Source of the DNA: an uncultured Gammaproteobacteria bacterium
Lineage (GTDB): Bacteria; Patescibacteriota; Patescibacteriia; Magasanikbacterales; GWA2-37-8
Length of the DNA stretch: 64,000 nucleotides
Direction of reading: 5' to 3'
Assembly (NCBI GenBank): GCA_964355175.1
Contig: CAYHBZ010000001.1
Span: 445 to 64,444, forward strand
The stretch's first letter is position 1. Every line of letters starts with the position of its first letter. Under the pieces are notes generated by a model, which saw nothing but the letters and a program-made list of their open reading frames with translations, made no database searches and was not told where the DNA came from. Of this stretch, positions 1 through 64,000 are shown one piece after another. The position numbers were made by a program, and so were the translations under genes.

Positions 1-164
1 CGTAGGTGAGATAGCCCGCGTCCAAAATTCCAATTGAAGCCAAGGCGATAATCGCTTTTTTCCAATTAGCTTCAATAATTACTGGTTGGCAAATAAATTG
101 TTTTATTTTGTTCAACATACTGTATGTTATATATAATATTATATATACAGTGTAGCACGCCTTT

Positions 165-1640
165 TTATTTCTCAAAAGTGTTGTCGGCACCGAGATCAAG
201 AGTCTGATCAATATTTATTTCAGCCACAAATTCGTAGGCATGACTTACCAAAATAATCGCGCCTTCAAAATCATTGAGCGCTTTAGCTATGATTGGTAAA
301 TGACGGAAATTGATATGATTGGTTGGTTCATCCATGATAAGTAGGCCTGGTTTTTGTAGCACAAAGCGTGCGTAGCAGAGCAAACCTTTTTGACCTTCAG
401 AAAATGAACCAATTTTATTTTTTAAAATTTCGCTAGAGAGTAAAAATTGGGCGGCCGTACCGTAGATTTCTTGATTCCATGGATCTACCATCATGTCAGC
501 CAATGCCTGATAGCCGGTTTTATCAAAATCCAGACCAGAAAAATCTTGGCGGTAATATCCCACTTTTACATCTTTGCTAATAGAGGCGCCAGTTTCGGTC
601 CCTAGAGCTAGAGCTTGCAAGAATGTGCTTTTGCCAATACCATTTGGACCTTCGATAATTAATTTTTGTTTTTTGCGTAGGGAGATAGGGGAGAGTAAAT
701 TTTTGCGTACCGGTTCGTGGTTTACCATGATGCCGACAGATTTTATTTCCGCTACGGCGCCGACAATATCAGTCTGAGAAGGAATAATAAAATCACGAAT
801 AGTTTTATCTTCTTGGCGTTCATCTACCATGTTTTCTTCGGCTTCTTCCACTTGATCACGAAGTTTGCTGGCGAGCGCGCGCATCTTACCACCTTTGTGA
901 GAGAAAAAGTTTATTTTGTCTTTTCTGTCTTGGATACTTCTTTGTAGCTGGGCGTTCTTTGCGCGTTCACGCTCTATTTGCGCTTCGATTTCGCCAAGCA
1001 CTTCATAGTAGTCGCCTACATATTGCTCCACTTTGTGAGTATATGAATCCAAATAAAGCACACCGTGAGTAAAAGCGTTCAAGAAATTCGCGTCATGCGA
1101 AATTACCAAACAAGTTTTTGGATAATTCATCAAAAATTGTGTAAGGTGTCCAATACCGTCGGCATCAAGATTGTTGGTCGGCTCGTCAAGCAACAAAATA
1201 TCCGGTTGTTGAATCAAAGCAAAAGCCAAAAGTAAGCGAGCTTGTTGGCCGCCGGAAAATTCTTTTATTTTTTTATCAAGTTTTACATTTAGTCGCACTA
1301 CTTCCAATACATCCTTAATTCTTTTTGGCAGATCATATTTTTTATCTTCAAAAGCTCCGGCAAAAAACTCTTCCAAACTTTTTTCAGCATTTTCCGGCTT
1401 CATTACTTGAGTGGCGATGCCGATAGTGGCGCCTTGTCCGATATGGACACTGCCTTTTTCCGGTTTGAGTTCACCAGTAATCATTTTAAAAATAGTACTT
1501 TTACCAGCGCCGTTTTGGCCCATGATAGTAATTTTGGCATTTTCACGCACTGAAAAACTCGCGTCTTCGAGCAAGATTTTGTTTTCATCGTAATAAAATG
1601 TCACATTATCAAAACGCAGAATTACGTCACCATGGTCCAT
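165..1640 (-). CDS. ABC-F family ATPase (two tandem ABC cassettes, EttA/YheS-like)
   Basis: 491 aa with two Walker A motifs (GQNGAGKST, GPNGIGKST), two LSGG-like signatures and no TM segments. Confidence 0.85.
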   Translation of the reverse strand: MDHGDVILRFDNVTFYYDENKILLEDASFSVRENAKITIMGQNGAGKSTIFKMITGELKPEKGSVHIGQGATIGIATQVMKPENAEKSLEEFFAGAFEDKKYDLPKRIKDVLEVVRLNVKLDKKIKEFSGGQQARLLLAFALIQQPDILLLDEPTNNLDADGIGHLTQFLMNYPKTCLVISHDANFLNAFTHGVLYLDSYTHKVEQYVGDYYEVLGEIEAQIERERAKNAQLQRSIQDRKDKINFFSHKGGKMRALASKLRDQVEEAEENMVDERQEDKTIRDFIIPSQTDIVGAVAEIKSVGIMVNHEPVRKNLLSPISLRKKQKLIIEGPNGIGKSTFLQALALGTETGASISKDVKVGYYRQDFSGLDFDKTGYQALADMMVDPWNQEIYGTAAQFLLSSEILKNKIGSFSEGQKGLLCYARFVLQKPGLLIMDEPTNHINFRHLPIIAKALNDFEGAIILVSHAYEFVAEINIDQTLDLGADNTFEK

Positions 1641-1748
1641 ATATTGAATTTAATCTATTTTACTGGCAAATTGTACCACAAAAATCGCTTTTGGTCAATG
1701 TTAAACAGCCCCAGAAATATCGGGCTTTAATATATTTGGTTGATTATT

Positions 1749-3515
1749 TTAGGTAGTTAAAATAGCCCTGAGTCTTTTGGTGGCTTCGGGTGCTTTGGAT
1801 CGCACTGGTCCGATGCCGCTAGCGGCTATATTTTCTACCTCAAAAACAAAAGTAACCTGTTTTTCTTCCCCTTTATTGCGCGCTTCTTGGTTTAATCTCG
1901 GAATATCAATATTATAATGTTCCCAAGTTCTTTGAATTTGTTCGGTGCTTGGGGATTGGCCCATAGGCAACTTGCGTCTGTGGGCGCGGCGTGAATAAAA
2001 AGCACTGCGTCCGCCTTCCTGTGTGTTTTTGTCTTCGCCTGCCTCATTTAATTTTTCAGAACATCGAATCTCCCGCAGGTGGCTAAGAATAATATTTTTC
2101 AAAAATTCCGCGTCTGGGGGCAGTAGTAGACCATCTTTGGTATCCGCTTGTTTAAAAGTAAAAAATTCGTCCAATAACAGTTTAAATGTAAAATTTCCGA
2201 TTTTTACAGTCACTACCGTATCGCGTTTGTTTTTAGGATCCATTTCGTAGGCGATAGCTTTGAATCCTAAATTTTTTAAATCCTCATCGGATATTTCCAA
2301 TAAATCTCCTCGAGGGGATAGAAGATATCTGGTGTCAGTTTGCATTTCTTGTACGAGTCGTTCATTTTCTTTGGCGATCAGTTCTAGTTTTTCTTGGTCA
2401 ATATTTTCTGGATGTAGATAAGCCAATGACTCCCAATAAGTTTCATCAGTTTGAGCAGTTTTATCTTTTGAATCTTTGTCTAGAGCGGTTTTTATTAGTT
2501 CGGATATATTTTGAATGTTTGAGCCGCCTTGAAAATTTGGCAATACCACGTTGATTCGTGTCTTTGATGGATCTAAGCGATTGTGCTCTTGGACAGATAA
2601 TTTTGTTACCAATTTTCTGAGGTCGCTAGGATTTTTAAATATGATGTCGTTTGGATAGCCACCGGATGTCATATCATCCATAGTCATGTTGGTGGTATCT
2701 TTTGCTCCCTTACTAAAAAGCATTTTTAGCTTACGCAATTTTACCGGGTCCCATTCTTTCTGTATATTTTGAAAAGCAATCATATTTTCTTTTTTACTCA
2801 GTGCTTGTTGCAAGCCGGTGTAATATTTATCTTTTAGTTCCGGATATTTTAGATAAATATAATAATCACGGGCGGCATCAATGTCGATTGCTTTTTTTAG
2901 TACTTCGTCATCGTTTGGAATCCAGGTGCCTAATATTAACAAAGTAAATTGTTTGGAGTCGGCGTCCATGATATTGTCAGCGTCGTTGCAGATAATTTGA
3001 GATACAAGTTTTTCTATATTCTGATTTCCACTCTTTATGCCGATCAATAATAAATTATAAACACAATCAATCATTGATTTGGAATCTTTGTTGCTACGGA
3101 GGAATTGTCTAATAAAATTTTCCGCTATATCTTTGAAAACGGTATCTTGGGCATAATAGCTAAGCCATTTTTCAATAGCGGCATTGGGCAGTGTCGGTGT
3201 TTCTTTAAAATTTATCTTTTTAATTCCTTCAATAATTTTTTCTCTGTATCGTAATACCTTGTCATAGCCAGGTAGACCGTCTATCATATCAAAGGCGGCA
3301 AATAAGCCCTCCAGCTTTTCTGGTTCAGCCGGCAGTTGAGCGGTAAATTCTTTTATTTGTTGATGAATTTGTTCTGAATTTTTATATGGGAAATCCAATA
3401 GCCAAGTTAATTCAGGCGATGTTGCAAAAAGAGATTCTTCTGGCGAATGTGGCACTCCTTCTAATTTTGGTTCTTCCGGAAAGCGAGCCATTTCTGGAAA
3501 TGGTCTAAATTTCAT
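1749..3515 (-). CDS. hypothetical protein (588 aa)
   Basis: Long uninterrupted ORF; no motif I recognise. Confidence 0.55.
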   Translation of the reverse strand: MKFRPFPEMARFPEEPKLEGVPHSPEESLFATSPELTWLLDFPYKNSEQIHQQIKEFTAQLPAEPEKLEGLFAAFDMIDGLPGYDKVLRYREKIIEGIKKINFKETPTLPNAAIEKWLSYYAQDTVFKDIAENFIRQFLRSNKDSKSMIDCVYNLLLIGIKSGNQNIEKLVSQIICNDADNIMDADSKQFTLLILGTWIPNDDEVLKKAIDIDAARDYYIYLKYPELKDKYYTGLQQALSKKENMIAFQNIQKEWDPVKLRKLKMLFSKGAKDTTNMTMDDMTSGGYPNDIIFKNPSDLRKLVTKLSVQEHNRLDPSKTRINVVLPNFQGGSNIQNISELIKTALDKDSKDKTAQTDETYWESLAYLHPENIDQEKLELIAKENERLVQEMQTDTRYLLSPRGDLLEISDEDLKNLGFKAIAYEMDPKNKRDTVVTVKIGNFTFKLLLDEFFTFKQADTKDGLLLPPDAEFLKNIILSHLREIRCSEKLNEAGEDKNTQEGGRSAFYSRRAHRRKLPMGQSPSTEQIQRTWEHYNIDIPRLNQEARNKGEEKQVTFVFEVENIAASGIGPVRSKAPEATKRLRAILTT

Positions 3516-3650
3516 ATATAAATGTCAGTTTGTTAATGCTATATATTATATCAACAATGATTAATAAAGCAATTAGTTTATATGCATCATTTTGACAAAA
3601 AAGTTATTATGGCCTAGTGTATATATAGGTTATTTTTAATTTATAAAAAT

Positions 3651-4403
3651 ATGTACGAGATTGCTCTTGTAGTTTTCTTAGTCATAGTGCTAGGTCTGCG
3701 TGTGGTCCAACAGTATGAAAAAGGCGTAGTGTTTCGCTTGGGTAAGATTATTGGTATCAAAGAACCTGGTTTAAATTGGGTAATTCCATTTATCGACCAG
3801 GTGCGCAAAGTGGATTTTCGCACCATTACTTTGCCAATTTCTCCGCAAAAAATTATTACCAAGGATAATGTATCGGTAGATGTGTCTGCCGTGGCTTATT
3901 ACAAAATCGTGGATGGTGTGAAAAGTATTGTGGCAATTGAAAATGTGATGTCCGCCATCAATCAGATTGCTCAGACTTCCGTGCGTAATATTGTTGGGCG
4001 CTTTCAATTGGATGAAATCTTGAGCGAACGCGAAGCAATTAACAAAGAAATTGCTGTAGTATTGGATGCCCATACCGAAGCCTGGGGTGTGGTGGTATCG
4101 GTAGTAGAAATCAAAGATATTGAATTGCCGGAAGGCATGCAGCGCGCCATGGCCAAACAAGCCGAAGCCGAGCGTGAAAAACGCGCCAAAATTATTGCGG
4201 CTGAAGGTGAATTCTTAGCTTCTCAAAAATTGGCCGATGCGGCCGACATTATTGCCGCTCATCCGATTGCTCTCCAATTGCGCAATTTGCAGACTATGGC
4301 CGAAATTAGTGTAGAGAAGAATTCCACTATCATCTTCCCGGCCCAAATGATGAGTACAATCTCCGATATTAAAAATTTTGTTGCCGGTGAAGGTATAAAA
4401 TAA
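3651..4403 (+). CDS. SPFH/band-7 (stomatin-like) membrane protein
   Basis: N-terminal TM followed by an SPFH core (GVVFRLGK..., RAMAKQAEAEREKRAKII coiled coil). Confidence 0.85.
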   Translation: MYEIALVVFLVIVLGLRVVQQYEKGVVFRLGKIIGIKEPGLNWVIPFIDQVRKVDFRTITLPISPQKIITKDNVSVDVSAVAYYKIVDGVKSIVAIENVMSAINQIAQTSVRNIVGRFQLDEILSEREAINKEIAVVLDAHTEAWGVVVSVVEIKDIELPEGMQRAMAKQAEAEREKRAKIIAAEGEFLASQKLADAADIIAAHPIALQLRNLQTMAEISVEKNSTIIFPAQMMSTISDIKNFVAGEGIK

Positions 4404-4449
4404 ATTATTCAAAAGCCTCGACCAGTGTTGGGGCTTTTTTGTTTTTAGG

Positions 4450-4478
4450 TTGTCAAAAAGCCGTTTTTATGCTATAGT
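4450..4478 (+). promoter_or_regulatory. sigma70-like promoter TTGTCA-N17-TATAGT
   Basis: Hexamers with a 17-nt spacer, 10 nt upstream of the ATG at 4488. Confidence 0.5.
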
Positions 4479-4487
4479 TAGTTTATT

Positions 4488-5216
4488 ATGTTTGATACTC
4501 TTCTAGTTATTTGGAATCAATTTTTGTTGATTCCGCTTGTGAACGCCTTGATCTGGATTTACAATAATTTCACTGACCACAATTTAGGCTGGGCCGTAGT
4601 ATGGCTCACGGTTTTGTTACGATTTGTTTTGTTACCGCTCACTATTATTTCTGAGCGTAATTCCGTAAAACAAGAAAAAGCTCAGGAGGAAGCCCTAGAA
4701 GCTGCTCAAGCTTTTCGTCATGATAGTATTGCCCAAAACGAGGAAATTCGTAAAATAATCAAAAGAAATAAGATCTCTCCTTGGGCCAAAGTGCTTACGT
4801 TGCTGATTCAATTACTCGTGTTAGTACTGCTTTATCAGGTGTTTGTGCGCGGTATCACCGGAGACAGACTAGCCAAAATTTTGTACCCTTCGATAGATTT
4901 TCCAGGTAAAATTAACACCAATTTTTATGGCTTTGAGATTGGTCATATCCATGATTGGATTTGGGCTGGAATAGCCGCTGTTTATATTTTTGCTTATACT
5001 GTTTTTGAAAATCGTAATCAGAAACATTGGGAAAATAGTCAGGTAGTTTTTCTATTTTTATTCCCACTATTTACCTTTACCGCGCTATGGATGTTGCCGA
5101 TGGTAAAGTCCTTGTTTATTTTGACTTCCATGGTATTTTCTGATATAATCAGCGTATTAATATATGTGCTTTTTTCCGCTAAACCCAAAGATACGGGCGG
5201 GGGAGGCCACCACTAA
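4488..5216 (+). CDS. yidC: YidC/Oxa1-like membrane insertase (short form)
   Basis: Multi-TM protein; LLRFVLLPL and KVLTLLIQLLVLVLLYQV resemble conserved YidC TM motifs. Confidence 0.55.
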   Translation: MFDTLLVIWNQFLLIPLVNALIWIYNNFTDHNLGWAVVWLTVLLRFVLLPLTIISERNSVKQEKAQEEALEAAQAFRHDSIAQNEEIRKIIKRNKISPWAKVLTLLIQLLVLVLLYQVFVRGITGDRLAKILYPSIDFPGKINTNFYGFEIGHIHDWIWAGIAAVYIFAYTVFENRNQKHWENSQVVFLFLFPLFTFTALWMLPMVKSLFILTSMVFSDIISVLIYVLFSAKPKDTGGGGHH

Positions 5217-5221
5217 AATTT

Positions 5222-5791
5222 ATGGCCGGAGATTCTTTAGATAAATTAATGTATTCGTTCGTAGTGGACGATGTTCTCAAAGGCTTTTTTATCACCGTCC
5301 CACCAGGTTATGTTGCTTGTGTCTATGATTTGGGTCGCGGTGTATTGAAAAAAGTTTTGACCCCAGGCTTACACCTCAAAATTCCTTTTTGGCAGAAAGC
5401 CAAGCTGTTTAATGTGCAGACCTTGGAATATTCCATCAATCGTCAATTCAATGTCCAAAATGAAAAAGCTTTGGGAGATATTCCAATAGCCGCTATGACC
5501 CAGGACGGTATGCGTGTGGGTGTAGAGGGGACTGTATTACTCCGCTTGGATGTTCATCAGATTCCAAGCATCTGGCAACAGATCGGTGAAGATTTTGTCG
5601 CTAAGATTATCCGCCCGACTATCCGCAGTAGAGTACGTATGGTATTTAGTAAATTTGATCAGAATGAGATCGTAAGCACCAAGCGTGACGCGGTAGAGAT
5701 GGATCTCAAAAATGAGCTCGAACGCATCTTTTATGCTCGTGGGATATATGTAGAAAATGTTCTTTTGCATGAAGTGCAGACTATAAAATAA
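5222..5791 (+). CDS. SPFH/prohibitin-like domain protein
   Basis: Band-7 core pattern (GLHLKIPF..., VLLRLDV..., ARGIYVENVLL). Confidence 0.65.
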   Translation: MAGDSLDKLMYSFVVDDVLKGFFITVPPGYVACVYDLGRGVLKKVLTPGLHLKIPFWQKAKLFNVQTLEYSINRQFNVQNEKALGDIPIAAMTQDGMRVGVEGTVLLRLDVHQIPSIWQQIGEDFVAKIIRPTIRSRVRMVFSKFDQNEIVSTKRDAVEMDLKNELERIFYARGIYVENVLLHEVQTIK

Positions 5792-5851
5792 AAGCCTAAA
5801 AGACCATGTAAAATGGTCTTTTTTGTTTATTTTAAGCCAAAGTTTAATCCC

Positions 5852-5880
5852 TTGACAGTGTGGATAAGTTCTGGTATATT
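5852..5880 (+). promoter_or_regulatory. promoter TTGACA-N17-TATATT for the hrcA operon
   Basis: Consensus -35, 17-nt spacer, -10 overlapping the CIRCE element. Confidence 0.6.
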
Positions 5881-5905
5881 ATCACTCGTAAGGTTAGAGT
5901 GATAA
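5879..5905 (+). promoter_or_regulatory. CIRCE operator (TTATCACTC-N9-GAGTGATAA)
   Basis: Perfect 9-bp inverted repeat with N9 spacer, one mismatch per half-site to TTAGCACTC-N9-GAGTGCTAA; it sits directly upstream of hrcA. Confidence 0.8.
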
Positions 5906-5906
5906 C

Positions 5907-6593
5907 ATGCCTATGAATACCCGCCAAGAACAACTCCTCACCCTCGTAATTGAAAAATATATTGCTACGGCCCAACCAATTGGGTCGAAAGTTTTGGTGT
6001 CTGAAGCTGGTTTAGATTGGAGCGAAGCCACTGTCCGCAATGAATTGCGCGAACTGGAAGAGATGGGCTACCTGACTCATCCTCACACCTCAGCTGGTCG
6101 TATTCCTACCGAAGCAGGGTATAAGTACTATATTGAAAAAACTGATTGGGAAAAAATGAAAGTCGGCAAGAAAGAGTCAGATGCTTTGGAAAGTTTTTTT
6201 GGTTTTGAAGACAAAATTCAAGCTCAAAAAAATCTAGCAAAAGTTTTGGCCGCTATCACTCAGGAAACCGTTATCTTTGCTTTTTCTCCCAATTCGATTT
6301 ATTACACCGGTCTTTCCAACTTATTTTCCAAACCGGAATTTATCGAATTAGGTATAGTGGGGGATGTATCGCAAGTTTTTGATCGCTGTGAAGATTGTAT
6401 TCCTGGTTTTTACGATCTTGTTTCTGGTGAAATTAAATTTTTTGTTGGTACTGAGCATCCGTTTGGAAATATGTTATCCGTCGCGTCTTTTAAATTTGGT
6501 GACAGCTTGTTGATATTGTTGGCGCCAAATCGCACCGATTACAAACGCAATTATTCGCTTTTACAATTAGTTAAAGAAATTTTAAACAAGTAA
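5907..6593 (+). CDS. hrcA: heat-inducible repressor HrcA (short, 228 aa)
   Basis: N-terminal wHTH (IGSKVL...ATVRNELRELEEMGYL...HTSAGRIPT). Confidence 0.85.
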   Translation: MPMNTRQEQLLTLVIEKYIATAQPIGSKVLVSEAGLDWSEATVRNELRELEEMGYLTHPHTSAGRIPTEAGYKYYIEKTDWEKMKVGKKESDALESFFGFEDKIQAQKNLAKVLAAITQETVIFAFSPNSIYYTGLSNLFSKPEFIELGIVGDVSQVFDRCEDCIPGFYDLVSGEIKFFVGTEHPFGNMLSVASFKFGDSLLILLAPNRTDYKRNYSLLQLVKEILNK

Positions 6594-6594
6594 T

Positions 6595-7527
6595 ATGACT
6601 GATTTAAATACAGAAAAAAAGTTCCCAAGAGTAGTGGTTGGTGCCTATATATTTAACAAAGAAGGTAAAATGTTTGTAATGCGCTCTCCTAGTTGGGGTG
6701 GTCGTTTAATTGGTCCAGGCGGCCATGTAGAATACGGCGAAACTGGAGAAGAAGCTTTAAAACGCGAAGTGAAAGAGGAAACTAATTTAGATATTGCCGA
6801 TATTGAACTATTGGGCACTCTAGAATTAGTTGAACATCCTGGATATAAAAGTAAAAAACATTTTTTAGGACTTAATTACAGAGCTAATGTTGTGGGAGAA
6901 GATTATGAAATAAAATTAGATGAACGAGAAGCGTCTGAATATTTTTGGTTAACACCAGAAGAGATTGTTAAAAGAGACGATGTGGTTGATATTGTAAAAG
7001 AAAATGTTGAAAAATTTTTAATAAAAGACAAAAAAAGTTTTTGGGGAAGTAAAGAATGTAAAGATTGCTCTGCAAATACAGATAAAATTGAAGAATATAA
7101 AAAAGATTGGCAGCGTGCGCTAGCAGATTATAAAAATTTACAAAAAGAAACTAGTGAGCGCCGTGGCGAATGGGCGCAAATGAGCAAGGCGAATATTCTC
7201 GAAGATTTTATTCCAGTTTACGACAATTTCAAATCCGCTTTTTTTCATCATCCTCAGTTACAAGTTGATAATGAAGAACATAAGCAAATGAAGAACTGGA
7301 TTGATGGTGTCGGATTTATCATGAAACAATTTGGTGATGTGATGAAAGCGCACGGTATCGAAGAAATAAAAACTGTCGGAGAAAAATTTGACCCAAATAT
7401 GCATGAATCCATGGGCGAAGAAGAAGTGGAAGGAAAAGAACCGGGGATAGTAATTAAAGAATTAATAGGTGGCTATAAAATGGGAGGAAAAATTATTAAA
7501 GCCGCCAAAGTAACAATTACAAAATAA
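6595..7527 (+). CDS. grpE: Nudix hydrolase domain fused to a GrpE nucleotide-exchange domain
   Basis: Nudix box GGHVEYGETGEEALKREVKEETNL in the N-terminal half; C-terminal half matches the GrpE core (ILEDFIPVYDNF..., KFDPNMHESM..., GYKMGGKIIKAAKV). Confidence 0.75.
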   Translation: MTDLNTEKKFPRVVVGAYIFNKEGKMFVMRSPSWGGRLIGPGGHVEYGETGEEALKREVKEETNLDIADIELLGTLELVEHPGYKSKKHFLGLNYRANVVGEDYEIKLDEREASEYFWLTPEEIVKRDDVVDIVKENVEKFLIKDKKSFWGSKECKDCSANTDKIEEYKKDWQRALADYKNLQKETSERRGEWAQMSKANILEDFIPVYDNFKSAFFHHPQLQVDNEEHKQMKNWIDGVGFIMKQFGDVMKAHGIEEIKTVGEKFDPNMHESMGEEEVEGKEPGIVIKELIGGYKMGGKIIKAAKVTITK

Positions 7528-7550
7528 ATTTAATTTTAAATTTTTATTAT

Positions 7551-7982
7551 ATGACTTTAATACGCTGGAGCCCTATGTGGGATCCGTTTGATCAGTCAGA
7601 CGAAGCTTTCAATCGTTTGCCGGCAGTAAATTCCAGTATGAAAGCCTTTACACCCGCCGTAGATATATACGAAACCGACAAATCCGTAGTGGTAGAAACA
7701 CCGCTCGCTGGATTTAGTCCCGAAGATGTCAAAGTAAGTGTAGAAAATGGCGTGCTCACTCTGCAAGGTGAACACCACAAAGAACACGAAATTGAGGAAA
7801 AAAATTATCATCGTAAAGAAGTGCGTAGTGGATCATTTTTCCGCCAGATCGCTTTGCCGGCAGAAGTGGCCGAAGATAAAGTAGAAGCGACCTTTGAAGA
7901 TGGTATACTGAAAATTGAATGTCCGAAATTACAATTATCTGAACCAAAAAAAGTAGAAATTAAAATTACTAAAAAGAAATAA
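7551..7982 (+). CDS. Hsp20/alpha-crystallin small heat shock protein
   Basis: ACD pattern (PAVDIYETD..., GVLTLQGEH..., FEDGILKIECPK). Confidence 0.85.
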   Translation: MTLIRWSPMWDPFDQSDEAFNRLPAVNSSMKAFTPAVDIYETDKSVVVETPLAGFSPEDVKVSVENGVLTLQGEHHKEHEIEEKNYHRKEVRSGSFFRQIALPAEVAEDKVEATFEDGILKIECPKLQLSEPKKVEIKITKKK

Positions 7983-7984
7983 CT

Positions 7985-8386
7985 ATGCCAACTTCTAAAG
8001 AAGATTTAAAAAGTTTAACCAAATTAGGCAAGGGTGCGACTTCCAAAGTAGAAAAAAGTTTGGAAGTATTTCCTAATCACGCCGGACCAAATATGGAAGT
8101 GGAGCTGGTATGTACCGAATTCACTTGCCGTTGCCCGCTTACTGGTCAACCGGATTACGCTGAAATTGTAATCAATTATGTGCCGGATAAATATGTAGTG
8201 GAAAGTAAATCCATGAAACTATATTTAGAAACATATCGCAACGAAGGAGTTTTTCATGAGCATTTGGCTGTAGATATTGGAAAAGATTTTGTGAAGTTCG
8301 TGAAGCCAAAAAAATGTGAAGTGGAAGTAAGATTTAATATCAGAGGTGGCATCGCCATTTCCGCAAAATGGAAAGACGGAAAATAA
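7985..8386 (+). CDS. queF: NADPH-dependent 7-cyano-7-deazaguanine reductase QueF (type I)
   Basis: Catalytic-Cys region CRCPLTGQPDYA and the QueF motif ESKSMKLYLETYRN. Confidence 0.75.
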   Translation: MPTSKEDLKSLTKLGKGATSKVEKSLEVFPNHAGPNMEVELVCTEFTCRCPLTGQPDYAEIVINYVPDKYVVESKSMKLYLETYRNEGVFHEHLAVDIGKDFVKFVKPKKCEVEVRFNIRGGIAISAKWKDGK

Positions 8387-8413
8387 TTTAACTAATATAA
8401 TAATTTAATATAT

Positions 8414-10327
8414 ATGTCAAAAGTACTTGGAATCGACTTAGGTACAACCAATAGTTGTATGGCTATCATCGAGGGGGGCCAACCAAAAGTTCTCGAAAAT
8501 AAAGAAGGTGCACGCACCACTCCGTCCATCGTGGCTGTGAATAAATCAGGCGAACGCTTGGTAGGTCAGCTGTCCAAACGTCAGGCTGTGACCAATCCGG
8601 AAAATACTTTGTATTCCATCAAGCGCCTGATCGGTCGCAATTGGAATGACGAAGAAGTACAGCGCGATCTCAAACTCATGCCTTACAAGATTGTAAAATC
8701 TGGTGAAGGTGTGAAAGTGGTAATGCAAGGTAAAGAATATTCTCCTCAGGAAATCTCGGCCATGATTTTGCAAAAAATGAAAGCCGATGCCGAAGAACGC
8801 TTGGGAGAAAAAATTACCGAAGCAGTAATTACCGTACCAGCTTATTTTGATGATTCTCAGCGCCAGGCTACCAAAGACGCCGGTGAAATTGCCGGTCTAA
8901 AAGTGTTGCGTATTATCAACGAACCAACTGCCGCCGCTTTGGCCTATGGTTTTGATAAAAAAACTGAACAAAAAATCGTAGTTTACGATTTGGGTGGTGG
9001 TACTTTCGATGTGTCTATCCTTGAAGTCGCTCCAGACAATGTGCAGGTGCTTTCTACCAACGGTGATACTCATCTTGGTGGTGATGATTTTGATCAAGTA
9101 ATTATTCAATGGATTTTGGATGAATTTAAAAAAGATCAAGGCGTAGATTTAGGCAGAGATCCTTTGTCTTTGCAGCGTATTAAAGAAGCTGCTGAAAAAG
9201 CCAAGATCGAATTGTCCACTGCTCAAGAAAGTGAAATCAATCAACCATTTATTACTTCCGATGCCAACGGTCCGAAACATTTGGTTTTGAAATTGACTCG
9301 TTCTAAATTGGAAGAATTGGTTGGCGGTCTCGTAGAAAAAACTTTGGGTCCAGTGAAAAAAGCTCTCGAAGATGCCAAACTTTCTCCTTCTGATCTCAAC
9401 GAAGTAATCATGGTCGGTGGTATGACTCGCATGCCATTGGTGTTGGCTACTGTCGAAAAATTCTTTGGTAAAAAACCAAACATTAGTGTGAATCCAGATG
9501 AGGTGGTAGCTATCGGTGCGGCTGTGCAAGGTGGTGTGCTCAAAGGCGATGTGAAAGATGTGTTGTTGCTTGATGTGACTCCATTATCATTTGGTATCGA
9601 AACTATGGGTAGCGTGATGACCAAACTCATCGAACGCAATACCACTATCCCAACTTCTAAATCTCAAACTTTCTCCACGGCCGCTGACAACCAGCCAAGT
9701 GTAGAAATTCATGTATTACAAGGTGAGCGTCCAATGGCCGCTGACAACAAATCTTTGGGTCGCTTTATTTTGGATGGTATCCCAATGGCTCCTCGCGGTA
9801 TTCCGCAAGTCGAAGTGACTTTTGATATCGATGCCAACGGTATCTTGAATGTAAAAGCCAAAGACAAAGGTACTAACAAAGAACAAAGTATTCGTATCGA
9901 AGCCTCCACTGGTCTTTCCAAAGAAGAAATTGAAAAGATGAAAAAAGAAGCCGAATTGCACGCTGACGAGGATAAGAAAAAACAAGAACTTATCGAAGCG
10001 CGCAATATCGCGGATTCCATGGTCTACACCACCGAAAAAATGATGAAAGATGTGGAAGAAAAGAAAGTGGAAATTACTGCCGAAGAAAAATCCAAAGTGG
10101 AAGAAAATTTGAAAATAGTAAAAGAGCTAAAAGACAAAGACGATGTTGAGGCTCTCAAAAAAGCTGCTGACGAACTATCTAAAGCTGCTCAAGCGGTGGG
10201 TATGAAGATGTATCAGAAAGAACAAGACGCTGCCAAAGGGGCTCCGGGTGCCGCTGGTACTGAAGGCGCCGCTCCTGGTACCGACAAAAAAGAGGAAGGC
10301 CCAATTGAAGGGGAAGTAGTGAAATAA
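8414..10327 (+). CDS. dnaK: molecular chaperone DnaK (Hsp70)
   Basis: [28 protein letters not shown] equivalents; 637 aa. Confidence 0.97.
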
Positions 10328-10351
10328 TCCAATTTAAATGATATAATATGC

Positions 10352-10380
10352 GGGCAGACATTTCGTCTGCCCTCGTATTT
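10352..10380 (+). terminator. rho-independent terminator after dnaK
   Basis: GGGCAGAC-loop-GTCTGCCC stem followed by a T-rich tail. Confidence 0.7.
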
Positions 10381-10396
10381 ATAAAAAGTATACCAT

Positions 10397-10837
10397 ATGT
10401 CCGATAATTTTGAAGCCGACCAAATCGCCGCCGCTGAAATGGGCAAGCAAGATCTAAATAAATTTAGAGCGTATTTTGATCGTTTAAAAGAAAAATTTGC
10501 TAGCAGTAATGGTACGATCGTTTTGGTAAACTCGGAAAATATCGGACAGCCGGAATTAGATGTTTATAAAAAATTTGTTACTTTTGTAAAATCTCTCAGT
10601 GCCGATAATTGTGATTTTAATCAGGTGGTGGCTACTAGCAAAGAGTTGATAGAAGAAGCAAAAAATTGCCCGGAAAAAAATTTTTCCGCTTGGATAAAAA
10701 ATGAAATTGGGCCGTTTTTAATGTTGAAATTTTTGGCTACCAGTTGGGAAGGGTCTGTTGATGATGAAGATGACAGAGGTGTAAAATTTGTAGTTGATTA
10801 TGCTATTTTCAATACTGATCCAGAAAATTTGTACTAA
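10397..10837 (+). CDS. hypothetical protein between dnaK and dnaJ
   Basis: 146-aa ORF in operon context; no recognisable motif. Confidence 0.5.
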   Translation: MSDNFEADQIAAAEMGKQDLNKFRAYFDRLKEKFASSNGTIVLVNSENIGQPELDVYKKFVTFVKSLSADNCDFNQVVATSKELIEEAKNCPEKNFSAWIKNEIGPFLMLKFLATSWEGSVDDEDDRGVKFVVDYAIFNTDPENLY

Positions 10838-10853
10838 ATTCCGTAAATAAATT

Positions 10854-11945
10854 ATGTCCAAAGATTATTATAAAATATTAGGGGTTGAAAAAAACGCCAC
10901 TGCCGATGAAGTCAAAAAAGCTTTCAAGAAGGCGGCGATGCAACACCATCCCGATAGACCCGGCGGCGATGAAAAAAAATTCAAAGAAGCCAACGAAGCC
11001 TACCAGGTATTATCCGACGCCGATAAGCGCGCTAAATACGACCAGTTTGGTTCAGATTTTGAACAGCAGGGTGGATTTGGCGGTGGCGGTAATTGGGATG
11101 ATTTCATGCGTTCGGCTCGCGGTGGTCAGGGCGGTTTTCAGTTTGAAGGCGATCTGGGAGATATCTTTGGTGAAATGTTTGGATTTGGTGGTGGCCGCTC
11201 TCGCGGTGCTTCGCGCCAATCTCGTGGCCACGATATCCAAGTAGATGCAGAGCTGGAATTCAAAGAAGCGGCTTTTGGTGTAGAAAAACATATTCATCTG
11301 CGCAAACAAAGTGCTTGTGATGTCTGTAGTGGTAGTGGTGCTGAGCCTGGCTCCAAATTAGATACCTGTAGCACCTGTAAAGGCCAAGGGCAAGTAGTCC
11401 AGGTCCAGCGCACATTTTTGGGTGCTATGCAGACCGTAGTGACTTGTACCGATTGTCAGGGCAGGGGACAGAAGCCAAGTAAAAAATGTAAACATTGTAG
11501 TGGTAGTGGCGTAATGCAAAAAGATCAGGATATTACCGTAAAAATACCAGCTGGTATTGATGAAGGCGAATCTATTCGTCTCACTGGTTACGGTGAAGCC
11601 GCTGGACATGGAGGTCAAAGCGGAGATTTGTATGTGCGCGCCCATATTAAACCAAATAAATATTTTCATCGTGAAGGTTTTGATGTGTACACTCAAAGTG
11701 AAATTAGTTTTCCTCAAGCCGTGCTTGGTGATAAAATAGAGATAGAAACAATAGACGGTCCGGTGAAACTCATGATACCCGAAGGAATTGAATCCGGACA
11801 ATTGATAAAAGTAAAAGGTCACGGCATAACCCATCTTGGTCGCACCAGTCGCGGTGACCAATTTGTAAAAATAAAAATTCGCGTGCCAAAAAGATTTAGC
11901 CGCGAAGTGCGTAAAAAATTGGAAGATTTAAAAGACGAGTTGTAA
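10854..11945 (+). CDS. dnaJ: co-chaperone DnaJ
   Basis: J-domain (HPD), G/F-rich linker, four CxxCxGxG zinc repeats. Confidence 0.95.
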   Translation: MSKDYYKILGVEKNATADEVKKAFKKAAMQHHPDRPGGDEKKFKEANEAYQVLSDADKRAKYDQFGSDFEQQGGFGGGGNWDDFMRSARGGQGGFQFEGDLGDIFGEMFGFGGGRSRGASRQSRGHDIQVDAELEFKEAAFGVEKHIHLRKQSACDVCSGSGAEPGSKLDTCSTCKGQGQVVQVQRTFLGAMQTVVTCTDCQGRGQKPSKKCKHCSGSGVMQKDQDITVKIPAGIDEGESIRLTGYGEAAGHGGQSGDLYVRAHIKPNKYFHREGFDVYTQSEISFPQAVLGDKIEIETIDGPVKLMIPEGIESGQLIKVKGHGITHLGRTSRGDQFVKIKIRVPKRFSREVRKKLEDLKDEL

Positions 11946-11956
11946 TTTATCCTTTC

Positions 11957-11987
11957 AAAAGTATACCAGAAATGGTATACTTTTTTT
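11957..11987 (+). terminator. terminator hairpin after dnaJ
   Basis: AGTATACCA-GAAA-TGGTATACT stem with a T7 tail; abuts the next start codon. Confidence 0.65.
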
Positions 11988-12545
11988 ATGCAAGATTTAT
12001 CTGATAAAGAATTGGTAGAAAAGGCGCAAAAAGGGGATGTGCGTGCTTTTGAGCAGTTGCTTTTTCGTTATGAAAAGCAGATTTTTGGCTATCTATTGCG
12101 TTTTGTGAATCAAAAAGAAAACGCCGAAGATGTCACACAGGAAACATTTATCAAGATTTATCGCAGTTTGCACACTTTTGATCCAGATTATAAATTTAAG
12201 ACTTGGGCTTACACCGTGGCCACTCATACAGCCTATGATTGGCTAAGAAAAGCCAAAAAGACTCACGAATTATTTATTATTGATGATCCGGACAGCGCGT
12301 TTGAAACAATTGGTGAGTCCACTGCGTATAAAGATTTAGAAAACAAGGAAAATAAAGAGCTCATTGACAATGCAATCAAAAAAATAAAACCTGGTTATCA
12401 GGCCGTGTTGCTCTTGTTTTATCGAGATGAACTGGGTTATGAAGAAATCGCCGAGGTTTTAGAACTGCCTATAAATACAGTGAAAACTCATTTATATCGG
12501 GCGAAAAAAGCTTTAAGCGAAGAATTAAAGAATCCATATGAATAA
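11988..12545 (+). CDS. ECF (group IV) sigma-70 factor
   Basis: Region 2 (DVTQETFIKIYRSL...W) and region 4 HTH (YEEIAEVLELPINTVKTHLYRAKKAL). Confidence 0.9.
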   Translation: MQDLSDKELVEKAQKGDVRAFEQLLFRYEKQIFGYLLRFVNQKENAEDVTQETFIKIYRSLHTFDPDYKFKTWAYTVATHTAYDWLRKAKKTHELFIIDDPDSAFETIGESTAYKDLENKENKELIDNAIKKIKPGYQAVLLLFYRDELGYEEIAEVLELPINTVKTHLYRAKKALSEELKNPYE

Positions 12546-12957
12546 TGAAGAGCAAAACATCTCGAGTAAAATAGAAGAAATTCCCCCAAAAATGCACGGC
12601 GATATCATGCGTTCGGTCCAAGTGGTACGAAAGCGTTATTATCTCTTTGGGCTAATTACGTTTTTTGTGGCTATTTTGGCGCTGATGGTGCGCGTGGTTT
12701 ATATAAAAATGTCCGAAGAAGGAACCTTTGAATTTTTGCCGGTGATGGTGGATATTATTAAAAGTAATCTTTCTTTAGTTACGGATTTTAGTGATGAAAT
12801 ATTCGAATTTTTTCCGATTGAAAATATTGGTATAATAATTCTGGTTTTGACCGCTGTAATCATTTTATTATTAATAGTTTTTCGTTTCAGAAAAGCTCTT
12901 TTTCTCAAGGTCGATAAATTTTCTGACAGAAAAAATAATCAAAAAAGTAAAAAATAA
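12538..12957 (+). CDS. putative membrane anti-sigma factor (overlaps the sigma gene by 8 nt)
   Basis: Translational coupling to the ECF sigma, cytoplasmic N-terminus plus TM segments; no conserved motif recognised. Confidence 0.45.
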   Translation: MNNEEQNISSKIEEIPPKMHGDIMRSVQVVRKRYYLFGLITFFVAILALMVRVVYIKMSEEGTFEFLPVMVDIIKSNLSLVTDFSDEIFEFFPIENIGIIILVLTAVIILLLIVFRFRKALFLKVDKFSDRKNNQKSKK

Positions 12958-12976
12958 ATTAAATTTAATTTTATCT

Positions 12977-13621
12977 ATGAAAAAAATATTATCCAGTTTG
13001 TTTGTTTTGGGTCTAATGCTTTCCGCTCTTCCAGCTTCCGCAGTTGAGGTAAACGCCAACGCCAATGTAAAAGCTGAAACAAAAATTGAAGCCAAGGAAG
13101 TCAAGAAGGAAATAAAAAATATCATTAAAGAAACCAAAGAGGCCAAGAAGGAGATAACTCAGAAAGCGGTAATGGAGAAAAAAGCCGTTACTCAAAAAGC
13201 CGTCGCCGATCGCAAAGCGATTAACGAAAAAGCCAAGGAGATGGTTCAAAAATTAAAAGATGAAAGAAAACAAAAGCAAGAAGTAGTCAAAGCCAAAGCG
13301 GTGGCTATAAAAGCTTTGGAAAAGACTAAGGTAGAAGCCAAGAAAGCTGCTCAAAAAGAATACAACGAAGCTTTGAAAAAAGCCGGTGTTGATCTAAAAG
13401 TAGCTGTTGCCAGCAGTGCCGATGCTGTGGCCAAGAAAGCCGCCGTCACTGTTTTTAACACTACCAAGAAAGCCGCTTTAGAGAAGTTTAAAGTCACAAA
13501 TAAAGCCGCTGAAGCCGCTTTTAAAGCCGGTAAAGCCGCGCTGAAAGCCCAGGTTGTAGTCAGTGCTAGCGCTACTACTACTGGTTCTGCCAGCACTCAG
13601 ACTACTACCACCGCTCAGTAA
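12977..13621 (+). CDS. secreted Lys/Ala-rich protein with 11-mer amphipathic repeats
   Basis: Signal peptide (ALPASA-VEV), repeated KAV..K/KKA units, Thr-rich C-terminal tail. Confidence 0.7.
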   Translation: MKKILSSLFVLGLMLSALPASAVEVNANANVKAETKIEAKEVKKEIKNIIKETKEAKKEITQKAVMEKKAVTQKAVADRKAINEKAKEMVQKLKDERKQKQEVVKAKAVAIKALEKTKVEAKKAAQKEYNEALKKAGVDLKVAVASSADAVAKKAAVTVFNTTKKAALEKFKVTNKAAEAAFKAGKAALKAQVVVSASATTTGSASTQTTTTAQ

Positions 13622-13631
13622 ATTAAAATTA

Positions 13632-13664
13632 AAAACCTCTCGATTATTTTGAGAGGTTTTTTTT
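13632..13664. terminator. bidirectional terminator (A-run / hairpin / T-run)
   Basis: AACCTCTC...GAGAGGTT stem flanked by A5 and T8; lies between convergent genes. Confidence 0.7.
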
Positions 13665-14054
13665 GTCCAAAGTTTCGTTTACTTGTTTGTCGGCTTCTTT
13701 ATTACTTTCACGAAATATATGGTGGTAAGTGATTTTTTTGAAAGCAGTGGAGGCGTTGTAAGCTTGGACAAATAATTTTTGCAGTCCAGGATCGCGAACT
13801 TTATATTTGCCCTGCATTTGTTTGGTCACTAGCTCACTGTCGAGCCGGCATTCCACTTCGGTCGCACCTAGTTCTTTGGCGCGTTTGAGCGCGGAAATGA
13901 GTGCGGAATATTCGGCAAAGTTGTTCGTTTGCTCACCCAGATATTCGCCATAGGCATCAATAGTATGTCCGGCTTCATCTTTTATGACAATCCCAGTCGC
14001 CGCTGGACCGGGGTTGCCGCGCGCACCGCCGTCCGTAAAAGTAATTAATCGCAT
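13644..14054 (-). CDS. rnhA: ribonuclease HI
   Basis: TDGGARGNPGPAA, NNFAEYSAL, DSELVTKQM, RESNKEAD catalytic-motif pattern. Confidence 0.85.
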   Translation of the reverse strand: MRLITFTDGGARGNPGPAATGIVIKDEAGHTIDAYGEYLGEQTNNFAEYSALISALKRAKELGATEVECRLDSELVTKQMQGKYKVRDPGLQKLFVQAYNASTAFKKITYHHIFRESNKEADKQVNETLDKKNLSK

Positions 14055-14060
14055 ATTATT

Positions 14061-15389
14061 TTAATAATTTATTTTCCACAGTCCATCTTGATTGTCTAGC
14101 TTACCGGAAAAGTATAAAATTCTATTTTGTCCATCGGACACGGCATCGGAAATAGATTGGTTAATTAAGGTATGGTTTACAAAATAGTAGGGGAACAGAA
14201 CAGTCATTTTATCAGCCCAAATCAGGCCTAGTGTATTGTTTTCGTCCAGCACTACTACTTTATTTAATTTTTCACCGGAACGATTCAATAAAAACGGTTC
14301 TTCGCCGCGGCTATAGGTGGTAATTTCCCACGGTGTCCACATTATCCACCAATTATTATAAGGCGAATTTAAAAATTTTTCACCATAAAAATTATATTGA
14401 GATCCCTGATAGCCCAAAAGCATTTCGGATTGGTTTATTTTTTTTAATAAAATTTGATTATCGTTTGTTTGTATAAAATTCCAGTTTGGGTCATTGAGGG
14501 TGATAAAAGTTTGTTTAAAACCAAAAGTATTTTTTATTACCACAAACTGATCGGTAGAAGAAGGTTTTTGAATGCTCCATATCTGGCGATTATCCGTCCA
14601 CCAGTCCAGAAAATTATTTTTACCAAGGGTAGTTTTTTGTTTAGTGGCGGTATCGATTATTGTTAGTTGAGTTTTTGTGGAATAATAAATTTCGGCATCG
14701 TAGGCATCGCTCCAATGCCATTTGATAATTTTATTTTTTTCTTCTTTGGCTAGATCCCAATTTTGTTGCGGTTCGGTGGTGTCTACTATCTGAATCTGAG
14801 AATTATCATCCGCGCCAATAGCAAAAATATTAGCGTTTTCAAACCATTGGATTTTATATTTTTTGAGTTTATCGCTGGTTAAAATAAGAGTATCTTGCTT
14901 CTCTACAAGATCACGCAGATAAAATTCCTGATTTTTTTCATTATTTTTTTGATATACGAGATATTTTTTATCGGCTGACAGTGATAGTTCTCCAACTTGT
15001 CCGTCAATAATTTTTTCCGCAACTGATTTTTTTATTAATTTTATTTCCTTGATATAGACAGTCTGTTTGGTTTCTACGGTAATTTCTTTTTCCCAGTCAT
15101 AAAATCCATCCGCGGTGATTTTTATTTTATATTTGCCCGGAGAAACATTTTTTAGACGAAGCGGCATTTTACCGGTGATTTTCATGTCGTTCAAAAAGAC
15201 GGCGGCATTTTTTGGTAAAATATCCACACTGATTGCGCCGATTTCTTGGATGATGCCGTTTTTGAAATCATAGCGATAGCCAGCCGTATACATTACCAAT
15301 AGGGGGGAGATGATGAAAAAAGCGGTAATAAAAAAAGCCAACATTGTTAGTCGCCATGGTCTGGTAAATTTACTCCCAGGATATTCCAT
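14061..15389 (-). CDS. membrane-anchored PEGA-domain protein with a C-terminal beta-rich region
   Basis: TM, then PEGA-like ILPKNAAVFLNDMKITGKMPLRLKNVSPGKYKIKITADGFYDWEKEI; an upstream in-frame extension to 15464 is possible. Confidence 0.55.
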   Translation of the reverse strand: MEYPGSKFTRPWRLTMLAFFITAFFIISPLLVMYTAGYRYDFKNGIIQEIGAISVDILPKNAAVFLNDMKITGKMPLRLKNVSPGKYKIKITADGFYDWEKEITVETKQTVYIKEIKLIKKSVAEKIIDGQVGELSLSADKKYLVYQKNNEKNQEFYLRDLVEKQDTLILTSDKLKKYKIQWFENANIFAIGADDNSQIQIVDTTEPQQNWDLAKEEKNKIIKWHWSDAYDAEIYYSTKTQLTIIDTATKQKTTLGKNNFLDWWTDNRQIWSIQKPSSTDQFVVIKNTFGFKQTFITLNDPNWNFIQTNDNQILLKKINQSEMLLGYQGSQYNFYGEKFLNSPYNNWWIMWTPWEITTYSRGEEPFLLNRSGEKLNKVVVLDENNTLGLIWADKMTVLFPYYFVNHTLINQSISDAVSDGQNRILYFSGKLDNQDGLWKINY

Positions 15390-15469
15390 AAGTAGGTTTG
15401 CGCGAATTAATTCTTTGTAGTATAGTATATAATATAAAAAAAGAAAAGCCTTTAAAATACGCATAAAAC

Positions 15470-16771
15470 ATGTCGTACCTTATTATCAACGGTGGAAAAA
15501 AATTAAAAGGAACGGTAGATACTCAATCAGCGAAGAATTCGGCGGTGGCCCTTTTGTGCGCGGCGGTGATGATCAAAGGAAAAACCACCTTATCCGATAT
15601 GCCTCAAATCCAAGAAGTGAGTCGTATTATTGAATTATTACAAAGTATTGGGGTGAAAACTCGCTGGGTGAAAGATAATATTTTGGAAGTAGATGCCAGC
15701 TGGGAGCTCAAGATGAATAAAATTGATGTGAACGCTTCGGAGAAAACCCGAGCCTCAATATTCTTCTGGGGCGCTTTGGCGTCTCGCGTAAAAAGTTATA
15801 AATTACCAAAATCCGGCGGTTGTCATTTGGGCGAGCGCACTGTGCGTCCGCATTGGTACGCTTTGGAAAAATTAGGGGTAAAAGTGAAATCTACCGATTC
15901 TAATTATATTGTAAAAAATTCCGCTCTGAAAGGAGCCTGTATAGTAATGTACGAATCCGGGGATACTACTACTGAAAATGTAATAATGGCGGCCGTGCTG
16001 GCCCAGGGAAAAACCACCATAAAAATGGCCTCGGCCAATTATCAGGTCCAAGACCTTTGTTATTTCTTGATAAAAGCCGGTGCCAAAATAAAAGGTGTCG
16101 GCACTACTACTCTGGAAATAGAGGGTGTGTCAGCCTTGCAGTCGGTAGATTATCCGGTGATGCCGGATCCAATAGTAGCGATGACTTTTATTTCGGTGGC
16201 GATTACTACTGCCTCAAATCTCACAATAAAAAATTGCCCTTTGGAATTTTTGGAGCTTGAACTTTGTAAATTAGATGTAATGGGACAGAAGTATAAAATT
16301 AAAAATGAGCGTTTATCCAAAAATGGACATTTCAAAATCGTGGATATTGAAATAGTGCCGAGTAAACTAATGGCTCTGCCGGATAAAATCTACGGACGAC
16401 CATTTCCTGGTCTTAATATCGACAATTTACCACTCTTCATTCCTATTCTTACTCAGGCTCAGGGGCGTACGCTAGTGCATGATTGGGCCTTTGAAAATAG
16501 AGCTGTCTATGCCCTTGAATTGCAAAAATTGGGAGCGGATGTCACTTTGCTAGATTCGCATCGTCTGTGGGTAGAAGGTCCTACGAAATTTGCCGCGACC
16601 GAACTAATGTCGCCGCCGGCTCTGCGACCCGCCGTAAATGTGCTGATCTGTATGTTGGCCGCCAGTGGCAAATCAATTTTGCGCAATACCTATGTGATTG
16701 ACAGGGGTTATGAAAATTTGTACTCGGTATTAAATTCCGTCGGTGCTGATATTAAAATCGTAAAAGAATAA
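15470..16771 (+). CDS. murA: UDP-N-acetylglucosamine 1-carboxyvinyltransferase MurA
   Basis: LIINGGKKLKGTV..AKNSAVALL, active-site loop with Cys (KSGGCHLGERTVRPH). Confidence 0.85.
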   Translation: MSYLIINGGKKLKGTVDTQSAKNSAVALLCAAVMIKGKTTLSDMPQIQEVSRIIELLQSIGVKTRWVKDNILEVDASWELKMNKIDVNASEKTRASIFFWGALASRVKSYKLPKSGGCHLGERTVRPHWYALEKLGVKVKSTDSNYIVKNSALKGACIVMYESGDTTTENVIMAAVLAQGKTTIKMASANYQVQDLCYFLIKAGAKIKGVGTTTLEIEGVSALQSVDYPVMPDPIVAMTFISVAITTASNLTIKNCPLEFLELELCKLDVMGQKYKIKNERLSKNGHFKIVDIEIVPSKLMALPDKIYGRPFPGLNIDNLPLFIPILTQAQGRTLVHDWAFENRAVYALELQKLGADVTLLDSHRLWVEGPTKFAATELMSPPALRPAVNVLICMLAASGKSILRNTYVIDRGYENLYSVLNSVGADIKIVKE

Positions 16772-16775
16772 ATTT

Positions 16776-18062
16776 ATGACAGATCAAATAAATCCAACTA
16801 AAGACAGAGCGCGTAAATACGCCGGAGTTTATTTTACTATTATCATGTCCGTGGCTTTGTTTGGTCTGGGTGTGGTGGCTGGTCAAGCGATGGATTCCAA
16901 ACGCCTGATAAGTCAGGCAGCAGAAAATTCCACTTGGTCTACTTCGGTTATCAATCTGGATAAAAATCAGACTAATTCCCGAGAAGTTGACTTCCAACAA
17001 TTTTGGGAAGTTTGGGATAAAGTTAAAAGTAAATACGCTAAACAACCGGTAAAAGATTCTGATTTGTTTTATGGAGCGATGCAGGGAATGGTGTCTGGGC
17101 TTGGCGATCCATATACTGTATATTTTCCTCCAAAACAAGCGGAAGAATTTAATAAAAGTTTGGATGGTGAATTTAGCGGCATCGGAGCCGAAATCGGTGT
17201 AAAAAATAACCAATTATTAATTATTGCTCCATTGTCGGGTACGCCGGCGGAAAAGGCCGGTTTGTTGCCGGGAGATAAAATTTACGCGATTGATAAGTTG
17301 GTCAGTATTAGTATGGACAGTAATACCGCGGTAGAAAAAATTCGCGGCACCGCCGGTACGAATGTGACGCTTAGTATTATGCGCGCCGGTTTTACGAAGC
17401 CAAAAGATTTTGTAATCACTCGCGCCAAAATCAGTGTGCCGTCTGTAATGTTTTCGATAAAAAATAAAAATGTTGCCTATATCCGCATCATGCAATTTAA
17501 TCAAGATACCGTACCACAGTTTGATAAAGCTATCAAACAAATTCAAGATAAAAAACTCACCAAATTAATTGTAGATTTGCGTAATAATCCTGGTGGGTAT
17601 CTGGATGCCGCTGTAGCGGTGGCCAGTGAGTGGATACCGGAAGGAAAAGTTGTGAGTGAAAAATTCAGTAACGGCGACAGTAATGATCATCATACTATCG
17701 GCACCCATCGTTTGCAAGATATAAAGACCGTGGTGTTGCTAAATGGTGGCTCCGCTTCGGCCAGCGAAATTTTGGCCGGTGCTTTGCAAGACTTTAAAAA
17801 AGCCACTATCGTAGGCGAAAAGAGTTTTGGTAAAGGTTCGGTGCAGGATTATGAAATGCTTAGTGATGGGTCGGCTTTGAAAGTAACCGTAGCTGAATGG
17901 TATACTCCAAACGGTAAAAATATTAATGAACAAGGCATACAACCAGATGTGGTGGTGAAAGAAGATTGGGCTAAACAAAAAGTAGGGGAGGATGTGATGT
18001 TGCAGAAAGCGTTTGGCGTGTTTCTTCCGAAACCTGCGGCTAAGGCGGTTATCAAAAAATAA
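16776..18062 (+). CDS. ctpA: C-terminal processing peptidase (S41, CtpA/Prc)
   Basis: PDZ (GIGAEIG...GDKIYAIDK), LRNNPGGYL, catalytic GGSASASEILAGAL...GKGSVQ. Confidence 0.85.
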   Translation: MTDQINPTKDRARKYAGVYFTIIMSVALFGLGVVAGQAMDSKRLISQAAENSTWSTSVINLDKNQTNSREVDFQQFWEVWDKVKSKYAKQPVKDSDLFYGAMQGMVSGLGDPYTVYFPPKQAEEFNKSLDGEFSGIGAEIGVKNNQLLIIAPLSGTPAEKAGLLPGDKIYAIDKLVSISMDSNTAVEKIRGTAGTNVTLSIMRAGFTKPKDFVITRAKISVPSVMFSIKNKNVAYIRIMQFNQDTVPQFDKAIKQIQDKKLTKLIVDLRNNPGGYLDAAVAVASEWIPEGKVVSEKFSNGDSNDHHTIGTHRLQDIKTVVLLNGGSASASEILAGALQDFKKATIVGEKSFGKGSVQDYEMLSDGSALKVTVAEWYTPNGKNINEQGIQPDVVVKEDWAKQKVGEDVMLQKAFGVFLPKPAAKAVIKK

Positions 18063-18070
18063 AATAAAAA

Positions 18071-18105
18071 ATATCCCCCGACTGAGTCGGGGGATATTTT
18101 TTTTG
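18071..18105. terminator. bidirectional terminator between ctpA and era
   Basis: ATATCCCCCGAC-TGAG-GTCGGGGGATAT stem with T8. Confidence 0.8.
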
Positions 18106-18107
18106 TT

Positions 18108-19004
18108 TTAAACTCTTTCTTCCCAGTGTTTATCGGTTTCTACTTCTAGTTGTAAGAATATTTTGCTGTTGAGCGCTGTTGCCAATTCCTTGCGGGCGGC
18201 AATGCCGATTTCTTTTAGAGCGCGTCCGCCTTTGCCGATGATCATTTTTTTGTATCGAGCGTCGGAGGTGGCAATAATGGCATCGATTACGATGATATCT
18301 GCTTTTACTTCAATGTTTTCTACCTTTACGCTGATAGTGTATGGCACTTCTTTACGTAGCGCCAAGAGAATCTTTTCGCGGATAATTTCTGATACCCACT
18401 GGCTTTTTCCAATGTTGGTGATTTGATCACCGTCGTACATTGGTTCGCCTACCGGTAATAGTTCAAATACTTTTGCTTTGATTGGCTGGATATGGCGATT
18501 GAGTAAAGCAGAAGATTCAAACACGGCATCAAATTCTTCGCCGAGATTTTTATAGTCCGCCAAGAATGTTTTTTCTTTTTCTGGTAGGTCGCATTTGTTT
18601 ATTACCAAAAGTTTGGGTATAGATAGTTTGCGTAAAATGGAAAGAATGAATCTTTCTTCCGCGCCGATTGGTTTGGTAGGGTCTACTACATACAATATTT
18701 CGTCGATCTCTTTTACGGCTTCTTCTACTTTTTCTACCAGTCGGCCAGCTATAGGATTATTCTTTTCCTTCAATACACCCGGGGTATCTACAAAAATAGC
18801 CTGTCCTTCGCCAGTATTGAGTACGCCGTGAATAATATCGCGGGTAGTCTGCGGTTTGTGGGTAACGGCGGCCAGTTTGGTACCTATTAAAGTGTTTAAT
18901 AGCGTGGATTTACCGGTGTTGGAACGACCTACAATAGTAATAAAACCGCATTTAAAAGCAGGTTTTTCGGCCATAGGTTTTTTGCGTTCAGGTTTTTTTG
19001 TCAT
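18108..19004 (-). CDS. era: GTPase Era
   Basis: G1 GRSNTGKST, G2 T, DTPG; KH-domain C-terminus. Confidence 0.9.
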   Translation of the reverse strand: MTKKPERKKPMAEKPAFKCGFITIVGRSNTGKSTLLNTLIGTKLAAVTHKPQTTRDIIHGVLNTGEGQAIFVDTPGVLKEKNNPIAGRLVEKVEEAVKEIDEILYVVDPTKPIGAEERFILSILRKLSIPKLLVINKCDLPEKEKTFLADYKNLGEEFDAVFESSALLNRHIQPIKAKVFELLPVGEPMYDGDQITNIGKSQWVSEIIREKILLALRKEVPYTISVKVENIEVKADIIVIDAIIATSDARYKKMIIGKGGRALKEIGIAARKELATALNSKIFLQLEVETDKHWEERV

Positions 19005-19073
19005 AAAGTATTGTTATTTTTAACCATCAGTGGTATAATACTAGCGTAAAACGGTCAATATTGCAAGCTAAAT

Positions 19074-19514
19074 ATGAAAGTAGTGCTATTACAAGAAGTG
19101 AAAGGTTTGGGTAAAGCCGATGAAATAAAAGAGGTCAACGAAGGCTATGCCCGCAATTTTCTCTTCCCCAAACATTGGGCAGTGGTCGCCAAAGATAAAG
19201 CACTCAAAGAATTGAGTGATAAGAAACTAAAACAATCCAAAGATGCTGAACTTGATTTGAAGACCCAGCAAGAATTGGCCGCCAAGCTCGATGGTATCGA
19301 AATTAATATCAAAGAAAAAGCTAGTGAAGCCGGTGTTTTATACGCCGCTGTCGGTCAGGCCAAGATTATGCAGGAGCTCTCTAGACGCGGAACAAAAATT
19401 GAGCGCAATCAGCTCGAAAATAAGACTATCAAAAAAGCTGGTGAATATTCGGTAAAAGTAAAACTACGCCATGGGTTGGAGGCTGAAATCATGGTCCGAG
19501 TTGAGACCCTTTAA
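19074..19514 (+). CDS. rplI: 50S ribosomal protein L9
   Basis: MKVVLLQEVKGLGKADEIKEVNEGYARNFLFP N-terminal signature. Confidence 0.9.
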   Translation: MKVVLLQEVKGLGKADEIKEVNEGYARNFLFPKHWAVVAKDKALKELSDKKLKQSKDAELDLKTQQELAAKLDGIEINIKEKASEAGVLYAAVGQAKIMQELSRRGTKIERNQLENKTIKKAGEYSVKVKLRHGLEAEIMVRVETL

Positions 19515-19515
19515 A

Positions 19516-19545
19516 AACGGACGAAGTAGTGTCCGTTTTTGATTT
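19516..19545 (+). terminator. terminator after rplI
   Basis: AACGGAC-loop-GTCCGTT stem with a T-run. Confidence 0.7.
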
Positions 19546-19568
19546 TTTATATTATATAATTAAAGTTT

Positions 19569-21200
19569 ATGAAACAAAAAACAAAATTTATTTTCGTAAT
19601 TGGTGGGGTGTTGAGCGGTGTTGGCAAAGGTGTCACGGCTGCCTCAATTGGCCGTATTTATAAAAATTATGGTTTTAATGTATCGGCGATAAAAATTGAT
19701 CCGTATATCAATGTGGATGCTGGCACGATGAATCCGGTGGAGCATGGTGAAGTGTTTGTGACCGAAGACGGCGATGAAACTGATCAAGATTTGGGCAACT
19801 ACGAACGATTTTTGGATACTAATCTGCTTTCGACCAATTATATGACTACGGGTCGCGTGTATTTGAGTGTGATTGAAAAAGAACGCTCTATGGGCTATAA
19901 AGGCCATTGTGTGCAGGTAGTGCCCCATATCCCGATGGAAATAATTGACCGCATCAAAGCCGCGGCGGAAAAAACCAAAGCCGAAATAATGGTGATTGAA
20001 ATTGGCGGTACAGTGGGTGAGTACGAAAATATTTTATTTTTGGATGCTGCCCGTATGATGAAATTGGACAATCCCGACGATGTCGCTTTTGTGTTGGTAA
20101 GTTATATGCCGGTGCCTTCGCATTTGGGTGAGATGAAGACGAAGCCCACTCAACAGGCCGCTCGTACGCTCAATAGCAGTGGTATTCAGCCGGATTTTAT
20201 TATTGCTCGCGGCAAAGAAGTGTTGGATCAGCCTCGTCGTGAAAAATTGGCTTTCTTCTGCTGGCTTCAATCCAAAGAAGATGTTATTTCCGCTCCGGAT
20301 GTGGCTAGTATTTACGAAATTCCAGCAGTTTTGGAAAAACAAAATTTTGGAAAATTATTGGCCAAGCGTTTGAAAATAAAATTAAATCGCGCCAATAAAA
20401 GTGGGGAGTGGAATAAATTTATTTCCCGCATGAAGAGTCCAAAGAAAACTATTAAAGTGGCGGTCGTAGGTAAATATTTTGCCACCGGTGATTACACTTT
20501 GTCCGATTCTTATATTTCGGTAATTCAAGCGGTGAAACATGCCGCCTGGAGTGTGGGAGCGGAAGCGGATATGACTTGGCTCGATAGTGAAGATTACGAA
20601 AAAGATAAAGGTGCGGTAAAGAATTTGGGTCAGTATGACGCTTTGATTGTGCCGGGTGGATTTGGCACACGCGGTATTGAAGGTATTATCAACGCTATCC
20701 GATTTGCGCGCGAAAATAATCTGCCATATCTAGGCTTGTGCTATGGTATGCAATTGGCCACTATCGAATTTGCTCGCAATGTGCTCGGTGTAAAAGACGC
20801 TCATACGGTGGAAGTAAATCCAAAAACAACTAATCCTATAATCCATATCAATCCAATGCAAGCGCAAAATGTTAGCAAGAATCGCTATGGCGGCACAATG
20901 CGTTTGGGAGCCTATGACTGTGTATTAAAAGCCGGTACCAAGACCGCCAAAGCTTATGGTGAAAATAAAATTTCCGAACGTCATCGTCATCGTTATGAAT
21001 TTAATAATGATTATAAAAAAGCCATTGATGATGCCGGTTTAAAAATTGTCGGCGTGAATAAAGAAAAAGATTTGGTAGAGATAGTTGAATTAGTAGATCA
21101 TCCATTTTTTGTCGGAACTCAATTCCATCCGGAGTTAAAATCACGTCCAACCAGTCCGCATCCTTTGTTTGTGGGCTTGATGAAAGCGGCGATTAAATAA
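19569..21200 (+). CDS. pyrG: CTP synthase
   Basis: N-terminal synthase plus glutamine amidotransferase domain (GLCYGMQ, HRHRYE). Confidence 0.95.
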   Translation: MKQKTKFIFVIGGVLSGVGKGVTAASIGRIYKNYGFNVSAIKIDPYINVDAGTMNPVEHGEVFVTEDGDETDQDLGNYERFLDTNLLSTNYMTTGRVYLSVIEKERSMGYKGHCVQVVPHIPMEIIDRIKAAAEKTKAEIMVIEIGGTVGEYENILFLDAARMMKLDNPDDVAFVLVSYMPVPSHLGEMKTKPTQQAARTLNSSGIQPDFIIARGKEVLDQPRREKLAFFCWLQSKEDVISAPDVASIYEIPAVLEKQNFGKLLAKRLKIKLNRANKSGEWNKFISRMKSPKKTIKVAVVGKYFATGDYTLSDSYISVIQAVKHAAWSVGAEADMTWLDSEDYEKDKGAVKNLGQYDALIVPGGFGTRGIEGIINAIRFARENNLPYLGLCYGMQLATIEFARNVLGVKDAHTVEVNPKTTNPIIHINPMQAQNVSKNRYGGTMRLGAYDCVLKAGTKTAKAYGENKISERHRHRYEFNNDYKKAIDDAGLKIVGVNKEKDLVEIVELVDHPFFVGTQFHPELKSRPTSPHPLFVGLMKAAIK

Positions 21201-21235
21201 TAATGGAAATATCTCATTCTATCTAAACCTGTATT

Positions 21236-22270
21236 ATGAACCTCAAACAATACTTTAAAGACGCTATTGATAACAATGCTTCTGATTTACATTTGGTAGG
21301 CGGTGAAATGCCGATGATCAGGGTGGAAGGGGAGCTAAAAGTACTGGAAACCAAACAATTATCAGCCAAAGAATTGCAGGTCGCCATATTTGAAGAGATG
21401 CTGAGTAAAGAACAAAAAGATCGTTATCTTGAAGAACAAGAATTAGATTTTAGCTACGAGCAAGACGGTGAGCGTTTTCGTGTAAATCTGCATCAGCAGA
21501 CCGATGTGGTGGGATTGGCCGCACGCCTTATCCCGGCCGAAATTCCTAGCCCAAAAGAATTAGTTTTTGAGCCGGCTCTGTTGCGGGTGCCACAAACTTT
21601 AGACGGCTTGGTGTTGGTCACCGGTCCTACTGGTTGTGGTAAATCTACCACCTTGGCCGCTATTATTGAAGAAATAAATAAAACCCGCAAAGCTCATATC
21701 GTGACTATTGAAGACCCGATAGAATTTTTGTTTAAAGATAAAGAAAGTCTTATTGAACAGCGCGAGGTTGGAGTAGATACCAAATCTTTTGCGACCGCGC
21801 TTAAACATGTTTTGCGTCAGGATCCAAATGTGATCTTGGTAGGGGAAATGCGCGATCCAGAAACTATCGCTACCGTACTTACTGCAGCTGAAACCGGTCA
21901 CTTGGTACTTTCTACTTTGCACACCAGCACTGCCGCCGAGGCAATAGAGCGTATTGTGGATGCTTTCGACGGTTCTCGTCAAAAACAAGTTTTGATTCAG
22001 TTGTCGGCTGTACTGAAAATGGTGGTAGCGCAACAGCTTTTGCCCAGTGTGGACGGCGGTCGTGTGCCGGCTCGTGAAATTTTGGTAAATACTCCGGCCG
22101 TGTCGAATCTTATTAAAGAAAATAATATTAGTCAGATCAAATCCACTATCCAAATCGGCGCCAAAGATGGTATGGTGAGTATGGAAAATTCTATCAAGCA
22201 ATTGTTAAAAGATGGTTTAATTTCTGCTGATATTGCCGCCAAACGCTCCGGTCGTGACAAAAAGGTTTAG
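21236..22270 (+). CDS. pilT: type IV pilus retraction ATPase PilT
   Basis: Walker A GPTGCGKSTT, Asp box, Walker B/His box; length typical of PilT. Confidence 0.85.
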   Translation: MNLKQYFKDAIDNNASDLHLVGGEMPMIRVEGELKVLETKQLSAKELQVAIFEEMLSKEQKDRYLEEQELDFSYEQDGERFRVNLHQQTDVVGLAARLIPAEIPSPKELVFEPALLRVPQTLDGLVLVTGPTGCGKSTTLAAIIEEINKTRKAHIVTIEDPIEFLFKDKESLIEQREVGVDTKSFATALKHVLRQDPNVILVGEMRDPETIATVLTAAETGHLVLSTLHTSTAAEAIERIVDAFDGSRQKQVLIQLSAVLKMVVAQQLLPSVDGGRVPAREILVNTPAVSNLIKENNISQIKSTIQIGAKDGMVSMENSIKQLLKDGLISADIAAKRSGRDKKV

Positions 22271-22272
22271 TT

Positions 22273-23727
22273 ATGGATATTTTTAAAGTAATAAAAAAAA
22301 TTAACACTCTATCCAAAAAAGAAAAAACTCCGGTATATGCCGTGGGTGGTTTTGTGCGTGACTATCTGCTCGGACGCGATCAAAAAAAAGATGTGGATTT
22401 TGTGGTGGTTGGAAGTGGTTTGGAATTCGCCAAAAAATTTGATGTTTATCTCAAAGAAGTGGGTAGTCTAGTGGAATTCCCGGATTTTGATACGGCCCGC
22501 TATGTTTTTGAAGATAAAAAAGGAAATCTGGTGATAGAATTTGCCGGTGCCCGATCGGAAAATTATGATGCAAATTCTCGCAAACCAAAAGTAGAATCAG
22601 CCACCTTGGCGACCGACCTTTCCCGCCGTGATTTTACGGTCAATGCTATGGCCGTGCCGGTAGCCGCTTTTTCTGGATTGCTCAGACCAAGTATGGCCAA
22701 AATAAAATCTCAAGTAGTAGATTTATTCAATGGCCAAGCTGATCTTTCAGAAGCGGTATTGCGCACACCACTTGATCCGGACGCTACTTTTAGTGACGAT
22801 CCTTTGCGTATGATGAGAGCAATTCGTTTTGCCGGACAGCTGGAATTTGGTATTGATATCAAAACTCTGGAATCAATTCACAAAAATCGCGAGCGTCTAA
22901 AAATAATTTCAGCCGAGCGCGTGCAAGAAGAGTTGATGAAAATGATGGCGGTAAAACAACCATCGGTTTGTTTAAATTTGCTTTTTCAGACCAAATTATT
23001 GGATATTATCTTGCCGGAAGTAGTGGCTCTAGATGGTGTGGAAGAAATTTTTGGTCATCAACATAAAAATAATCTTATCCATAGTTTTAAAGTGGTGGAT
23101 AATATCGCAATTCGCAGTGCCAAGCCGCTATTGCGTTTGGCGGGATTATTACATGATATTGGCAAGCCAAAAACCAAAAAATTTATGCCTAAAATCGGCT
23201 GGACTTTTCATGCTCATGAATTTGTAGGCGAGAAAATGATGAAAGTTATCGGCCGTCGTTTGAAATTTGCCAATAACGATACTGCCTATCTGGCGAAACT
23301 AGTTCGCTGGCATATGCAACCAATTAATCTCATGGATGACGAAATTACCGACTCAGCTGTGCGCCGATTGATCGTGGATCTGGATGATGACCTCGATGAT
23401 CTTTTGATTTTGGGACAAAGTGATATCACTACCGGCAATCCCTATAAAAAAGAAAAGCGTTTGAAAAATTATGATCACCTAAAAGAAAAAATTACTTTGG
23501 TAATGGAGCGTGATAAAATGCGTGCTTTTCAGTCGCCGGTGCGCGGAGAAGAAATCATGCGCTTGTGTGGACTCAAGCCCGGCCCTACTGTAGGTAAAAT
23601 AAAAGAAGATATCGAAGAGGCGATATTGGACGGTAAAATCGATAATACTTACGAAGCCGCCAGCGGTTATTTTCTTGGCATTAAAGATAAATACCTCAAA
23701 GACGCCCGGGATTGGGAAAAGGTTTAA
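22273..23727 (+). CDS. cca: CCA-adding tRNA nucleotidyltransferase with HD domain
   Basis: PolyA-pol head (GGFVRD...DVDF) plus HD motif (HSFKV...LHDIGKP). Confidence 0.85.
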   Translation: MDIFKVIKKINTLSKKEKTPVYAVGGFVRDYLLGRDQKKDVDFVVVGSGLEFAKKFDVYLKEVGSLVEFPDFDTARYVFEDKKGNLVIEFAGARSENYDANSRKPKVESATLATDLSRRDFTVNAMAVPVAAFSGLLRPSMAKIKSQVVDLFNGQADLSEAVLRTPLDPDATFSDDPLRMMRAIRFAGQLEFGIDIKTLESIHKNRERLKIISAERVQEELMKMMAVKQPSVCLNLLFQTKLLDIILPEVVALDGVEEIFGHQHKNNLIHSFKVVDNIAIRSAKPLLRLAGLLHDIGKPKTKKFMPKIGWTFHAHEFVGEKMMKVIGRRLKFANNDTAYLAKLVRWHMQPINLMDDEITDSAVRRLIVDLDDDLDDLLILGQSDITTGNPYKKEKRLKNYDHLKEKITLVMERDKMRAFQSPVRGEEIMRLCGLKPGPTVGKIKEDIEEAILDGKIDNTYEAASGYFLGIKDKYLKDARDWEKV

Positions 23728-23752
23728 TTATTCAAATTAACTTAAAATAATT

Positions 23753-25345
23753 ATGTCGTTTTTTAAAACCAAAAAATTCTATATCGGATTGGTCGTAGTG
23801 CTGGCGCTTGGCGGTTATGGAATTTACCGTAATAATGTGGCCAAAAAAACTGTGGCGTATGATACCGCCAAGGTAGAACAGGGAATGTTGGCACAGAGTG
23901 TGGACGCTACCGGACAAATTCAGTCGGCCAATGATGTCTCCCTAAAATTTGAAATTCCAGGAATTCTCAGTGCGGTCAATGTCAAAGAAGGTGCTCAGGT
24001 GAAAGCCGGTCAAGTTTTGGTTTCTTTGCGTTTGAGTGAACTCAATGCGGCCGTAGCCCAAGCTCAGGCGAATCTAAATAAACAGTTGGCCGGCGCTACT
24101 CCCGATTATATTGCTCAGCTTCAAGCCTCGCTCGATAAAGCCAAAAATGATCTCACTCAGGCCAAAGGAAATGGTAACGATGCCGAGGGAAGTAAATTAG
24201 TGCAAAATACCTATGATGATTTATTGATTTCATTACAATCTATGCAGGTTGTTTTGGCTTCTTCTCTCACTTCAGCGGACAATATTTTAGGTATTGATAA
24301 TACTTTAGGCAACAATAGTTTTAAAAGTTATTTGTCTATTTTAAATACCGAGTATTTAAATAAGGCTAATAGTAGTTATTTGGAAGCAAAAGAGGCAAAG
24401 CTGGCTTTTGATTTGTCTATAAATAATCTCACCAAAGCATCAACTCACGCTGAAATTGATTTTTCTTCCGCTAAATCAGAAAGTGCTATAGTAAAGATGA
24501 AAAATTTACTTTATTATGTTTCTTTGGTGTTGGACAATACTCCTCCGGTGGGCACACTTTCTCAGGCTACTTTGGATACAATGAAGAGCGGTATCCAATC
24601 CGCGCGCACTGATTTAAATTTAAAATACGCGACATTAAACGCTGATATTCACGATATCGTGACTGCTCGTAATAATTATGCCTCTTACCAAACTCTTGTC
24701 GAAAAAGCTCAGGCCGCCCTCAAAGACGCGCAGAATCCACCGCGCGAAGTGGATGTGGCTTCATATCGAGCGGCCGTAGCGCAAGCGGTGGCTAGTCGCA
24801 ATAAAGCAATTATTACCGCGCCAATAGACGGAATTATTACTAAAGTAAATTACAAAGTGGGTGAATCGGTCAGTGGGGCCGATGAAGTTATCAAACTTTT
24901 GTCTCCGCATTATGAAATTCAAGTAGATGTTTCCGAAACCGATATTGCCAAAATTAAATTAGGACAGGCTGTAGCGATGACGCTCGACGCTTTTGGAGAA
25001 GATATAAAATTTAGCGGAAAAGTTTTTAATATTGATCCGGGATCTACAAATGTCCAAGATGTTGTCTATTACAAAGTAAAAATTTCTTTGGACGATAGCG
25101 ACAAGCCGGTCAAGCCGGGCATGACTGCCAATGTCAGTATTTTGACTGACAAACGCGATAACACTCTCTTCATACCTTCCCGCGCCGTTATTACTACTGG
25201 TGATCAGAAACAAGTAAAAATATTACAAAATAATCAGGCGGTCACCACTACTATAAAATTAGGAATAAAAGGTGACGACGGCAAAGTGGAAGTACTCGAA
25301 GGCTTGTCGGCCGGACAAGAAATAATTTTGGGTGTCAAACAATAA
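23753..25345 (+). CDS. HlyD/MacA-type periplasmic adaptor subunit
   Basis: N-terminal TM, lipoyl-like halves flanking a long coiled-coil, beta-barrel C-terminus; followed by MacB-type genes. Confidence 0.8.
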   Translation: MSFFKTKKFYIGLVVVLALGGYGIYRNNVAKKTVAYDTAKVEQGMLAQSVDATGQIQSANDVSLKFEIPGILSAVNVKEGAQVKAGQVLVSLRLSELNAAVAQAQANLNKQLAGATPDYIAQLQASLDKAKNDLTQAKGNGNDAEGSKLVQNTYDDLLISLQSMQVVLASSLTSADNILGIDNTLGNNSFKSYLSILNTEYLNKANSSYLEAKEAKLAFDLSINNLTKASTHAEIDFSSAKSESAIVKMKNLLYYVSLVLDNTPPVGTLSQATLDTMKSGIQSARTDLNLKYATLNADIHDIVTARNNYASYQTLVEKAQAALKDAQNPPREVDVASYRAAVAQAVASRNKAIITAPIDGIITKVNYKVGESVSGADEVIKLLSPHYEIQVDVSETDIAKIKLGQAVAMTLDAFGEDIKFSGKVFNIDPGSTNVQDVVYYKVKISLDDSDKPVKPGMTANVSILTDKRDNTLFIPSRAVITTGDQKQVKILQNNQAVTTTIKLGIKGDDGKVEVLEGLSAGQEIILGVKQ

Positions 25346-26069
25346 TATGGCCTTGATAGAATTAAAAAATGTTTCCAAAGATTATCAAAATGAAGAAATA
25401 GTGACACCAGTTTTGCATGATCTGAATTTTAATATTCAAAAAGGAGAGTTTGTTGCTATCATGGGTCCAAGCGGCTCTGGGAAATCTACGCTGATGCATA
25501 TTTTGGGATTTTTGGATAAAATTACCAAGGGAGAATTTCTGTTTGAAGGCAAAGACGTTAGCACTTTGTCCGACGATGATTTGGCTGTGATGCGTGGCAA
25601 GTCCATTGGTTTTGTGTTTCAAGCTTTTCATCTTTTGCCTCGTACTACGGTGCTCGAAAATGTAATGTTGCCTTTGATCTATTCACAAGTGCCGGCCGAG
25701 GACAGAATAGTCCGTGCCAAAGCGGCGCTGGACTCGGTGGGGCTTTCTCATCGTTTGGATTTTTCTCCTAGCCAGCTCTCGGGTGGTGAAAAACAGCGTG
25801 TGGCAATTGCGCGTGCTTTGGTAAATAATCCCAGTGTGATTTTTGCGGATGAACCAACGGGAAATTTGGATTCCAAATCCGGTTTGCAAGTAATGAAAAT
25901 TTTACAGAATTTAAATGACCAAGGTCATACCATTATTTTGGTAACTCACGAAAAGTATACCGCTGATCACTCTAAAAGAATTTTGCGCATTAAAGACGGC
26001 GAGATAGTGAGTGATGAAAAAGTAGTAAATAGACAGCTGGCGACAGAATCCACTGATTTAATTAAGTAG
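25332..26069 (+). CDS. ABC transporter ATP-binding protein (MacB/LolD type)
   Basis: [31 protein letters not shown]. Confidence 0.9.
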
Positions 26070-26167
26070 TTGTCATCCCGAGCGTAGCGAGGGATCCATT
26101 AACAATTGTCATCCCGAATGAAATGAGGGATCTGAAAAGATTTCTCACATTCGTTCGGAATGACAAA
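26070..26167. repeat. cluster of short hairpin repeats TTGTCATCCCGA-N11-GAGGGATC (two direct copies plus a partial inverted copy)
   Basis: Copies at 26070-26096 and 26106-26132; inverted partial copy at 26149-26167; a third copy at 28688-28714. Confidence 0.7.
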
Positions 26168-26172
26168 ATATT

Positions 26173-27411
26173 ATGAATTTTATCGAAAATATTAAAACTG
26201 TGTGGCTCAGTATCATGCGTAATAAAGTCCGTTCGTTTTTGACAATGCTTGGGATTATTATTGGCATCATGTCAGTAATCGTGATTATGTCAGTGGGTGC
26301 CGGTGCTCAGAGTCTTATTCTCAATCAAATCAAAAGTCTTGGTTCCAATCTGATCGGTGTTTTGCCGGGAAAATCGGATGAAAAAGGTCCGCCGGCTTCT
26401 GCGATGGGTATTGTGATCACCTCTCTCAAAGCCAATGATATAGAAGCTGTATTAAAAGACAGTTCGTCACATTTTTTAGCCGGTACCGGCTATGTCCGTG
26501 GTAGTGACACTGTGACTTGGGATGGAAATAAAATCGATACTAGCTTTGTCGGTGTTTCGGCTGATTATCCCAATGTGGAAGACGCGCCGTTGGCGGGGGG
26601 TAGATTTTTTTCCGAGGATGAAGATAAATCGCTTGGCAGGGTAGCGATAGTGGGTAGTCAGGTAGTAAAAGATTTATTTGGTCAAAATGATCCTTTAGGA
26701 AAAGATATTAAAATAAAAAAATCAAATTTTACAATAATCGGTACAATGAAAGAGCGTGGGATGAGTGGTTTCCAAAATCAAGACAATCAAATTTTTGTAC
26801 CGCTTAGTACCGCTCAAAAAATTCTTTTGGGTATAGACTATGTCAGCTTCGCGCGTTTCAAAGTAGACAATGCCAATGAGGTGGATAGTAGTATGGAGCG
26901 GGTGCGTGAAATTTTGCGCGATCGTCATGAGGTGTCGAATCCGGACAACGATGATTTTTCCGTGCGCTCTATGGCACAGGGTTTAGATGCTATCACCAAT
27001 GTCACGAACGCGCTCAAAATGTTTCTCACTGCTATCGCGGCCATTGCTTTGGCGGTAGGTGGTATTGGTATTATGAATATTATGTTGGCGGCGGTGCAGG
27101 AGCGCACGCGTGAGATTGGTCTACGCAAAGCCGTGGGTGCCAAAAACAAAGATATAGTTTTTCAATTTTTGACCGAGTCCGCAATGATTACTTTTATCGG
27201 CGGTGTGTTTGGAATTATTTTAGGCGCGCTAATTTCTTTTATTGTTTCTCAGGTAGCGGTCTCGATGGGCTATGATTGGGATTTTGTAATTTCTTTTTCT
27301 TCTATCCTTGTGGCTACGCTAGTATCGATAGCGGTCGGTTTGGTATTTGGTATTATTCCGGCACGACGCGCGGCCAAGTTAAATCCTATTGAAGCTCTGA
27401 GATATGAATAA
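26173..27411 (+). CDS. ABC transporter permease, MacB/FtsX family
   Basis: N-terminal TM, large periplasmic domain, C-terminal FtsX 4-TM bundle. Confidence 0.85.
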   Translation: MNFIENIKTVWLSIMRNKVRSFLTMLGIIIGIMSVIVIMSVGAGAQSLILNQIKSLGSNLIGVLPGKSDEKGPPASAMGIVITSLKANDIEAVLKDSSSHFLAGTGYVRGSDTVTWDGNKIDTSFVGVSADYPNVEDAPLAGGRFFSEDEDKSLGRVAIVGSQVVKDLFGQNDPLGKDIKIKKSNFTIIGTMKERGMSGFQNQDNQIFVPLSTAQKILLGIDYVSFARFKVDNANEVDSSMERVREILRDRHEVSNPDNDDFSVRSMAQGLDAITNVTNALKMFLTAIAAIALAVGGIGIMNIMLAAVQERTREIGLRKAVGAKNKDIVFQFLTESAMITFIGGVFGIILGALISFIVSQVAVSMGYDWDFVISFSSILVATLVSIAVGLVFGIIPARRAAKLNPIEALRYE

Positions 27412-28654
27412 TATTATCAGCTCAATCAAAATGGCTTTCACCGCTTTGCTGGCTCAGCGCACGCGTTCTATTTTGACTATTCTCGGCATCTCTATCGGTA
27501 TCGCTATTGTTATTACTATTATGGCCGCCGGTCGTGGACTTGATAAATTTGTTTTGGGAGAGCTGGACGCTTTTTCTCCGGACGCGCTTAGTATTGAAAC
27601 CAAGATTCCGAGTGTTGGTAAAAATTCTACGGATAATTCCGCTGGACAGTCTACCGGTATTACCATTACTTCCTTGAAAGATAGAGATATAGAAGATATA
27701 AAAAAACACCCCAACATTGCCTCGGCCTATGGCTGGGTGATTGGTCAAGGGGTAGTGAGCTATGCCGGATTGGACAAGACCCTTACTTTGATGGGCGAGG
27801 GCTATACTTTGCCTGATGTAGAAAAGTTTGATTTATCCGATGGTCGCATGTTTACGCGGGAAGAAGAATATGGATTGCAACAAGTGGCTGTACTTGGGTA
27901 TACCGTAAAAAATGATTTGTTTGGACAAAACGAAGCGGTCGGACAAAATATTTATATCAAGGGCAAACCTTTTCGGGTAGTTGGTGTAGCGGCCAAACGC
28001 GGCGCGGCTTTTTTTATGGATATGGATAATGTAATAATTATTCCTACCAAGACCATGCAAAAAAGAATTTTGGGTATAGATTATGTGCGCTCAATTATGG
28101 CTAGGATGAAAGATGGTACCAAGGTGGATCAGACTGTAGCCGATCTTACTGTCATATTGCGCGAGAATCACGAAATTACCGATCCAAATAAAGATGATTT
28201 TGCCGTAAGTTCTATGGCCGAAGCCCGTGATACTTTGGGTTCAGTGGTCCAAGGCGTGACTTTTTTATTAGTAGCCTTAGTCTGCATTTCGCTCATCGTT
28301 GGTGGCGTGGGAATTATGAATATTATGTATGTATCGGTGACAGAGCGCACTTTTGAAATCGGTCTGCGCAAAGCCGTGGGTGCTAAAAATAAAGATATTT
28401 TATTGCAGTTTCTTAGCGAAGCGGTATTACTTACTTTTCTGGGAGGAGTATTTGGAATTATCTTTGGTGTACTCATAGCTCTGTTAATTTATTTTGTCGC
28501 TACGGCCAATAATTTTAAATGGGTTTTTTCTATTCCACTTTCTTCTATTATTTTATCACTTGGTTTTTCCGCTTTTATCGGAATTGTCTTCGGTCTTTAT
28601 CCGGCCAAACGCGCAGCTAATATGGATCCAATTGAAGCGCTAAGAAAAGAATAA
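27404..28654 (+). CDS. second MacB/FtsX-family ABC permease (paralogue)
   Basis: Same architecture and clear paralogy to the upstream permease (…ERTxEIGLRKAVGAKNKDI…). Confidence 0.85.
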   Translation: MNNIISSIKMAFTALLAQRTRSILTILGISIGIAIVITIMAAGRGLDKFVLGELDAFSPDALSIETKIPSVGKNSTDNSAGQSTGITITSLKDRDIEDIKKHPNIASAYGWVIGQGVVSYAGLDKTLTLMGEGYTLPDVEKFDLSDGRMFTREEEYGLQQVAVLGYTVKNDLFGQNEAVGQNIYIKGKPFRVVGVAAKRGAAFFMDMDNVIIIPTKTMQKRILGIDYVRSIMARMKDGTKVDQTVADLTVILRENHEITDPNKDDFAVSSMAEARDTLGSVVQGVTFLLVALVCISLIVGGVGIMNIMYVSVTERTFEIGLRKAVGAKNKDILLQFLSEAVLLTFLGGVFGIIFGVLIALLIYFVATANNFKWVFSIPLSSIILSLGFSAFIGIVFGLYPAKRAANMDPIEALRKE

Positions 28655-28687
28655 TTTTTATTTGTCGTCCCAAAATTTGTCATCAAT

Positions 28688-28714
28688 TTGTCATCCCGAA
28701 TAAAATGAGGGATC
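28688..28714. repeat. third copy of the TTGTCATCCCGA-N11-GAGGGATC hairpin repeat, preceded by three TTTGTC direct repeats
   Basis: Near-identical to the 26106-26132 copy; TTTGTC recurs at 28661, 28677 and 28687. Confidence 0.7.
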
Positions 28715-28723
28715 TTTGTAAAT

Positions 28724-29335
28724 ATGAAAAATAATTTTAATACAATACCAGAAGTCATTGAAGAAATAAAAAATGGCGGTATGGTGCTGGTGCTCGATGA
28801 TGAAGACCGAGAAAATGAAGGCGACCTCATAGTTGCCGCGCAAAAAGTAACAGCGGCCCACATAAATTTTATGGCCACCTATGGTCGTGGGATTATTTGT
28901 GTGCCGATGAGTGGCGAAATTTTGGATAGATTGGATTTGCCGTTGATGGTAAAAAATAATCAAGATTCATTTGGCACAGCTTGGACCGTTACGGTGGATG
29001 CTAAAGAGGATGTTGATACTGGTGCTTCTGCTTTTGATCGGGCCAAAACTATTCAGGTGCTTATCAATCCTAATACCAAACCACAAGATTTGGATCGTCC
29101 TGGCCACACTTTTCCTCTGCGTGCGCATCCGGGTGGCGTATTGGCTCGACCCGGTCATACTGAAGCAGCTGTTGAATTAGCGCGTTTGGCCGGTCTTTCT
29201 CCGGCTGGAGCGATTTGCGAAATTATGAATGAAGATGGCACTATGGCACGCGCCCCAGAATTATTTGCATTTTCACGCAAATATAATTTAAAAATTTGCA
29301 CTATAAAAGATTTCATTGAATTTTTAAAAAAATAA
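28724..29335 (+). CDS. ribB: 3,4-dihydroxy-2-butanone 4-phosphate synthase
   Basis: VLDDEDRENEGDL, ICVPM, RPGHTE signature blocks. Confidence 0.85.
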   Translation: MKNNFNTIPEVIEEIKNGGMVLVLDDEDRENEGDLIVAAQKVTAAHINFMATYGRGIICVPMSGEILDRLDLPLMVKNNQDSFGTAWTVTVDAKEDVDTGASAFDRAKTIQVLINPNTKPQDLDRPGHTFPLRAHPGGVLARPGHTEAAVELARLAGLSPAGAICEIMNEDGTMARAPELFAFSRKYNLKICTIKDFIEFLKK

Positions 29336-29343
29336 TATTAACA

Positions 29344-29385
29344 AAAAATCTCTCGATTAATATCAAGAGATTTTATTTTTTTAAG
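29344..29385 (+). terminator. terminator after ribB
   Basis: AAAATCTCT...AGAGATTTT stem with a T-run. Confidence 0.65.
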
Positions 29386-29475
29386 ACTGCTACTACTGTA
29401 AATACAAAATTTATATTCACAGTGGTTGGAGCAGTCTTGAAACTCTCGCGGTTGTACCCACCTCGATGGCTCGAG

Positions 29476-29847
29476 TCACGCAATGCCGTGCATGGCCTTG
29501 AACACCTGGACGACCGTGCGCTGGATTTCAGCATCCTGGATCTGGCCACGGCTCGTGTAGATGGCGCTTGTGCCAAAGCCGTGATTGTAGAACGCCAGGA
29601 AGTCGCGAGCCTCACACTCCCGAATCAGATCTGCCTTGTGGCAATGCATCTTGGTCGAGAGGCGGACCAGGGTGGGCTGGCCGTTTTTCTCCGGCAGGGA
29701 GCTGACGTTGCCGTCCCAACGCCCTTCTTCCAGTTGGTCCAGTCTCAAGCCCAGGAACTTGAAAAGGGGCAATTCATACCCCCAGACACCATCCAGACTG
29801 AGGTGGTTCGGAAAGAGGAGAACTCGCACTTTCGTGGACGTGGACAT
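29476..29847 (-). CDS. hypothetical protein encoded in a high-GC island
   Basis: 123-aa ATG-initiated ORF with protein-like composition inside a ~58% GC segment; other frames there read as high-GC frame artefacts. Confidence 0.4.
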   Translation of the reverse strand: MSTSTKVRVLLFPNHLSLDGVWGYELPLFKFLGLRLDQLEEGRWDGNVSSLPEKNGQPTLVRLSTKMHCHKADLIRECEARDFLAFYNHGFGTSAIYTSRGQIQDAEIQRTVVQVFKAMHGIA

Positions 29848-29972
29848 GGGATTCCTCGCGGAGCAGGTGTTTGCCTGCGGTAGATTGCTTTATTTATACT
29901 ATAATCACGCAAATAGTCAATATCAGCTCTCACCCTTGTTTTTTCCAATCAATAGTGTTAAATTAGCCTAGT

Positions 29973-31751
29973 ATGGCCGATACTCAACTTATCAAAGAGA
30001 AGATAGATTTGGCCCAATTGGTGCAGGAATATGTGCCACTCAAAAAAGCGGGTATTTATTACAAAGCGCCGTGCCCATTTCATCGCGAAAAAACTCCGTC
30101 CTTCATGGTCAATGCCGAAAAGCAAATTTGGAAATGCTTTGGGTGTGGCAAAGGCGGGGATATTTTTTCGTTTGTGCAAGAAATGGAAGGTCTGGATTTT
30201 GTGGAAGCGCTGAAACTTTTGGCTGAGCGTGCTGGTGTAAAGATTGATAGCTATCGTAGTGAAATAGATAAAAGTCAAAAAAATCGTATTTTGGAAATAA
30301 ATCAAAAAGCCGCTTATTTTTTTCATCATGTATTATTAGAGATGTCCGCTTCAGCTGGCGCTCGTGAATATCTGGAAAATCGTGGATTAAAAAAAGAAAC
30401 TATCGAACAATGGCAAGTTGGTTTTATTCCGGATCAGTGGGATTTGCTCACGCAATATTTTCTCAAAAAAGGTGTGGGTATCGATGATCTTATGGCCGCC
30501 GGCCTTACAATAAAAAAAGATGCCGCTCGCGCCGGACAAGGATTTTATGATCGTTTCCGTGGTCGTATTATGTTCCCAATTTGGAATGTGCATGGCAATG
30601 TGGTGGGTTTCACCGGTCGGGTATTGGTAGAGACCGAGCACAGCGGCGGGAAGTATGTAAACACTCCACAGACTCTGGTTTATGATAAATCACGCGTGCT
30701 CTATGGCCTCAACAATGCCAAAACTGAAATAAAAGCCCAGGACCTAGCTGTAATAGTGGAAGGACAGATGGATGTGGTGGCCTGCCATCAGGCTGGTATG
30801 AAAAATGTAGTCGCCTCGTCTGGCACGGCTTTGACTTTGGAACAAATAAAATTACTAAAAAGATATTCACCAAATGTCGCCATGGCCTTTGACGCGGATA
30901 AAGCCGGAGTCGCCGCCGCCAAAAGGGGGATTGATATCGCGCTTACCGAAGGCTTAAATGTTCGCGCAATTTCAATTCCAGATGGTGCAGGCAAAGACGC
31001 TGATGAATGTTTGAAAAAAAATCCTCAAGTTTGGTTTGATTCAGTCAAAAATGCCAGCGATGTGATGGATTGGTTTTTTGCAATGGCGTTCAATAATAAA
31101 GATGTGTCTGGACCTAAAGCCAAACAGCAGGTGGCTGATGAGCTTCTGCCGCTGGTGGGCTTAATTCCATATGCTGTCGAGCGTGACTATTGGCTCAAAC
31201 AGCTCGGGGATCGTCTGGGAGTGGAAGTATCGGTATTGCGTGATGACCTCAAACGTTTTGATAAAAATAAAAAAGAAGGAAATCAGGTAGACAAAAGACC
31301 GGCGGTGGCCAAAGCCGCGCCGCTCGACACCGTAGAGCGCTTACTCCAGCGTCTACTCATGATTTGGAGCTCGCATCCGGAGTATATATCCGCTCAGTGG
31401 TCCAAGTTAAACTCCCGTTGTTATGTCGGAAGTGTTTATCAACACCTTTACGAATCCATAAAAAATCAGTATAATACCAGCAGTCCATTGAGCACTGCTG
31501 ATTGGCAGAATTTTTTTGTAAATACTGATTTGACTTCGGAGTTTGAAAATTTGAAAATGTTGGCCGCTATCGAGCCCGGTGAAACCGAAGATTCCGATCT
31601 GAAGATTGAAGGCGTAGAAATTGTAGTTCGTATCAATGATGAGTGGTCTAGAAAAAAAAGAAAAGAAATTCAATTTCAACTAGCGCAAGCCGAGAAAATC
31701 GGCGACAAAGAACTTTCCCAAAAATTATTTGTGGAGCTTCAAAATATTTAA
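29973..31751 (+). CDS. dnaG: DNA primase DnaG
   Basis: Zn ribbon CPFH...CFGCG, TOPRIM (EGQMDV..., DAD). Confidence 0.92.
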
Positions 31752-31753
31752 TT

Positions 31754-33070
31754 ATGCCAAAGAAGGTGCAAAAAAAGAAAAAAGTTTTAATGAAAAAATC
31801 AACACCAAAAAAACCGGTTAAAAAACCGGTTGTTAAGATTGTGAAAAAGGAAAAAAAGGTTACGGTCAAAAAACCACAGCCAAAAAAAGTTTTTAAACCT
31901 TTGAAGGCCAAGGCCAAGCTAGAAATTAAAAAACCGAAATTCAAGAAAATAATTCCGGTGGTGGAAGAAGTCGTAATAGAACCTACCAATGACGATCTCT
32001 ACAGATTAATCAGCAAGGGTCGTAATCGTGGCTTTATTACCGATATTGAAATGCTAGGGCTAATAAAGCGTCCGGAATGTTATTTGGATTTATACGAAGG
32101 ATTTTTGGATGCACTAGATCGCAATGGTGTGACTGTGGTGGAATCAAACGCGAATTTGCTCGGTGTAAAACCAGAGCACAAAGAAACCTTGAAACAATTC
32201 CAAGGGGCTCAGCCGGATATGGACAGTCCTTTTGATTTGGGTGAAATTTCCTCCGATTCAATTCAGATGTATTTGCGTGAAATTGGTAAAATTCCTTTGC
32301 TCAAAGGTGATGAAGAAGTATCTCTAGCCAAACGCAAAGAGCGTGGTGATAAAGTAGCCGAACGAAAAATTATTGAAGCCAACTTGCGTTTGGTAGTTTC
32401 GATTGCCAAAAAATTTGTCGGCAAAAGTTTGTCTTTGCTTGATCTGATTCAAGAAGGTAATATCGGTCTTTTCCGTGCCGTGAAAAAATTTGATCACCGC
32501 AAAGGTTATAAATTTTCTACTTACGCCACTTGGTGGATTCGTCAGGCTATCACCCGTGCTTTGGCCGACCAATCCCGTACCATTCGTATTCCGGTACATA
32601 TGGTGGAAACCATCAATCGTTTCCAACAAGTACAGCGCCGTCTTACTCAGGATTTGGGTCGTGACCCAACTCCGGAAGAATTAGCCGCCGAAATGGGCGA
32701 GGAAGTTACCAAAATTCAACACATTATCAAAATTTCTCAGGATACCGTATCGCTCGATGTGTCGGTGGGTGACGACGATGAAGATACTCAGCTCGGTGAT
32801 TTCATCGAAGATGTTAAAAATGTTTCACCAGATCGTGCTGCCGGATTGCAGATCTTGCGTGACTATGTCAAAGAGGCTATCAAGTCGCTTTCTCCTCGTG
32901 AACAAAAAATTCTCGAAATGCGTTTTGGGTTGGCTGATGGTGTAACCCATACTTTGGAAGAAGTGGGTCAGGAATTTGGGGTTACGCGTGAACGTATTCG
33001 TCAGATCGAAGCCAAGGCTTTGGAAAAAATTCAGCATACGGATTTGATTGGTAAGCTTAAGGATTATTAA
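31754..33070 (+). CDS. rpoD: primary sigma factor RpoD with a Lys-rich N-terminal extension
   Basis: Regions 1.2-4 ([23 protein letters not shown], region 4 HTH); residues ~1-80 are KKPVKK-type repeats. Confidence 0.93.
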
Positions 33071-33086
33071 TTTTTCTTCTGTCTTC

Positions 33087-33270
33087 ATCAACTAGGTATT
33101 TCCTCGCTCTCTCACCTATGAAAATCCTAGGATAATTTGCAACCCACCGAAGCTCTGGCCGTGAACTCGTCGCTTGGCTCCTCAAACAGCACGGCCAGCC
33201 ACGCTTCGTTGGCTCACAAATTATTTCCTAGGATTTTCAGCGGTTCGTTCGGAGGAAATACCTAGTTGAT
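33087..33270 (+). ncRNA. 184-nt nested palindromic element; candidate 6S-like RNA or MITE
   Basis: Perfect 19-bp terminal inverted repeats, ~20-bp inner inverted repeats, a 13/14-nt internal bubble and a GC-rich apical hairpin. Confidence 0.4.
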
Positions 33271-33280
33271 TCTTAATTAT

Positions 33281-34354
33281 ATGAAAATTGTCTTTTCTGG
33301 TGGGGGTACGCTTGGGCCGGTGACGCCGCTTTTGGCGGTGGCGCAGGCTTATAGGGAAAAATATCCGGAAACTGAATTTGTCTGGGTAGGTACAGTCAAT
33401 GGTCCGGAGCGTGAATTGGTGGAAAGAAATAATATTAAATTTGTCACTCTCACGGCCGGCAAATGGCGTCGTTATTTTTCTTTGTTAAATATTTTTGATA
33501 TTTTCCGTTTTGCTGTTGGTTTTTTTGAATCAGTGGTTTTTATTGTGCGCGAAAAACCCGCTTTACTAATTTCGGCTGGTGGGTATGTCAGCGTGCCTTT
33601 GCATTGGGCGGGGGCGATGTTTGGAATACCGCAGTGGATACACCAACAGGATTTTCAAGTTGGCCTGGCCAATCAGCTGATGAGCAAAACCGCCAAAGTA
33701 ATTACCGTGGCTCTGAAAAAAAATCTTTCCGCTTTTAATATTAAAAAAACTATTTGGCTTGGTAATCCGGTGCGTCCTGAGCTTTTTAAGGGAGATAAAG
33801 CGGCCGCGAAAAAAATGTTTGGTATAAAATCCGATCTGCCGGTAATCCTAGCCATGGGCGGGGGAACGGGGTCGCTGAAATTAAACCAAATGGTGGTGGA
33901 ATCTATTCAACATCTCCAAGGTTTCTGTGAAATAATTCATCTCTCCGGCAAAGAACGTCCGCAAGAATTAGTGGATCATGCCGCCAAATATTTTGATTAT
34001 TATCACCACTATCAATTTTTAAATAAAGAAATGGCCGACGCCTATGCGGCGGCGGATTTGGTAATTTCACGTGGCGGATTTGGTTCAATTTCCGAAATTG
34101 CCGCTCTGAAAAAGCCGGCGATCTTGATCCCGAAACCGGGCCATCAGTTTGATAATGTAAAATTTATTGCCGATGATCAGGCCGCTGTTTTTGTGGATGA
34201 GCGAGTTTCCGACGGTTTGTATCTTGCCAAAATTATAAAAAGGTTGTTAAATAATGATATCGAAAGAGTGCAGATGGCGAATAGGTTGAATAGTTTAATG
34301 CCTTCGGCTGAAAAGGAAGCTTTGGTTGATATAGTTAACAAATTATTAAAATGA
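33281..34354 (+). CDS. murG: MurG UDP-GlcNAc:lipid I N-acetylglucosaminyltransferase (GT28)
   Basis: MKIVFSGGGTLGP N-terminus; C-terminal GGxGS...PKPGHQ pattern; the ORF track extends to a TTG at 33266 inside the palindrome. Confidence 0.8.
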   Translation: MKIVFSGGGTLGPVTPLLAVAQAYREKYPETEFVWVGTVNGPERELVERNNIKFVTLTAGKWRRYFSLLNIFDIFRFAVGFFESVVFIVREKPALLISAGGYVSVPLHWAGAMFGIPQWIHQQDFQVGLANQLMSKTAKVITVALKKNLSAFNIKKTIWLGNPVRPELFKGDKAAAKKMFGIKSDLPVILAMGGGTGSLKLNQMVVESIQHLQGFCEIIHLSGKERPQELVDHAAKYFDYYHHYQFLNKEMADAYAAADLVISRGGFGSISEIAALKKPAILIPKPGHQFDNVKFIADDQAAVFVDERVSDGLYLAKIIKRLLNNDIERVQMANRLNSLMPSAEKEALVDIVNKLLK

Positions 34355-34596
34355 AACATTTTTAACGAATGTTTTGTATTAATAACATGGCAGGACAAGC
34401 AATTGTTTTGTCGGAGTCGCTAACGCGACCAAACACGCAAAGACCCGCTGAGAAATCAACGGGTTCTTTGTTTTTAAATTCTTTAAAATTAGCCAAAATA
34501 TTGTATTTTTTGAAACATAAAGCAGAGTATGCTCGTAGTAATTTCTGGGAGAGGGTAAAAAGGTCGAACTTTTTAATCATCTAATGTATATAAATT

Positions 34597-35418
34597 ATGA
34601 AAAAACTCAATTCATGGCTATTTATGACTCTTTTAGTTGGTTCTCTCGCCCTTGGTATTACCGCCTCTGCTCAGGATTCTGATGATAGAGATGTCAGAGT
34701 AGCGACTACCGCCAGTGTGGATGCCGAAGCCAGGGTAAACTTTGAAGGTTCAAATTTATTTCCTCCACTACCCGATGTATCCAAATTCCTTTCCAAACCG
34801 GCTTCTTCCAGCTCCGTATCCAGTAGTATGCAGAAAATAGTGGAAGCTGATATCAAGCTTGTGGACGCTCGTCTTTCCGCTTTAGCTAGTTTGAAAGTTG
34901 AAATTGATCGCAGTGCTTATTTGACCGCCAGCCAGAAAACTAGTTTGAAAGCTATGGTAGATAGCAATATTTCCGGGTTAACTACTTTGCTTGCCAAGAT
35001 TAAAGCCGATACGGATTTGGCCGTATTGAAAGCTGATTCAGAAAAAATTTATACCGACTTTCGTATTTTCTCCGTGTTTACTCCAAAGATCAAGGCATTA
35101 ATAGCGTTTTATTCTCAAGCCAATTATTCTGGAAAAGCCAATGAAGTATTGGTAGTGGTACAGAATAAGCTGAATGACTTCAAAGATGCTGGTGTGAATG
35201 TAGTGGCCAACCAGGCCGCCCTCGACGCCGCTAAAGCCTCTTTGGTTCAGGCCAACGCCAAGATTGGCACTATGACTACCAAAGCTTCGGATTTGAAACC
35301 TTCGGACTTTCCTACAATCAGCGCTACTGTAATTTCAGACCTGAAAGTAGGTGTTAGACAAGTTCGTGATTTCTTTGTCCAAGTAAGTAATAGTTTGAGA
35401 GCCGCTATTAGATTGTAA
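34597..35418 (+). CDS. secreted hypothetical protein
   Basis: Signal peptide (ASA-QDS), then an Ala/Ser/Lys-rich helical protein. Confidence 0.55.
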   Translation: MKKLNSWLFMTLLVGSLALGITASAQDSDDRDVRVATTASVDAEARVNFEGSNLFPPLPDVSKFLSKPASSSSVSSSMQKIVEADIKLVDARLSALASLKVEIDRSAYLTASQKTSLKAMVDSNISGLTTLLAKIKADTDLAVLKADSEKIYTDFRIFSVFTPKIKALIAFYSQANYSGKANEVLVVVQNKLNDFKDAGVNVVANQAALDAAKASLVQANAKIGTMTTKASDLKPSDFPTISATVISDLKVGVRQVRDFFVQVSNSLRAAIRL

Positions 35419-35428
35419 TATGTAATAT

Positions 35429-35560
35429 GAGCCGGGGCGCTCACGTCGGAGTCCCGACTCAGTCGGGACTCCTCCTGCGGAAACCTTCGGGTTTCCGCAG
35501 ACCTTCCTCCGCAATGTGGGGAAATACTTTCCCCACCACCCCTTGGTTCGAGCCCCGGCC
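35429..35560 (+). ncRNA. GC-rich multi-hairpin element with a tRNA-like 3' end (candidate structured RNA)
   Basis: Three perfect hairpins including a C(UUCG)G tetraloop; 5' GCCGGGG pairs with 3' CCCCGGC next to a GGTTCGAGCC T-loop-like sequence; followed by a terminator. Confidence 0.35.
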
Positions 35561-35570
35561 AAAATAAAAA

Positions 35571-35598
35571 ACATTCTAATAAATTAGAATGTTTTTTT
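35571..35598. terminator. bidirectional terminator (A-run, ACATTCTA/TAGAATGT stem, T-run)
   Basis: Lies between the plus-strand structured element and minus-strand tRNA-Lys. Confidence 0.7.
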
Positions 35599-35599
35599 G

Positions 35600-35672
35600 T
35601 GGGCCGGCCGGGGCTCGAACCCGGGACCTTATCCTTAAAAGGGATCTGCTCTACCAGCTGAGCTACCGGCCC
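35600..35672 (-). tRNA. tRNA-Lys (anticodon UUU)
   Basis: Manual cloverleaf: GGGCCGG acceptor, GCTC/GAGC D-stem, CTTTTAA loop, TTCGAGC T-loop; CCA not encoded. Confidence 0.85.
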
Positions 35673-35747
35673 ATTTTCCGTAGACAAAACGATAGTGATA
35701 ATGATATAATAAAATCAATAAAAAATCAAGACCTTTAATTCTAAACA

Positions 35748-36332
35748 GTGGATAATTGTATGATGGACAAAAAATATCTTCAGTCAATCAGGACTGATCT
35801 ACTTGGTTATGCGCAGAAAAGACGAGAAGTCATAAAGATGTCCGGTGACGCCCAGCAACACTCTAAAAAAGCCATTTTTGCCCTTCAGCGTGATGATAAG
35901 GCGGGTGCCGACGAGCGCTTTGCTTTGGCCAAAGCCTTATTTTTGGATTTGGAAAAAAAGTTTAAAAAAGAACCGGGTTTGCTCGACGAAGGCTCATATC
36001 GCGCCGCACTGGAAGAATATGTGGAAGCGGTTTTATTTCATGATTTTATTGCCGGCAAATCAGTTGGTAAAATAAAAAATATAGCTATAGATTCTGATGC
36101 TTATATTAGTGGCCTGTGCGATGTGCCGGGCGAACTCTATCGTTATGCTATCAAATCCGCCACGGCGCGTGATTTTGAAATGACCAAAAAATGTTTTGGT
36201 TATGCTCAAGAAATTATCGGTGAATTAATTGATATGGATCTTACCGGCTATCATCGTAATAAATTTGATCAGGCCAAACAAGCTTTACACAAACTCCAAG
36301 AAGTAGTCTACGAAGTAAGTTTGCGCGCCTAA
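35748..36332 (+). CDS. translin-family protein (putative)
   Basis: All-helical; SKKAIFALQR, EEYVEAVLFHDF, GLCDVPGELYRYAI resemble translin-family blocks. Confidence 0.5.
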   Translation: MDNCMMDKKYLQSIRTDLLGYAQKRREVIKMSGDAQQHSKKAIFALQRDDKAGADERFALAKALFLDLEKKFKKEPGLLDEGSYRAALEEYVEAVLFHDFIAGKSVGKIKNIAIDSDAYISGLCDVPGELYRYAIKSATARDFEMTKKCFGYAQEIIGELIDMDLTGYHRNKFDQAKQALHKLQEVVYEVSLRA

Positions 36333-36337
36333 AAAAT

Positions 36338-37633
36338 ATGTTTCAACAAAGATTAAAAAATCTAAAACATTTTTTGGTTGCCTTTTTCGCTTATTGGTAT
36401 TACGGCCGTCCGGCTCGTAAATTAATAGTGGTAGGGGTGACCGGTACCAAAGGGAAGTCTACGACCTCTCGTTTTGTTGCTTCTGCTCTGCAGGCTGGTG
36501 GATATAAAGTGGGTCTGCTTTCCACGGTTGAATTTCAAGTAGCCGACAAACGCTGGCTGAATGATAAAAAAATGACCATGCTTGGGTTGGGGCAGATTCA
36601 AAAAATGCTACGCGATATGGTACTGGCCGGCTGTCAGTACGCAGTGGTGGAAACATCATCGGAAGGCATTTTGCAATATCGTCACTTTGGTTTGCGCTAT
36701 GATATCGCTGTATTTACCAATCTCGGCACCGAGCACAACGAGCGTCACGGCGGGTTTGAAAATTTGCGTGGCGACAAAGGCAAATTATTTGAACAATTGA
36801 AAAAATATCCTCATAAAATTTTTAATAATAAAAAAGTAGAAAAAATTATTACCGTGAATCTGGATGATACGAATGCCAATTTTTATCTCAATTATTCTGC
36901 GGATAAAAAAATTGGTTTTGGTATAAAAAATAAAAATAGCGATTTACCACAAAATTATTTTGGTGAAATTTTGGCTTCTTCCGCCTCCGGCGTGGATTTC
37001 TTGGTAGATCAAAAAAAATATCATATCAATTTAGCCGGAGAATTCAATGTCTATAATGCTCTAGCCGCGATTGCGGTAGCGTCTTCACAAAATATTTCCG
37101 CGGAAAAAATTTCACAGGGACTTGATAGTGTAAAAATGCTCGAAGGCCGTATGGAATTTATCGAAGCTGGTCAGACATTTAAAGTAATCGTGGATTACGC
37201 GCACGAACCGATGAGTCTGACCGAATTATTTATAAATCTTAAAAAAATGGTTAGTGGCAAAGTAATTGCAGTCATCGGCTCAGATGGCGGCGGGCGTGAT
37301 GTTTCCAAGCGTTCCAAAATGGGTGAGATCGCCGGCCGGCTCTGTGACTATGTGATAGTGTCGGATGTAAATTGCTATGACGAAGACCCGGTGCAGATAG
37401 CGCAAATGTTGGCCGATGGCGCCAAACAAGCCGGGAAAATTCAAAATGAAAACTTATTTGTAGTAGTGGATAGGCGCCAGGGCATAGAGCAAGCGATTGA
37501 GTTGGCTCAGCCAAATGATGTCGTGGTAATCACCGCCAAAGGGACCGAGCCATATATCGGAGTAGCCAATGGTAAAAAAATCCCTTGGGATGATAGAGTG
37601 GTCGCCAGAGAAATTTTGCAAAAAGTGGTATAA
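36338..37633 (+). CDS. Mur ligase family protein (MurE-like)
   Basis: GVTGTKGKSTT P-loop, DYAHEP, C-terminal Mur-ligase domain. Confidence 0.7.
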   Translation: MFQQRLKNLKHFLVAFFAYWYYGRPARKLIVVGVTGTKGKSTTSRFVASALQAGGYKVGLLSTVEFQVADKRWLNDKKMTMLGLGQIQKMLRDMVLAGCQYAVVETSSEGILQYRHFGLRYDIAVFTNLGTEHNERHGGFENLRGDKGKLFEQLKKYPHKIFNNKKVEKIITVNLDDTNANFYLNYSADKKIGFGIKNKNSDLPQNYFGEILASSASGVDFLVDQKKYHINLAGEFNVYNALAAIAVASSQNISAEKISQGLDSVKMLEGRMEFIEAGQTFKVIVDYAHEPMSLTELFINLKKMVSGKVIAVIGSDGGGRDVSKRSKMGEIAGRLCDYVIVSDVNCYDEDPVQIAQMLADGAKQAGKIQNENLFVVVDRRQGIEQAIELAQPNDVVVITAKGTEPYIGVANGKKIPWDDRVVAREILQKVV

Positions 37634-37640
37634 TGTATTT

Positions 37641-38045
37641 ATGGCAAACAAAGATCAGAATCAGAAGTGGAAACAGATATTTTATTCGCGCTGGTTTTTG
37701 GCGTTGTTATTTGGGTTAACTTTTTTATTAATAATTTCTTATATTCGCGCTTATTATCAGGAATTTCAAGTGCGCCAAGAAATTAGTAATTTACAAGAAC
37801 AGCTCAGGTCGTTGGAATCCAAGAAAATTGAGACCGTGGAACTGCTCAAATACGCCCAGTCGTCCACTTTTGTAGAAGAAAAAGCGCGGACTGAATTAAA
37901 CCTTATAAAACCGGGTGAAAACGCGGTGATTATCACCAGCGGCTCCGAACTTCTCGCGAATAGACAAGAAAAAACAAATATGATAAAATGGTCGCAAGTT
38001 TCAAACCCAATAAAATGGTTTAAATTTTTCTTTATTACTAAATAA
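37641..38045 (+). CDS. FtsB/DivIC-like septum formation initiator
   Basis: Short cytoplasmic tail, single TM, coiled coil (LQEQLRSLESKKIE...), EEKARTELNLIKPGE motif. Confidence 0.6.
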   Translation: MANKDQNQKWKQIFYSRWFLALLFGLTFLLIISYIRAYYQEFQVRQEISNLQEQLRSLESKKIETVELLKYAQSSTFVEEKARTELNLIKPGENAVIITSGSELLANRQEKTNMIKWSQVSNPIKWFKFFFITK

Positions 38046-38052
38046 TTTTTAT

Positions 38053-39036
38053 ATGGAAATACAAAACGAACAAAATAATTTGAAGATGTTTGGATACGGA
38101 TTGGCTGGTATTTTGGCCGTGGCCTTGGTAGGCTCGGTAGTCTGTGGCGTGTATAGAGTATATGCCAAAGCCGCTACGGATAATTTCACCGTCACTGTGG
38201 CCAAAGTTTTGCGTTTGCCGGCAATGAAGGTAAATGGTGAGCGCGTGCTCTATTCCGATTACGCCGAAGATTTGCGCGCTATCCATACGTTGGTAGCCTA
38301 CGACAAAGCCACGGGTGGTAATAATGCTTCTCTTACAGAAGAGCAAATGTCTGATCAAGTGTTGTGGAGATTGGCCAATAATATTTTGGTCAAAGAATCC
38401 GCTCAAAAGTATGGTGTGTCTGTTGATGAAAAAGATATGGAAGTTATCAAGAGTAACTTATTGCAACAATTTAAAAATGAAGATGAAATTAATAACGAGA
38501 TCGTGAAGCGCTATGGCTGGACATTCGCGCAGTATCAAAATAAAGTAGTAAAAAATTATATCTTACAGCAGAAAATTTCTGAAAAAATTCAAGGAGATCA
38601 ATCTGGCCGTGAAGCTATTCGTAATAAAGCTTTGACTGTATTAAACGAAATTAAAGCCGGTAAAGATTTTGCCGCTCAAGCAAAAGTTTATGCCGAAGAT
38701 GGTACCAAGGAAAATGGCGGTGACTTGGGCTGGTTTGGAAAAGGGGATATGGTGCCGGAATTTGAAAACGCTGTGTACGCTTTGAAACCTGGTCAGATCA
38801 CCCAGGATTTAGTAGAAACTCAGTATGGATACCACATTATAAAATTGGAAGAAGTAAAGACTGAAAAGGTAAAAGACGACAAAGGCAAGAATGTGGATCA
38901 GCAGAAAGTGCATGCCCGTCACATTTTATTCAAATTCCCGGATTCCAGCACTTATATGGATAGTTTGGCCAAATCCGCCAAATTTCATTTGTACCTAAAA
39001 GTGCACAATCCTTTCACAGAATTATTGGTTAAATAA
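38053..39036 (+). CDS. PpiC-type peptidyl-prolyl isomerase (PrsA/SurA-like foldase)
   Basis: N-terminal TM anchor; parvulin domain (GGDLGWFGKGDMVPEFE..., YGYHIIKLEE). Confidence 0.8.
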   Translation: MEIQNEQNNLKMFGYGLAGILAVALVGSVVCGVYRVYAKAATDNFTVTVAKVLRLPAMKVNGERVLYSDYAEDLRAIHTLVAYDKATGGNNASLTEEQMSDQVLWRLANNILVKESAQKYGVSVDEKDMEVIKSNLLQQFKNEDEINNEIVKRYGWTFAQYQNKVVKNYILQQKISEKIQGDQSGREAIRNKALTVLNEIKAGKDFAAQAKVYAEDGTKENGGDLGWFGKGDMVPEFENAVYALKPGQITQDLVETQYGYHIIKLEEVKTEKVKDDKGKNVDQQKVHARHILFKFPDSSTYMDSLAKSAKFHLYLKVHNPFTELLVK

Positions 39037-39074
39037 ATCTAATACCTCCTCGATTCAATCGGGGAGGTTTTTTA

Positions 39075-39145
39075 GCGGGGTTAGTACAGTGGTAGTATGT
39101 GGCCTTCCCAAGGCCAAGATGCGGGTTCGATTCCCGTATCCCGCT
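39075..39145 (+). tRNA. tRNA-Gly (anticodon CCC)
   Basis: Manual fold; loop TTCCCAA, T-loop TTCGATT. Confidence 0.8.
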
Positions 39146-39182
39146 CAAATAAAACGCATTAAGAATTTAGTGCGTTTTTAAA

Positions 39183-39211
39183 TTGACTTCTTCGCTGTAA
39201 AAAGATATAAT
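39183..39211 (+). promoter_or_regulatory. consensus sigma70 promoter TTGACT-N17-TATAAT ahead of tRNA-Thr
   Basis: Exact hexamers with a 17-nt spacer, 13 nt upstream of the tRNA. Confidence 0.7.
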
Positions 39212-39224
39212 CTCACTGTTTTTA

Positions 39225-39297
39225 GCCGACCTAGCTCAGTTGGTAGAGCGACGGTATCGTAAACCGTAGGTCATGGGTTCAATTCCCATGGTCGGCT
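39225..39297 (+). tRNA. tRNA-Thr (anticodon CGU)
   Basis: Manual fold; GCCGACC acceptor, loop ATCGTAA. Confidence 0.8.
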
Positions 39298-39369
39298 CAA
39301 TTTATACACACCTAAAGGTGTGTTTTTGTTTATTGAAATATATGATATAATAATCAATGTATTATAGTT

Positions 39370-40050
39370 ATGATTACTATCGAAGGAGTTAGTAAAATTT
39401 ATTCCGCTTCTTCAGTCGCTTTGCGCGATGTGAGTTTGCATATCAAAGCCGGAGAATTTGTTTCGGTGATAGGACAGAGCGGTAGTGGCAAAACCACGCT
39501 TACCCGCCTGCTTATCGCTGAAGAAAATCCCACCAAAGGAAAAATAAAAATCGGGGATTGGGATATTTCCAAAATTAAAACTGATGAAATTCCATTTTTA
39601 CGCCGTCAGATTGGTATGATTTTTCAGGACTATAAATTATTGCCACAAAGAACTGTTTTTGAAAATGTAGCGTTTGCTCTAGAAGTGGCTGGAGAAAAAA
39701 ATAAACGCATTCGTCATGTGGTACCACAACTTTTGGAGATAGTGGGATTGTCTGATCGCAAAGAGCGTTATCCATTTCAATTATCCGGTGGTGAACAACA
39801 GCGCGTGGCTATCGCCAGATCTTTGGCCCATCGTCCAAAAATTATTGTGGCCGATGAGCCAACCGGGAATTTGGACACCATTAATACCGAAGAGATAATC
39901 CAGATCTTGAAAAAAATAAATGAATTTGGCACGACTATTTTGTTGCTTACCCACAATCGTGAAGTGGTGAATGCTCTGCGTCGTCGTGTGATTACTCTTC
40001 ATAATGGTCAAATCGCTTTGGATCAGGAAGCCGGTAAATATATATTGTAA
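39370..40050 (+). CDS. ftsE: cell division ATP-binding protein FtsE
   Basis: GQSGSGKTTL, LSGGEQQRVAIARSL; followed by ftsX. Confidence 0.88.
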   Translation: MITIEGVSKIYSASSVALRDVSLHIKAGEFVSVIGQSGSGKTTLTRLLIAEENPTKGKIKIGDWDISKIKTDEIPFLRRQIGMIFQDYKLLPQRTVFENVAFALEVAGEKNKRIRHVVPQLLEIVGLSDRKERYPFQLSGGEQQRVAIARSLAHRPKIIVADEPTGNLDTINTEEIIQILKKINEFGTTILLLTHNREVVNALRRRVITLHNGQIALDQEAGKYIL

Positions 40051-40055
40051 TTAAT

Positions 40056-40964
40056 ATGGTAAATTTGCAACGCGTTACGAAGTTTGCTTTTCAAGATATT
40101 GCCCGTAATTTTGGTCTGTCGTTCATGACAGTACTTATTTTGATATTAATGCTTTTGTCGGTCAATACTCTATGGTCCGTAAAAATTATCACCAAAGAAG
40201 CGGTCGGGCTTATCAAAGATCAAGTAAATGTTTCAATATATTTCGCGGCTAATGCCGGAGAAAAAAATGTTGGTGAGATTGAAAAATATGTTACCGCTTT
40301 TCCTGAGGTAATAAATGTGCAGACCCAAACCGCGGATCAAGTTTTGGCTTCGTTCAAACAGCGCCATGCTTTGAGTAAAGATGTTTTGGCGGCCTTGGAT
40401 GAACTCAAAGCCAATCCGTTTGGTCCTACTATGGTAATAAAAACTCGCGAACCACAGGATTACAAAAAAATAATTCAGGCGCTAAGTGTACCCGAATACA
40501 AAGATTTAATTGAGGCCAAGAGTTTTGATGAACACGAGAGTGCGATTGAAAAAATTCAAAATATTACCAATCGTACCGAAAATATCGTTGCTGGTTTGGT
40601 GGTTTTATTTGCGGCCATTTCTTTCTTGATAGTGTTTAATACCGTGCGCGCGGCTATTCATACTCAGAGAGTGGAGATTGGTATCAAGCGCTTGGTGGGG
40701 GCTAGCAGCTGGTTTATCCGTGGTCCCTATCTGGTAGAATCTTTTATTTTTTCCGTATTGAGTTTGCTCGGCACTATTGCCGTGATTTATATCACTTTAC
40801 GCTTTGTTGATCCCTATCTTTCGGTGGTTTTCCCCAGTGGTTTCTCCTTGACAAATTACTATAATTCGCATATCCTTTACGTGTTTGGGTTGCAGTTTTT
40901 GAGCGTTTTGGTTCTCACTGTAATTTCCAGTGCGTTGGCTATGCGTCGTCAACTCAAAGTGTAA
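40056..40964 (+). CDS. ftsX: cell division permease FtsX
   Basis: TM1, periplasmic domain, C-terminal 3 TM; operon with ftsE. Confidence 0.85.
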   Translation: MVNLQRVTKFAFQDIARNFGLSFMTVLILILMLLSVNTLWSVKIITKEAVGLIKDQVNVSIYFAANAGEKNVGEIEKYVTAFPEVINVQTQTADQVLASFKQRHALSKDVLAALDELKANPFGPTMVIKTREPQDYKKIIQALSVPEYKDLIEAKSFDEHESAIEKIQNITNRTENIVAGLVVLFAAISFLIVFNTVRAAIHTQRVEIGIKRLVGASSWFIRGPYLVESFIFSVLSLLGTIAVIYITLRFVDPYLSVVFPSGFSLTNYYNSHILYVFGLQFLSVLVLTVISSALAMRRQLKV

Positions 40965-40975
40965 CCAGCCTATAA

Positions 40976-41046
40976 TCCGAGGTCGTCTAAAGGTAGGACA
41001 ACAGCCTTTGAAGCTGTCTATCTTGGTTCGATTCCAAGCCTCGGAA
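40976..41046 (+). tRNA. tRNA-Gln (anticodon UUG)
   Basis: Manual fold; TCCGAGG acceptor, loop CTTTGAA, T-loop TTCGATT. Confidence 0.75.
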
Positions 41047-41124
41047 CAAATTTAGAGTCTTTGTTGGCTCTTTTTTTATTTGTGTGGATAAGTAATGTTT
41101 GACCGATTTTCTCAGTAGGAGTAC

Positions 41125-41155
41125 TATATACCTATACCTGGGGTGTAGGTATATA
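41125..41155 (+). promoter_or_regulatory. candidate CsoR operator / promoter (TATATACCTA-N11-TAGGTATATA)
   Basis: 10-bp perfect inverted repeat with a G-tract centre, 27 nt upstream of csoR, overlapping a TATATA -10-like box. Confidence 0.5.
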
Positions 41156-41181
41156 AAATAACTAATTTAAACATAATAAAT

Positions 41182-41457
41182 ATGATCGACGAGTATAAAT
41201 CAAAGATTAAATTAAATCTCAAAAAGGCTCAGGGTCAGATGAAGCTGGTGGATAAAATGGTAGATGACAATCGCTATTGTATTGATGTTGCCCAGCAGAT
41301 AAACGCGGCGATTGGTTTGCTTAAAAAAATTAATAACAATATTTTAGAAAATCATTTGCAGAGCTGTGGTACCCACAAGCTTGGTTCCAAAAACCAAAAA
41401 GAAAAAGATGAGTTTATCCAAGAATTAATTAAAACTTTTAATTTAGCCGGTAAATAA
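41182..41457 (+). CDS. csoR: CsoR/RcnR-family metal-sensing repressor
   Basis: RYCIDVAQQINAAIGLL ... HLQSC matches the DUF156 signature with Cys/His ligands. Confidence 0.85.
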   Translation: MIDEYKSKIKLNLKKAQGQMKLVDKMVDDNRYCIDVAQQINAAIGLLKKINNNILENHLQSCGTHKLGSKNQKEKDEFIQELIKTFNLAGK

Positions 41458-41462
41458 TTTTT

Positions 41463-42785
41463 ATGCCAAAGTTAAATCTTTCTATCGCGGGAATGCATTG
41501 CGCGTCTTGTGAAATTTTAATAGGGGACAACCTTAAAGAAATATCCGGTGTTACCAAAGCCGATGTGAATTACAAAACCGGCAAAGCGGAAGTGTATTAT
41601 GAGGGCAATACTCCTAAAAAAGAAGATCTGGCTCGGGCTGTAGAAGAAGCCGGTTATAAAATAGGAGAAAAACAAAAAAGTGGTTGGCTGTCCAAGGATT
41701 TTAATGATTACTGGAATTTATTTTATGGTGTCCTGGTTATTTTGGCCTTGTACACCTTGGCAAAAATTTTTGGCTTAAATAACTTTAATGTAAATACCAT
41801 TCAGGATGGTTTAGGTGTGGTATTTTTGGTTGGTTTGGTGGCCGGTGTTTCTACTTGTATGGCGCTTATTGGCGGTTTGGTCCTCAGTTTGTCGGCCCGT
41901 CATAGCGAGCTTCATCCCGAGGCCACGACTATAGAAAAATTTCGTCCTCATTTATATTTTAATCTTGGTCGTATTGGCGGCTACGCTTTGTTAGGCGGTG
42001 TTATTGGTTTTGTTGGTTCCGCTTTACAGTTTTCTGCGAATTTGCTCGGCATCATTACTATCCTAGTGAGCTTCGTGATGATTTTTTTGGGATTAAAATT
42101 AGTCGGTGTTTTTCCATCTTTGCAGGATAAAAATTTCGCCTTACCAAAATCAATTGCCAAATTTTTTGGTATAAAAAGTGAAGCAAAAGAATATAGCCAT
42201 AAAGCCGCCATACTTTCCGGCGCGGCCACTTTCTTTTTACCTTGTGGTTTTACTCAGGCGATGCAACTTTATGCCGTGAGTTCCGGTAGTTTTGGGCAAG
42301 GCGCGGCTATCATGGGGCTGTTTGCTTTGGGCACCTCACTTGGTCTGCTTTCTATCGGCGGCCTATCTTCGGTATTCAAAGGCAGAAAAGCAAAAATATT
42401 TTTTGCTACCGCCGGTGTCGCCGTGATTATGTTTGGTTGGTTTAATATCGGCAACGCTTTGGCCTTGGTTGGTGGTGGCGGCTCAAACAACAACTCAGAC
42501 CAGACCGTAGTCAGCGATAAAGAGCAGGTGGTATATATGACCCAAAATGTGGACGGTTATAGTCCAAATATACTTAGAGTCAAAAAAGGTATACCGGTAA
42601 AATGGGTAATAAATTCTAAAAGTACTTTTTCTTGCGCCAGCTATATCGTGATGCGTCAATTTAAAATCGGCAAGCCCCTGCAACTGGGAGAAAATATTTT
42701 CAAATTTACTCCCACTCAAACCGGTGAAATTCCATTCTCATGTTCTATGGGAATGTATCGCGGCAAATTTATTGTAGAAAATTAA
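41463..42785 (+). CDS. HMA-domain / DsbD_2-like metal permease / C-terminal cupredoxin-like fusion protein
   Basis: N-terminal GMHCASC HMA; polytopic core with Cys-containing TMs ([15 protein letters not shown]); C-terminal [13 protein letters not shown]...[14 protein letters not shown] cupredoxin-like. Confidence 0.55.
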
Positions 42786-42796
42786 TCAATTATTAT

Positions 42797-45070
42797 ATGT
42801 CGAACAATACTTCTCTAAAAGTGGATATCACCGGCATGCACTGCGCTTCTTGCGCCAAAATTATTGAAAAAAGTTTGTCAAAAGTAGATGGCGTAGTTTC
42901 CGCGGAAGTGAATTATGGTACCGAGACCGCCAAAGTGACTTTTGATCCAGCCAAAACTAATCTGCAAAATCTCTCCAATACGGTGGCACCACTTGGTTAT
43001 TCTTTCAATTTGCCAAATGAAATGGAAAATGATTCCAAGATGGATCACAAAAAACAAAACAAGTTGAAAGAAATAACGGAGATGAAAAATAAAGTTCTTT
43101 CAATCTTGCCTTTGACTATAATTAGTATTTTGCTCATGACCGCGGATATTTTGGCTCAGGTAAATTTTTTGAAGGAAATGCCGTTGTTTTGGAAAGAATT
43201 TTTTCACCATCTATTGCCGATTTTTGCGACCTACGCGCTGTTTGTAGTGGGCAAGCCATATTTGGTCGGTGTTTATAATTTTTTGCGCCACGGAAAAGCT
43301 AATATGGATACCTTAATAGGCATTGGTACTCTGGCCGCTTTTATTTATAGTTTTGTAGTCACCGCTTTTGAAGAAAGCTTGCGCCCGTTTTTAAATGTGG
43401 AGCATACTTACTATGATGTGACCATTGTGGTAGTGGCCTTCATTACTCTAGGAAAATACCTGGAAGCCAAATCCAAATTAAAAACCGGAGATGCGATAGA
43501 AAAATTATTGAGCCTACAAGCGAAAACCGCTTTGATAATGGTAGATGGCCAAGAAAAAGAAGTATCAATTTCTGATGTTAAAAAAGGTGATACCGTTTTA
43601 ATAAAACCGGGAACAAAAATTCCGGTGGATGGTAAAATAATTTCCGGACAATCGTTTGTGGACGAATCCATGATTAGCGGTGAGCCGGTTCCGGTAGAAA
43701 AACAAGCGGGCGATATGGTGACTTCCGGTACTATGAATACTACTGGCTCGTTTACTTTTTCAGCCACCAAAGTAGGCTCCGAAACGGTTTTGTCCAATAT
43801 TATTAAAATGGTAGAAAATGCTCAAGGCAGTAAAGCTCCAATCCAGGCCCTAGCCGACAAAATTTCCGGTGTGTTTGTGCCGGTAGTAATAGTGTTATCA
43901 TTTTTGGCATTGGCTATTTGGCTGATTGTCGGTACTCGCTACCTGGGGCTGAACCAGGCCCTGTCATATGGCTTGGTATCATTTGTCGGTATTTTGGTTA
44001 TCGCTTGTCCTTGCGCACTAGGATTGGCTACACCGACCGCTATCGTGGTAGGTGTTGGCAAAGGTGCGAAAGAAGGTATATTAATAAAAGACGCGGCCAC
44101 TTTGCAAAAGTTACATGAAGTGACTATGGTAGTAATGGATAAAACCGGCACAATCACCAAAGGCAAACCGGAATTGATTTCTATTACACCACAATCCTCA
44201 ATGGATAAAAAAGAAATAATTTCCATCTTGGCCTCTTTGGAAAATTTATCCGAACATCCTATCGCTCATGCTATCGCGTCTTATGCCAAAGAAAATAAAA
44301 TAGATTTTTTAAAAGTAGACGCGTTTGAAATTATCAAAGGACAAGGCTTAAAAGGAAAAATTAATGGCCAAGAATATTTTGCTGGTAATTCTAAATTAAT
44401 AAACAGTCTAGAACTGACTTTCGACGAAGATTTGATCAGTCGCGAAACCAAAGAAGGTAAGACACCAATTATCCTAGCGCAAAAAGATAAAGTGCTGGGA
44501 ATAATCATGGTAGCCGATGTCCTAAAACCAGAATCCAAAGAAGAAATAAAACGACTACACGATATGGGAATCTCGGTGGTAATGTTAACCGGAGATAATA
44601 AAAATACCGCCACTTATATCGCCGCGCATGTTGGAATAGACAAAGTTTTTTCCGAGCTTTCACCAGAACAAAAATTAATTACCATTAAAGAATTCCAGTC
44701 CGAAGGTCAAATCGTGGCGATGGTAGGGGACGGTGTCAACGATGCTCCGGCTTTGGCCCAAGCGGATGTGGGTATCGCTATGTCTACCGGCACCGATGTA
44801 GCTATAGAATCCGCCGGCATCACTTTATTGCAAGGAAATATTTCCAAGCTCGTCAAAGCCATAAAATTATCCAAGCTCACCATGCGCGGTATCAAACAGA
44901 ATTTATTTTGGGCATTCTTTTACAATCTAGCTGGCATTCCTTTGGCTGGCGGCTTATTCTATCCGATCTTTGGCTGGCTTTTAAATCCGGTATTTGCCGG
45001 CTTGGCCATGGCCCTTTCCAGTGTTTCGGTAGTAGGTAATTCTCTGCGAATCAAAGCCAAGAAATTGTAA
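42797..45070 (+). CDS. copA: copper-translocating P1B-type ATPase CopA
   Basis: [13 protein letters not shown] ([12 protein letters not shown]), [17 protein letters not shown]; the ORF track's upstream extension to 42740 is unlikely. Confidence 0.92.
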
Positions 45071-45131
45071 TTCGCTTGGTAAATTGGCCGAACTGTAATA
45101 AACTACAGATGTAGTTTGTAATAACAACGAT

Positions 45132-45689
45132 ATGGCTAAAATTTCGTCAGATTTCACCGACGAACAATTAGTAGCTGAAATTCGTGAAAAGGACAAAGAA
45201 TTATATAGTGAAATCATCAGACGCTATGAGACCAAACTCTCTCACTATTTGAAAAAATTCTTTAGAAACCAGGATGAACTAGAAGATGTTTTACAAGAAG
45301 TTTTTATAAAAGTTTACCGTAATCTTTACGGTTTTGATGTTGATAAAAAATTCTCTTCCTGGGTTTATCGTATCACTCACAATGAAGCGATAAATCATAT
45401 TAAAAAGAACTCCAAGAAAAATATTTCTTTGGAGGAAACAGAATGGGATATAGTGGATGAAAAATTTGATCTCAACGAACATATCGACAATAAACAAGTG
45501 CGTGAAAAGGTTTCTAGAGGGTTGTCCGAATTAAAAGAAAAATATCGCGAACCTTTAATCTTATATTATTTTGAACAAAAATCTTACGAAGAAATCAGTG
45601 AAATCTTGCGCCTGCCGCGCAGTACGGTCGGAGTACTGATTATGCGCGGAAAGGAAAGACTAAAAGAAACCTTCAAAAATTTAGTATGA
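45132..45689 (+). CDS. ECF sigma-70 factor (second copy)
   Basis: Region 2 (VLQEVFIKVYRNL...W) and region 4 HTH (YEEISEILRLPRSTVGVLIMRGKERL). Confidence 0.9.
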   Translation: MAKISSDFTDEQLVAEIREKDKELYSEIIRRYETKLSHYLKKFFRNQDELEDVLQEVFIKVYRNLYGFDVDKKFSSWVYRITHNEAINHIKKNSKKNISLEETEWDIVDEKFDLNEHIDNKQVREKVSRGLSELKEKYREPLILYYFEQKSYEEISEILRLPRSTVGVLIMRGKERLKETFKNLV

Positions 45690-46501
45690 ACGATTTAGAA
45701 AATAGAATTGAATCAAAGGTAATGGCCAATATCAAAAGCGGAAAAGTAAAATTGCGCTCCAAGTATATTTTTTTGGCCGAAAAACTAGGCTTGGGAAGTG
45801 CCGTAATTTTGAGTTTGTTGCTTTCGATTTTACTTTTTAATTTAGCGTTATTTTATTTGAAAGCTTCTGATAATCTTGGATACTTGAGTTTTGGTAGCCG
45901 TGGTTTTTTTGCTTTTCTGGAATCTTTTCCTTATCTGTTGGTAGTCAGTTTAATAATTCTTGTTTTTATCGCCGGATCATTATTCAAAAAAACCGAAATT
46001 GCGTATCAAAAACCGTTTGGTTATTTGGCGCTTGGTTTGGTTATTTTTATTCTTTTGGCTGGAGCGGCTTTGGCTTTTACCAGTATTGCCGAACAGATTG
46101 AGCGGCAGGCTTTTGAAGCGCGTTCATTTGGTTATTTCTTTAAACCATTTTTAAGACAGGGCGAGGAGGATCATCATCGTGGCCTTGTGGGTAGGATTAT
46201 CGAGGTAGGCGAGGATTGTATTATTGTTCAAACACCACAAGCACTAGAAAAATTAAAAGTAGACACTGTAAGTGATTTGGATAAAAATATTTTATTAGAA
46301 GGAAATTTCATAATGGCAATAGGACAAAGAGAAGAAGGAGATTTTGAAGTCATCAACCTGCGGGTGATAGATCCTAGAGAGATGCCGATGGTTCTTCGCG
46401 GCATTCATCACCGTTTCGGCTCAGACAATATATTCTCCGCGCGTAGGAAGTGTGGACCGGTGGTCGTATCGCCGGTATCCACTACGGTCAGCTGTCATTG
46501 A
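45686..46501 (+). CDS. putative membrane anti-sigma factor (4-nt overlap with the sigma gene)
   Basis: Coupled to the ECF sigma; four predicted TM segments; soluble C-terminal domain. Confidence 0.45.
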   Translation: MNDLENRIESKVMANIKSGKVKLRSKYIFLAEKLGLGSAVILSLLLSILLFNLALFYLKASDNLGYLSFGSRGFFAFLESFPYLLVVSLIILVFIAGSLFKKTEIAYQKPFGYLALGLVIFILLAGAALAFTSIAEQIERQAFEARSFGYFFKPFLRQGEEDHHRGLVGRIIEVGEDCIIVQTPQALEKLKVDTVSDLDKNILLEGNFIMAIGQREEGDFEVINLRVIDPREMPMVLRGIHHRFGSDNIFSARRKCGPVVVSPVSTTVSCH

Positions 46502-46624
46502 TTAAAACAAAAATCCTCTATTAATGAGGGTTTTTTTATTTGAAATAATCCTTGGGCGGGCGCTGTACTAATATTACAAAAGGCTAGCCTAAAAAAATTA
46601 TTCACCTAACCCGTTATTTTTTTT

Positions 46625-47065
46625 ATGAAAAAAGCTTACTTTGCTATACCGGCATTAGCCGCCGTTGCTCTTTTTGGCGCCAGCGCCGCCTCCGCTTATG
46701 GCGGACCGGGCGGGCATATGTTTTTCAATGCCGATCCATCTATTATGGCTACGCGTTTTGAAGAACAGATGGCCCAACAGGCCCATCTAATTGGTACTAG
46801 CGTGGACGAAATGAAAAACGATTGGGCCGCAGGAAAAAGCCTGATTGATATCGCCAAAGAAAAAGGTTTGAGTCAGGCCGATATTCAAGCGAAAATGCAG
46901 ACCGCTCGTACGGAGCAGATGAGACAACAATTACAAAATCTCGTCACTCAAGGCAAAATCACCCAGGCGCAAGCCGACGCTCGTTTGAAATTTATTACCG
47001 ACAACCATAAAAAACACGATAAAGGTTTTGGTAAATTTAAAATGAAACACGCGAGGATCAAGTAA
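46625..47065 (+). CDS. secreted hypothetical protein
   Basis: Signal peptide (ASAASA-YGG); helical Gln/Lys-rich protein. Confidence 0.6.
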   Translation: MKKAYFAIPALAAVALFGASAASAYGGPGGHMFFNADPSIMATRFEEQMAQQAHLIGTSVDEMKNDWAAGKSLIDIAKEKGLSQADIQAKMQTARTEQMRQQLQNLVTQGKITQAQADARLKFITDNHKKHDKGFGKFKMKHARIK

Positions 47066-47149
47066 TCAAAAATTTTAATATTTTAGCCACCCGATAATCT
47101 CCGGGTGGCTTTTATTTTAGAAAGATAAATTTTGTGATATAATATAGTC

Positions 47150-47842
47150 ATGAATAATTTGAGTATTATAAATTTTAATAATCAGGAATTCCAGTTAGAT
47201 TTATCTACGGAAGCCGACATCAGCGTAGCCGCTGAGATTTTTAAACATCGTGAATATCGCATGGCCGATGAGGCTATTAAAAATGCCGATACTATTTTGG
47301 ATGTTGGCGCCCACAAAGGTTTTTTTGCGGCCTATTGTGCGGCCTTGAATCCCAAAGCAGAAATTTTTTGTATTGAACCAGAAAAAAATAATCTTACCGC
47401 TTTAAAAAATAATAAAAAAATTAACAAGTTAAAAAATGTTACGGTGGTGGAGGGTGCGCTCAGCGATCGTACGGCCCAGGTTAACTTGGTAGTCACCACC
47501 GATTCTCATAATCACTACTTGGACGACATAGCCGAGGAAGGCGACGTCATGCAAGCCACTATGGCGTATAAATTTTCTGACCTACTGCGGGAATATAAGA
47601 TAAAATTTGTTTCTTTATTAAAAATGGACATCGAGGGAGGGGAGTATGCGGTATTTGATGGAATCGACGCTGATGATTTTTATAAAATAAAAAATATCGT
47701 GATGGAATATCATAATTTTCCAGACAGAAATTATAAAAAAATAGAGCAACAGTTGCGTGAAAATGGTTTTGGAGTTCAGGTTTTTCCTTCCAAATTTGAT
47801 AAAACAATGGGTTTTATTTTTGCTAATAATAAAAGAATATAA
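47150..47842 (+). CDS. FkbM-family SAM-dependent methyltransferase
   Basis: ILDVGAHKGFF...CIEP motif I region; 230 aa. Confidence 0.65.
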   Translation: MNNLSIINFNNQEFQLDLSTEADISVAAEIFKHREYRMADEAIKNADTILDVGAHKGFFAAYCAALNPKAEIFCIEPEKNNLTALKNNKKINKLKNVTVVEGALSDRTAQVNLVVTTDSHNHYLDDIAEEGDVMQATMAYKFSDLLREYKIKFVSLLKMDIEGGEYAVFDGIDADDFYKIKNIVMEYHNFPDRNYKKIEQQLRENGFGVQVFPSKFDKTMGFIFANNKRI

Positions 47843-47843
47843 T

Positions 47844-49169
47844 ATGCAAAAAGCTTGGATAGTCGCTGTCGATATGGGCTATGGTCATCAGCGCGCCGCC
47901 CACCCGTTGCGTTTTTTGTCTCCAAATGGCCATGTGATCTTAGCAAATAATTACGAAGGCATGCCCAAAAAAGACAAAGCCATTTGGGATAACTCACAAA
48001 AATTCTATGAGTTTTTTTCCCGGGCTAAAAATATTCCACTCATTGGTAATCTATTGTTTGATTTATCAATAGACAAAATGCAGAGAATTTTGCCGTTTTA
48101 TCCTCGTCGCGATCTTTCCAAAACAAATTTTCAAGTAAGTTTAAATTATAAAGCAATAAGAAAAGGTTGGGGCAAAGACCTAATAGAATATTTTAATACT
48201 CAAAAAATTCCTTTGATCACCACCTTTTTTACCGTGGCGTTTATGGCCGAGGAGCATGGATTTAAAAATGATATATATTGCGTGGTTTGTGATACAGATA
48301 TTGCGCGCACTTGGGCACCACTAAATCCTGCCAAAAGCCGAATAAAATATTTGGCACCATGCCGACGAGTAGTGGAAAGACTAAAAGAATATGGTATCAA
48401 ATCAGAAAATATTATTCTTACTGGTTTTCCATTGCCGGAAGAAAATTTAGGTACAAAAAATTTACATAAATTAAAAACCGATCTAGCTGAAAGAATAGTG
48501 AATTTGGATCCGGAGCATTTATACCGCCAAAAATATCTTGGTACGATTCGCCAATTTCTCACCGGCGTAGATCTAAAATCTCGCAATAAACACCCGCTCA
48601 CTCTCACTTTTGCGGTCGGTGGAGCTGGTGCTCAGCGTAAAATTGGTCTGCAAATTTTGAAAAGTTTACGCAAAAAATTACTGGCTCAAGAAATAAATCT
48701 AAATTTGGTAGCCGGCACCAGACGCGATGTGTTTGAATATTTTAAAAGTTATATAAATGAGCTGGGGATGAGTAAAATTTTGGGAAAAAATTTATCAATT
48801 ATTTTTTCTGTTGAAAAAGAAGATTATTTTAAACAGTTTAATAGATTATTGGTCTCTACTGATATATTGTGGACCAAACCAAGTGAATTGGTATTCTATA
48901 CCGCCCTCGGTATCCCAATTATTATTGCCGAGCCGCTAGGCTCTCAGGAAGTTTTCAACAAGACTTGGCTTAAGACAGTAGGGGCGGGGATATCCCAGCA
49001 AGATCCCGAGCTCACTCACGAATGGCTATTTGATTGGATAAATAGCGGCTGGCTGGCCGATGCGGCGATGTCTGGCTTCCTAGATGGCCGTCAGTTCGGG
49101 GTGCAGAATATTCAGGCGGTGGTTTTTGGTGGCGAGAAAGAACCTTCAAAAAGCTTCCAGTTATTATAG
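47844..49169 (+). CDS. glycosyltransferase (MGDG-synthase/UgtP-like GT28 fold)
   Basis: N-terminal VAVDMGYGHQRAAHPL resembles the MGDG_synth head; C-terminal GGAG...; the ORF track's upstream extension to 47757 is unlikely. Confidence 0.5.
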   Translation: MQKAWIVAVDMGYGHQRAAHPLRFLSPNGHVILANNYEGMPKKDKAIWDNSQKFYEFFSRAKNIPLIGNLLFDLSIDKMQRILPFYPRRDLSKTNFQVSLNYKAIRKGWGKDLIEYFNTQKIPLITTFFTVAFMAEEHGFKNDIYCVVCDTDIARTWAPLNPAKSRIKYLAPCRRVVERLKEYGIKSENIILTGFPLPEENLGTKNLHKLKTDLAERIVNLDPEHLYRQKYLGTIRQFLTGVDLKSRNKHPLTLTFAVGGAGAQRKIGLQILKSLRKKLLAQEINLNLVAGTRRDVFEYFKSYINELGMSKILGKNLSIIFSVEKEDYFKQFNRLLVSTDILWTKPSELVFYTALGIPIIIAEPLGSQEVFNKTWLKTVGAGISQQDPELTHEWLFDWINSGWLADAAMSGFLDGRQFGVQNIQAVVFGGEKEPSKSFQLL

Positions 49170-49190
49170 TTTTTTCGTCAAAATCATATA

Positions 49191-49219
49191 TTGACAATAT
49201 GGTGCTTTTTGATTATAAT
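49191..49219 (+). promoter_or_regulatory. consensus promoter TTGACA-N17-TATAAT ahead of tRNA-Asn
   Basis: Exact hexamers with a 17-nt spacer, 14 nt upstream of the tRNA. Confidence 0.7.
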
Positions 49220-49233
49220 CAATGCAGTTAAAT

Positions 49234-49305
49234 TCCGAGGTAGCGCAGCGGTAGCGCAGTTGGCTGTTAACCAATTGGTCGTGGGTTCGAATCCCACCCT
49301 CGGAG
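49234..49305 (+). tRNA. tRNA-Asn (anticodon GUU)
   Basis: Manual fold; GGCTGTTAACC anticodon arm typical of Asn, T-loop TTCGAAT. Confidence 0.85.
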
Positions 49306-50769
49306 CATGTTTGCAAAATCACCCTTTTGGGTGGTTTTTGCTATCACCTCGTAAGGCATTTTAAAGCTAACGTCAGCGATATTTTGATTTTCAAAAGTAA
49401 GGTTCCAAAGTAAAATTTCTAACAACTCTCTTTTACCATCATTTTGAGAATGCAAAAATTTTATTTTGGCTTGATTAGCAGTTAAAAAGACATTTTTGAT
49501 TCGTTCCAAAGTTGATAAGGGGTTATTCGGTGATTCTTTTTGAATATCTTTTTGCTGTTTCTCGAGCGTTACCCGTTCATTGTTTAAAGCCTGTATTTTG
49601 GTCGTATAAACGTCTTCGGGTATTAAGTTGGATAAGTGGCCATCTAAGACCTTTGCTTGCTTCTGACGAACGTCGTTGAGCTGTTTTTGTATACTTTCAA
49701 CTGACAGCTGAACGTATTCAAAGCTTTTGCCTGTTTTTTCTTTATTGGCTAGATATGCCATCTCAATTAAATCAGAATCTACTGCTAGTTTATTTAAAAT
49801 TTCAGCGATTTTATTTTCAGCTTCTCGTTCTTTTAAATATTTTTTGTGTTCGTCACAAATTTTCTTGCCATTAGTACAATAATAATAGACATTTCCTTTT
49901 TTGGTACTGCAAGTTAATAAACAGCCGCAATTTTTACAGTTCATAAAACCACGAAAAGGGAAGTTGTGTTTTTCTTTTTTTGCATGCATTCTGCCAGTCA
50001 AAGCAAATTTAGTTTTTTCAAAAAGTTCTTGTGAAATAATTGGTTGATGGTTGCCAGGATATAATTGACCGTGCCATTGCATAAGTCCAGCATAAAAAGT
50101 TTCAGATAATACACGATGGATAACGCTGTGTCCAACTTTACGTCCAGCCTGAGTTCTTAATCCTTGTTTATAAAGTTTGTATTCGATATCTTTAACGCTA
50201 TATGCACCGGTAGAATATAATTTAAACATTTCTTCTACAAAATGAGCACGCTCTGGATCTGGATAAACAGTTTTGTCACCTTTGTTATTTAAATAACCAA
50301 AGGGCGCATAAGAAGGCCATCCACCTTGTCTTAACTTCTCTTGATTTCCACGCTTTACATTTACACTTAAATCACGAACAAACTGATTCGCCATACCAAA
50401 TTCAAACGTCATCAAAAGTACATTGTCGGTTGGAAAATAAGTTCTATCGTGGGCTCGAATTTCTTGCACTATACTTTTTTGAAGAATCCAATTTATGGCA
50501 CCACCATCGACAGGGTTTCTTGCTAAGCGATCCAGTTTCCACACATAAAGAACACAAGGATTATTTAATTTAATATAATCCATCATTTCTTGAAACACTG
50601 GTCGCCCTGGTTCTTTCGCAGACATGCTCTCACAAAAAATCCTATCTAAGATAACACCCTCACGAGCCGCCTTTGTTTGTATTTCGTTTACTTGAGCGTC
50701 AATAGACAAGGATTGTTTCTCTTCTGATTCGGAAGATTTACGACAGTAAGCGAGGTATTTCATATTCAA
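49267..50769 (-). CDS. large serine recombinase (integrase)
   Basis: N-terminal resolvase domain (YCRKSSESEEKQSLSIDAQ, catalytic Ser), recombinase domain, Zn-ribbon CKNCGC...YYYC, coiled-coil C-terminus. Confidence 0.85.
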   Translation of the reverse strand: MNMKYLAYCRKSSESEEKQSLSIDAQVNEIQTKAAREGVILDRIFCESMSAKEPGRPVFQEMMDYIKLNNPCVLYVWKLDRLARNPVDGGAINWILQKSIVQEIRAHDRTYFPTDNVLLMTFEFGMANQFVRDLSVNVKRGNQEKLRQGGWPSYAPFGYLNNKGDKTVYPDPERAHFVEEMFKLYSTGAYSVKDIEYKLYKQGLRTQAGRKVGHSVIHRVLSETFYAGLMQWHGQLYPGNHQPIISQELFEKTKFALTGRMHAKKEKHNFPFRGFMNCKNCGCLLTCSTKKGNVYYYCTNGKKICDEHKKYLKEREAENKIAEILNKLAVDSDLIEMAYLANKEKTGKSFEYVQLSVESIQKQLNDVRQKQAKVLDGHLSNLIPEDVYTTKIQALNNERVTLEKQQKDIQKESPNNPLSTLERIKNVFLTANQAKIKFLHSQNDGKRELLEILLWNLTFENQNIADVSFKMPYEVIAKTTQKGDFANMLRGWDSNPRPIG

Positions 50770-50772
50770 AAA

Positions 50773-51723
50773 TTAAAATTCAGGTAATTCAATCGGTCTT
50801 TTATTATTATCATAAGCCTCTTGATCCAGTTTTGTCGGAACGGTTTCGAGAATATCATAACCAGTAATATCAAGAAAGGCAAGTAGCTGTTTTAAAATAT
50901 CAGGATTATTAATTAGATTATAACGCTTATAATCAAGTAAAGGTATATACCCTTCGGTCTTTTTATCAGAGTGGTATTCAAGTGTTTCAGGTGGAACGAA
51001 ATCCAACAACTCATTGATTTGATCATCAAAATATACGAAGCGAGGTTTTTTAAGTTGTTTGCTAACAAAATAACATTTTTTACCGTGTAAGCGAGAATCA
51101 TCAAAATTTTTTGACATATACTTTGACATATACCTAATTATCTTTTTAAGTTCATCCACATTTTTGGTACTTTTAACATTTATAAATCCTTGTCCCCATA
51201 CCTCAACAATTTTCTTTTTAATATCACTGATAAATGGAAGGTTGAAAAACATAATATGATAATGAATAGCCCCACGCTTTTGAAACTCGATAACCACAAT
51301 GTATCTCAGAAAACTCTTTTTATTTTTGGTAATAAAGAAATTAAGACGTTGAATATATTTAGTAAATTCATAATTAGCAAATTTGATGTCAGTAATATTA
51401 TCTCCGAAAGTAAGGGTAATAAACAGCGGGGGATCAATGTGTCCATATGAATCAGGCCAAGCATAGGCATTGCAGTTGATATGATCGTGAAATTGACGTT
51501 TGGCACGCCATAGACGTTGTTGTTTGGCTAATTCTTTATCTACATCTTCTACCCCTGTCTTTTCAACTCTCTCTTTCTTTTCCTTTTCTGGTCTACCACC
51601 AACAAAAAAGTCTTTGCCAAAAAGACGAACCTCAATAACTGCTCCGCAGATTTTTAACTGTTTATCAGTTTTGTAATATAATTTTTCACCATTAAATTTT
51701 GATTTAGCCCAATTACTTAGCAT
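50773..51723 (-). CDS. rolling-circle replication initiator (HUH endonuclease, phiX174 gpA-like superfamily I Rep)
   Basis: Motif I FITLTF, motif II HYHIMFF (HUH), motif III YMSKYMSK (two catalytic Tyr, YxxKY). Confidence 0.75.
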   Translation of the reverse strand: MLSNWAKSKFNGEKLYYKTDKQLKICGAVIEVRLFGKDFFVGGRPEKEKKERVEKTGVEDVDKELAKQQRLWRAKRQFHDHINCNAYAWPDSYGHIDPPLFITLTFGDNITDIKFANYEFTKYIQRLNFFITKNKKSFLRYIVVIEFQKRGAIHYHIMFFNLPFISDIKKKIVEVWGQGFINVKSTKNVDELKKIIRYMSKYMSKNFDDSRLHGKKCYFVSKQLKKPRFVYFDDQINELLDFVPPETLEYHSDKKTEGYIPLLDYKRYNLINNPDILKQLLAFLDITGYDILETVPTKLDQEAYDNNKRPIELPEF

Positions 51724-51749
51724 ATTTATAAATTGTTTATCTGATTATG

Positions 51750-51843
51750 TGTATAGTGAATCAAGTCCAACTACCTATACACAATGGCACAGGAAATAAA
51801 ATTAGATTTATGATTATTTGCCTTGCCTTTGGCAAGGCAAATA
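51750..51843. other. candidate replication-origin hairpins next to the rep gene
   Basis: TGTGTATAG...CTATACACA inverted repeat (51750-51785) and a perfect 12-bp palindrome ATTTGCCTTGCC-TTT-GGCAAGGCAAAT (51817-51843). Confidence 0.35.
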
Positions 51844-52184
51844 ATATTTCAGTGGCCTATAGACCTCTACAGGTTCGCTCCGCTCTCACGGCCACCGACC
51901 ACCACATACAGTCCTTTAATAAAAAACTACCTTCTGTAGGAAAACTCTGCTCTCGCGGAACACAGTTAATGCTTTTCGAACCAATCACATAGTTTAGCGA
52001 GCGAATCCAAATACTCATTGGCCTGTTCGTTCGTTATATCCAAACCATATCTACTTTTGAAATAGACAATAAGACGTCGGCGAAGAGGTTCGGAATAATT
52101 AAATAAAAAAGCCATAGTTTTAAATATATGGCTTCTACTCTATATTGTTTATTTAAAAACGTATAAGGCGGAATTGGTTTCTGA

Positions 52185-52838
52185 TTATGTCTTATTCTTT
52201 AATCTCTTAATAATTTTGGAAATATCATTATAGCCTACAGTAGTTGAAGGGTAGTTGTCTTTTACATTTCTTACTATTTTTTTCGCTGTCAGACCTTCTT
52301 TTTTTAAAAAGAGTATAAACATATCACGAGGATAGTTTTTCGATATCCGCAAATCTTTTTCCTTCACTTTATAAAATTCTTGCTTTGCTTTATTAATTTT
52401 AAGCCACCGTTTTTGAATATCTTTTATCGTTGTATCAGGATAAATCGGTATCGCTAAAATACCATCTTCTTTTTTTTCAGCACCATAAATAAAACAAGCC
52501 GGAGTTTGTAGTATAAATCTATCACACCATTTATGTGTAACACAACCAAAAATCACAATACTAAATAATATCGGAATTGATTTAGATCCAAGTTGGTATT
52601 TCTTTTGTAAAAAAATCAATTCCTTCTCAAGGGTTGGCCAATTTTCTTTGGTAATAATTTCTTTGGATGAATCCCGAGAAAGGTAGGTTTCGCCACCTCT
52701 TTTAATTATTGGGACAAATATTTTTGCAATTTCTTTAGTATCTTTATCAAATTTTTCATCTATTTGATGAAGAGCTAATACTCTCGCAAGAGCTTTCTTA
52801 TCAAATGTTTCTTCCCACCATTTTGTATTAAATTTCAT
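52185..52838 (-). CDS. hypothetical protein of the integrated element
   Basis: 217-aa ORF with a possible HTH-like C-terminus; no recognisable family. Confidence 0.5.
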   Translation of the reverse strand: MKFNTKWWEETFDKKALARVLALHQIDEKFDKDTKEIAKIFVPIIKRGGETYLSRDSSKEIITKENWPTLEKELIFLQKKYQLGSKSIPILFSIVIFGCVTHKWCDRFILQTPACFIYGAEKKEDGILAIPIYPDTTIKDIQKRWLKINKAKQEFYKVKEKDLRISKNYPRDMFILFLKKEGLTAKKIVRNVKDNYPSTTVGYNDISKIIKRLKNKT

Positions 52839-52907
52839 AGTGAATTTACTGTATCACAAGTAAAAACTCTTTAAAAGAGGAGGGAAACACATTGTTGTTT
52901 ACTGTAG

Positions 52908-53555
52908 CTATTTCTTATTATATTCAATTTTGGCTACCTTAACTATTCCATCCGCCACTCTGTCCAAATATTTATCAATAACAAAATTTGGGTACCGTAT
53001 TGTTTTAAAACCTTTTTTAACTGAATAGTACGATCTGTAATAATCGGATTCAATTTGTTTTGGATCTGTATAATGTTGAATTCCATCGATTTCAATATTG
53101 ATTCTTGCCCACGGAATAGCTATATCAATGTGTTTATACCCATCCCATTTTTCTAACTCACATTTTATACCTCTTGATTCTAAAGCAGTGTGCAAAGCTT
53201 TTGCTTGTGGTGTTGACGAACTTGTGTTTATTTTTGCGATATTATGAATTTTGTCTGGTTTTATAGTGACTACCATCTGCTCAATATCCGCATTGAGATT
53301 TTTATAGCTAGCCAAAATTTTATCCGCTTTCTTTTTGTTCCAAATTTTAAATGCTATATAACCAGCAATTAACAAAACAAGAATAATACTTATTACAATA
53401 AACCAACGCCAAAAAGTTATTTTATCCGTATAAAAAATATACAAAATATAAATTAGGCCAAAAAGTAATAAAATACCTAATGGGTTATCAGTGTCATAAT
53501 CATAAAAATCTTCATCATCATTGTAGTGTCTATATTTTCTTCGGTATTTACCCAT
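52908..53555 (-). CDS. membrane-anchored DUF559/Vsr-like (PD-(D/E)xK) endonuclease domain protein
   Basis: TM segment, then GIKCELEKWDGYKHIDIAIPWARINIEIDGIQHY matching the DUF559 core. Confidence 0.6.
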   Translation of the reverse strand: MGKYRRKYRHYNDDEDFYDYDTDNPLGILLLFGLIYILYIFYTDKITFWRWFIVISIILVLLIAGYIAFKIWNKKKADKILASYKNLNADIEQMVVTIKPDKIHNIAKINTSSSTPQAKALHTALESRGIKCELEKWDGYKHIDIAIPWARINIEIDGIQHYTDPKQIESDYYRSYYSVKKGFKTIRYPNFVIDKYLDRVADGIVKVAKIEYNKK

Positions 53556-53825
53556 ATATATAATAATTGGGTAACAAAAAAGGCTACCCGTAACTCTGGC
53601 GGCTCCTTGCGAAGCCCAACAGCCTTTCGACTGCTGACTGGAAAAACAATACCAGAGACGGCGTAGCCATCTCTATGTTTTTCCAGATTTTTGACCATAC
53701 CCGACGGAATTCGACGGGGTTAGGTCTGTTGAATTGTAAAGATAGTATATATTATCTACTTATTTTTATCAACACTTGACACTAATTTTAGTTACTGTAT
53801 AATACTCCTATTCCTTGGTGGAGTA

Positions 53826-55472
53826 TTGGTATCAAAATTGATATCGATCACAGAAACCAAATACAATCTTACTGGTCGATTTGTATTTGATCTCGAACAC
53901 CTTCCAAGGGTGTTTATTTATTTTTTAGTATCCTTTATGGATATTGAAATAACAAAAAATTATATGGATCAATTTACTTCAAATCACCCAAATGCAGCAA
54001 GATTACTCACTTCATTGCGAAACACAGGTTATGATAGTCGAACAGCGATAGAAGACATAATCGACAATTCTATCGATGCTGGTTCGCGTATTATTAATAT
54101 AAATATTAACACTGTTGATAAAGAATCTCGAGTTGTCATTTCAGATGATGGGTCTGGAATGTCACTTCAGATTTTAGACGAAGCTTTAAAATTGGGATCG
54201 GCTACCGAAAAAGACGAAATGTCTGATTTGGGAAAATATGGCATGGGCCTTTGTACAGCTTCTATTTCGATGGCAAAGAGACTTAAAGTAATAACAACAA
54301 CAAACGGACTTGAGTATCTTACTAGTATTCAGGATCTTGATGACGTGGTTAAGGCTAACGATTTTATAAAGGAATTACGTGGCGCAAATACCGATGAAAT
54401 TTCATTGTTCAAAGAATTCGTTAAAGGCGACCATGGAACAGTTGTAATTCTTACAAAGATCGATCGATTGTCTAATGAAAATCTTAGTATATTTTCAGCA
54501 AGTTTAGCCAAAGAGGTCGGTCGTATTTTTCGAAAATTTATTGAATCCGGAATTCAATTTACCATGAATGGAAAAAAGATTGAGTCAGTTGATCCTCTTA
54601 TGTTAGATCAAAAAGGTACGCAAGTATATTCAGACGAAGAATACGAAGTGCCTGTTTCAAACGGTAAAGAAAAAATTCGAGTAAAAGTTGTTATATTGCC
54701 TGATGTAAATGAAGAACTAGAGAAAGAACTTAAGATGAATATCCAGTCGCAAGGTTTCTATTTATTAAGAAATAATCGAGAAATTGCAAACGGCGAGGCA
54801 CTTGATGTATTTAGAAAGCATAACGATTACAATCGTTTGCGAATTGAGCTTTCTTTTACTTCAAATATGGATAATGAAATGGGTGTTCGGTTTACTAAAG
54901 ATGGGGTAAGTCCAAATCAAGCTATAAGCGATTATCTCAAAAGTGAGATTGGAGGACAGGTAGCATCAATCCGAAAAATATTAAAACCAAAGTTTGCTGA
55001 CAAATCAAAAGAAATTGACCATGAGGAGTCTGCAGCTGTTATTGCAAGAAAATCAAAATTGCTTATTACACCAGAAGCCATTATTGAAAAAAGAGAACCA
55101 AAAATGAATGATGGGGCCAAAAAAGAAAAAAACGAGAATGATGAAAAAAGAGAGCGGGTGCCTAACAAAACACGACTTTCTTCAAGAGGGCTTGGTGCAC
55201 GTTTTGAAACTTCATCAATGGGCAGAGAAGGTGCGTTGTACGATTGTTACCAAGAAGGAAAAGTAGTTGTTATACGTTGGAACGTGGATCATCCTTTTTA
55301 TGAAAAGATTATTCTATTAAATAAAGACCGAAAGGATATAACAGCAGGAATAGATTTTCTCATTTATGCCTTAGCTTCAGCGGAGCTTAAAACTACTAAT
55401 GATGATAATGCTGAATTAATAAGTACAATTAAATCAATAATGTCTGCAAACCTAAGAGCCTTGTTGTCTTAA
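53826..55472 (+). CDS. MORC-like GHKL (Bergerat-fold) ATPase
   Basis: N box IEDIIDNSIDAGS, G1 DDGSGMS, G2 GKYGMGL, MORC-like GFYLLRNNREI S5 region; the true start may be the internal ATG at 53937. Confidence 0.7.
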   Translation: MVSKLISITETKYNLTGRFVFDLEHLPRVFIYFLVSFMDIEITKNYMDQFTSNHPNAARLLTSLRNTGYDSRTAIEDIIDNSIDAGSRIINININTVDKESRVVISDDGSGMSLQILDEALKLGSATEKDEMSDLGKYGMGLCTASISMAKRLKVITTTNGLEYLTSIQDLDDVVKANDFIKELRGANTDEISLFKEFVKGDHGTVVILTKIDRLSNENLSIFSASLAKEVGRIFRKFIESGIQFTMNGKKIESVDPLMLDQKGTQVYSDEEYEVPVSNGKEKIRVKVVILPDVNEELEKELKMNIQSQGFYLLRNNREIANGEALDVFRKHNDYNRLRIELSFTSNMDNEMGVRFTKDGVSPNQAISDYLKSEIGGQVASIRKILKPKFADKSKEIDHEESAAVIARKSKLLITPEAIIEKREPKMNDGAKKEKNENDEKRERVPNKTRLSSRGLGARFETSSMGREGALYDCYQEGKVVVIRWNVDHPFYEKIILLNKDRKDITAGIDFLIYALASAELKTTNDDNAELISTIKSIMSANLRALLS

Positions 55473-55519
55473 TCGGCTGGCCCCCTTAATTGGGGGTCTT
55501 TTTTTAATATATATACAAT

Positions 55520-56404
55520 ATGACTGATCAAAATATAATTCAACAAGATTCGCTGGAGCCACATTTGTCGGTCGTTGTTAGTGGTAATTTGGTGGAGCCG
55601 ACACACGACGCCTTTATAGAACAATTAACTGGTGGAAAAAGCAAAAAATACGTCAGATTCGTAATTGCCGCGTTAAGTAGTATTCCTTGGGTGGGTGGTG
55701 TAATCGGAGCAGTAGCAGGTTATAGTGCTGAAAAGGATCAGGAAAAAATCAATATACTACAAAAATTATGGCTTGAGGAACATAGAGAGAAAATAAAAGA
55801 ATTGACGAATACCTTTGCTGAAATTTTTGGCAGATTAGATAGTTTTGGAGACGAAGTGCAACAACGGATCGAGTCACCGGAATACTTGTTATTAGTCAAG
55901 AAAAATTTTCGTATTTGGGACCAAGCGGACACAAACGACAAAAGAGAAATGTTAAAAAAACTTATAACAAATGCTGGCGCAATATCGTTATGCCCGGATG
56001 ATTTAATCAGGCTTTTTATCAGTTGGATTGATTTATATCACGAAGCTCATTTCTCGATAATCAAAGAAATTAATAAAAATCCAGCAATAACTCGAGGGTC
56101 AATATGGGAAGAAATTCATGGTGAAATACCACGTGAAGATTCCGCAGAAGCTGATTTGTATCGTTTATTAATTAGCGATCTTAGTATCGGACGTGTAATT
56201 CGTCAAGCAAGAGACACGGATATGCACGGCAGATTTTTAAAGAAAAGTCGTACCGGCCAATCTCGTAGTCGCTCGTCTGGCATAATGGAATCTGCATTTG
56301 AAGACACCAAACCATATGTGCTAACTGAACTTGGTACGCAATTCGTACATTACGTTATGAAAGACGTGGTGCCAGAGATTGGGACAGGTAACATCTCACC
56401 ATAA
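55520..56404 (+). CDS. hypothetical membrane-associated protein, partner of the GHKL ATPase
   Basis: 294 aa, one TM (FVIAALSSIPWVGGVIGAVAGY); same strand and short gap to the GHKL gene. Confidence 0.5.
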   Translation: MTDQNIIQQDSLEPHLSVVVSGNLVEPTHDAFIEQLTGGKSKKYVRFVIAALSSIPWVGGVIGAVAGYSAEKDQEKINILQKLWLEEHREKIKELTNTFAEIFGRLDSFGDEVQQRIESPEYLLLVKKNFRIWDQADTNDKREMLKKLITNAGAISLCPDDLIRLFISWIDLYHEAHFSIIKEINKNPAITRGSIWEEIHGEIPREDSAEADLYRLLISDLSIGRVIRQARDTDMHGRFLKKSRTGQSRSRSSGIMESAFEDTKPYVLTELGTQFVHYVMKDVVPEIGTGNISP

Positions 56405-56512
56405 TAAAATCTTTCTAAAGTCGTCTAAGACATCCAGAAATAGAAAAAAACGACTTACAATCAATGGTTGATAGCTTTGGTAGGTGAGTTGGTTAATATA
56501 AATATGTCTATA

Positions 56513-56558
56513 GTTTAGCCAAATACCGTCCAATCTCATCCCACATGTAGAGCCAACG
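56513..56558. repeat. ~45-bp direct repeat, copy A (copy B at 57288-57335), flanking a high-GC sub-insert
   Basis: TTAGCCAAATACCGTCCAATCTCATCCCACATGTAGAGCCAA versus TTAGCCAACCACATTCCAATTTCATCCCACAACCAGAGCAAT, about 80% identical. Confidence 0.55.
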
Positions 56559-56767
56559 TGCACGAACAGAAGCGAAAGCTTCTGTTTTTTGTTCAACCAT
56601 ACGGGTTTTTATCAATTATCTCTTACAATCTTTTTTATGCATATATCATTGACAAAACCAACCAAATCATGGTAAGTTTATCTATTCCAAAAACCACACT
56701 TCGTGGATATGGGATCTCCGCCGTGAGAGGGTCGCGGTCAACCAAAGTTCTGAACAAGGAGCATGTC

Positions 56768-57253
56768 ATGCTGGCACGTTTGCAAAAGTACATCCAGGCT
56801 CAAGGGTTCCGTGTCCACGAAATGGCCGAATTGGCCCCTGGCGTGATCGTCGTCCACGACAACTACGGCGAACACGGCGGAGAGTTTGATGCCTACATCG
56901 ACGCTGAAGCCATCGGGCCGACGCAACCGGAAATCTGGGGAGAGGAAGGCCTCGTAACTCCTGGTCTCAAGGGCACTGGCCTCGGCGTCTTGCAGGGCGT
57001 TGCCTTCGGGTCCCCCCCCCAAGAGCGTTTTGCAGTTCTTCCAGGCCGCGCCCCAGCTCCTGACCGGCAAGCAGGCGCCGATCTCCTGGTACGAAGCGCC
57101 CCAGCCGCTCGAAGTCCCGCAGGACATCCGGGCGTGAGCCACATCCGGGTCTTACCAACCCAGGCAGAGCTAGGGTTCTCGGATCCTCGCTCTCGCTGTC
57201 TGAATATTAAATTAGTATTTGGACAACGCGAGCGATTCGAGATTTATATATAA
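56768..57253 (+). pseudogene. high-GC ORF with its own AAGGAG RBS; the C-terminal half reads as a frameshifted product after a C9 homopolymer
   Basis: ~62% GC; SD AAGGAG 7 nt before the ATG; the N-terminal ~80 aa are protein-like, after C9 (57012-57020) it becomes Pro/Ala/Arg-rich; a convergent minus-frame ORF is also protein-like. Confidence 0.35.
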
Positions 57254-57290
57254 AATCCAACCATTTTTATGGTTGGATTTTTATTTTGTA
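57252..57290 (+). terminator. terminator hairpin AAATCCAACCA-loop-TGGTTGGATTT with a T-run
   Basis: Perfect 11-bp stem followed by TTTTATTTT. Confidence 0.7.
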
Positions 57291-57489
57291 TTAGCCAACC
57301 ACATTCCAATTTCATCCCACAACCAGAGCAATTCAAAAATAGGCGGTGCATTAAGTTTAGGTTACTGCCTTTGCAAGTTAGTTGGTCTCGCTAAGTTTAT
57401 TATTTTTTGGTATACTGAGTAAGTTGATAAGAAATAATATTTTGTACAGGTGGCTTAATTTATTATATTCAAAGTAGATACTTCATAAT

Positions 57490-58200
57490 ATGATATACTC
57501 TTTTAAAAAATTGACGGACCTGCAAAGGAAAATATGTCTTAAAACCATTAGCCCAAAAGCGATATATGCTATAGTCGGCGATGCAATAATAAACCGTAAA
57601 AGCATCTCTATAGTTAGAATGGGTGATGGAGAGTGTAAAATATTAAGTGCAGACAAAGCTAAGCCATTTACGGATTTTAATCATACGCACAAAGATTGGA
57701 ATAAAAGGTTGGGCATCGAAGGCATTTCCATTGATGTTTTACAAAAAAATATTCTAGAAGCCGGAAACAAATGTACTTACTTCGCACCCTCGATTTCTGG
57801 TGTTTTTATACCTGAATATCATTTATATAATTTTTTTAAACCACGCCCGTATTATTTTGATAATTTTTATGTAAACGACTGGACTACGGGGATGATCAAA
57901 ATGCTTTTAGAGGCCAGTGACGGTATTTTTATTATACATAGAGATTATAAAAAAATTATTAGTAATTTTAAAAAAAATATAATTTGCGACAAAAAAATAA
58001 AGTTTGACGGCTTTCCTAAAAACAATTGGGATGATAATGATCAAGCGATTGATATGGCAGTTAAATCCGGTATGCAGTTAATTCTTTTTAGTGGTGGCCC
58101 TAGCGGAAAAGTCATTGGACCAGAAATTGCAAAGGCTAAGAATAAAATAGTGTTGGATGTTGGAAACACATTGATGTCTTGGAGTATAAAAGCAAGCTGA
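57490..58200 (+). CDS. DUF1792 (GT-D type glycosyltransferase-like) protein
   Basis: SIVRMGDGECKIL matches the DUF1792 hallmark. Confidence 0.45.
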   Translation: MIYSFKKLTDLQRKICLKTISPKAIYAIVGDAIINRKSISIVRMGDGECKILSADKAKPFTDFNHTHKDWNKRLGIEGISIDVLQKNILEAGNKCTYFAPSISGVFIPEYHLYNFFKPRPYYFDNFYVNDWTTGMIKMLLEASDGIFIIHRDYKKIISNFKKNIICDKKIKFDGFPKNNWDDNDQAIDMAVKSGMQLILFSGGPSGKVIGPEIAKAKNKIVLDVGNTLMSWSIKAS

Positions 58201-58251
58201 TTAATGATATACTTAGATAATAAAATAAAATTTGAAACACTTTTTTAAAGT

Positions 58252-59568
58252 ATGCTTACTGGATTATTTACAAAATTAGTATTGTCGATTATTTTTGGCG
58301 CAATCATCGGTTTGGAGCGTGAGGGGAGTAAACAGGGCGCCGGAGCTATTGGTGGGATGCGGACATATTCTTTGTTTGCTTTGATGGGCGCTTTGACCGG
58401 CGTATTTTTTATCCATAATTTTTCTTCTCTAGCGCTTTTGGTAGTTGGAGGGTTTTTAGTTTTATTGATTTCTTATTACATCGTTGGTTCTTCGGCCACT
58501 CATGATTTTGGTATGACCAGTGAACTGTCAGCTATAATCACTTATTTGATTGGTTTGTTATTGATGTTGGATATCATACCTTTGCAAATTACTGTCGCCA
58601 TTTTTGTCATACTAATGCTTATTTTGTCTATGAAATCTAAGACTGGCCAAATCGTGGCCGGTGTTTCTAGGCAAGAATTACAATCATTTATTAGCTACGC
58701 TATTATCGCGCTGGTGGTCTTGCCGTTTTTACCTGATGTTGCTTACAAATTAAATGATCTCCCTATCTTACCAACAATTTTACAAGGCTTAAATGTGGAT
58801 TTGGGTCAGTTTAATACTTTAGATTTAATTAATCCCAGAAAAATTTGGATGGTGGTGGTGCTGATTACCGGCATTGATGTTTTTGGATATATTTTAGGCA
58901 GGATCGTTGGAAACAAAAAAGGTTTTGCGTTGACCAGTTTTATTGCCGGTTTTATTTCTTCCACCTCTGCTACTCAATCTTTGGCGCAAAAGAGCAAAAA
59001 AACCGGTTTTGTTAATCATCTAGTTGGGGCCGCAGTTTTAGCCAACATGGCCAGTTTTTTACAAATATTTTTATTAGTCGGCCCGCTTAATCCCAAGTGG
59101 CTTATTTCAATTGCGCCCAGTATTCTAATCATGATTTTTACCGCCGGTTTGAGTGCTATGATTTTTTTGAGGAAGAAAGAACCTGAGAAACAAGAAGAAA
59201 AGGAGCAGACAAAAACCGAAAAAATATTTTCTCTCATGCCAGCTCTAAAGTTTGCTGGTATTTTAATTGTTATTAAAATTGTGACAAAAGTTTGTTTAAT
59301 TTTATTCGGAGAATCCGGCTTTGTGATCAGCTCGGTTATCGCTTCTTTTGCCGGGATAGACGCAATTTTGGTCAACTTGGCGGAAATGGCCGGTCAGACT
59401 ATTACCTTTAAATTTGCTTTTATCACTTTCTTGCTGGTTAATGCCACTAATTTGTTAAGTAAAGTAGTTTATTCTTTTTTACAGGGAGATCGACGTTTTG
59501 CTCTTAAATTTTTGGTGGCGGCTGTGTTTATTGTAGCGGCTAGTTCAGTTTGGTTATTTTTTATATAA
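58252..59568 (+). CDS. MgtC/SapB N-terminal domain fused to a DUF4010 membrane domain
   Basis: GLEREGSKQGAGAIGGMRTYSL MgtC motif; ~10 TM segments. Confidence 0.65.
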   Translation: MLTGLFTKLVLSIIFGAIIGLEREGSKQGAGAIGGMRTYSLFALMGALTGVFFIHNFSSLALLVVGGFLVLLISYYIVGSSATHDFGMTSELSAIITYLIGLLLMLDIIPLQITVAIFVILMLILSMKSKTGQIVAGVSRQELQSFISYAIIALVVLPFLPDVAYKLNDLPILPTILQGLNVDLGQFNTLDLINPRKIWMVVVLITGIDVFGYILGRIVGNKKGFALTSFIAGFISSTSATQSLAQKSKKTGFVNHLVGAAVLANMASFLQIFLLVGPLNPKWLISIAPSILIMIFTAGLSAMIFLRKKEPEKQEEKEQTKTEKIFSLMPALKFAGILIVIKIVTKVCLILFGESGFVISSVIASFAGIDAILVNLAEMAGQTITFKFAFITFLLVNATNLLSKVVYSFLQGDRRFALKFLVAAVFIVAASSVWLFFI

Positions 59569-59586
59569 TGAGAAAAATTATCATTT

Positions 59587-59838
59587 ATGACCAAAAAAGA
59601 AATTTCTTCGAGTATATTGCACAAATTGCCAACTGATTTACGAAAAGTTCTTAGTTCTGCTCCCAAGGCACTATCAGCTTGGGAGGGTATTACGCCCATC
59701 GCGCGCAATGAATGGATATGTTGGATTGAATCCGCCAAGAAACCGGAAACCAGGAGTCACCGGATCGATAGGACTCGTACGGAGCTTATGTCCGGAAAGC
59801 GTCGCCCTTGTTGCTGGCCAGGTTGTGACCATCGTTAA
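59587..59838 (+). CDS. YdeI/OmpD-associated family protein
   Basis: PTDLRKVL...ARNEWICWIESAKKPETRSHRI pattern. Confidence 0.6.
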   Translation: MTKKEISSSILHKLPTDLRKVLSSAPKALSAWEGITPIARNEWICWIESAKKPETRSHRIDRTRTELMSGKRRPCCWPGCDHR

Positions 59839-59867
59839 AATAAAAATTTCTAAGTTACATTTTAATT

Positions 59868-60296
59868 ATGTTTCATTCCATATTCAATTTTTTTGATAAG
59901 TTAGAAGATAAAGTTCGTGGGCGTTTGAGTCGTAGGCCGATTCTTTATGCGTTTGTGGGCGGTTTCGCCATCGTAATGTTTTGGCGTGGCATATGGCATG
60001 GTATGGATTATTTTATTCAATATTATTTTCATGAGTTTCCTTGGTGGGATGGTCCGCTTTCATTTTTAATTGGCACATGTGTCTTATTGATTTCGGGAAT
60101 TTTTGTGTCCACTGAAATTGGTAACGAGGTTATTATCTCCGGATTACGCGGACAAAAAAAGATTATTGAAAAAACGAAAGAAGAAATTGAGAGTGAGATG
60201 CTTTCATTTGCGGATATTCAAAAAGATTTAAAAGAATTATCGCTTCAATTAAAAAATGGCCAGCAGAAGGATAAAAAGCGTGCCAGATCAAAATAA
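59868..60296 (+). CDS. hypothetical membrane protein
   Basis: Two TM segments; Lys-rich C-terminus. Confidence 0.5.
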   Translation: MFHSIFNFFDKLEDKVRGRLSRRPILYAFVGGFAIVMFWRGIWHGMDYFIQYYFHEFPWWDGPLSFLIGTCVLLISGIFVSTEIGNEVIISGLRGQKKIIEKTKEEIESEMLSFADIQKDLKELSLQLKNGQQKDKKRARSK

Positions 60297-60370
60297 CCAT
60301 ATTTGAAATAACACCCTCGGTCATTTGACAGGGGGTGTTTTCTATTTCTCAATAAATAAGGGAGTCAAAT

Positions 60371-61021
60371 TTAAAACCAAGGAATTCCGTCTGCTGGTTT
60401 AGTAAATAACAAAGCTTTTCTGCCAGCCCTATAGTTTATTTGATCTAGATCATGGATAGCCTTCATAAAAACATCATATTTAAATCGTATCCCTTTGCCA
60501 TTTTTAAAAGCCGGATCATTTACAATAAATTCATTAGTCTTATCATCATACCCGGTAATTACCATCACATGATAGTCTGGACCGCCTTCAGCATAGTGTA
60601 AAGCCGGAGCAAATACCGGCGCGATGATAGGTTGATTTTTGGCAAGCTGTTTTTTTATATCTTCTATAGACGGATTTTCTACTACTTCTGTTTTCCACGG
60701 AAATCCTAATAGCGCGATCAACTCTGAAATTTTCTCTAGTGACTCATCCGCGCTGACTTTGAATTCTTTATTTTTAGCAGCGATTATTTCTTTAATATGC
60801 TTGATGGCCTGATCGCGTTTAATAGTATCATCAGTATAAAAGCTACTAACCATATAAATTGAAGTTTCTTCGCAAGCATTTTTCCACGGCTCAGACCAAT
60901 TGCCGGTAGGCGCTTGGGAAGTAAATGGCACATCGATATTGGTGGAAGAGGGGAATTTACCACAACCAACCATCATAGTGGTCGTAAAAAAAAGTAAAAA
61001 AGAAAACAATAATTTTTTCAT
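60371..61021 (-). CDS. lipoprotein with a C39-like (YvpB-type) cysteine peptidase domain
   Basis: Lipobox MMVGC; candidate catalytic Cys (NACEETS) and His (YHVMVITGYDD). Confidence 0.55.
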   Translation of the reverse strand: MKKLLFSFLLFFTTTMMVGCGKFPSSTNIDVPFTSQAPTGNWSEPWKNACEETSIYMVSSFYTDDTIKRDQAIKHIKEIIAAKNKEFKVSADESLEKISELIALLGFPWKTEVVENPSIEDIKKQLAKNQPIIAPVFAPALHYAEGGPDYHVMVITGYDDKTNEFIVNDPAFKNGKGIRFKYDVFMKAIHDLDQINYRAGRKALLFTKPADGIPWF

Positions 61022-61154
61022 AGGATGAGTAAATTAATTTTATATCTCCAGATAGGTCGCATAATAACTGTAGCACCTTTTATTAGAAGTGTCATTTTTG
61101 CGTCCTTGTATCTATTTTGCTATACTATATATGTTATTTATTAACCAACCTAAT

Positions 61155-61712
61155 ATGAACAAAAACATGAGATTAGGCCTGATTATTGTGGCGGTGTTGT
61201 TACTTATTAGCGGGGGAGGATATTTAATTTATAAAAATTTCAACAAAGCCCCAAAAATTATTTTGGTAAATAATTTTGAAGAATGTCTCGCCGCCGGCAG
61301 TGCGGTGATGGAGTCATATCCGCGTCAGTGTCGATATAACGGCGTTACTTTTACTGAAAATATAGGAAATGAGCTTAAGAAAGCGAATCTTATTCGCCTG
61401 AACAGTCCGCGCCCAAATCAAACAATACAAAGCCCTGTTCTTATCACCGGAGAAGCGCGCGGTGTATGGTTTTTTGAAGCCAGCTTTCCTGTCTTTCTGA
61501 CAAATTGGGACGGTTTAATAATCGCGCAAGGTATCGCCACGGCCAAAGGTGATTGGATGACAAATAATTTTGTGCCATTTGAAGCAACTCTCACATTTAT
61601 AGCGGATAAAAATGTTTATAGTAATAGAGGGACACTAATATTGCGTAAAGATAATCCTTCTGGACTTCCTCAAAATGATGACGCACTCGAAATTCCAGTG
61701 ATAATACAATAA
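61155..61712 (+). CDS. membrane-anchored Gmad2 immunoglobulin-like domain protein
   Basis: TM, then SPVLITGEARGVWFFEASFPV...NPSGLPQNDDALEIPV matching Gmad2; the ORF track starts earlier, at 61089. Confidence 0.6.
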   Translation: MNKNMRLGLIIVAVLLLISGGGYLIYKNFNKAPKIILVNNFEECLAAGSAVMESYPRQCRYNGVTFTENIGNELKKANLIRLNSPRPNQTIQSPVLITGEARGVWFFEASFPVFLTNWDGLIIAQGIATAKGDWMTNNFVPFEATLTFIADKNVYSNRGTLILRKDNPSGLPQNDDALEIPVIIQ

Positions 61713-61726
61713 TAGATAGTACAATA

Positions 61727-61762
61727 AAAAAATAATGGTTTTTGAAAACCATTATTTTTTTA
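61727..61762. terminator. bidirectional terminator hairpin
   Basis: AATAATGGTTTT/GAAAACCATTATT stem flanked by A- and T-runs. Confidence 0.7.
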
Positions 61763-61769
61763 TATCTGA

Positions 61770-61994
61770 TTAGTTGCCAGTTTGAGCAGAAGGCTGTGTG
61801 CCGCCAATTGGAGGGGTGTTTATTTCCACTTTCGTATCGGATTGTTGGTTTGGTGTTTGTTGTTGGCCGTTTTTTTGCAGAGAGGGGAGTACATAAACAA
61901 AGAAAACAATTGCCAGCCCCACCAATATAATAATAGCTACCATGGCGACCACGCTAGTGCTGTTATCGCCACTTGAATTTCCGTTTGACATCAT
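61770..61994 (-). CDS. small membrane protein, hypothetical
   Basis: 74 aa, one TM, Gln/Thr-rich tail. Confidence 0.4.
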   Translation of the reverse strand: MMSNGNSSGDNSTSVVAMVAIIILVGLAIVFFVYVLPSLQKNGQQQTPNQQSDTKVEINTPPIGGTQPSAQTGN

Positions 61995-62012
61995 ATAATT
62001 TATCTTAATAAT

Positions 62013-62261
62013 TTATTTTGCTATCGCTTTGACGATAGCGATTAGAATTACCGCTCCGATCAACGCCACCAAGAAGCTGTATAGATTGAAGCCGGTAACA
62101 GAATATTGCCCAAAGAAACTCATGAGGGCACCGCCGATCACGGCTCCGATTATACCGACCACGATATTAAGTACCAAACCCTGTGAGGCATCGGTCTTCA
62201 TAATCAGCGAGGCGATCCACCCTACTAATCCACCAAAAATTATCCATAGTATAATACCCAT
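62013..62261 (-). CDS. GlsB/YeaQ/YmgE-family small membrane protein
   Basis: MGIILWIIFGGLVGWIASLIM...NIVVGIIGAVIGG typical of the family; the upstream in-frame extension is unlikely. Confidence 0.7.
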   Translation of the reverse strand: MGIILWIIFGGLVGWIASLIMKTDASQGLVLNIVVGIIGAVIGGALMSFFGQYSVTGFNLYSFLVALIGAVILIAIVKAIAK

Positions 62262-62449
62262 ATAATTCAATTTAAGAAAAAAACTGGCCAAAGAAATGGT
62301 CAGTTTTAAATTTTGTAATTTTTCACTTTTTAAATTTATTGAGCAGGTTTGAAGTTTTATTGCCGCTTGTGCGGTTTGCTCTGCGGGCTTTATGTCGTAA
62401 GCTCTGGCCAAGCAACATAGATACCCGTCATTGCTAGTTTAAAAATGAT

Positions 62450-62560
62450 CTAAGAGCGAGTTCCGTCATCACGCTCGTCCTGACTGCCACCCTGCTGACC
62501 GCCTTGTCCACCACCCTGATCGCCGTTGCCGCCTGGAACGTTGATATTTGGAATGTACAT
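62450..62560 (-). CDS. small Gly/Gln-rich peptide (36 aa), hypothetical
   Basis: ATG-initiated MYIPNINVPGGNGDQGGGQGGQQGGSQDERDDGTRS; locally GC-rich; below the ORF-track cutoff. Confidence 0.25.
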   Translation of the reverse strand: MYIPNINVPGGNGDQGGGQGGQQGGSQDERDDGTRS

Positions 62561-62976
62561 ATAATTATAATTTAATAATTAAATTAGGCTGTACTTCGAT
62601 CCAAAGGGTATCGTGGCAATGATCGACCACCATTTAAGAATAATGGCAATGCACGCGATAGGTTGGTTTAAGCACAGGAGAAAATTTATATTGAGTAAAA
62701 CTTTCTCCTGTGCTTGAATGTATATTTTAAAAGAATAACCAGGCACCTATTTACTGTAGTCCTATAAAAAATTAGTGTCAAAGAAAAGGTGGATAACTTA
62801 AAAAAACCATTAATTTAAAACAAAAATAATAATTGATATTTTTAAAATTTAATCAAAATTATTTTTTAATAAAAAATAATTTTTGCTCATTTAGCATGTA
62901 TTCTATCCAAATAAGCAGGGATATGGTAGAGTATAAGAAGACTTTTTAAGCAGTCATATTGGTGATACGCGTTTGT

Positions 62977-64000
62977 ATGAATGAAATTTTTATTGAAATT
63001 ATTTTGATCCTAGCTCTTATTTTATTGAATGGATATTTTTCTCTTGCCGAAATAGCCCTGCTTAGCGTAAAGAAAAGTCGTTTAAAACAACTTTCTAAAT
63101 TGGGAAATAAAAAAGCTGATAACGCTTTATTTCTTATCAGAAGATCGTCGGAAATGTTGTCGGCTATTCAGATAGGAATTAGCATGATTGGAATTTTTGC
63201 TGGTGCGTTTGGTGCCGCTACGCTCGCGCAAGATTTGGCCAAACCGCTCATTAAATTTCCTTCTATCGCCGAGTATAGCGAGCCCATAAGTGTGGTAGTG
63301 ATAATAATAATTATAACTTTTCTTTCTTTAGTGATTGGCGAATTGGTTCCCAAACAAATAGCCTTGTCCAACCCGGAAAAACTTTCTTTATTGGTGGCTA
63401 ATCAAATAAAATTTATTATGGTCTCCACCACGCCGTTGGTAAAAATTTTGAGTAGATCTACCGACGCAATTTTAAAAATGTTAAAAATTAAACCCGGCAC
63501 GGAACAGCCAGTAACTGAAGAAGAGATCAGACTGCTAATAGCCGAAGGCGCTGACAGCGGGGTATTTGAAAGATCTGAACAAAGAATGGTGGAAAGTATT
63601 TTTCATCTCGGTAATCGTCCGATAAAAGATTTTATGACCGCCCGCAAAGAAGTAAAGTGGATTGATATTCATGATTCACCGGAGGCGGTGCGTGATAAAA
63701 TAGCCGGTAGTGACCGCTCTGTTTTTCCGGTTTGCGACGGGAATATTGATAATAATATCGGCGCGGTAGAAACCAAAGATTTATTGGTTCATATATTTGA
63801 TAACGGCGCCGAAAATTTTGATCTCAAATCTCTAGTTCAACCAGTAATGCATATAAATTCCGAGGTGCCATCGCTTATAGCTATAGAGCGTCTCAAACGC
63901 TCGTCCATTAGCATTGTCTTAATAACCGAAAAAGGTTCAGACAAGGTCGTGGGAATTATTAGCTTTCACGATATTCTCGAAGAAATTATCGGAGAGTTTA
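62977..64000 (+). CDS. CNNM/CorC/TlyC-family protein (DUF21 TM domain plus CBS pair), 3'-partial at the window end
   Basis: Four TM DUF21 N-terminus (LLNGYFSLAEIAL), CBS pair; no stop before position 64000. Confidence 0.8.
   Translation, partial: MNEIFIEIILILALILLNGYFSLAEIALLSVKKSRLKQLSKLGNKKADNALFLIRRSSEMLSAIQIGISMIGIFAGAFGAATLAQDLAKPLIKFPSIAEYSEPISVVVIIIIITFLSLVIGELVPKQIALSNPEKLSLLVANQIKFIMVSTTPLVKILSRSTDAILKMLKIKPGTEQPVTEEEIRLLIAEGADSGVFERSEQRMVESIFHLGNRPIKDFMTARKEVKWIDIHDSPEAVRDKIAGSDRSVFPVCDGNIDNNIGAVETKDLLVHIFDNGAENFDLKSLVQPVMHINSEVPSLIAIERLKRSSISIVLITEKGSDKVVGIISFHDILEEIIGEF

Follow-up and report, generated by a model that had tools for sequence, protein, structure and literature searches.

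A probable integrative rolling-circle element with a serine recombinase beside a tRNA-Asn gene of Candidatus Magasanikbacteria

Introduction

Actinomycete elements of the pSAM2 type (int-xis-repSA-tra) are reportedly ~10 kb long, integrated at tRNA genes, able to excise and equipped with a rolling-circle Rep, a layout that recalls the element described here; they are said to use a tyrosine integrase that restores the tRNA 3' end and an FtsK-like transfer protein. Islands driven by a large serine recombinase (LSR) are known from Dehalococcoides, where they sit at the 3' end of ssrA and accrete in tandem (PMC3146451).

Here we analyze a 64,000-nucleotide stretch of chromosome (the window) from Candidatus Magasanikbacteria (Patescibacteria), a member of the candidate phyla radiation. 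In our assessment, positions 49307-56553 are likely to be a 7.25-kb integrative rolling-circle element, which is the best overall explanation of the locus. We found no published description of the large family to which this element belongs.

Results

The element is followed by a 0.78-kb cassette at 56554-57329 (Table 1). A preliminary description had drawn a single element of ~8 kb; the integrated stretch is real, but it consists of two units, the autonomous 7.25-kb element and the 0.78-kb cassette. The backbone runs in one direction and comprises a 49-aa ORF, a CTTGAT-type origin, an HUH Rep and an LSR. Consistent with the earlier statement that a capsid gene is absent, none of the 8 ORFs between 49267 and 57253 matched a structural PHROG, and the earlier reading was borne out: the element beside tRNA-Asn is integrated and non-viral and carries cargo along with a serine recombinase and an HUH Rep of the two-tyrosine kind. 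Within the element, no recombination directionality factor was identified and no single-strand origin was recognized. The element can probably excise and insert via the serine recombinase and replicate like a small plasmid.

Table 1. Window coordinates of the element, its target gene and the adjoining cassette.
Feature	Position	Strand	Basis
tRNA-Asn(GUU)	49234..49306	+	ARAGORN; Rfam RF00005, 73.9 bits
Large serine recombinase (integrase), 500 aa	49267..50769	-	PF00239, PF07508, phrog_95
Inferred attL core GAGC|A, junction of host B arm and element P' arm	49303..49307	+	Sequence comparison
P' arm hairpin and T-run	49315..49339	+	From sequence; inside 3' end of recombinase ORF
HUH rolling-circle initiator Rep, 316 aa, two catalytic tyrosines	50773..51723	-	PF23343, phrog_3419
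Candidate double-strand origin (nick site) GTTGGACTTGATTCACTATACACATAATCAGATAAAC	51735..51771	-	Block conserved 5' of rep
Conserved 49-aa ORF	51966..52115	-	tblastn: directly 5' of rep, ~55 loci
217-aa ORF, semi-conserved backbone gene	52185..52838	-	Weak homologues near rep
215-aa protein, N-terminal transmembrane segments and C-terminal DUF559	52908..53555	-	PF04480
LOOT RNA with 3' extension to U-tract	53570..53731	-	Rfam model span 53601-53726
GHKL ATPase (HATPase_c_3), MzaB/MutL-like	53826..55472	+	PF13589, PADLOC MzaB
294-aa ORF, downstream partner of ATPase	55520..56404	+	No family match
Putative P arm 1 (repeat D1a), attR junction of 7.25-kb element	56515..56553	+	Repeat search; L093 homologue
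Cassette between the two P arms	56554..57290	+	GC profile; 655-bp unit homologues
Putative P arm 2 (repeat D1b), outermost attR-type junction	57291..57329	+	Repeat search; family motif

The tRNA-Asn gene is intact and lacks the group I intron found in the copies of relatives; its segment from the T-loop to the 3' end would form the B arm of attB. The recombinase, whose start the gene caller placed at 50763, matched the Resolvase (3e-16) and Recombinase (8e-14) families of Pfam and the PHROG integrase family phrog_95 (5e-76), with Zn_ribbon_recom (PF13408) at 24.0 bits, slightly below the 25.3 cutoff, and weak XisF/CcrB-type matches in NCBIfam. As previously noted, the recombinase ORF reads into the 3' end of tRNA-Asn: its final 40 nt, stop codon included, are the antisense of tRNA positions 34-73. 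This overlap had been taken as a sign of tRNA-targeted integration, but it arises as a by-product because attP sits within the 3' end of the recombinase ORF, and it gives no evidence for the tRNA body as the crossover point.

The same layout recurs across the family. The LSR gene lies directly downstream of rep in 55 of 80 genome loci and 54 of 80 metagenome loci, and 64 of the 88 full-length Rep-adjacent LSR ORFs end within an antisense tRNA (18 isoacceptors), nearly all of the overlapping ORFs crossing the T-arm in the ..DSNP.. reading frame. The backbone, with its LSR running into the antisense of a tRNA, was found at well over 100 Patescibacteria loci representing 18 tRNA isoacceptors.

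Like the recombinase, the Rep matched profile HMMs in both Pfam (REP_ORF2-G2P, 5e-22) and PHROG (phrog_3419, "rolling circle DNA replication initiation", 2e-23). The motifs given in the preliminary description were all confirmed, namely FITLTF (residues 101-106), HYH (154-156) and YxxKY, here YMSKY (198-202), and T103/T105/F106, H154/H156 and Y198/K201/Y202 were invariant in an alignment of 25 Rep sequences. The label "phiX-type" holds at the level of motifs and origin but not at that of the Pfam family, which is REP_ORF2-G2P rather than Phage_GPA or Phage_CRI. Homologues at E <= 1e-5 numbered 1049, the nearest named relative being a Brevibacillus borstelensis plasmid Rep (35% identity).

The window, L092 and L093 share a conserved origin block upstream of rep. 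At a distance of 43 nt ahead of rep is the conserved motif ACTTGAT...ACAC...AATCAGA, and ACTTGAT(W)...ACACTTAATCAGA stands directly ahead of rep in many family loci; ACTTGATTCAC is a candidate sequence for Rep nicking. The candidate origin presumably resembles that of phiX174, CAACTTGATATTAATAACAC. The pC194 origin (PMC7072734) also contains the CTTGAT found here at 51760-51765.

HUH Reps and relaxases are related, and the Rep shows weak Pfam similarity to RepSA of pSAM2, as might be expected if the locus were an integrative mobilizable element whose Rep served mainly as a relaxase for helper-driven conjugative transfer rather than as a plasmid replicase. Streptococcal mobilizable elements reportedly combine serine integrases with Rep-like mobilization proteins, which also counts for this reading. 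We nevertheless regard it as improbable, since Pfam and PHROG profile searches found no coupling protein, FtsK-like Tra or T4SS gene in the element and since the same Rep family occurs on LSR-less circular contigs of 1.3-5.7 kb, which fits autonomous plasmid replication. Moreover, to our knowledge, Patescibacteria generally lack conjugation systems. The small circular contigs that carry related Reps without an LSR have terminal repeats of 44-127 nt, and IMG/VR contigs with related Reps have terminal repeats of 14-144 nt.

Upstream of rep, the 49-aa ORF, which was gene-called in L001, is a candidate directionality factor or copy-control protein. The 217-aa ORF had no match in Pfam, PHROG or NCBIfam; weak homologues stand just 5' of rep in L015, L022, L009, L054, L007, L154, L149, L176, L192 and L160, and a match in L166 lies ~7 kb away from rep.

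Cargo varies between relatives. In the window, the 215-aa protein carries a DUF559 domain (1.3e-5, 25.4 bits against a cutoff of 20.6), which is Vsr-like and has a PD-(D/E)XK fold. Upstream of this membrane-anchored nuclease-fold gene stands a LOOT RNA that scored 85.1 bits against RF03000 (gathering score 46.4), with a fold z-score of -7.9, long-range pairing in its region, a promoter-like -10 box on its 5' side and a U-tract on its 3' side. The GHKL ATPase, whose true start is likely 53964 (502 aa, as gene-called in L001), matched PF13589 (7e-26) and PADLOC MzaB (2e-32), its score against NCBIfam MzaB being 134 bits, well under the cutoff of 850. The 294-aa partner ORF matched no family in the profile sets searched, among them Pfam, PHROG, PADLOC and NCBIfam, and has homologues, 41% identical, in the Falkowbacteria elements L020 and L034. 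Both the LOOT RNA with its nuclease-fold gene and the ATPase with its partner probably have defense or addiction roles.

The two repeats reported near the far end are present, although at 39 nt each (79% identical) they are a bit shorter than the ~45 bp originally given. Their interpretation as degenerate copies of the tRNA 3' end did not stand. Aligning the tRNA 3' end downstream yielded no 19-mer copy with <=5 mismatches in the window, and the CATCCCACA..GAGCA motif of the window recurs at the far end of L093, while the tRNA-Asn of L093 differs in T-stem (CCGAC) and acceptor stem, with changes on the 5' side that compensate. Because L093 keeps the motif despite its differing tRNA, the motif is element-borne, and we take the far-end repeats to be attP left (P) arms that belong to the element and mimic the tRNA end.

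The P-arm motif imitates the T-loop, T-stem and acceptor 3' strand of a tRNA, with ~5 extra bases past the T-loop-like part. In the window together with 1.09 Mb of family loci, it occurred 46 times in tRNA sense and 3 times in antisense; a second, independent locus set had 42 sense and 3 antisense occurrences, and 64 kb of host-only loci had none. Given this bias, the far-end repeats are not due to chance. In the window the motif is confined to the two repeats. P arms always lie on the far side of rep and are usually followed by a hairpin and T-run, as P arm 1 is. The extra 5 nt are found in the P arms of L026, L028, L029, L070, L008, L093 and the window, and this insertion agrees with the rule for serine integrases that the ZD motif lies 5 bp nearer the center in attB than in attP (PMC3783163). 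The core-adjacent nucleotides follow the target tRNA (..GGAGC for Asn, ..CTCCGC for Ser and ..CCCTGC for Trp). Separately, in the Ser and Asp subfamilies the tRNA 3' end is copied exactly, over 18-20 nt, ~200 nt past the P arm, after a GC-rich unit; these copies could alternatively point to T-loop crossover there.

At the opposite end, the P' arm stands in place of the tRNA terminator and is near-identical in L093 and L092 from GCAAAATCACCC on, even though L092 is a tRNA-Trp site. GAGC is the sole stretch common to the attL of the window, both of its P arms and the attL and P arm of L093, which would place the crossover at the tRNA 3' terminus (GAGC|A). If crossover instead occurred in the T-loop, the element would supply the 3' part of the tRNA, and the far-end repeats would be the decayed original tRNA end. 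Such a crossover is suggested by exact 17-37-nt repeats, spanning the T-loop to the tRNA 3' end, in L008, L026, L028, L029 and L070, by L089, where tRNA-Asn is followed after 150 nt by a repeat matching the tRNA end of the L086 type and not its own, and by the T-loop insertion of ssrA islands (PMC3146451). We consider it unlikely, however, since the window has no downstream copy of the tRNA end as described above, the acceptor-like 7-mers of the repeats cannot pair with the tRNA 5' strand, and L093 has the motif while its tRNA differs at those positions. In addition, the conserved P arm stands upstream of the exact repeat in Ser-type loci, and in L089, which has neither Rep nor LSR, the GC-rich unit plus repeat stands by itself. 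We thus favor crossover at the tRNA 3' terminus.

The second P arm lies 776 bp beyond the first, and the cassette between them holds a GC-rich (~59%) promoter-ORF-terminator unit at 56633-57287. This 655-bp unit is 91% identical to L228:1837-2490 and 87% identical to L229:1109-1754, which lie in different gene contexts, and had no match in the plasmids or phages searched. Tandem accretion at one and the same site is the simplest explanation of the cassette, although recombination between attP and attL is not expected of serine integrases, which weighs against this account. Among relatives, tandem P|P' junctions are found in L031, L033, L048, L219 and L227, and arrays of 2-5 P arms in L032, L041, L037, L072, L159, L189 and L216. 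The host flank would start at 57330, a boundary drawn from the P-arm motif and from the status of MgtC as a host gene; the downstream MgtC/DUF4010 gene is common to the window and L089 at core-gene identity, and the GT-D-like gene at 57490-58200 has a counterpart in no relative examined.

At tRNA-Asn the insert is missing from three sets of related genomes, which supports the earlier reading of an integrated element. In the orthologous loci L083-L091, tRNA-Asn is present and Rep and LSR are absent, with a flanking DUF6938 protein 75-87% identical; in L083 and L086 a terminator directly follows the tRNA. All relatives show rearrangement on the 3' side of tRNA-Asn, with the GT-D-like and MgtC genes missing as well from L083, and none of the relatives compared has an empty site with the right-hand flank of the window. 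The predicted attP junction had no match in JGI metagenomes, a collection that probably does not include the window's organism, and neither an excised circle nor a restored attB was seen.

This lack of excised forms, the differing cargo of relatives and the remnant-like unit after the element would all suit a fixed, immobile remnant island or a defective ssDNA prophage. Such an origin seems to us very doubtful, because the LSR, Rep and 49-aa ORF are full length with intact catalytic motifs, conservation extends to the origin and to the att-type junctions at both ends, and the element is absent from hosts with an 87% identical flanking protein; against a prophage in particular, there is no capsid or other virion gene in the element. 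An integrative rolling-circle element remains our preferred reading.

Discussion

In the mechanism that we propose, the LSR would recombine attP, made up of the far-end P arm and the P' arm inside the LSR's own 3' coding end, with attB, made up of the last ~22 nt of the tRNA and the tRNA terminator. Strand exchange would occur at the tRNA 3' terminus, GAGC|A, so that the mature tRNA would remain host-encoded and a new terminator would come from the element. After excision, Rep would nick the origin, and the circle would be replicated as a pC194/phiX174-type plasmid. The outer P arm would bound a cassette acquired by tandem accretion.

Unlike pSAM2, the element has a serine recombinase as its integrase and no Tra-like gene. 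It shares with the Dehalococcoides ssrA islands (DsiB; McMurdie et al. 2011, PMC3146451) an LSR gene at attL by the 3' end of a tRNA-like gene, a far boundary with a copy or mimic of the gene end, and tandem stacking. Those islands are far larger, however, lack a rolling-circle Rep and are described as not replicating independently, whereas the element has a Rep and an origin; they also encode a second, small serine recombinase, DsiA, where the element has one LSR. Their insertion in the T-loop leaves a 20-bp exact repeat, in contrast with the imperfect mimic with 5 extra nt and the inferred 3'-terminal crossover of the element, and their target is ssrA only, compared to 18 tRNA isoacceptors for the element's family.

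The replication module is like that of pC194/pUB110 plasmids and phiX174 gpA in having an HUH Rep with motifs I-III, two tyrosines and a CTTGAT origin directly 5' of rep, but those replicons do not integrate, while the Rep operon of the element is joined to an LSR and att sites. The relatives are integron-like in that their cassettes, most of which hold a single ORF, form arrays beside a recombinase-bearing platform, and each cassette ends in a motif resembling a recombination site; the window has one such cassette only. In contrast with integrons, the family has no IntI tyrosine recombinase, attC hairpin or Pc promoter, and its sites are serine-integrase attP half-sites followed by terminators.

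Finally, the LSR has the resolvase, recombinase and zinc ribbon domains of the phage integrases A118/LI, Bxb1 and phiC31, with attP beside or within the int gene and a distal recognition motif 5 bp farther from the center in attP than in attB (PMC3783163). The element differs in that it is not a phage and in that its LSR ORF lacks a stop codon of its own ahead of the crossover. It also differs in that the left arm of its attB is the universally conserved tRNA T-arm, and therefore one recombinase clade can use many tRNAs.

Organization of the element at tRNA-Asn

The preliminary description reported an integrated element beside a tRNA-Asn gene, and the tRNA, the large serine recombinase (LSR), the Rep and the two far-end repeats on which that observation depended were all located (see the table; L numbers denote compared loci or contigs from other genomes or metagenomes). 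Residues 7-150 of the recombinase match the resolvase catalytic domain (PF00239, 3e-16, Pfam), its N-terminus reads ..AYCRKSSESEEKQ.., which is of the Y-x-R-x-S-S type with the serine nucleophile motif, and the C-terminal recombinase domain is present (PF07508, 8e-14). The PF13408 zinc ribbon was matched at 5e-5 with 24.0 bits, slightly below the 25.3 cutoff, while residues 1-466 match the phrog_95 integrase at 5e-76. The final 40 nt of the recombinase ORF, including its stop codon, are antisense to tRNA-Asn from the anticodon loop to the 3' end. The Rep ORF ends three bases upstream of the recombinase start, and its FITLTF, HYH and YMSKY motifs occupy invariant columns in an alignment of 25 homologues: T103, T105, F106, H154, H156, Y198, K201 and Y202, residues of motifs I (FxTLTF), II (HxH) and III, are identical in all 25 sequences. 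No structural PHROG or Pfam match was obtained for any ORF of 49267-57253, in agreement with the reported lack of a capsid gene.

Coordinates of features in the window and in compared loci
Feature	Position	Strand	Remarks
tRNA-Asn(GUU)	49234-49306	+	ARAGORN, Rfam agreeing
Large serine recombinase ORF, 500 aa	49267-50769	-	Pfam Resolvase, Recombinase, marginal zinc ribbon; PHROG integrase
Rep ORF, 316 aa	50773-51723	-	Pfam REP_ORF2-G2P PF23343, 5e-22; PHROG "rolling circle DNA replication initiation"
Candidate origin block GTTGGACTTGATTCACTATACACATAATCAGATAAAC	51735-51771	-	Conserved, 43 nt upstream of the rep start codon
49-aa ORF (orf49)	51966-52115	-	Conserved just upstream of candidate origin and rep in ~55 loci
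LOOT RNA (RF03000)	53601-53726	-	85.1 bits, gathering score 46.4; full-length model match 1-121
LOOT with 3' extension	53570-53731	-	Own -10 box, U-tract end
Window repeats	56515-56553; 57291-57329	+	39 nt each, 79% identical
GC-rich unit (~59%), 655 bp	56633-57287	+	TTGACA/TAAGTT promoter, 161-aa (or 122-aa) ORF, terminator
MgtC/DUF4010 gene	58252-59568		Counterpart in L089 at core-gene-like identity
P-arm arrays	L032:1233-6359; L041:4627-6022; L037:3204-5994; L072:5532-7175; L159:684-2237; L189:4044-6344; L216:3380-6843		
~150-nt GC-rich units	L089:11474-11640; L008:5433-5567; ends of L026, L028, L029 and L070 elements		
Group I intron copies	L083:11439-11975; L085:2399-2670; L088:9180-9425		

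Upstream of rep, the sequence ACTTGAT..ACAC..AATCAGA is conserved at a distance of 43 nt as a putative nick-site consensus, near-variants of the form ACTTGAT(A/T)......ACACTTAATCAGA lie directly before rep in many family loci, and GGACTTGATTCACTATAC is our candidate for the sequence nicked by Rep. The candidate origin resembles the phiX174 origin, CAACTTGATATTAATAACAC. The pC194 origin also contains CTTGAT (PMC7072734). The backbone order is thus orf49, origin, rep, LSR, attP; an 81-aa ORF on the opposite strand at orf49 is probably spurious. No single-strand origin was found in the element.

Relatives of the host without the insert

To ask whether an empty site exists, we compared loci with homologues of the left-flank gene. 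Neither flanking protein (GT-D-like; DUF6938 read from its GTG start) had an identical entry on record, and a contig from an independent assembly (L001) ends ~280 nt past the tRNA. Orthologues of the left-flank DUF6938 gene number in the thousands and are named Candidatus Magasanikbacteria or Patescibacteria. Contigs L083-L091, with DUF6938 orthologues 87%, 79% and 75% identical, keep the upstream synteny and the tRNA-Asn, and no Rep or LSR was found in them. In L083 and L086 a terminator hairpin directly follows the tRNA, whereas in L089 the tRNA is followed by a 150-nt GC-rich unit and then a tRNA-end repeat; the DNA downstream of tRNA-Asn is rearranged in all of these relatives. We regard the MgtC/DUF4010 gene as a host gene because of its counterpart in L089. 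Relatives lacking the insert, together with the matches of Rep and recombinase to their HMM families, therefore leave the claim of an integrated element standing.

In the closest relatives, a group I intron (Rfam RF00028, 81 and 72.5 bits) splits tRNA-Asn(GUU) within its anticodon loop (GT|T). One lineage has an insert of ~537 nt that includes a 103-aa HNH-like ORF; in another the insert is ~250 nt long and has no ORF. Neither the tRNA-Asn gene of the window nor that of L089 has an intron. The split of the L083 gene falls exactly at the LSR stop codon and was considered as a crossover point; this was rejected, since the split is the intron.

A putative attP arm that mimics the tRNA T-arm

The far-end repeats had been suggested to be a degenerate copy of the tRNA 3' end. 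They are indeed present, flanking a patch of ~59% G+C in a genome of roughly 35% G+C, but they are not copied from the local tRNA. Alignment of the tRNA-Asn 3' end with the downstream DNA of the window gave no exact or near-exact copy: the best match, 14 nt with 1 mismatch at 56774-56787, overlaps an RBS and start codon and is at chance level. Both repeats instead match the far-end sequence of L093, a related element in the same host neighbourhood (Rep 55%, LSR 70% identical). The three copies, two from the window and one from L093, share TTAGCCAA..AC..TCC.AT..CATCCCACA....GAGC, followed by a hairpin and T-run. The tRNA-Asn of L093 has another T-stem (GTCGG/CCGAC) and acceptor stem, compensated in its 5' half, so the motif is element-borne rather than taken from the local tRNA end.

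We call this motif the P arm, the putative far-end half of attP, and the putative half inside the recombinase ORF 3' end the P' arm. L092 has a near-identical P' arm, yet lies at tRNA-Trp. At the far end of L026 the motif is CCGTTCCAAGTGCGTCCCACCCTCTCCGCA, against GGTTCGAATCCCTCACTCTCCGCA in its own tRNA; in L028 it is CCGTTCCAAGTTCGTCCCTCCTTCTCCGCA, against GGTTCGAATCCCTCCTTCTCCGCA, with the proximal 16 nt identical; and L029, L070 and L008 have the same arrangement. The P arm consists of a T-loop-like GTTC(C/G)AA, ~5 extra nt and then a T-stem/acceptor-like stretch (TCCCAC..GC) whose final bases are those of the target tRNA, while the tRNA counterpart reads GGTTCGAATCCCAC..GC without the extra 5 nt. 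In 1.09 Mb, comprising the family loci and the window, a regular expression for the P arm gave 46 matches in the tRNA sense and 3 in the opposite sense; the counts were 42 and 3 in a second locus set, and 0 in 64 kb of host-only loci.

In a Listeria integrase, Rutherford et al. found the zinc-ribbon recognition motif "shifted by 5 bp toward the center" in attB compared with attP (PMC3783163). This rule predicts the pattern seen here if the tRNA end is the left half of attB, the motif is the left half of attP, and the crossover point, at the tRNA 3' terminus, is to the right of both. The 5-bp offset of the distal motif between putative attP and attB was apparent in the 7 loci examined and in the regular-expression counts. 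GAGC comprises the sole bases common to the five junction sequences of the window and L093. On this model, attL would be the tRNA joined to P', which, from 49307 onward, would bring a new terminator hairpin within the recombinase coding end, and attR would be the P arm joined to the former terminator. The element would then span 49307-56553 (7247 bp), and excision would change the end of the recombinase ORF from ...FANMLRGWDSNPRPIG to ...FANMLYMWDEIGRYLAKL in the circle. The predicted attP junction is CATCCCACATGTAGAGC[A/C]TGTTTGCAAAATCACCC, which had 0 matches in JGI metagenomes, and the predicted restored site is CCCACCCTCGGAGC[A/C]ACGTGCACGAACAGAAGC or ...GGAGC[A]ATTCAAAAATAGGCGG.

A family of Rep-LSR elements at many tRNAs

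Searches with Rep yielded 1049 homologues at E <= 1e-5, and scans with a Rep alignment retrieved 80 loci each from species-representative genomes and JGI metagenomes. Directly downstream of Rep, 55/80 genome and 54/80 metagenome loci have an LSR homologue, and the ORF end falls within an antisense tRNA gene for 64 of the 88 full-length LSRs, with 18 isoacceptors as targets (Gln, Ser, Asn, Trp, Gly, Lys, Leu, Asp, Pro, Glu, Tyr, Arg, Val). Nearly all tRNA-overlapping LSR ORFs cross the T-arm in a frame reading ..DSNP.., so reading into the tRNA, which the preliminary description took as typical of tRNA-targeted integration, is a family trait. These ORFs continue for 10 to 181 nt before a chance stop codon, and this variable tail length argues that the overlap is a by-product of an ORF without its own stop before the element end.

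Small contigs with terminal direct repeats also encode related Reps but no LSR, as would be expected of free rolling-circle plasmids. Contigs with Patescibacteria-type elements were also encountered in bins labelled Methanoregula, Gammaproteobacteria, Bdellovibrionales and Nautiliales (L003 (JALOBP010000100.1), L012, L014, L025, L027 and others); these labels probably reflect faulty binning or taxonomy and not the real hosts. The literature searched yielded no description of Patescibacteria elements of the Rep-LSR type, although absence there is no proof of absence.

Cassette-like arrays bounded by P arms

A P arm directly followed by a P' arm, that is, an attP-like junction, is present in L031, L033, L048, L219 and L227. 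Many loci carry 2-5 P arms at a spacing of 0.4-2 kb downstream of elements, and most of the intervals consist of a single ORF that nearly fills the interval and is closed by the motif and a terminator hairpin (8 loci, including L032, L041, L037 and L072). Among these ORFs are HD hydrolases, a metallo-beta-lactamase-fold protein, dCMP deaminase, cupin, a receiver domain, an MFS transporter and a Ham1 protein. To judge from this layout, which points to units standing in tandem, the P-arm intervals in relatives look like gene cassettes, and 56554-57329 of the window fits one cassette closed by the second P arm. Canonical serine integrases recombine only attP with attB, a rule that does not explain array formation. 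The Dehalococcoides ssrA islands offer a precedent in tandem accretion (PMC3146451).

The GC-rich 655-bp unit between the window repeats recurs at 91% and 87% DNA identity in two metagenomic contigs (L228:1837-2490 and L229:1109-1754), where it lies between unrelated genes, such that it occupies three different gene contexts in AT-rich genomes. Its ORF had only 4 protein relatives among 5.8 billion sequences, and the GC-rich patch had no match in plasmid and phage collections.

A different GC-rich unit of ~150 nt (59-69% G+C) is found past the P arm at loci of the Ser, Asp and Gln types; after it come 17-20 nt identical to the tRNA 3' end from the T-loop onward. The L089 copy stands alone after tRNA-Asn and is 81% identical to the L008 copy at tRNA-Asp, and some copies begin with the reverse complement of the T-loop and T-stem. 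A small independent insertion and a structured RNA are candidate readings of this unit. That the patch in the window might be this GC-rich terminal unit of the family was rejected for lack of sequence similarity.

LOOT RNA and other cargo

The LOOT RNA of the window scores well above the Rfam gathering threshold, and Rfam detected LOOT in 4/11 further loci. A covariance model built from five copies detected LOOT 13 times in 1.14 Mb, each time on the far side of rep, 10 times at 1-3.5 kb from it and never in host-only loci, and gave 8 further matches in the second locus set plus 12 IMG/VR loci. Copies are present in the window and in L004, L005, L009, L019, L041, L054, L055, L070, L072, L092, L148, L151, L152, L154 and L163. 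We examined 16 well-scoring copies. Each has a -10-like box just upstream, 15/16 have a U-tract 15-25 nt past the Rfam model, and a same-strand ORF starts <=58 nt from the model end, again in 15/16. For 10 of 15 copies, the last 10 nt before the U-tract are complementary (9-10/10) to the apical part of a long hairpin at the centre of the RNA; the bases of this long-range pairing co-vary between loci, with the window type requiring a small bulge.

The proteins encoded downstream of LOOT, small and often membrane-anchored, with an N-terminal membrane segment in most, belong to DUF2726, Mrr_cat, TnsA_N-like or, in the window, DUF559, all of which we take to have the PD-(D/E)XK nuclease fold. LOOT does not keep to one strand with respect to rep (8 same, 4 opposite; 12 loci), whereas its position upstream of a same-strand ORF is constant; on these grounds a role as single-strand origin was rejected, and a replication origin is unlikely. 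We consider the likeliest readings of LOOT to be an RNA switch coupled to a terminator, or an RNA antitoxin that acts on the nuclease-like protein. No functional study of LOOT was found in the literature searched, where absence is no proof of absence.

The other ORFs of the element encode a 217-aa protein without family match, a 215-aa protein with TM segments and DUF559 (Vsr-like), an MzaB-like GHKL ATPase and a 294-aa protein without family match. The ATPase matched MzaB at 2e-32 in PADLOC and with 134 bits against a cutoff of 850 in NCBIfam; no other Mza components were found in the element, which thus lacks a full MzaA-E set. This MzaB/MutL-like ATPase and then the 294-aa protein occupy 53826-56404, a possible two-gene defence module. 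Two Falkowbacteria elements (L020, L034) encode homologues of the 294-aa protein (41% identity) but lack the ATPase. The cargo of the L093 element (L093:2138-5782), which occupies the same host locus, is different and consists of a LexA/S24-fused DNA methylase, a Vsr endonuclease and a DUF8370/DUF8371 protein. Close relatives show a high turnover of cargo.

Implications and relation to known systems

Taken together, these data allow a tentative reading, which we consider possible but short of probable: that Patescibacteria carry an LSR-based gene-capture system at tRNA 3' termini. Autonomous Rep-LSR elements like that of the window would supply the recombinase; the left arm of attP, by mimicking a T-arm that is conserved in all tRNAs, would give access to many tRNAs per clade; these sites would also delimit cassettes, mostly of one gene, that accrete in arrays downstream of the tRNA, integron-like but of entirely other chemistry; and LOOT, in many elements, would be a terminator-coupled switch or RNA antitoxin controlling a membrane-anchored PD-(D/E)XK nuclease.

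Little has been described of the mobile elements in the candidate phyla radiation, and the Rep-LSR family is a compact, sequence-defined and directly testable integration and replication module (LSR, attP, attB as tRNA end, Rep, origin) that might become a genetic tool for organisms currently having none. The T-arm-mimicking attP arm with its apparent 5-bp offset would be a natural illustration of the structural model for site discrimination by serine integrases, and the mimicry suggests how target range shifts between tRNAs. The association of LOOT with these elements gives an orphan Rfam family a genomic context and testable hypotheses, and the cassette arrays in relatives, if mobile, would be a second gene-cassette system beside integrons.

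Microviridae and other ssDNA prophages have major capsid and virion genes, none of which was matched in the element (49267-57253). pSAM2-type AICEs, like the window element, have a Rep, but they carry a tyrosine integrase, Xis and FtsK-like Tra; the integrase of the element is a serine recombinase, and its ORFs gave no match to an FtsK/Tra domain. In the Dehalococcoides ssrA islands, too, an LSR lies at a tRNA-like 3' end, and accretion is seen, but these islands lack a Rep, and replicons of the pC194/phiX type, unlike the window element, do not integrate. Integrons are defined by the tyrosine recombinase IntI with attI/attC; the sole recombinase found in the element is of the serine type, and its repeated sites are LSR P arms. 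The parts of the element are ordinary members of known protein and RNA families, and their combination is near several of these kinds and identical to none.

Follow-up and report, generated by a model that had tools for sequence, protein, structure and literature searches.

A GC-rich, probably mobile and moron-like gene cassette, frameshifted at a poly-C tract, in an AT-rich lake bacterium

How does a short, GC-rich segment come to lie in an otherwise AT-rich bacterial genome, and does it still encode a protein? The question is raised by one locus in a 64-kb window (the whole stretch of DNA that was analysed), whose PyrG protein is 93% identical to that of Magasanikbacteria MAGs from lakes. 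An earlier note on this DNA had reported a GC content far above the background, and a window GC scan bears this out, with 61.7% at 56700-57200 against 39.4% for the whole window. Across 500-bp windows the mean is 39.4% with an SD of 4.3%, and the maximum of 61.8% falls at the position of the cassette described here; the segment from 56706 to 57200 (62%) exceeds the mean by over 5 SD. An assembly chimera, which the note had also considered, is refuted because the junctions between AT-rich and GC-rich sequence recur in independent assemblies from other samples. The sequences GGATCT and GGATCC at the GC-rich borders hinted at a cloning artefact, an idea that was rejected because four naturally diverged alleles of the cassette exist.

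The locus contains a mobile gene cassette that runs from promoter to terminator (Table 1) and recurs in three other lake-metagenome contigs (L001, L002 and L091) with unrelated flanks, making four contexts with the window. By blastn and MAFFT, the 87-91% identity to these contigs is limited to the cassette span, and the flanks fall to 30-37%, the random level. Within the span lie a promoter-like site, a structured 5'UTR, a strong Shine-Dalgarno (SD) sequence, a 122-codon ORF followed by a presumably stabilising hairpin of some 30 base pairs, and a terminator. These comparisons establish the unit, its boundaries and its recurrence. In L001 and L002 it sits inside an island of 1.9-2.6 kb between exact 22-nt repeats of the 3' end of tRNA-Pro, and L001 has, at a site where L002 lacks it, a second high-GC cassette (PNP_UDP_1). 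A distant homologue, P0004, likewise lies in an island of raised GC that carries a promoter and a terminator of its own.

Table 1. Features of the locus and of the adjoining island, in window coordinates
Feature	Position	Strand	Remarks
tRNA-Asn	49234-49306	+	Overlapped by 3' end of recombinase gene; left island end
Large serine recombinase gene	49267-50769	-	At tRNA-Asn junction
Rep (Rep_ORF2-G2P)	50773-51723		Accessory island
Direct repeat, copy 1	56515-56553	+	
Terminator T1	about 56564-56590	+	AACAGAAGC-GAAA-GCTTCTGTT (about 56564-56587) and T-run; 40 nt upstream of cassette
Mobile promoter-to-terminator gene cassette	56633-57288	+	Common to L001, L002, L091; blastn and MAFFT
Promoter-like site	56649-56678	+	-35 TTGACA 56649-56654, 18-nt spacer, extended -10 TGGTAAGTT 56670-56678
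5'UTR	56679-56767	+	Two small hairpins, 56694-56706 and 56718-56737 (alignment fold); SD AAGGAG 56756-56761
CDS, codons 1-84 of 122-aa protein	56768-57019	+	MLARL...GSPP; ATG at 56768; full-length homologues P0001, P0002
ORF as present in window	56768-57253	+	161 aa; Pro/Ala/Arg-rich aberrant tail past residue 84
Antisense open frame	56967-57158	-	63 aa; judged no gene
C9 homopolymer	57012-57020	+	One base above in-frame C8; frameshift cause
CDS, codons 85-122 and TGA	57021-57137	+	+1 frame relative to upstream part; KSVLQFF...PQDIRA*; TGA 57135-57137
Long imperfect 3'UTR hairpin	57178-57241	+	RNAalifold
Intrinsic terminator T2	57252-57287	+	13-bp stem (57252-57281) and T-run; right cassette end
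Direct repeat, copy 2	57291-57329	+	Starts 3 nt past cassette end

Between assemblies of the window genome the cassette is 100% identical. No cassette-free version of the exact window site was found, so the case for insertion here is drawn from the other contexts. A search by way of the neighbouring GT-D gene (57490-58200) led to an 88% homologue (L089) with only that gene in common, and synteny therefore yields no empty site. On the other side of the cassette, a 294-aa gene lies at 55520-56404. Of the possible signs of cassette movement, no dedicated recombinase, target-site duplication or terminal inverted repeats were found. The earlier suggestion of foreign DNA gains support from the four unrelated contexts, from a GC3 of 76% and from the GC-rich contigs that carry distant homologues. 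Judged from its sequence, the uptake of the cassette is ordinary horizontal gene transfer. We consider it probable that the cassette is a self-contained, horizontally acquired transcription unit, moron-like in nature, which was inactivated recently or is possibly phase-variable. The whole unit would circulate among related AT-rich lake bacteria, within small tRNA-linked islands.

The putative expression signals lie within the cassette. Its promoter-like site, of the sigma-70 type, combines a perfect -35 TTGACA with an extended -10 of the form TGnTAAGTT, and is kept in all four alleles as ATCATTGACAAA...TGnTAAnTn. The -10 hexamer is weak without the TG extension, and a consensus scanner made no call here because the -10 matches only 3/6 positions. 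GC-rich sequence sets in at about 56706, inside the 5'UTR. The ribosome binding site and start codon described in the earlier note are present, with a spacing of 6 nt rather than the 7 nt it gave. At the other end of the gene, no part of the cassette is better conserved than the 3'UTR (95-96% identical between alleles), which contains the long hairpin. According to RNAalifold, the three substitutions in its stem retain pairing via G-U; the hairpin has no match in IMG/VR. Terminator T2 achieves full pairing in L001 and L002 only as plus-strand RNA, via G-U pairs. The terminator that the note had seen between the repeats is T1, and T2 is a second. The 64-kb window has a single terminator of the T1 type, yet one also stands beside the cassette in L001, L002 and L091, and T1 resembles the terminator that follows tRNA-Pro in L001 (0/2000 shuffles reach the score). 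By their sequence, these elements would give the cassette promoter and terminator activity of its own.

As it stands in the window, the gene is read as a 161-aa ORF, which public gene calls list as P0003 and P0094. The earlier note had taken the tail after the C run to be out of frame, and this proved correct: a C8 version restores a 122-aa protein that is intact elsewhere and matches its intact homologues at 100% length, with 93% and 83% identity. It had also proposed to test whether adding or removing one C restores a longer ORF; with one C removed the ORF becomes shorter (122 versus 161 aa). Codons 85-122 align with the homologues through the last residue, and a profile search recovered a family of 39 clusters aligned across the C tract. 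The ratio dN/dS is 0.17-0.28 for the gene and 0.10-0.23 for codons 1-84, establishing purifying selection along with the true frame. On these alignments the authentic product is shown to be the predicted 122-aa protein from an in-frame tract, and the public gene calls here (161, 194 and 131 aa) are frameshift artefacts of its gene.

An AF2 model of the 122-aa protein has a pLDDT of 95.2 and a pTM of 0.89, with pLDDT 94-98 across codons 85-122. Comparison with Pfam, PHROG, NCBIfam, PADLOC and PDB gave no significant profile or fold match. A pattern scan found no relatives in GTDB species representatives, IMG/VR or JGI contigs, and there are none in 50,697 phage records or in plasmid records. 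As modelled, this is a small alpha/beta protein of an undescribed family without a recognisable relative. The family (39 clusters, wholly unannotated and predicted to fold well) is a candidate for characterisation.

The frame is lost at the C9 tract, whose length and position the earlier note gave correctly. It is the sole run of G or C of at least 7 in the window and exceeds the longest A/T run (8). An intragenic tract of C7 to C10 sets the frame in the different alleles: AGC followed by C7 in L001 and L002; ACC followed by C6, i.e. C8, in L091; C9 in the window, L003 and P0094; and C10 in L090/P0095. Over 17,333 bp L090 and the window show 0 mismatches and 1 gap, the extra C, and since this second assembly differs by C10 alone the tract length is unstable or uncertain. 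Both lengths seen in the window lineage (9 and 10) are out of frame, and the in-frame length was not observed there. One C too many, intact alleles of C7/C8 and a sister assembly with C10 together favour the decaying or phase-variable gene that had been proposed earlier, and we infer that the slippage is biological rather than technical.

The gene would have arrived with its expression signals, settled at one edge of an island linked to a tRNA, slowly lost GC and then been knocked out by slippage. In the window genome the Ser codon ahead of the Pro-Pro pair is TCC, a synonymous change that probably lengthened the homopolymer beforehand from an ancestral C7 to C8; later slippage would have extended C8 to C9, and to C10 in the sister assembly. 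Translation would then leave the frame past residue 84 and yield a non-functional product of 161 aa (or 98 aa). On such a course the cassette would display, at base-pair resolution, the uptake and then the loss of an accessory gene in a streamlined CPR genome.

Rather than being decayed, the gene might be a contingency locus, its poly-C tract switching at high frequency between on (C8/C11) and off (C9/C10) within the population. A true switch of this kind would mean that the gene is functional rather than decaying. We regard this as rather unlikely. A tract of at least 7 C is present in all four alleles despite synonymous divergence (dS 0.2-0.35), two assemblies are separated over 17.3 kb by tract length alone, and no other long G/C run is found in 64 kb. 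There is also no relaxed selection to be seen past the tract, where dN/dS is 0.44-0.51 against the intact alleles, over few sites. The poly-G/C contingency loci of Campylobacter, Neisseria, Haemophilus and Bordetella likewise have an intragenic tract of 7-10 bases whose variable length sets the frame, but those organisms carry many such tracts, whereas the 64 kb here contain a single one. G/C tracts of at least 7 are an accepted signature of phase variation in Campylobacter (PMC4965091). Against a switch, the ON length was not observed in the window lineage, the Pro-Pro codons account for most of the tract and make selection for mutability unnecessary, and among the matches listed from the library searched no paper joined Patescibacteria with phase-variation or homopolymer terms. 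The tract is a candidate homopolymer switch, open to read-level tests.

An accessory island linked to tRNA-Asn, in the chromosome of an ultra-small Candidatus Magasanikbacteria (CPR) bacterium, ends with the cassette as its final gene. This island also encodes a DUF559 protein, a LOOT RNA and an MzaB-like ATPase. The large serine recombinase is the sole recombinase among the ORFs scanned from tRNA-Asn to the cassette. The 3' end of tRNA-Asn is not repeated anywhere in the window, and the accessory island contains no phage structural (virion) genes. The contigs of the more distant homologues examined (L085, L086 and L087) have 54-63% GC, with 60-63% throughout for L085 and L086; the gene probably arose in a GC-rich lineage. 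The PurA encoded on L085 has its best named match in a Patescibacteria MAG (67%), with a 57%-GC Uhrbacteria among the hits; from this single neighbouring gene, the donor was possibly a GC-rich member of the Patescibacteria. Horizontal transfer and genomic islands are common in this phylum, chiefly within the phylum itself (PMC12455944). Singleton changes among the four alleles comprise 40 from G/C to A/T and 24 from A/T to G/C. The gene would thus be slowly losing GC, with its protein still under purifying selection.

Several known systems resemble the cassette in part. Morons are defined by their own promoter and terminator and by a deviant GC content (PMC3594210), and phage morons of the HK97/HK022 type (the Hendrix-Juhala concept, PMC3594210) are likewise single accessory genes with their own promoter (here a predicted one) and factor-independent terminator. 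As here, their GC is unlike that of the neighbours, they occupy different contexts in related genomes, and they are located at the margin of an integrated element. The cassette has the terminator (a 13-bp stem and T-run) and the composition (62% versus 39% GC), and presence or absence between adjacent genes is seen for the PNP cassette (L001 versus L002); for the 122-aa unit, four contexts and no empty site at the window locus were found. Unlike phage morons, it lies outside any recognisable phage or prophage, in an element that encodes a rolling-circle Rep as well as a serine recombinase; virion genes are missing from the island, and the protein is unmatched in the 50,697 phage records and in IMG/VR. 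Its hosts are CPR bacteria, it has a long conserved 3'UTR hairpin, and the issue of expression from a repressed prophage does not arise. As the island is without phage structural genes, the cassette is moron-like in architecture only.

The cassette is also cargo of the kind found in tRNA-linked islands and integrative mobilisable elements, both in the tRNA-Pro islands of L001 and L002 and in the window island adjoining tRNA-Asn. A distal repeat of the tRNA 3' end was found in L001/L002 (tRNA-Pro) and not in the window (tRNA-Asn). In contrast to such elements, the small tRNA-Pro islands have no integrase, the window island has no tRNA-derived second repeat, and the cassette itself passes from one island to another. 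Integron gene cassettes are similarly single-gene units whose order varies within an accessory region resembling an array, but here the unit has its own predicted promoter, attC, IntI and attI are absent, and the junctions fall at terminator T-runs. A reading of T2 as an integron attC was rejected, since a short perfect palindrome produces the RYYYAAC/GTTRRRY matches incidentally. The 3' palindromes of the cassette are the long hairpin, which has no core sites, and the 30-nt terminator, and nothing else.

In T4-type phages, Arbiol et al. reportedly described in 2010 PeSL regulatory cassettes, in which modules of terminator stem-loop and promoter bracket genes and are shuffled between genomes. 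Their insertion points reportedly lie directly after a terminator, like those here; the present unit differs in having no repeated promoter/stem-loop homology blocks at its flanks and in being chromosomal, not part of a lytic phage. More speculatively, and with rather little confidence, CPR/Patescibacteria may swap 'chromosomal morons', single-gene cassettes ready for expression from promoter to terminator, between small integrase-less tRNA-linked islands, inserting them past terminator T-runs without a dedicated recombinase, one of them with a poly-C switch on a new-fold protein and the 39-nt motif perhaps serving as a recombination anchor or regulatory site. If true, this would extend simple-sequence phase variation to these ultra-small episymbionts for the first time.

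The cassette is flanked by direct repeats, which the earlier note described as about 45 bp long and about 80% identical. The repeat is real, with 31/39 positions matching (79%), and its extent is about 39-41 nt. It is the top repeat in 11.5 kb, its local alignment score was reached by 0/2000 shuffles, and a degenerate pattern finds two copies only in the window (0 expected, 100 shuffles). A third copy lies in JGI metagenomes (L088 925-955, minus strand); there are no further copies in IMG/VR or elsewhere in the window. The Logan contig L003 breaks off precisely at 57290, just ahead of copy 2, a hint of a graph branch at that point. Read as attL/attR scars, the repeats would mark a site-specific insertion that brought 56554-57290. 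They are directly oriented, copy 2 abuts the cassette end, true att-type direct repeats bound the cassette island in L001/L002, and a serine recombinase gene lies 6 kb away. Even so, we find this doubtful. The repeats are only 79% identical, against 100% for the cassette between assemblies, and the third copy is in an unrelated intergenic region from which the cassette is absent. The tRNA-Asn end of the island has no repeat copy, and the repeats are not tRNA-like: their alignment to the 3' ends of tRNA-Asn and tRNA-Pro is no better than that of shuffles. The claim that they bound the insert is likewise not supported, as homology spans about 56633 to 57288 and the other copies of the unit have no repeats; because homology starts at about 56633, copy 1 is separated from the unit by 80 nt and by another terminator.

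A horizontally acquired cassette remains the preferred reading, and it leaves these 39-nt flanking repeats unaccounted for. On the minus strand, all three copies read ...WDEIG-x-(Y/W/F)-LA... and then a stop. They might tentatively be taken for the end of a minus-strand gene, a reading given low weight; the frames stay open for 13-28 codons only, and no Shine-Dalgarno sequence is seen before the single ATG.

Could the frameshift be technical, the real tract being in frame and both C9 and C10 being assembly or sequencing miscalls? Two assemblies of one genome disagree at the tract alone, and the coverage of L090 is only about 10x, judging from its contig name. C9 nevertheless recurs in three or more records, whether assemblies or gene calls: the window, Logan L003 and, on a 550-kb NCBI contig, P0094. 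Miscalls of 9-mers are also rare in SPAdes-type short-read assemblies. As both observed lengths are out of frame, two different errors would be required for the true tract to be in frame. The explanation is thus improbable as a whole; either C9 or C10, taken singly, could still be a sequencing or assembly error at the homopolymer.

A genuine frameshift could in turn be bypassed during expression, RNA polymerase slippage or +1 ribosomal slippage of tRNA-Pro supplying some 122-aa protein. Homopolymer runs of at least 9 favour RNA polymerase slippage, tRNA-Pro is classically prone to a +1 shift on CCC-C, and the frame downstream of the tract is intact and conserved. We nonetheless hold bypass to be very improbable: the locus revealed no stimulatory element, bypass is superfluous for the intact alleles, and C10 requires another shift than C9. 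Finally, the GC-rich stretch might be the gene of a structured non-coding RNA, as rRNA, RNase P RNA and tmRNA are conspicuous within AT-rich genomes and hairpins lie at both ends between a predicted promoter and a terminator, but this is effectively refuted by the strong coding signal from homologues, dN/dS and AF2 and by the lack of Rfam families at an E-value below 0.5 in 56300-57600. A separate Rfam search of the whole window at the gathering threshold also gave no match in the cassette region.

A minus-strand ORF that the earlier note thought coding-like does exist and is open in all four alleles, yet its start codon is not conserved, and a coding role is not supported. The dN/dS values favour neither the antisense nor the sense frame, there being too few substitutions to discriminate. 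The ORF runs antisense to the C-terminal third of the supported plus-strand gene.

The GC maximum of the window lies at 56700-57200 (61.7-66%, against a window mean of 39.4% with an SD of 4.3% in 500-bp windows), within a GC-rich cassette that occupies 56633-57288 on the plus strand. An earlier note had described this stretch accurately apart from small details: the elevated GC, the C9 run, and the terminator and AT-rich leader between two direct repeats were all found, while the repeat is real with a length of 39 nt, not 45, and AAGGAG precedes the ATG by 6 nt, not 7. The second-highest GC spot, 29422-29971 (~50%), covers a 153-aa ORF between the DHBP synthase and DnaG genes that has no Pfam match.

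Three lake-metagenome contigs from three other sequencing runs (L001, L002 and L091, encoding P0001, P0002 and P0096) match the window at 87-91% DNA identity over 56633-57288 only, with random-level identity outside. On its left the shared sequence begins ~15 nt before a perfect -35 TTGACA, and on its right it stops at the T-run of terminator T2; the alleles are pairwise 84-91% identical. Three substitutions in the stem of the 3'UTR hairpin all keep pairing through G-U. The note had allowed for an assembly chimera; this is ruled out, because the AT-rich/GC-rich junctions recur in independent assemblies and have naturally diverged. The left junction falls a few bases past a T-run in three contexts out of four. 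The upstream T1-type terminator (AACAGA...TCTGTTTT), which resembles the terminator after tRNA-Pro, may itself have travelled with the cassette, since it occurs once in the 64-kb window and adjoins the cassette in every context. A second C9 run directly follows the cassette terminator in L091 (1481-1489).

Features of the cassette, the accessory island and the tRNA-Pro islands (window positions unless a contig is named)
Feature	Position	Strand	Remarks
tRNA-Asn	49234-49306		overlapped by 3' end of large serine recombinase gene
Rolling-circle Rep (REP_ORF2-G2P)	50773-51723	-	adjoins recombinase gene
Two unknown genes and DUF559 protein			accessory island
LOOT RNA	53601-53726	-	Rfam RF03000, full-length, 85 bits vs gathering score 46
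MzaB-like HATPase_c_3 protein, then 294-aa protein	53826-56404	+	
Terminator T1	56565-56590		between repeat copies
Putative promoter			-35 TTGACA, extended -10 TGnTAAGTT
Leader			89 nt; two small hairpins, then SD, then ORF
SD AAGGAG	56756-56761		ATG 56768 after 6 nt
C9 run	57012-57020		sole G/C homopolymer of at least 7 in 64 kb
Long imperfect 3'UTR hairpin	57178-57241		best-conserved cassette part, 95-96%
Terminator T2	57252-57287		between repeat copies
Repeats of tRNA-Pro(UGG) 3' end	L001 37-58 / 2676-2697; L002 38-94 / 1940-1996		exact

With one C removed from the run, the ORF is 122 aa long and stops at TGA 57135-57137. Against 5.8 billion proteins, this sequence matched two 122-aa proteins over 100% of its length (P0001 at 93% and P0002 at 83% identity), and the same search recovered the window's own frameshifted 161-aa product, P0003. 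The note had asked whether adding or removing one C restores a longer ORF; removal yields a shorter one, 122 aa against 161 for the frameshifted product, and this shorter ORF is the one with full-length homologues. An exhaustive profile search gave 39 clusters at E <= 1e-3, some with an N-terminal CxxC...CxxC domain, and all align across the tract position. AlphaFold2, run with the family alignment, models the 122-aa form at pLDDT 95.2 and pTM 0.89, residues 85-122 scoring 94-98; among alleles dN/dS comes to 0.17-0.28, with GC3 at 76%. Together the homologues, the model, dN/dS and GC3 support the plus-strand, C8 frame as the true gene, and the Pro/Ala/Arg-rich tail results from out-of-frame reading, as had been guessed. 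The minus-strand ORF (56967-57158), which looked coding to the note, runs antisense to codons 67-122 and to 21 nt of the 3'UTR. All four alleles keep it open, as is common for antisense frames in GC3-rich genes; no start codon is conserved in it, and substitution patterns do not favour it.

Intact alleles read GGT AGC CCC CCC AAG (C7; L001, L002) or GGC ACC CCC CCC AAG (C8; L091). The window lineage reads GGG TCC CCC CCC (+C) AAG, where Ser-TCC sets the in-frame tract at C8 and the window has C9. Two further records show the same C9: Logan contig L003, whose 1617-bp match to the window is 100% identical, and P0094, on a 550-kb NCBI contig. ENA assembly ERZ4201064 (NODE_2, 953,736 bp, coverage 10.5; L090) matches the window across 17,333 bp with one difference, an extra C, so tract length is all that varies between these two assemblies of one genome. 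This C10 gives a 98-residue product from ATG 56768; the public call on it, P0095, is 131 aa, made from an upstream start. Both states observed in the window lineage, C9 and C10, are out of frame, a pattern that fits a recent, slippage-driven inactivation of the gene. A contingency switch with both states OFF fits as well: by sequence criteria the poly-C tract would count as a contingency locus. No link between Patescibacteria and phase variation was found in the literature searched. A homopolymer miscall may, finally, have altered the tract in one assembly.

L001 and L002 both open inside a tRNA-Pro gene, in its 3' part; 22 nt of that tRNA end recur without mismatch 1.9-2.6 kb downstream, and a TTGTGACC-N6-TGTGACCAAAA motif occurs near both ends of each island, where TGTGACC motifs are paired. 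Within this small att-bounded island the cassette occupies the final gene position; the remaining cargo is not the same in both contigs, one having a sigma70_r4 protein and the other a methyltransferase. These integrase-less islands of 1.9-2.6 kb look like cis-mobilisable elements. Just past the island in L001 (2740-3760), right after a terminator, sits a second high-GC (~60%) promoter-RBS-gene-hairpin-terminator unit, encoding a PNP_UDP_1 phosphorylase; L002 lacks it at the equivalent point (1990-2010), a clear-cut contrast between presence and absence for a unit built like the cassette. Likewise, the distant homologue P0004 (40% identity) is encoded in a GC island flanked by AT-rich DNA, and this island has a promoter and terminator of its own. 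Just upstream of it (L084 60-235) is a tiny high-GC ORF of ~25 aa, hydrophobic in character, MWTALVWYWGAGLVLLLVMRQRFFV, with its own promoter-like site and terminator.

Morons are autonomous promoter-gene-terminator units of deviant GC added to an integrated element (PMC3594210), and the cassette fits this architecture. However, its element is no recognisable prophage and its protein is absent from phage collections; for these reasons it is moron-like HGT cargo of a tRNA-linked island, not a phage moron. An integron cassette is ruled out, the unit having its own putative promoter and neither attC nor IntI. Events of this kind are known; novelty lies in the individual cassette, the group that hosts it and the protein family it encodes. 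No family member matches Pfam, PHROGs, NCBIfam or PADLOC, and the family profile finds no match among PDB sequences. A 243-aa Zn-ribbon-fused form is modelled at pLDDT 87.5; Foldseek gave no match for either this or the 122-aa model against PDB, nor for the 122-aa model against BFVD. Residues D31, D45, W57, L75, A94, L98 and P111 are nearly invariant. Defence-type genes accompany the 122-aa protein in the islands that have it as accessory cargo; we infer only that it might plausibly serve in conflict or host interaction.

The window is part of a chromosome, with genes for DnaK, PyrG, DnaG and the CCA-adding enzyme. At 93% identity, its PyrG matches that of Magasanikbacteria MAGs from lake metagenomes, and the host belongs to a Candidatus Magasanikbacteria (Patescibacteria/CPR) lineage of deep lakes. 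The region from 49.2 to ~57.4 kb looks like an accessory island, in which the GC-rich unit comes after the other genes; a GT-D-like gene and membrane-protein genes of an ordinary kind lie downstream. The ORF of the large serine recombinase (49267-50769, minus strand) extends 40 nt into the tRNA-Asn 3' end. Its last 13 codons (…GWDSNPRPIG) are tRNA sequence, which suggests integration in or at the tRNA-Asn gene; no displaced tRNA-Asn 3' end was found elsewhere in the window. With its Rep, its MzaB-like ATPase and the 294-aa protein, which has no family match, the island may be an integrated rolling-circle replicon that carries a defence module, incomplete or of a new type. The LOOT RNA, a class for which we know of no function, lies between the DUF559 and MzaB-like ATPase genes.

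There is some weak indication of where the family resides. Two homologue contigs (L085, L086) are 60-63% GC throughout and another (L087) 54%. The adenylosuccinate synthetase beside the L085 homologue has its top similarity, 67%, to a protein labelled Patescibacteria MAG, with 57%-GC Uhrbacteria also among its matches. These observations hint at a home in GC-rich CPR lineages, in keeping with a report (PMC12455944) that other Patescibacteria are the source of most HGT into this group. Lineage-specific changes in the four AT-hosted alleles number 40 G/C-to-A/T against 24 A/T-to-G/C; cassette GC is thus drifting down, at a slow pace.

The flanking 39-nt direct repeat (56515-56553 and 57291-57329, 31/39 identical) is the best in the surrounding 11.5 kb and greatly exceeds chance: no matches are expected from shuffles, and none of 2000 shuffles reaches its alignment score. 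As bounds of the insert, the role first proposed, the repeats fail, copy 1 lying 80 nt upstream of the unit, beyond T1, and copy 2 starting 3 nt after T2; the other three cassette copies lack them. One further copy turned up when 241 million metagenome records were scanned by pattern: L088 (JACCDN010075856.1) 925-955 (-), in an unrelated intergenic region just past a terminator and ~130 nt upstream of a membrane-protein gene, and a hairpin follows each of the three copies after 11-18 nt. Our tentative reading, somewhat less likely than not, is a lineage-specific intergenic motif, either regulatory or a recombination anchor, with one copy native and one brought with the imported DNA. That the repeats are att scars seems improbable. 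They are not significantly tRNA-like, as tRNA remnants would be, and no copy at the tRNA-Asn end marks an island boundary. All three read WDEIG-x-aromatic-LA, then stop, on the minus strand, but in frames open for only 13-28 codons, so that the end of a minus-strand gene seems an unlikely reading. The L088 copy is preceded by a ~110-nt promoter-plus-terminator unit with no ORF and no Rfam match, which may be a small RNA. In the sister assembly, a public call of a 30-aa minus-strand ORF (L090 9840-9932; window 56508-56600) over repeat copy 1 and T1 is probably spurious.
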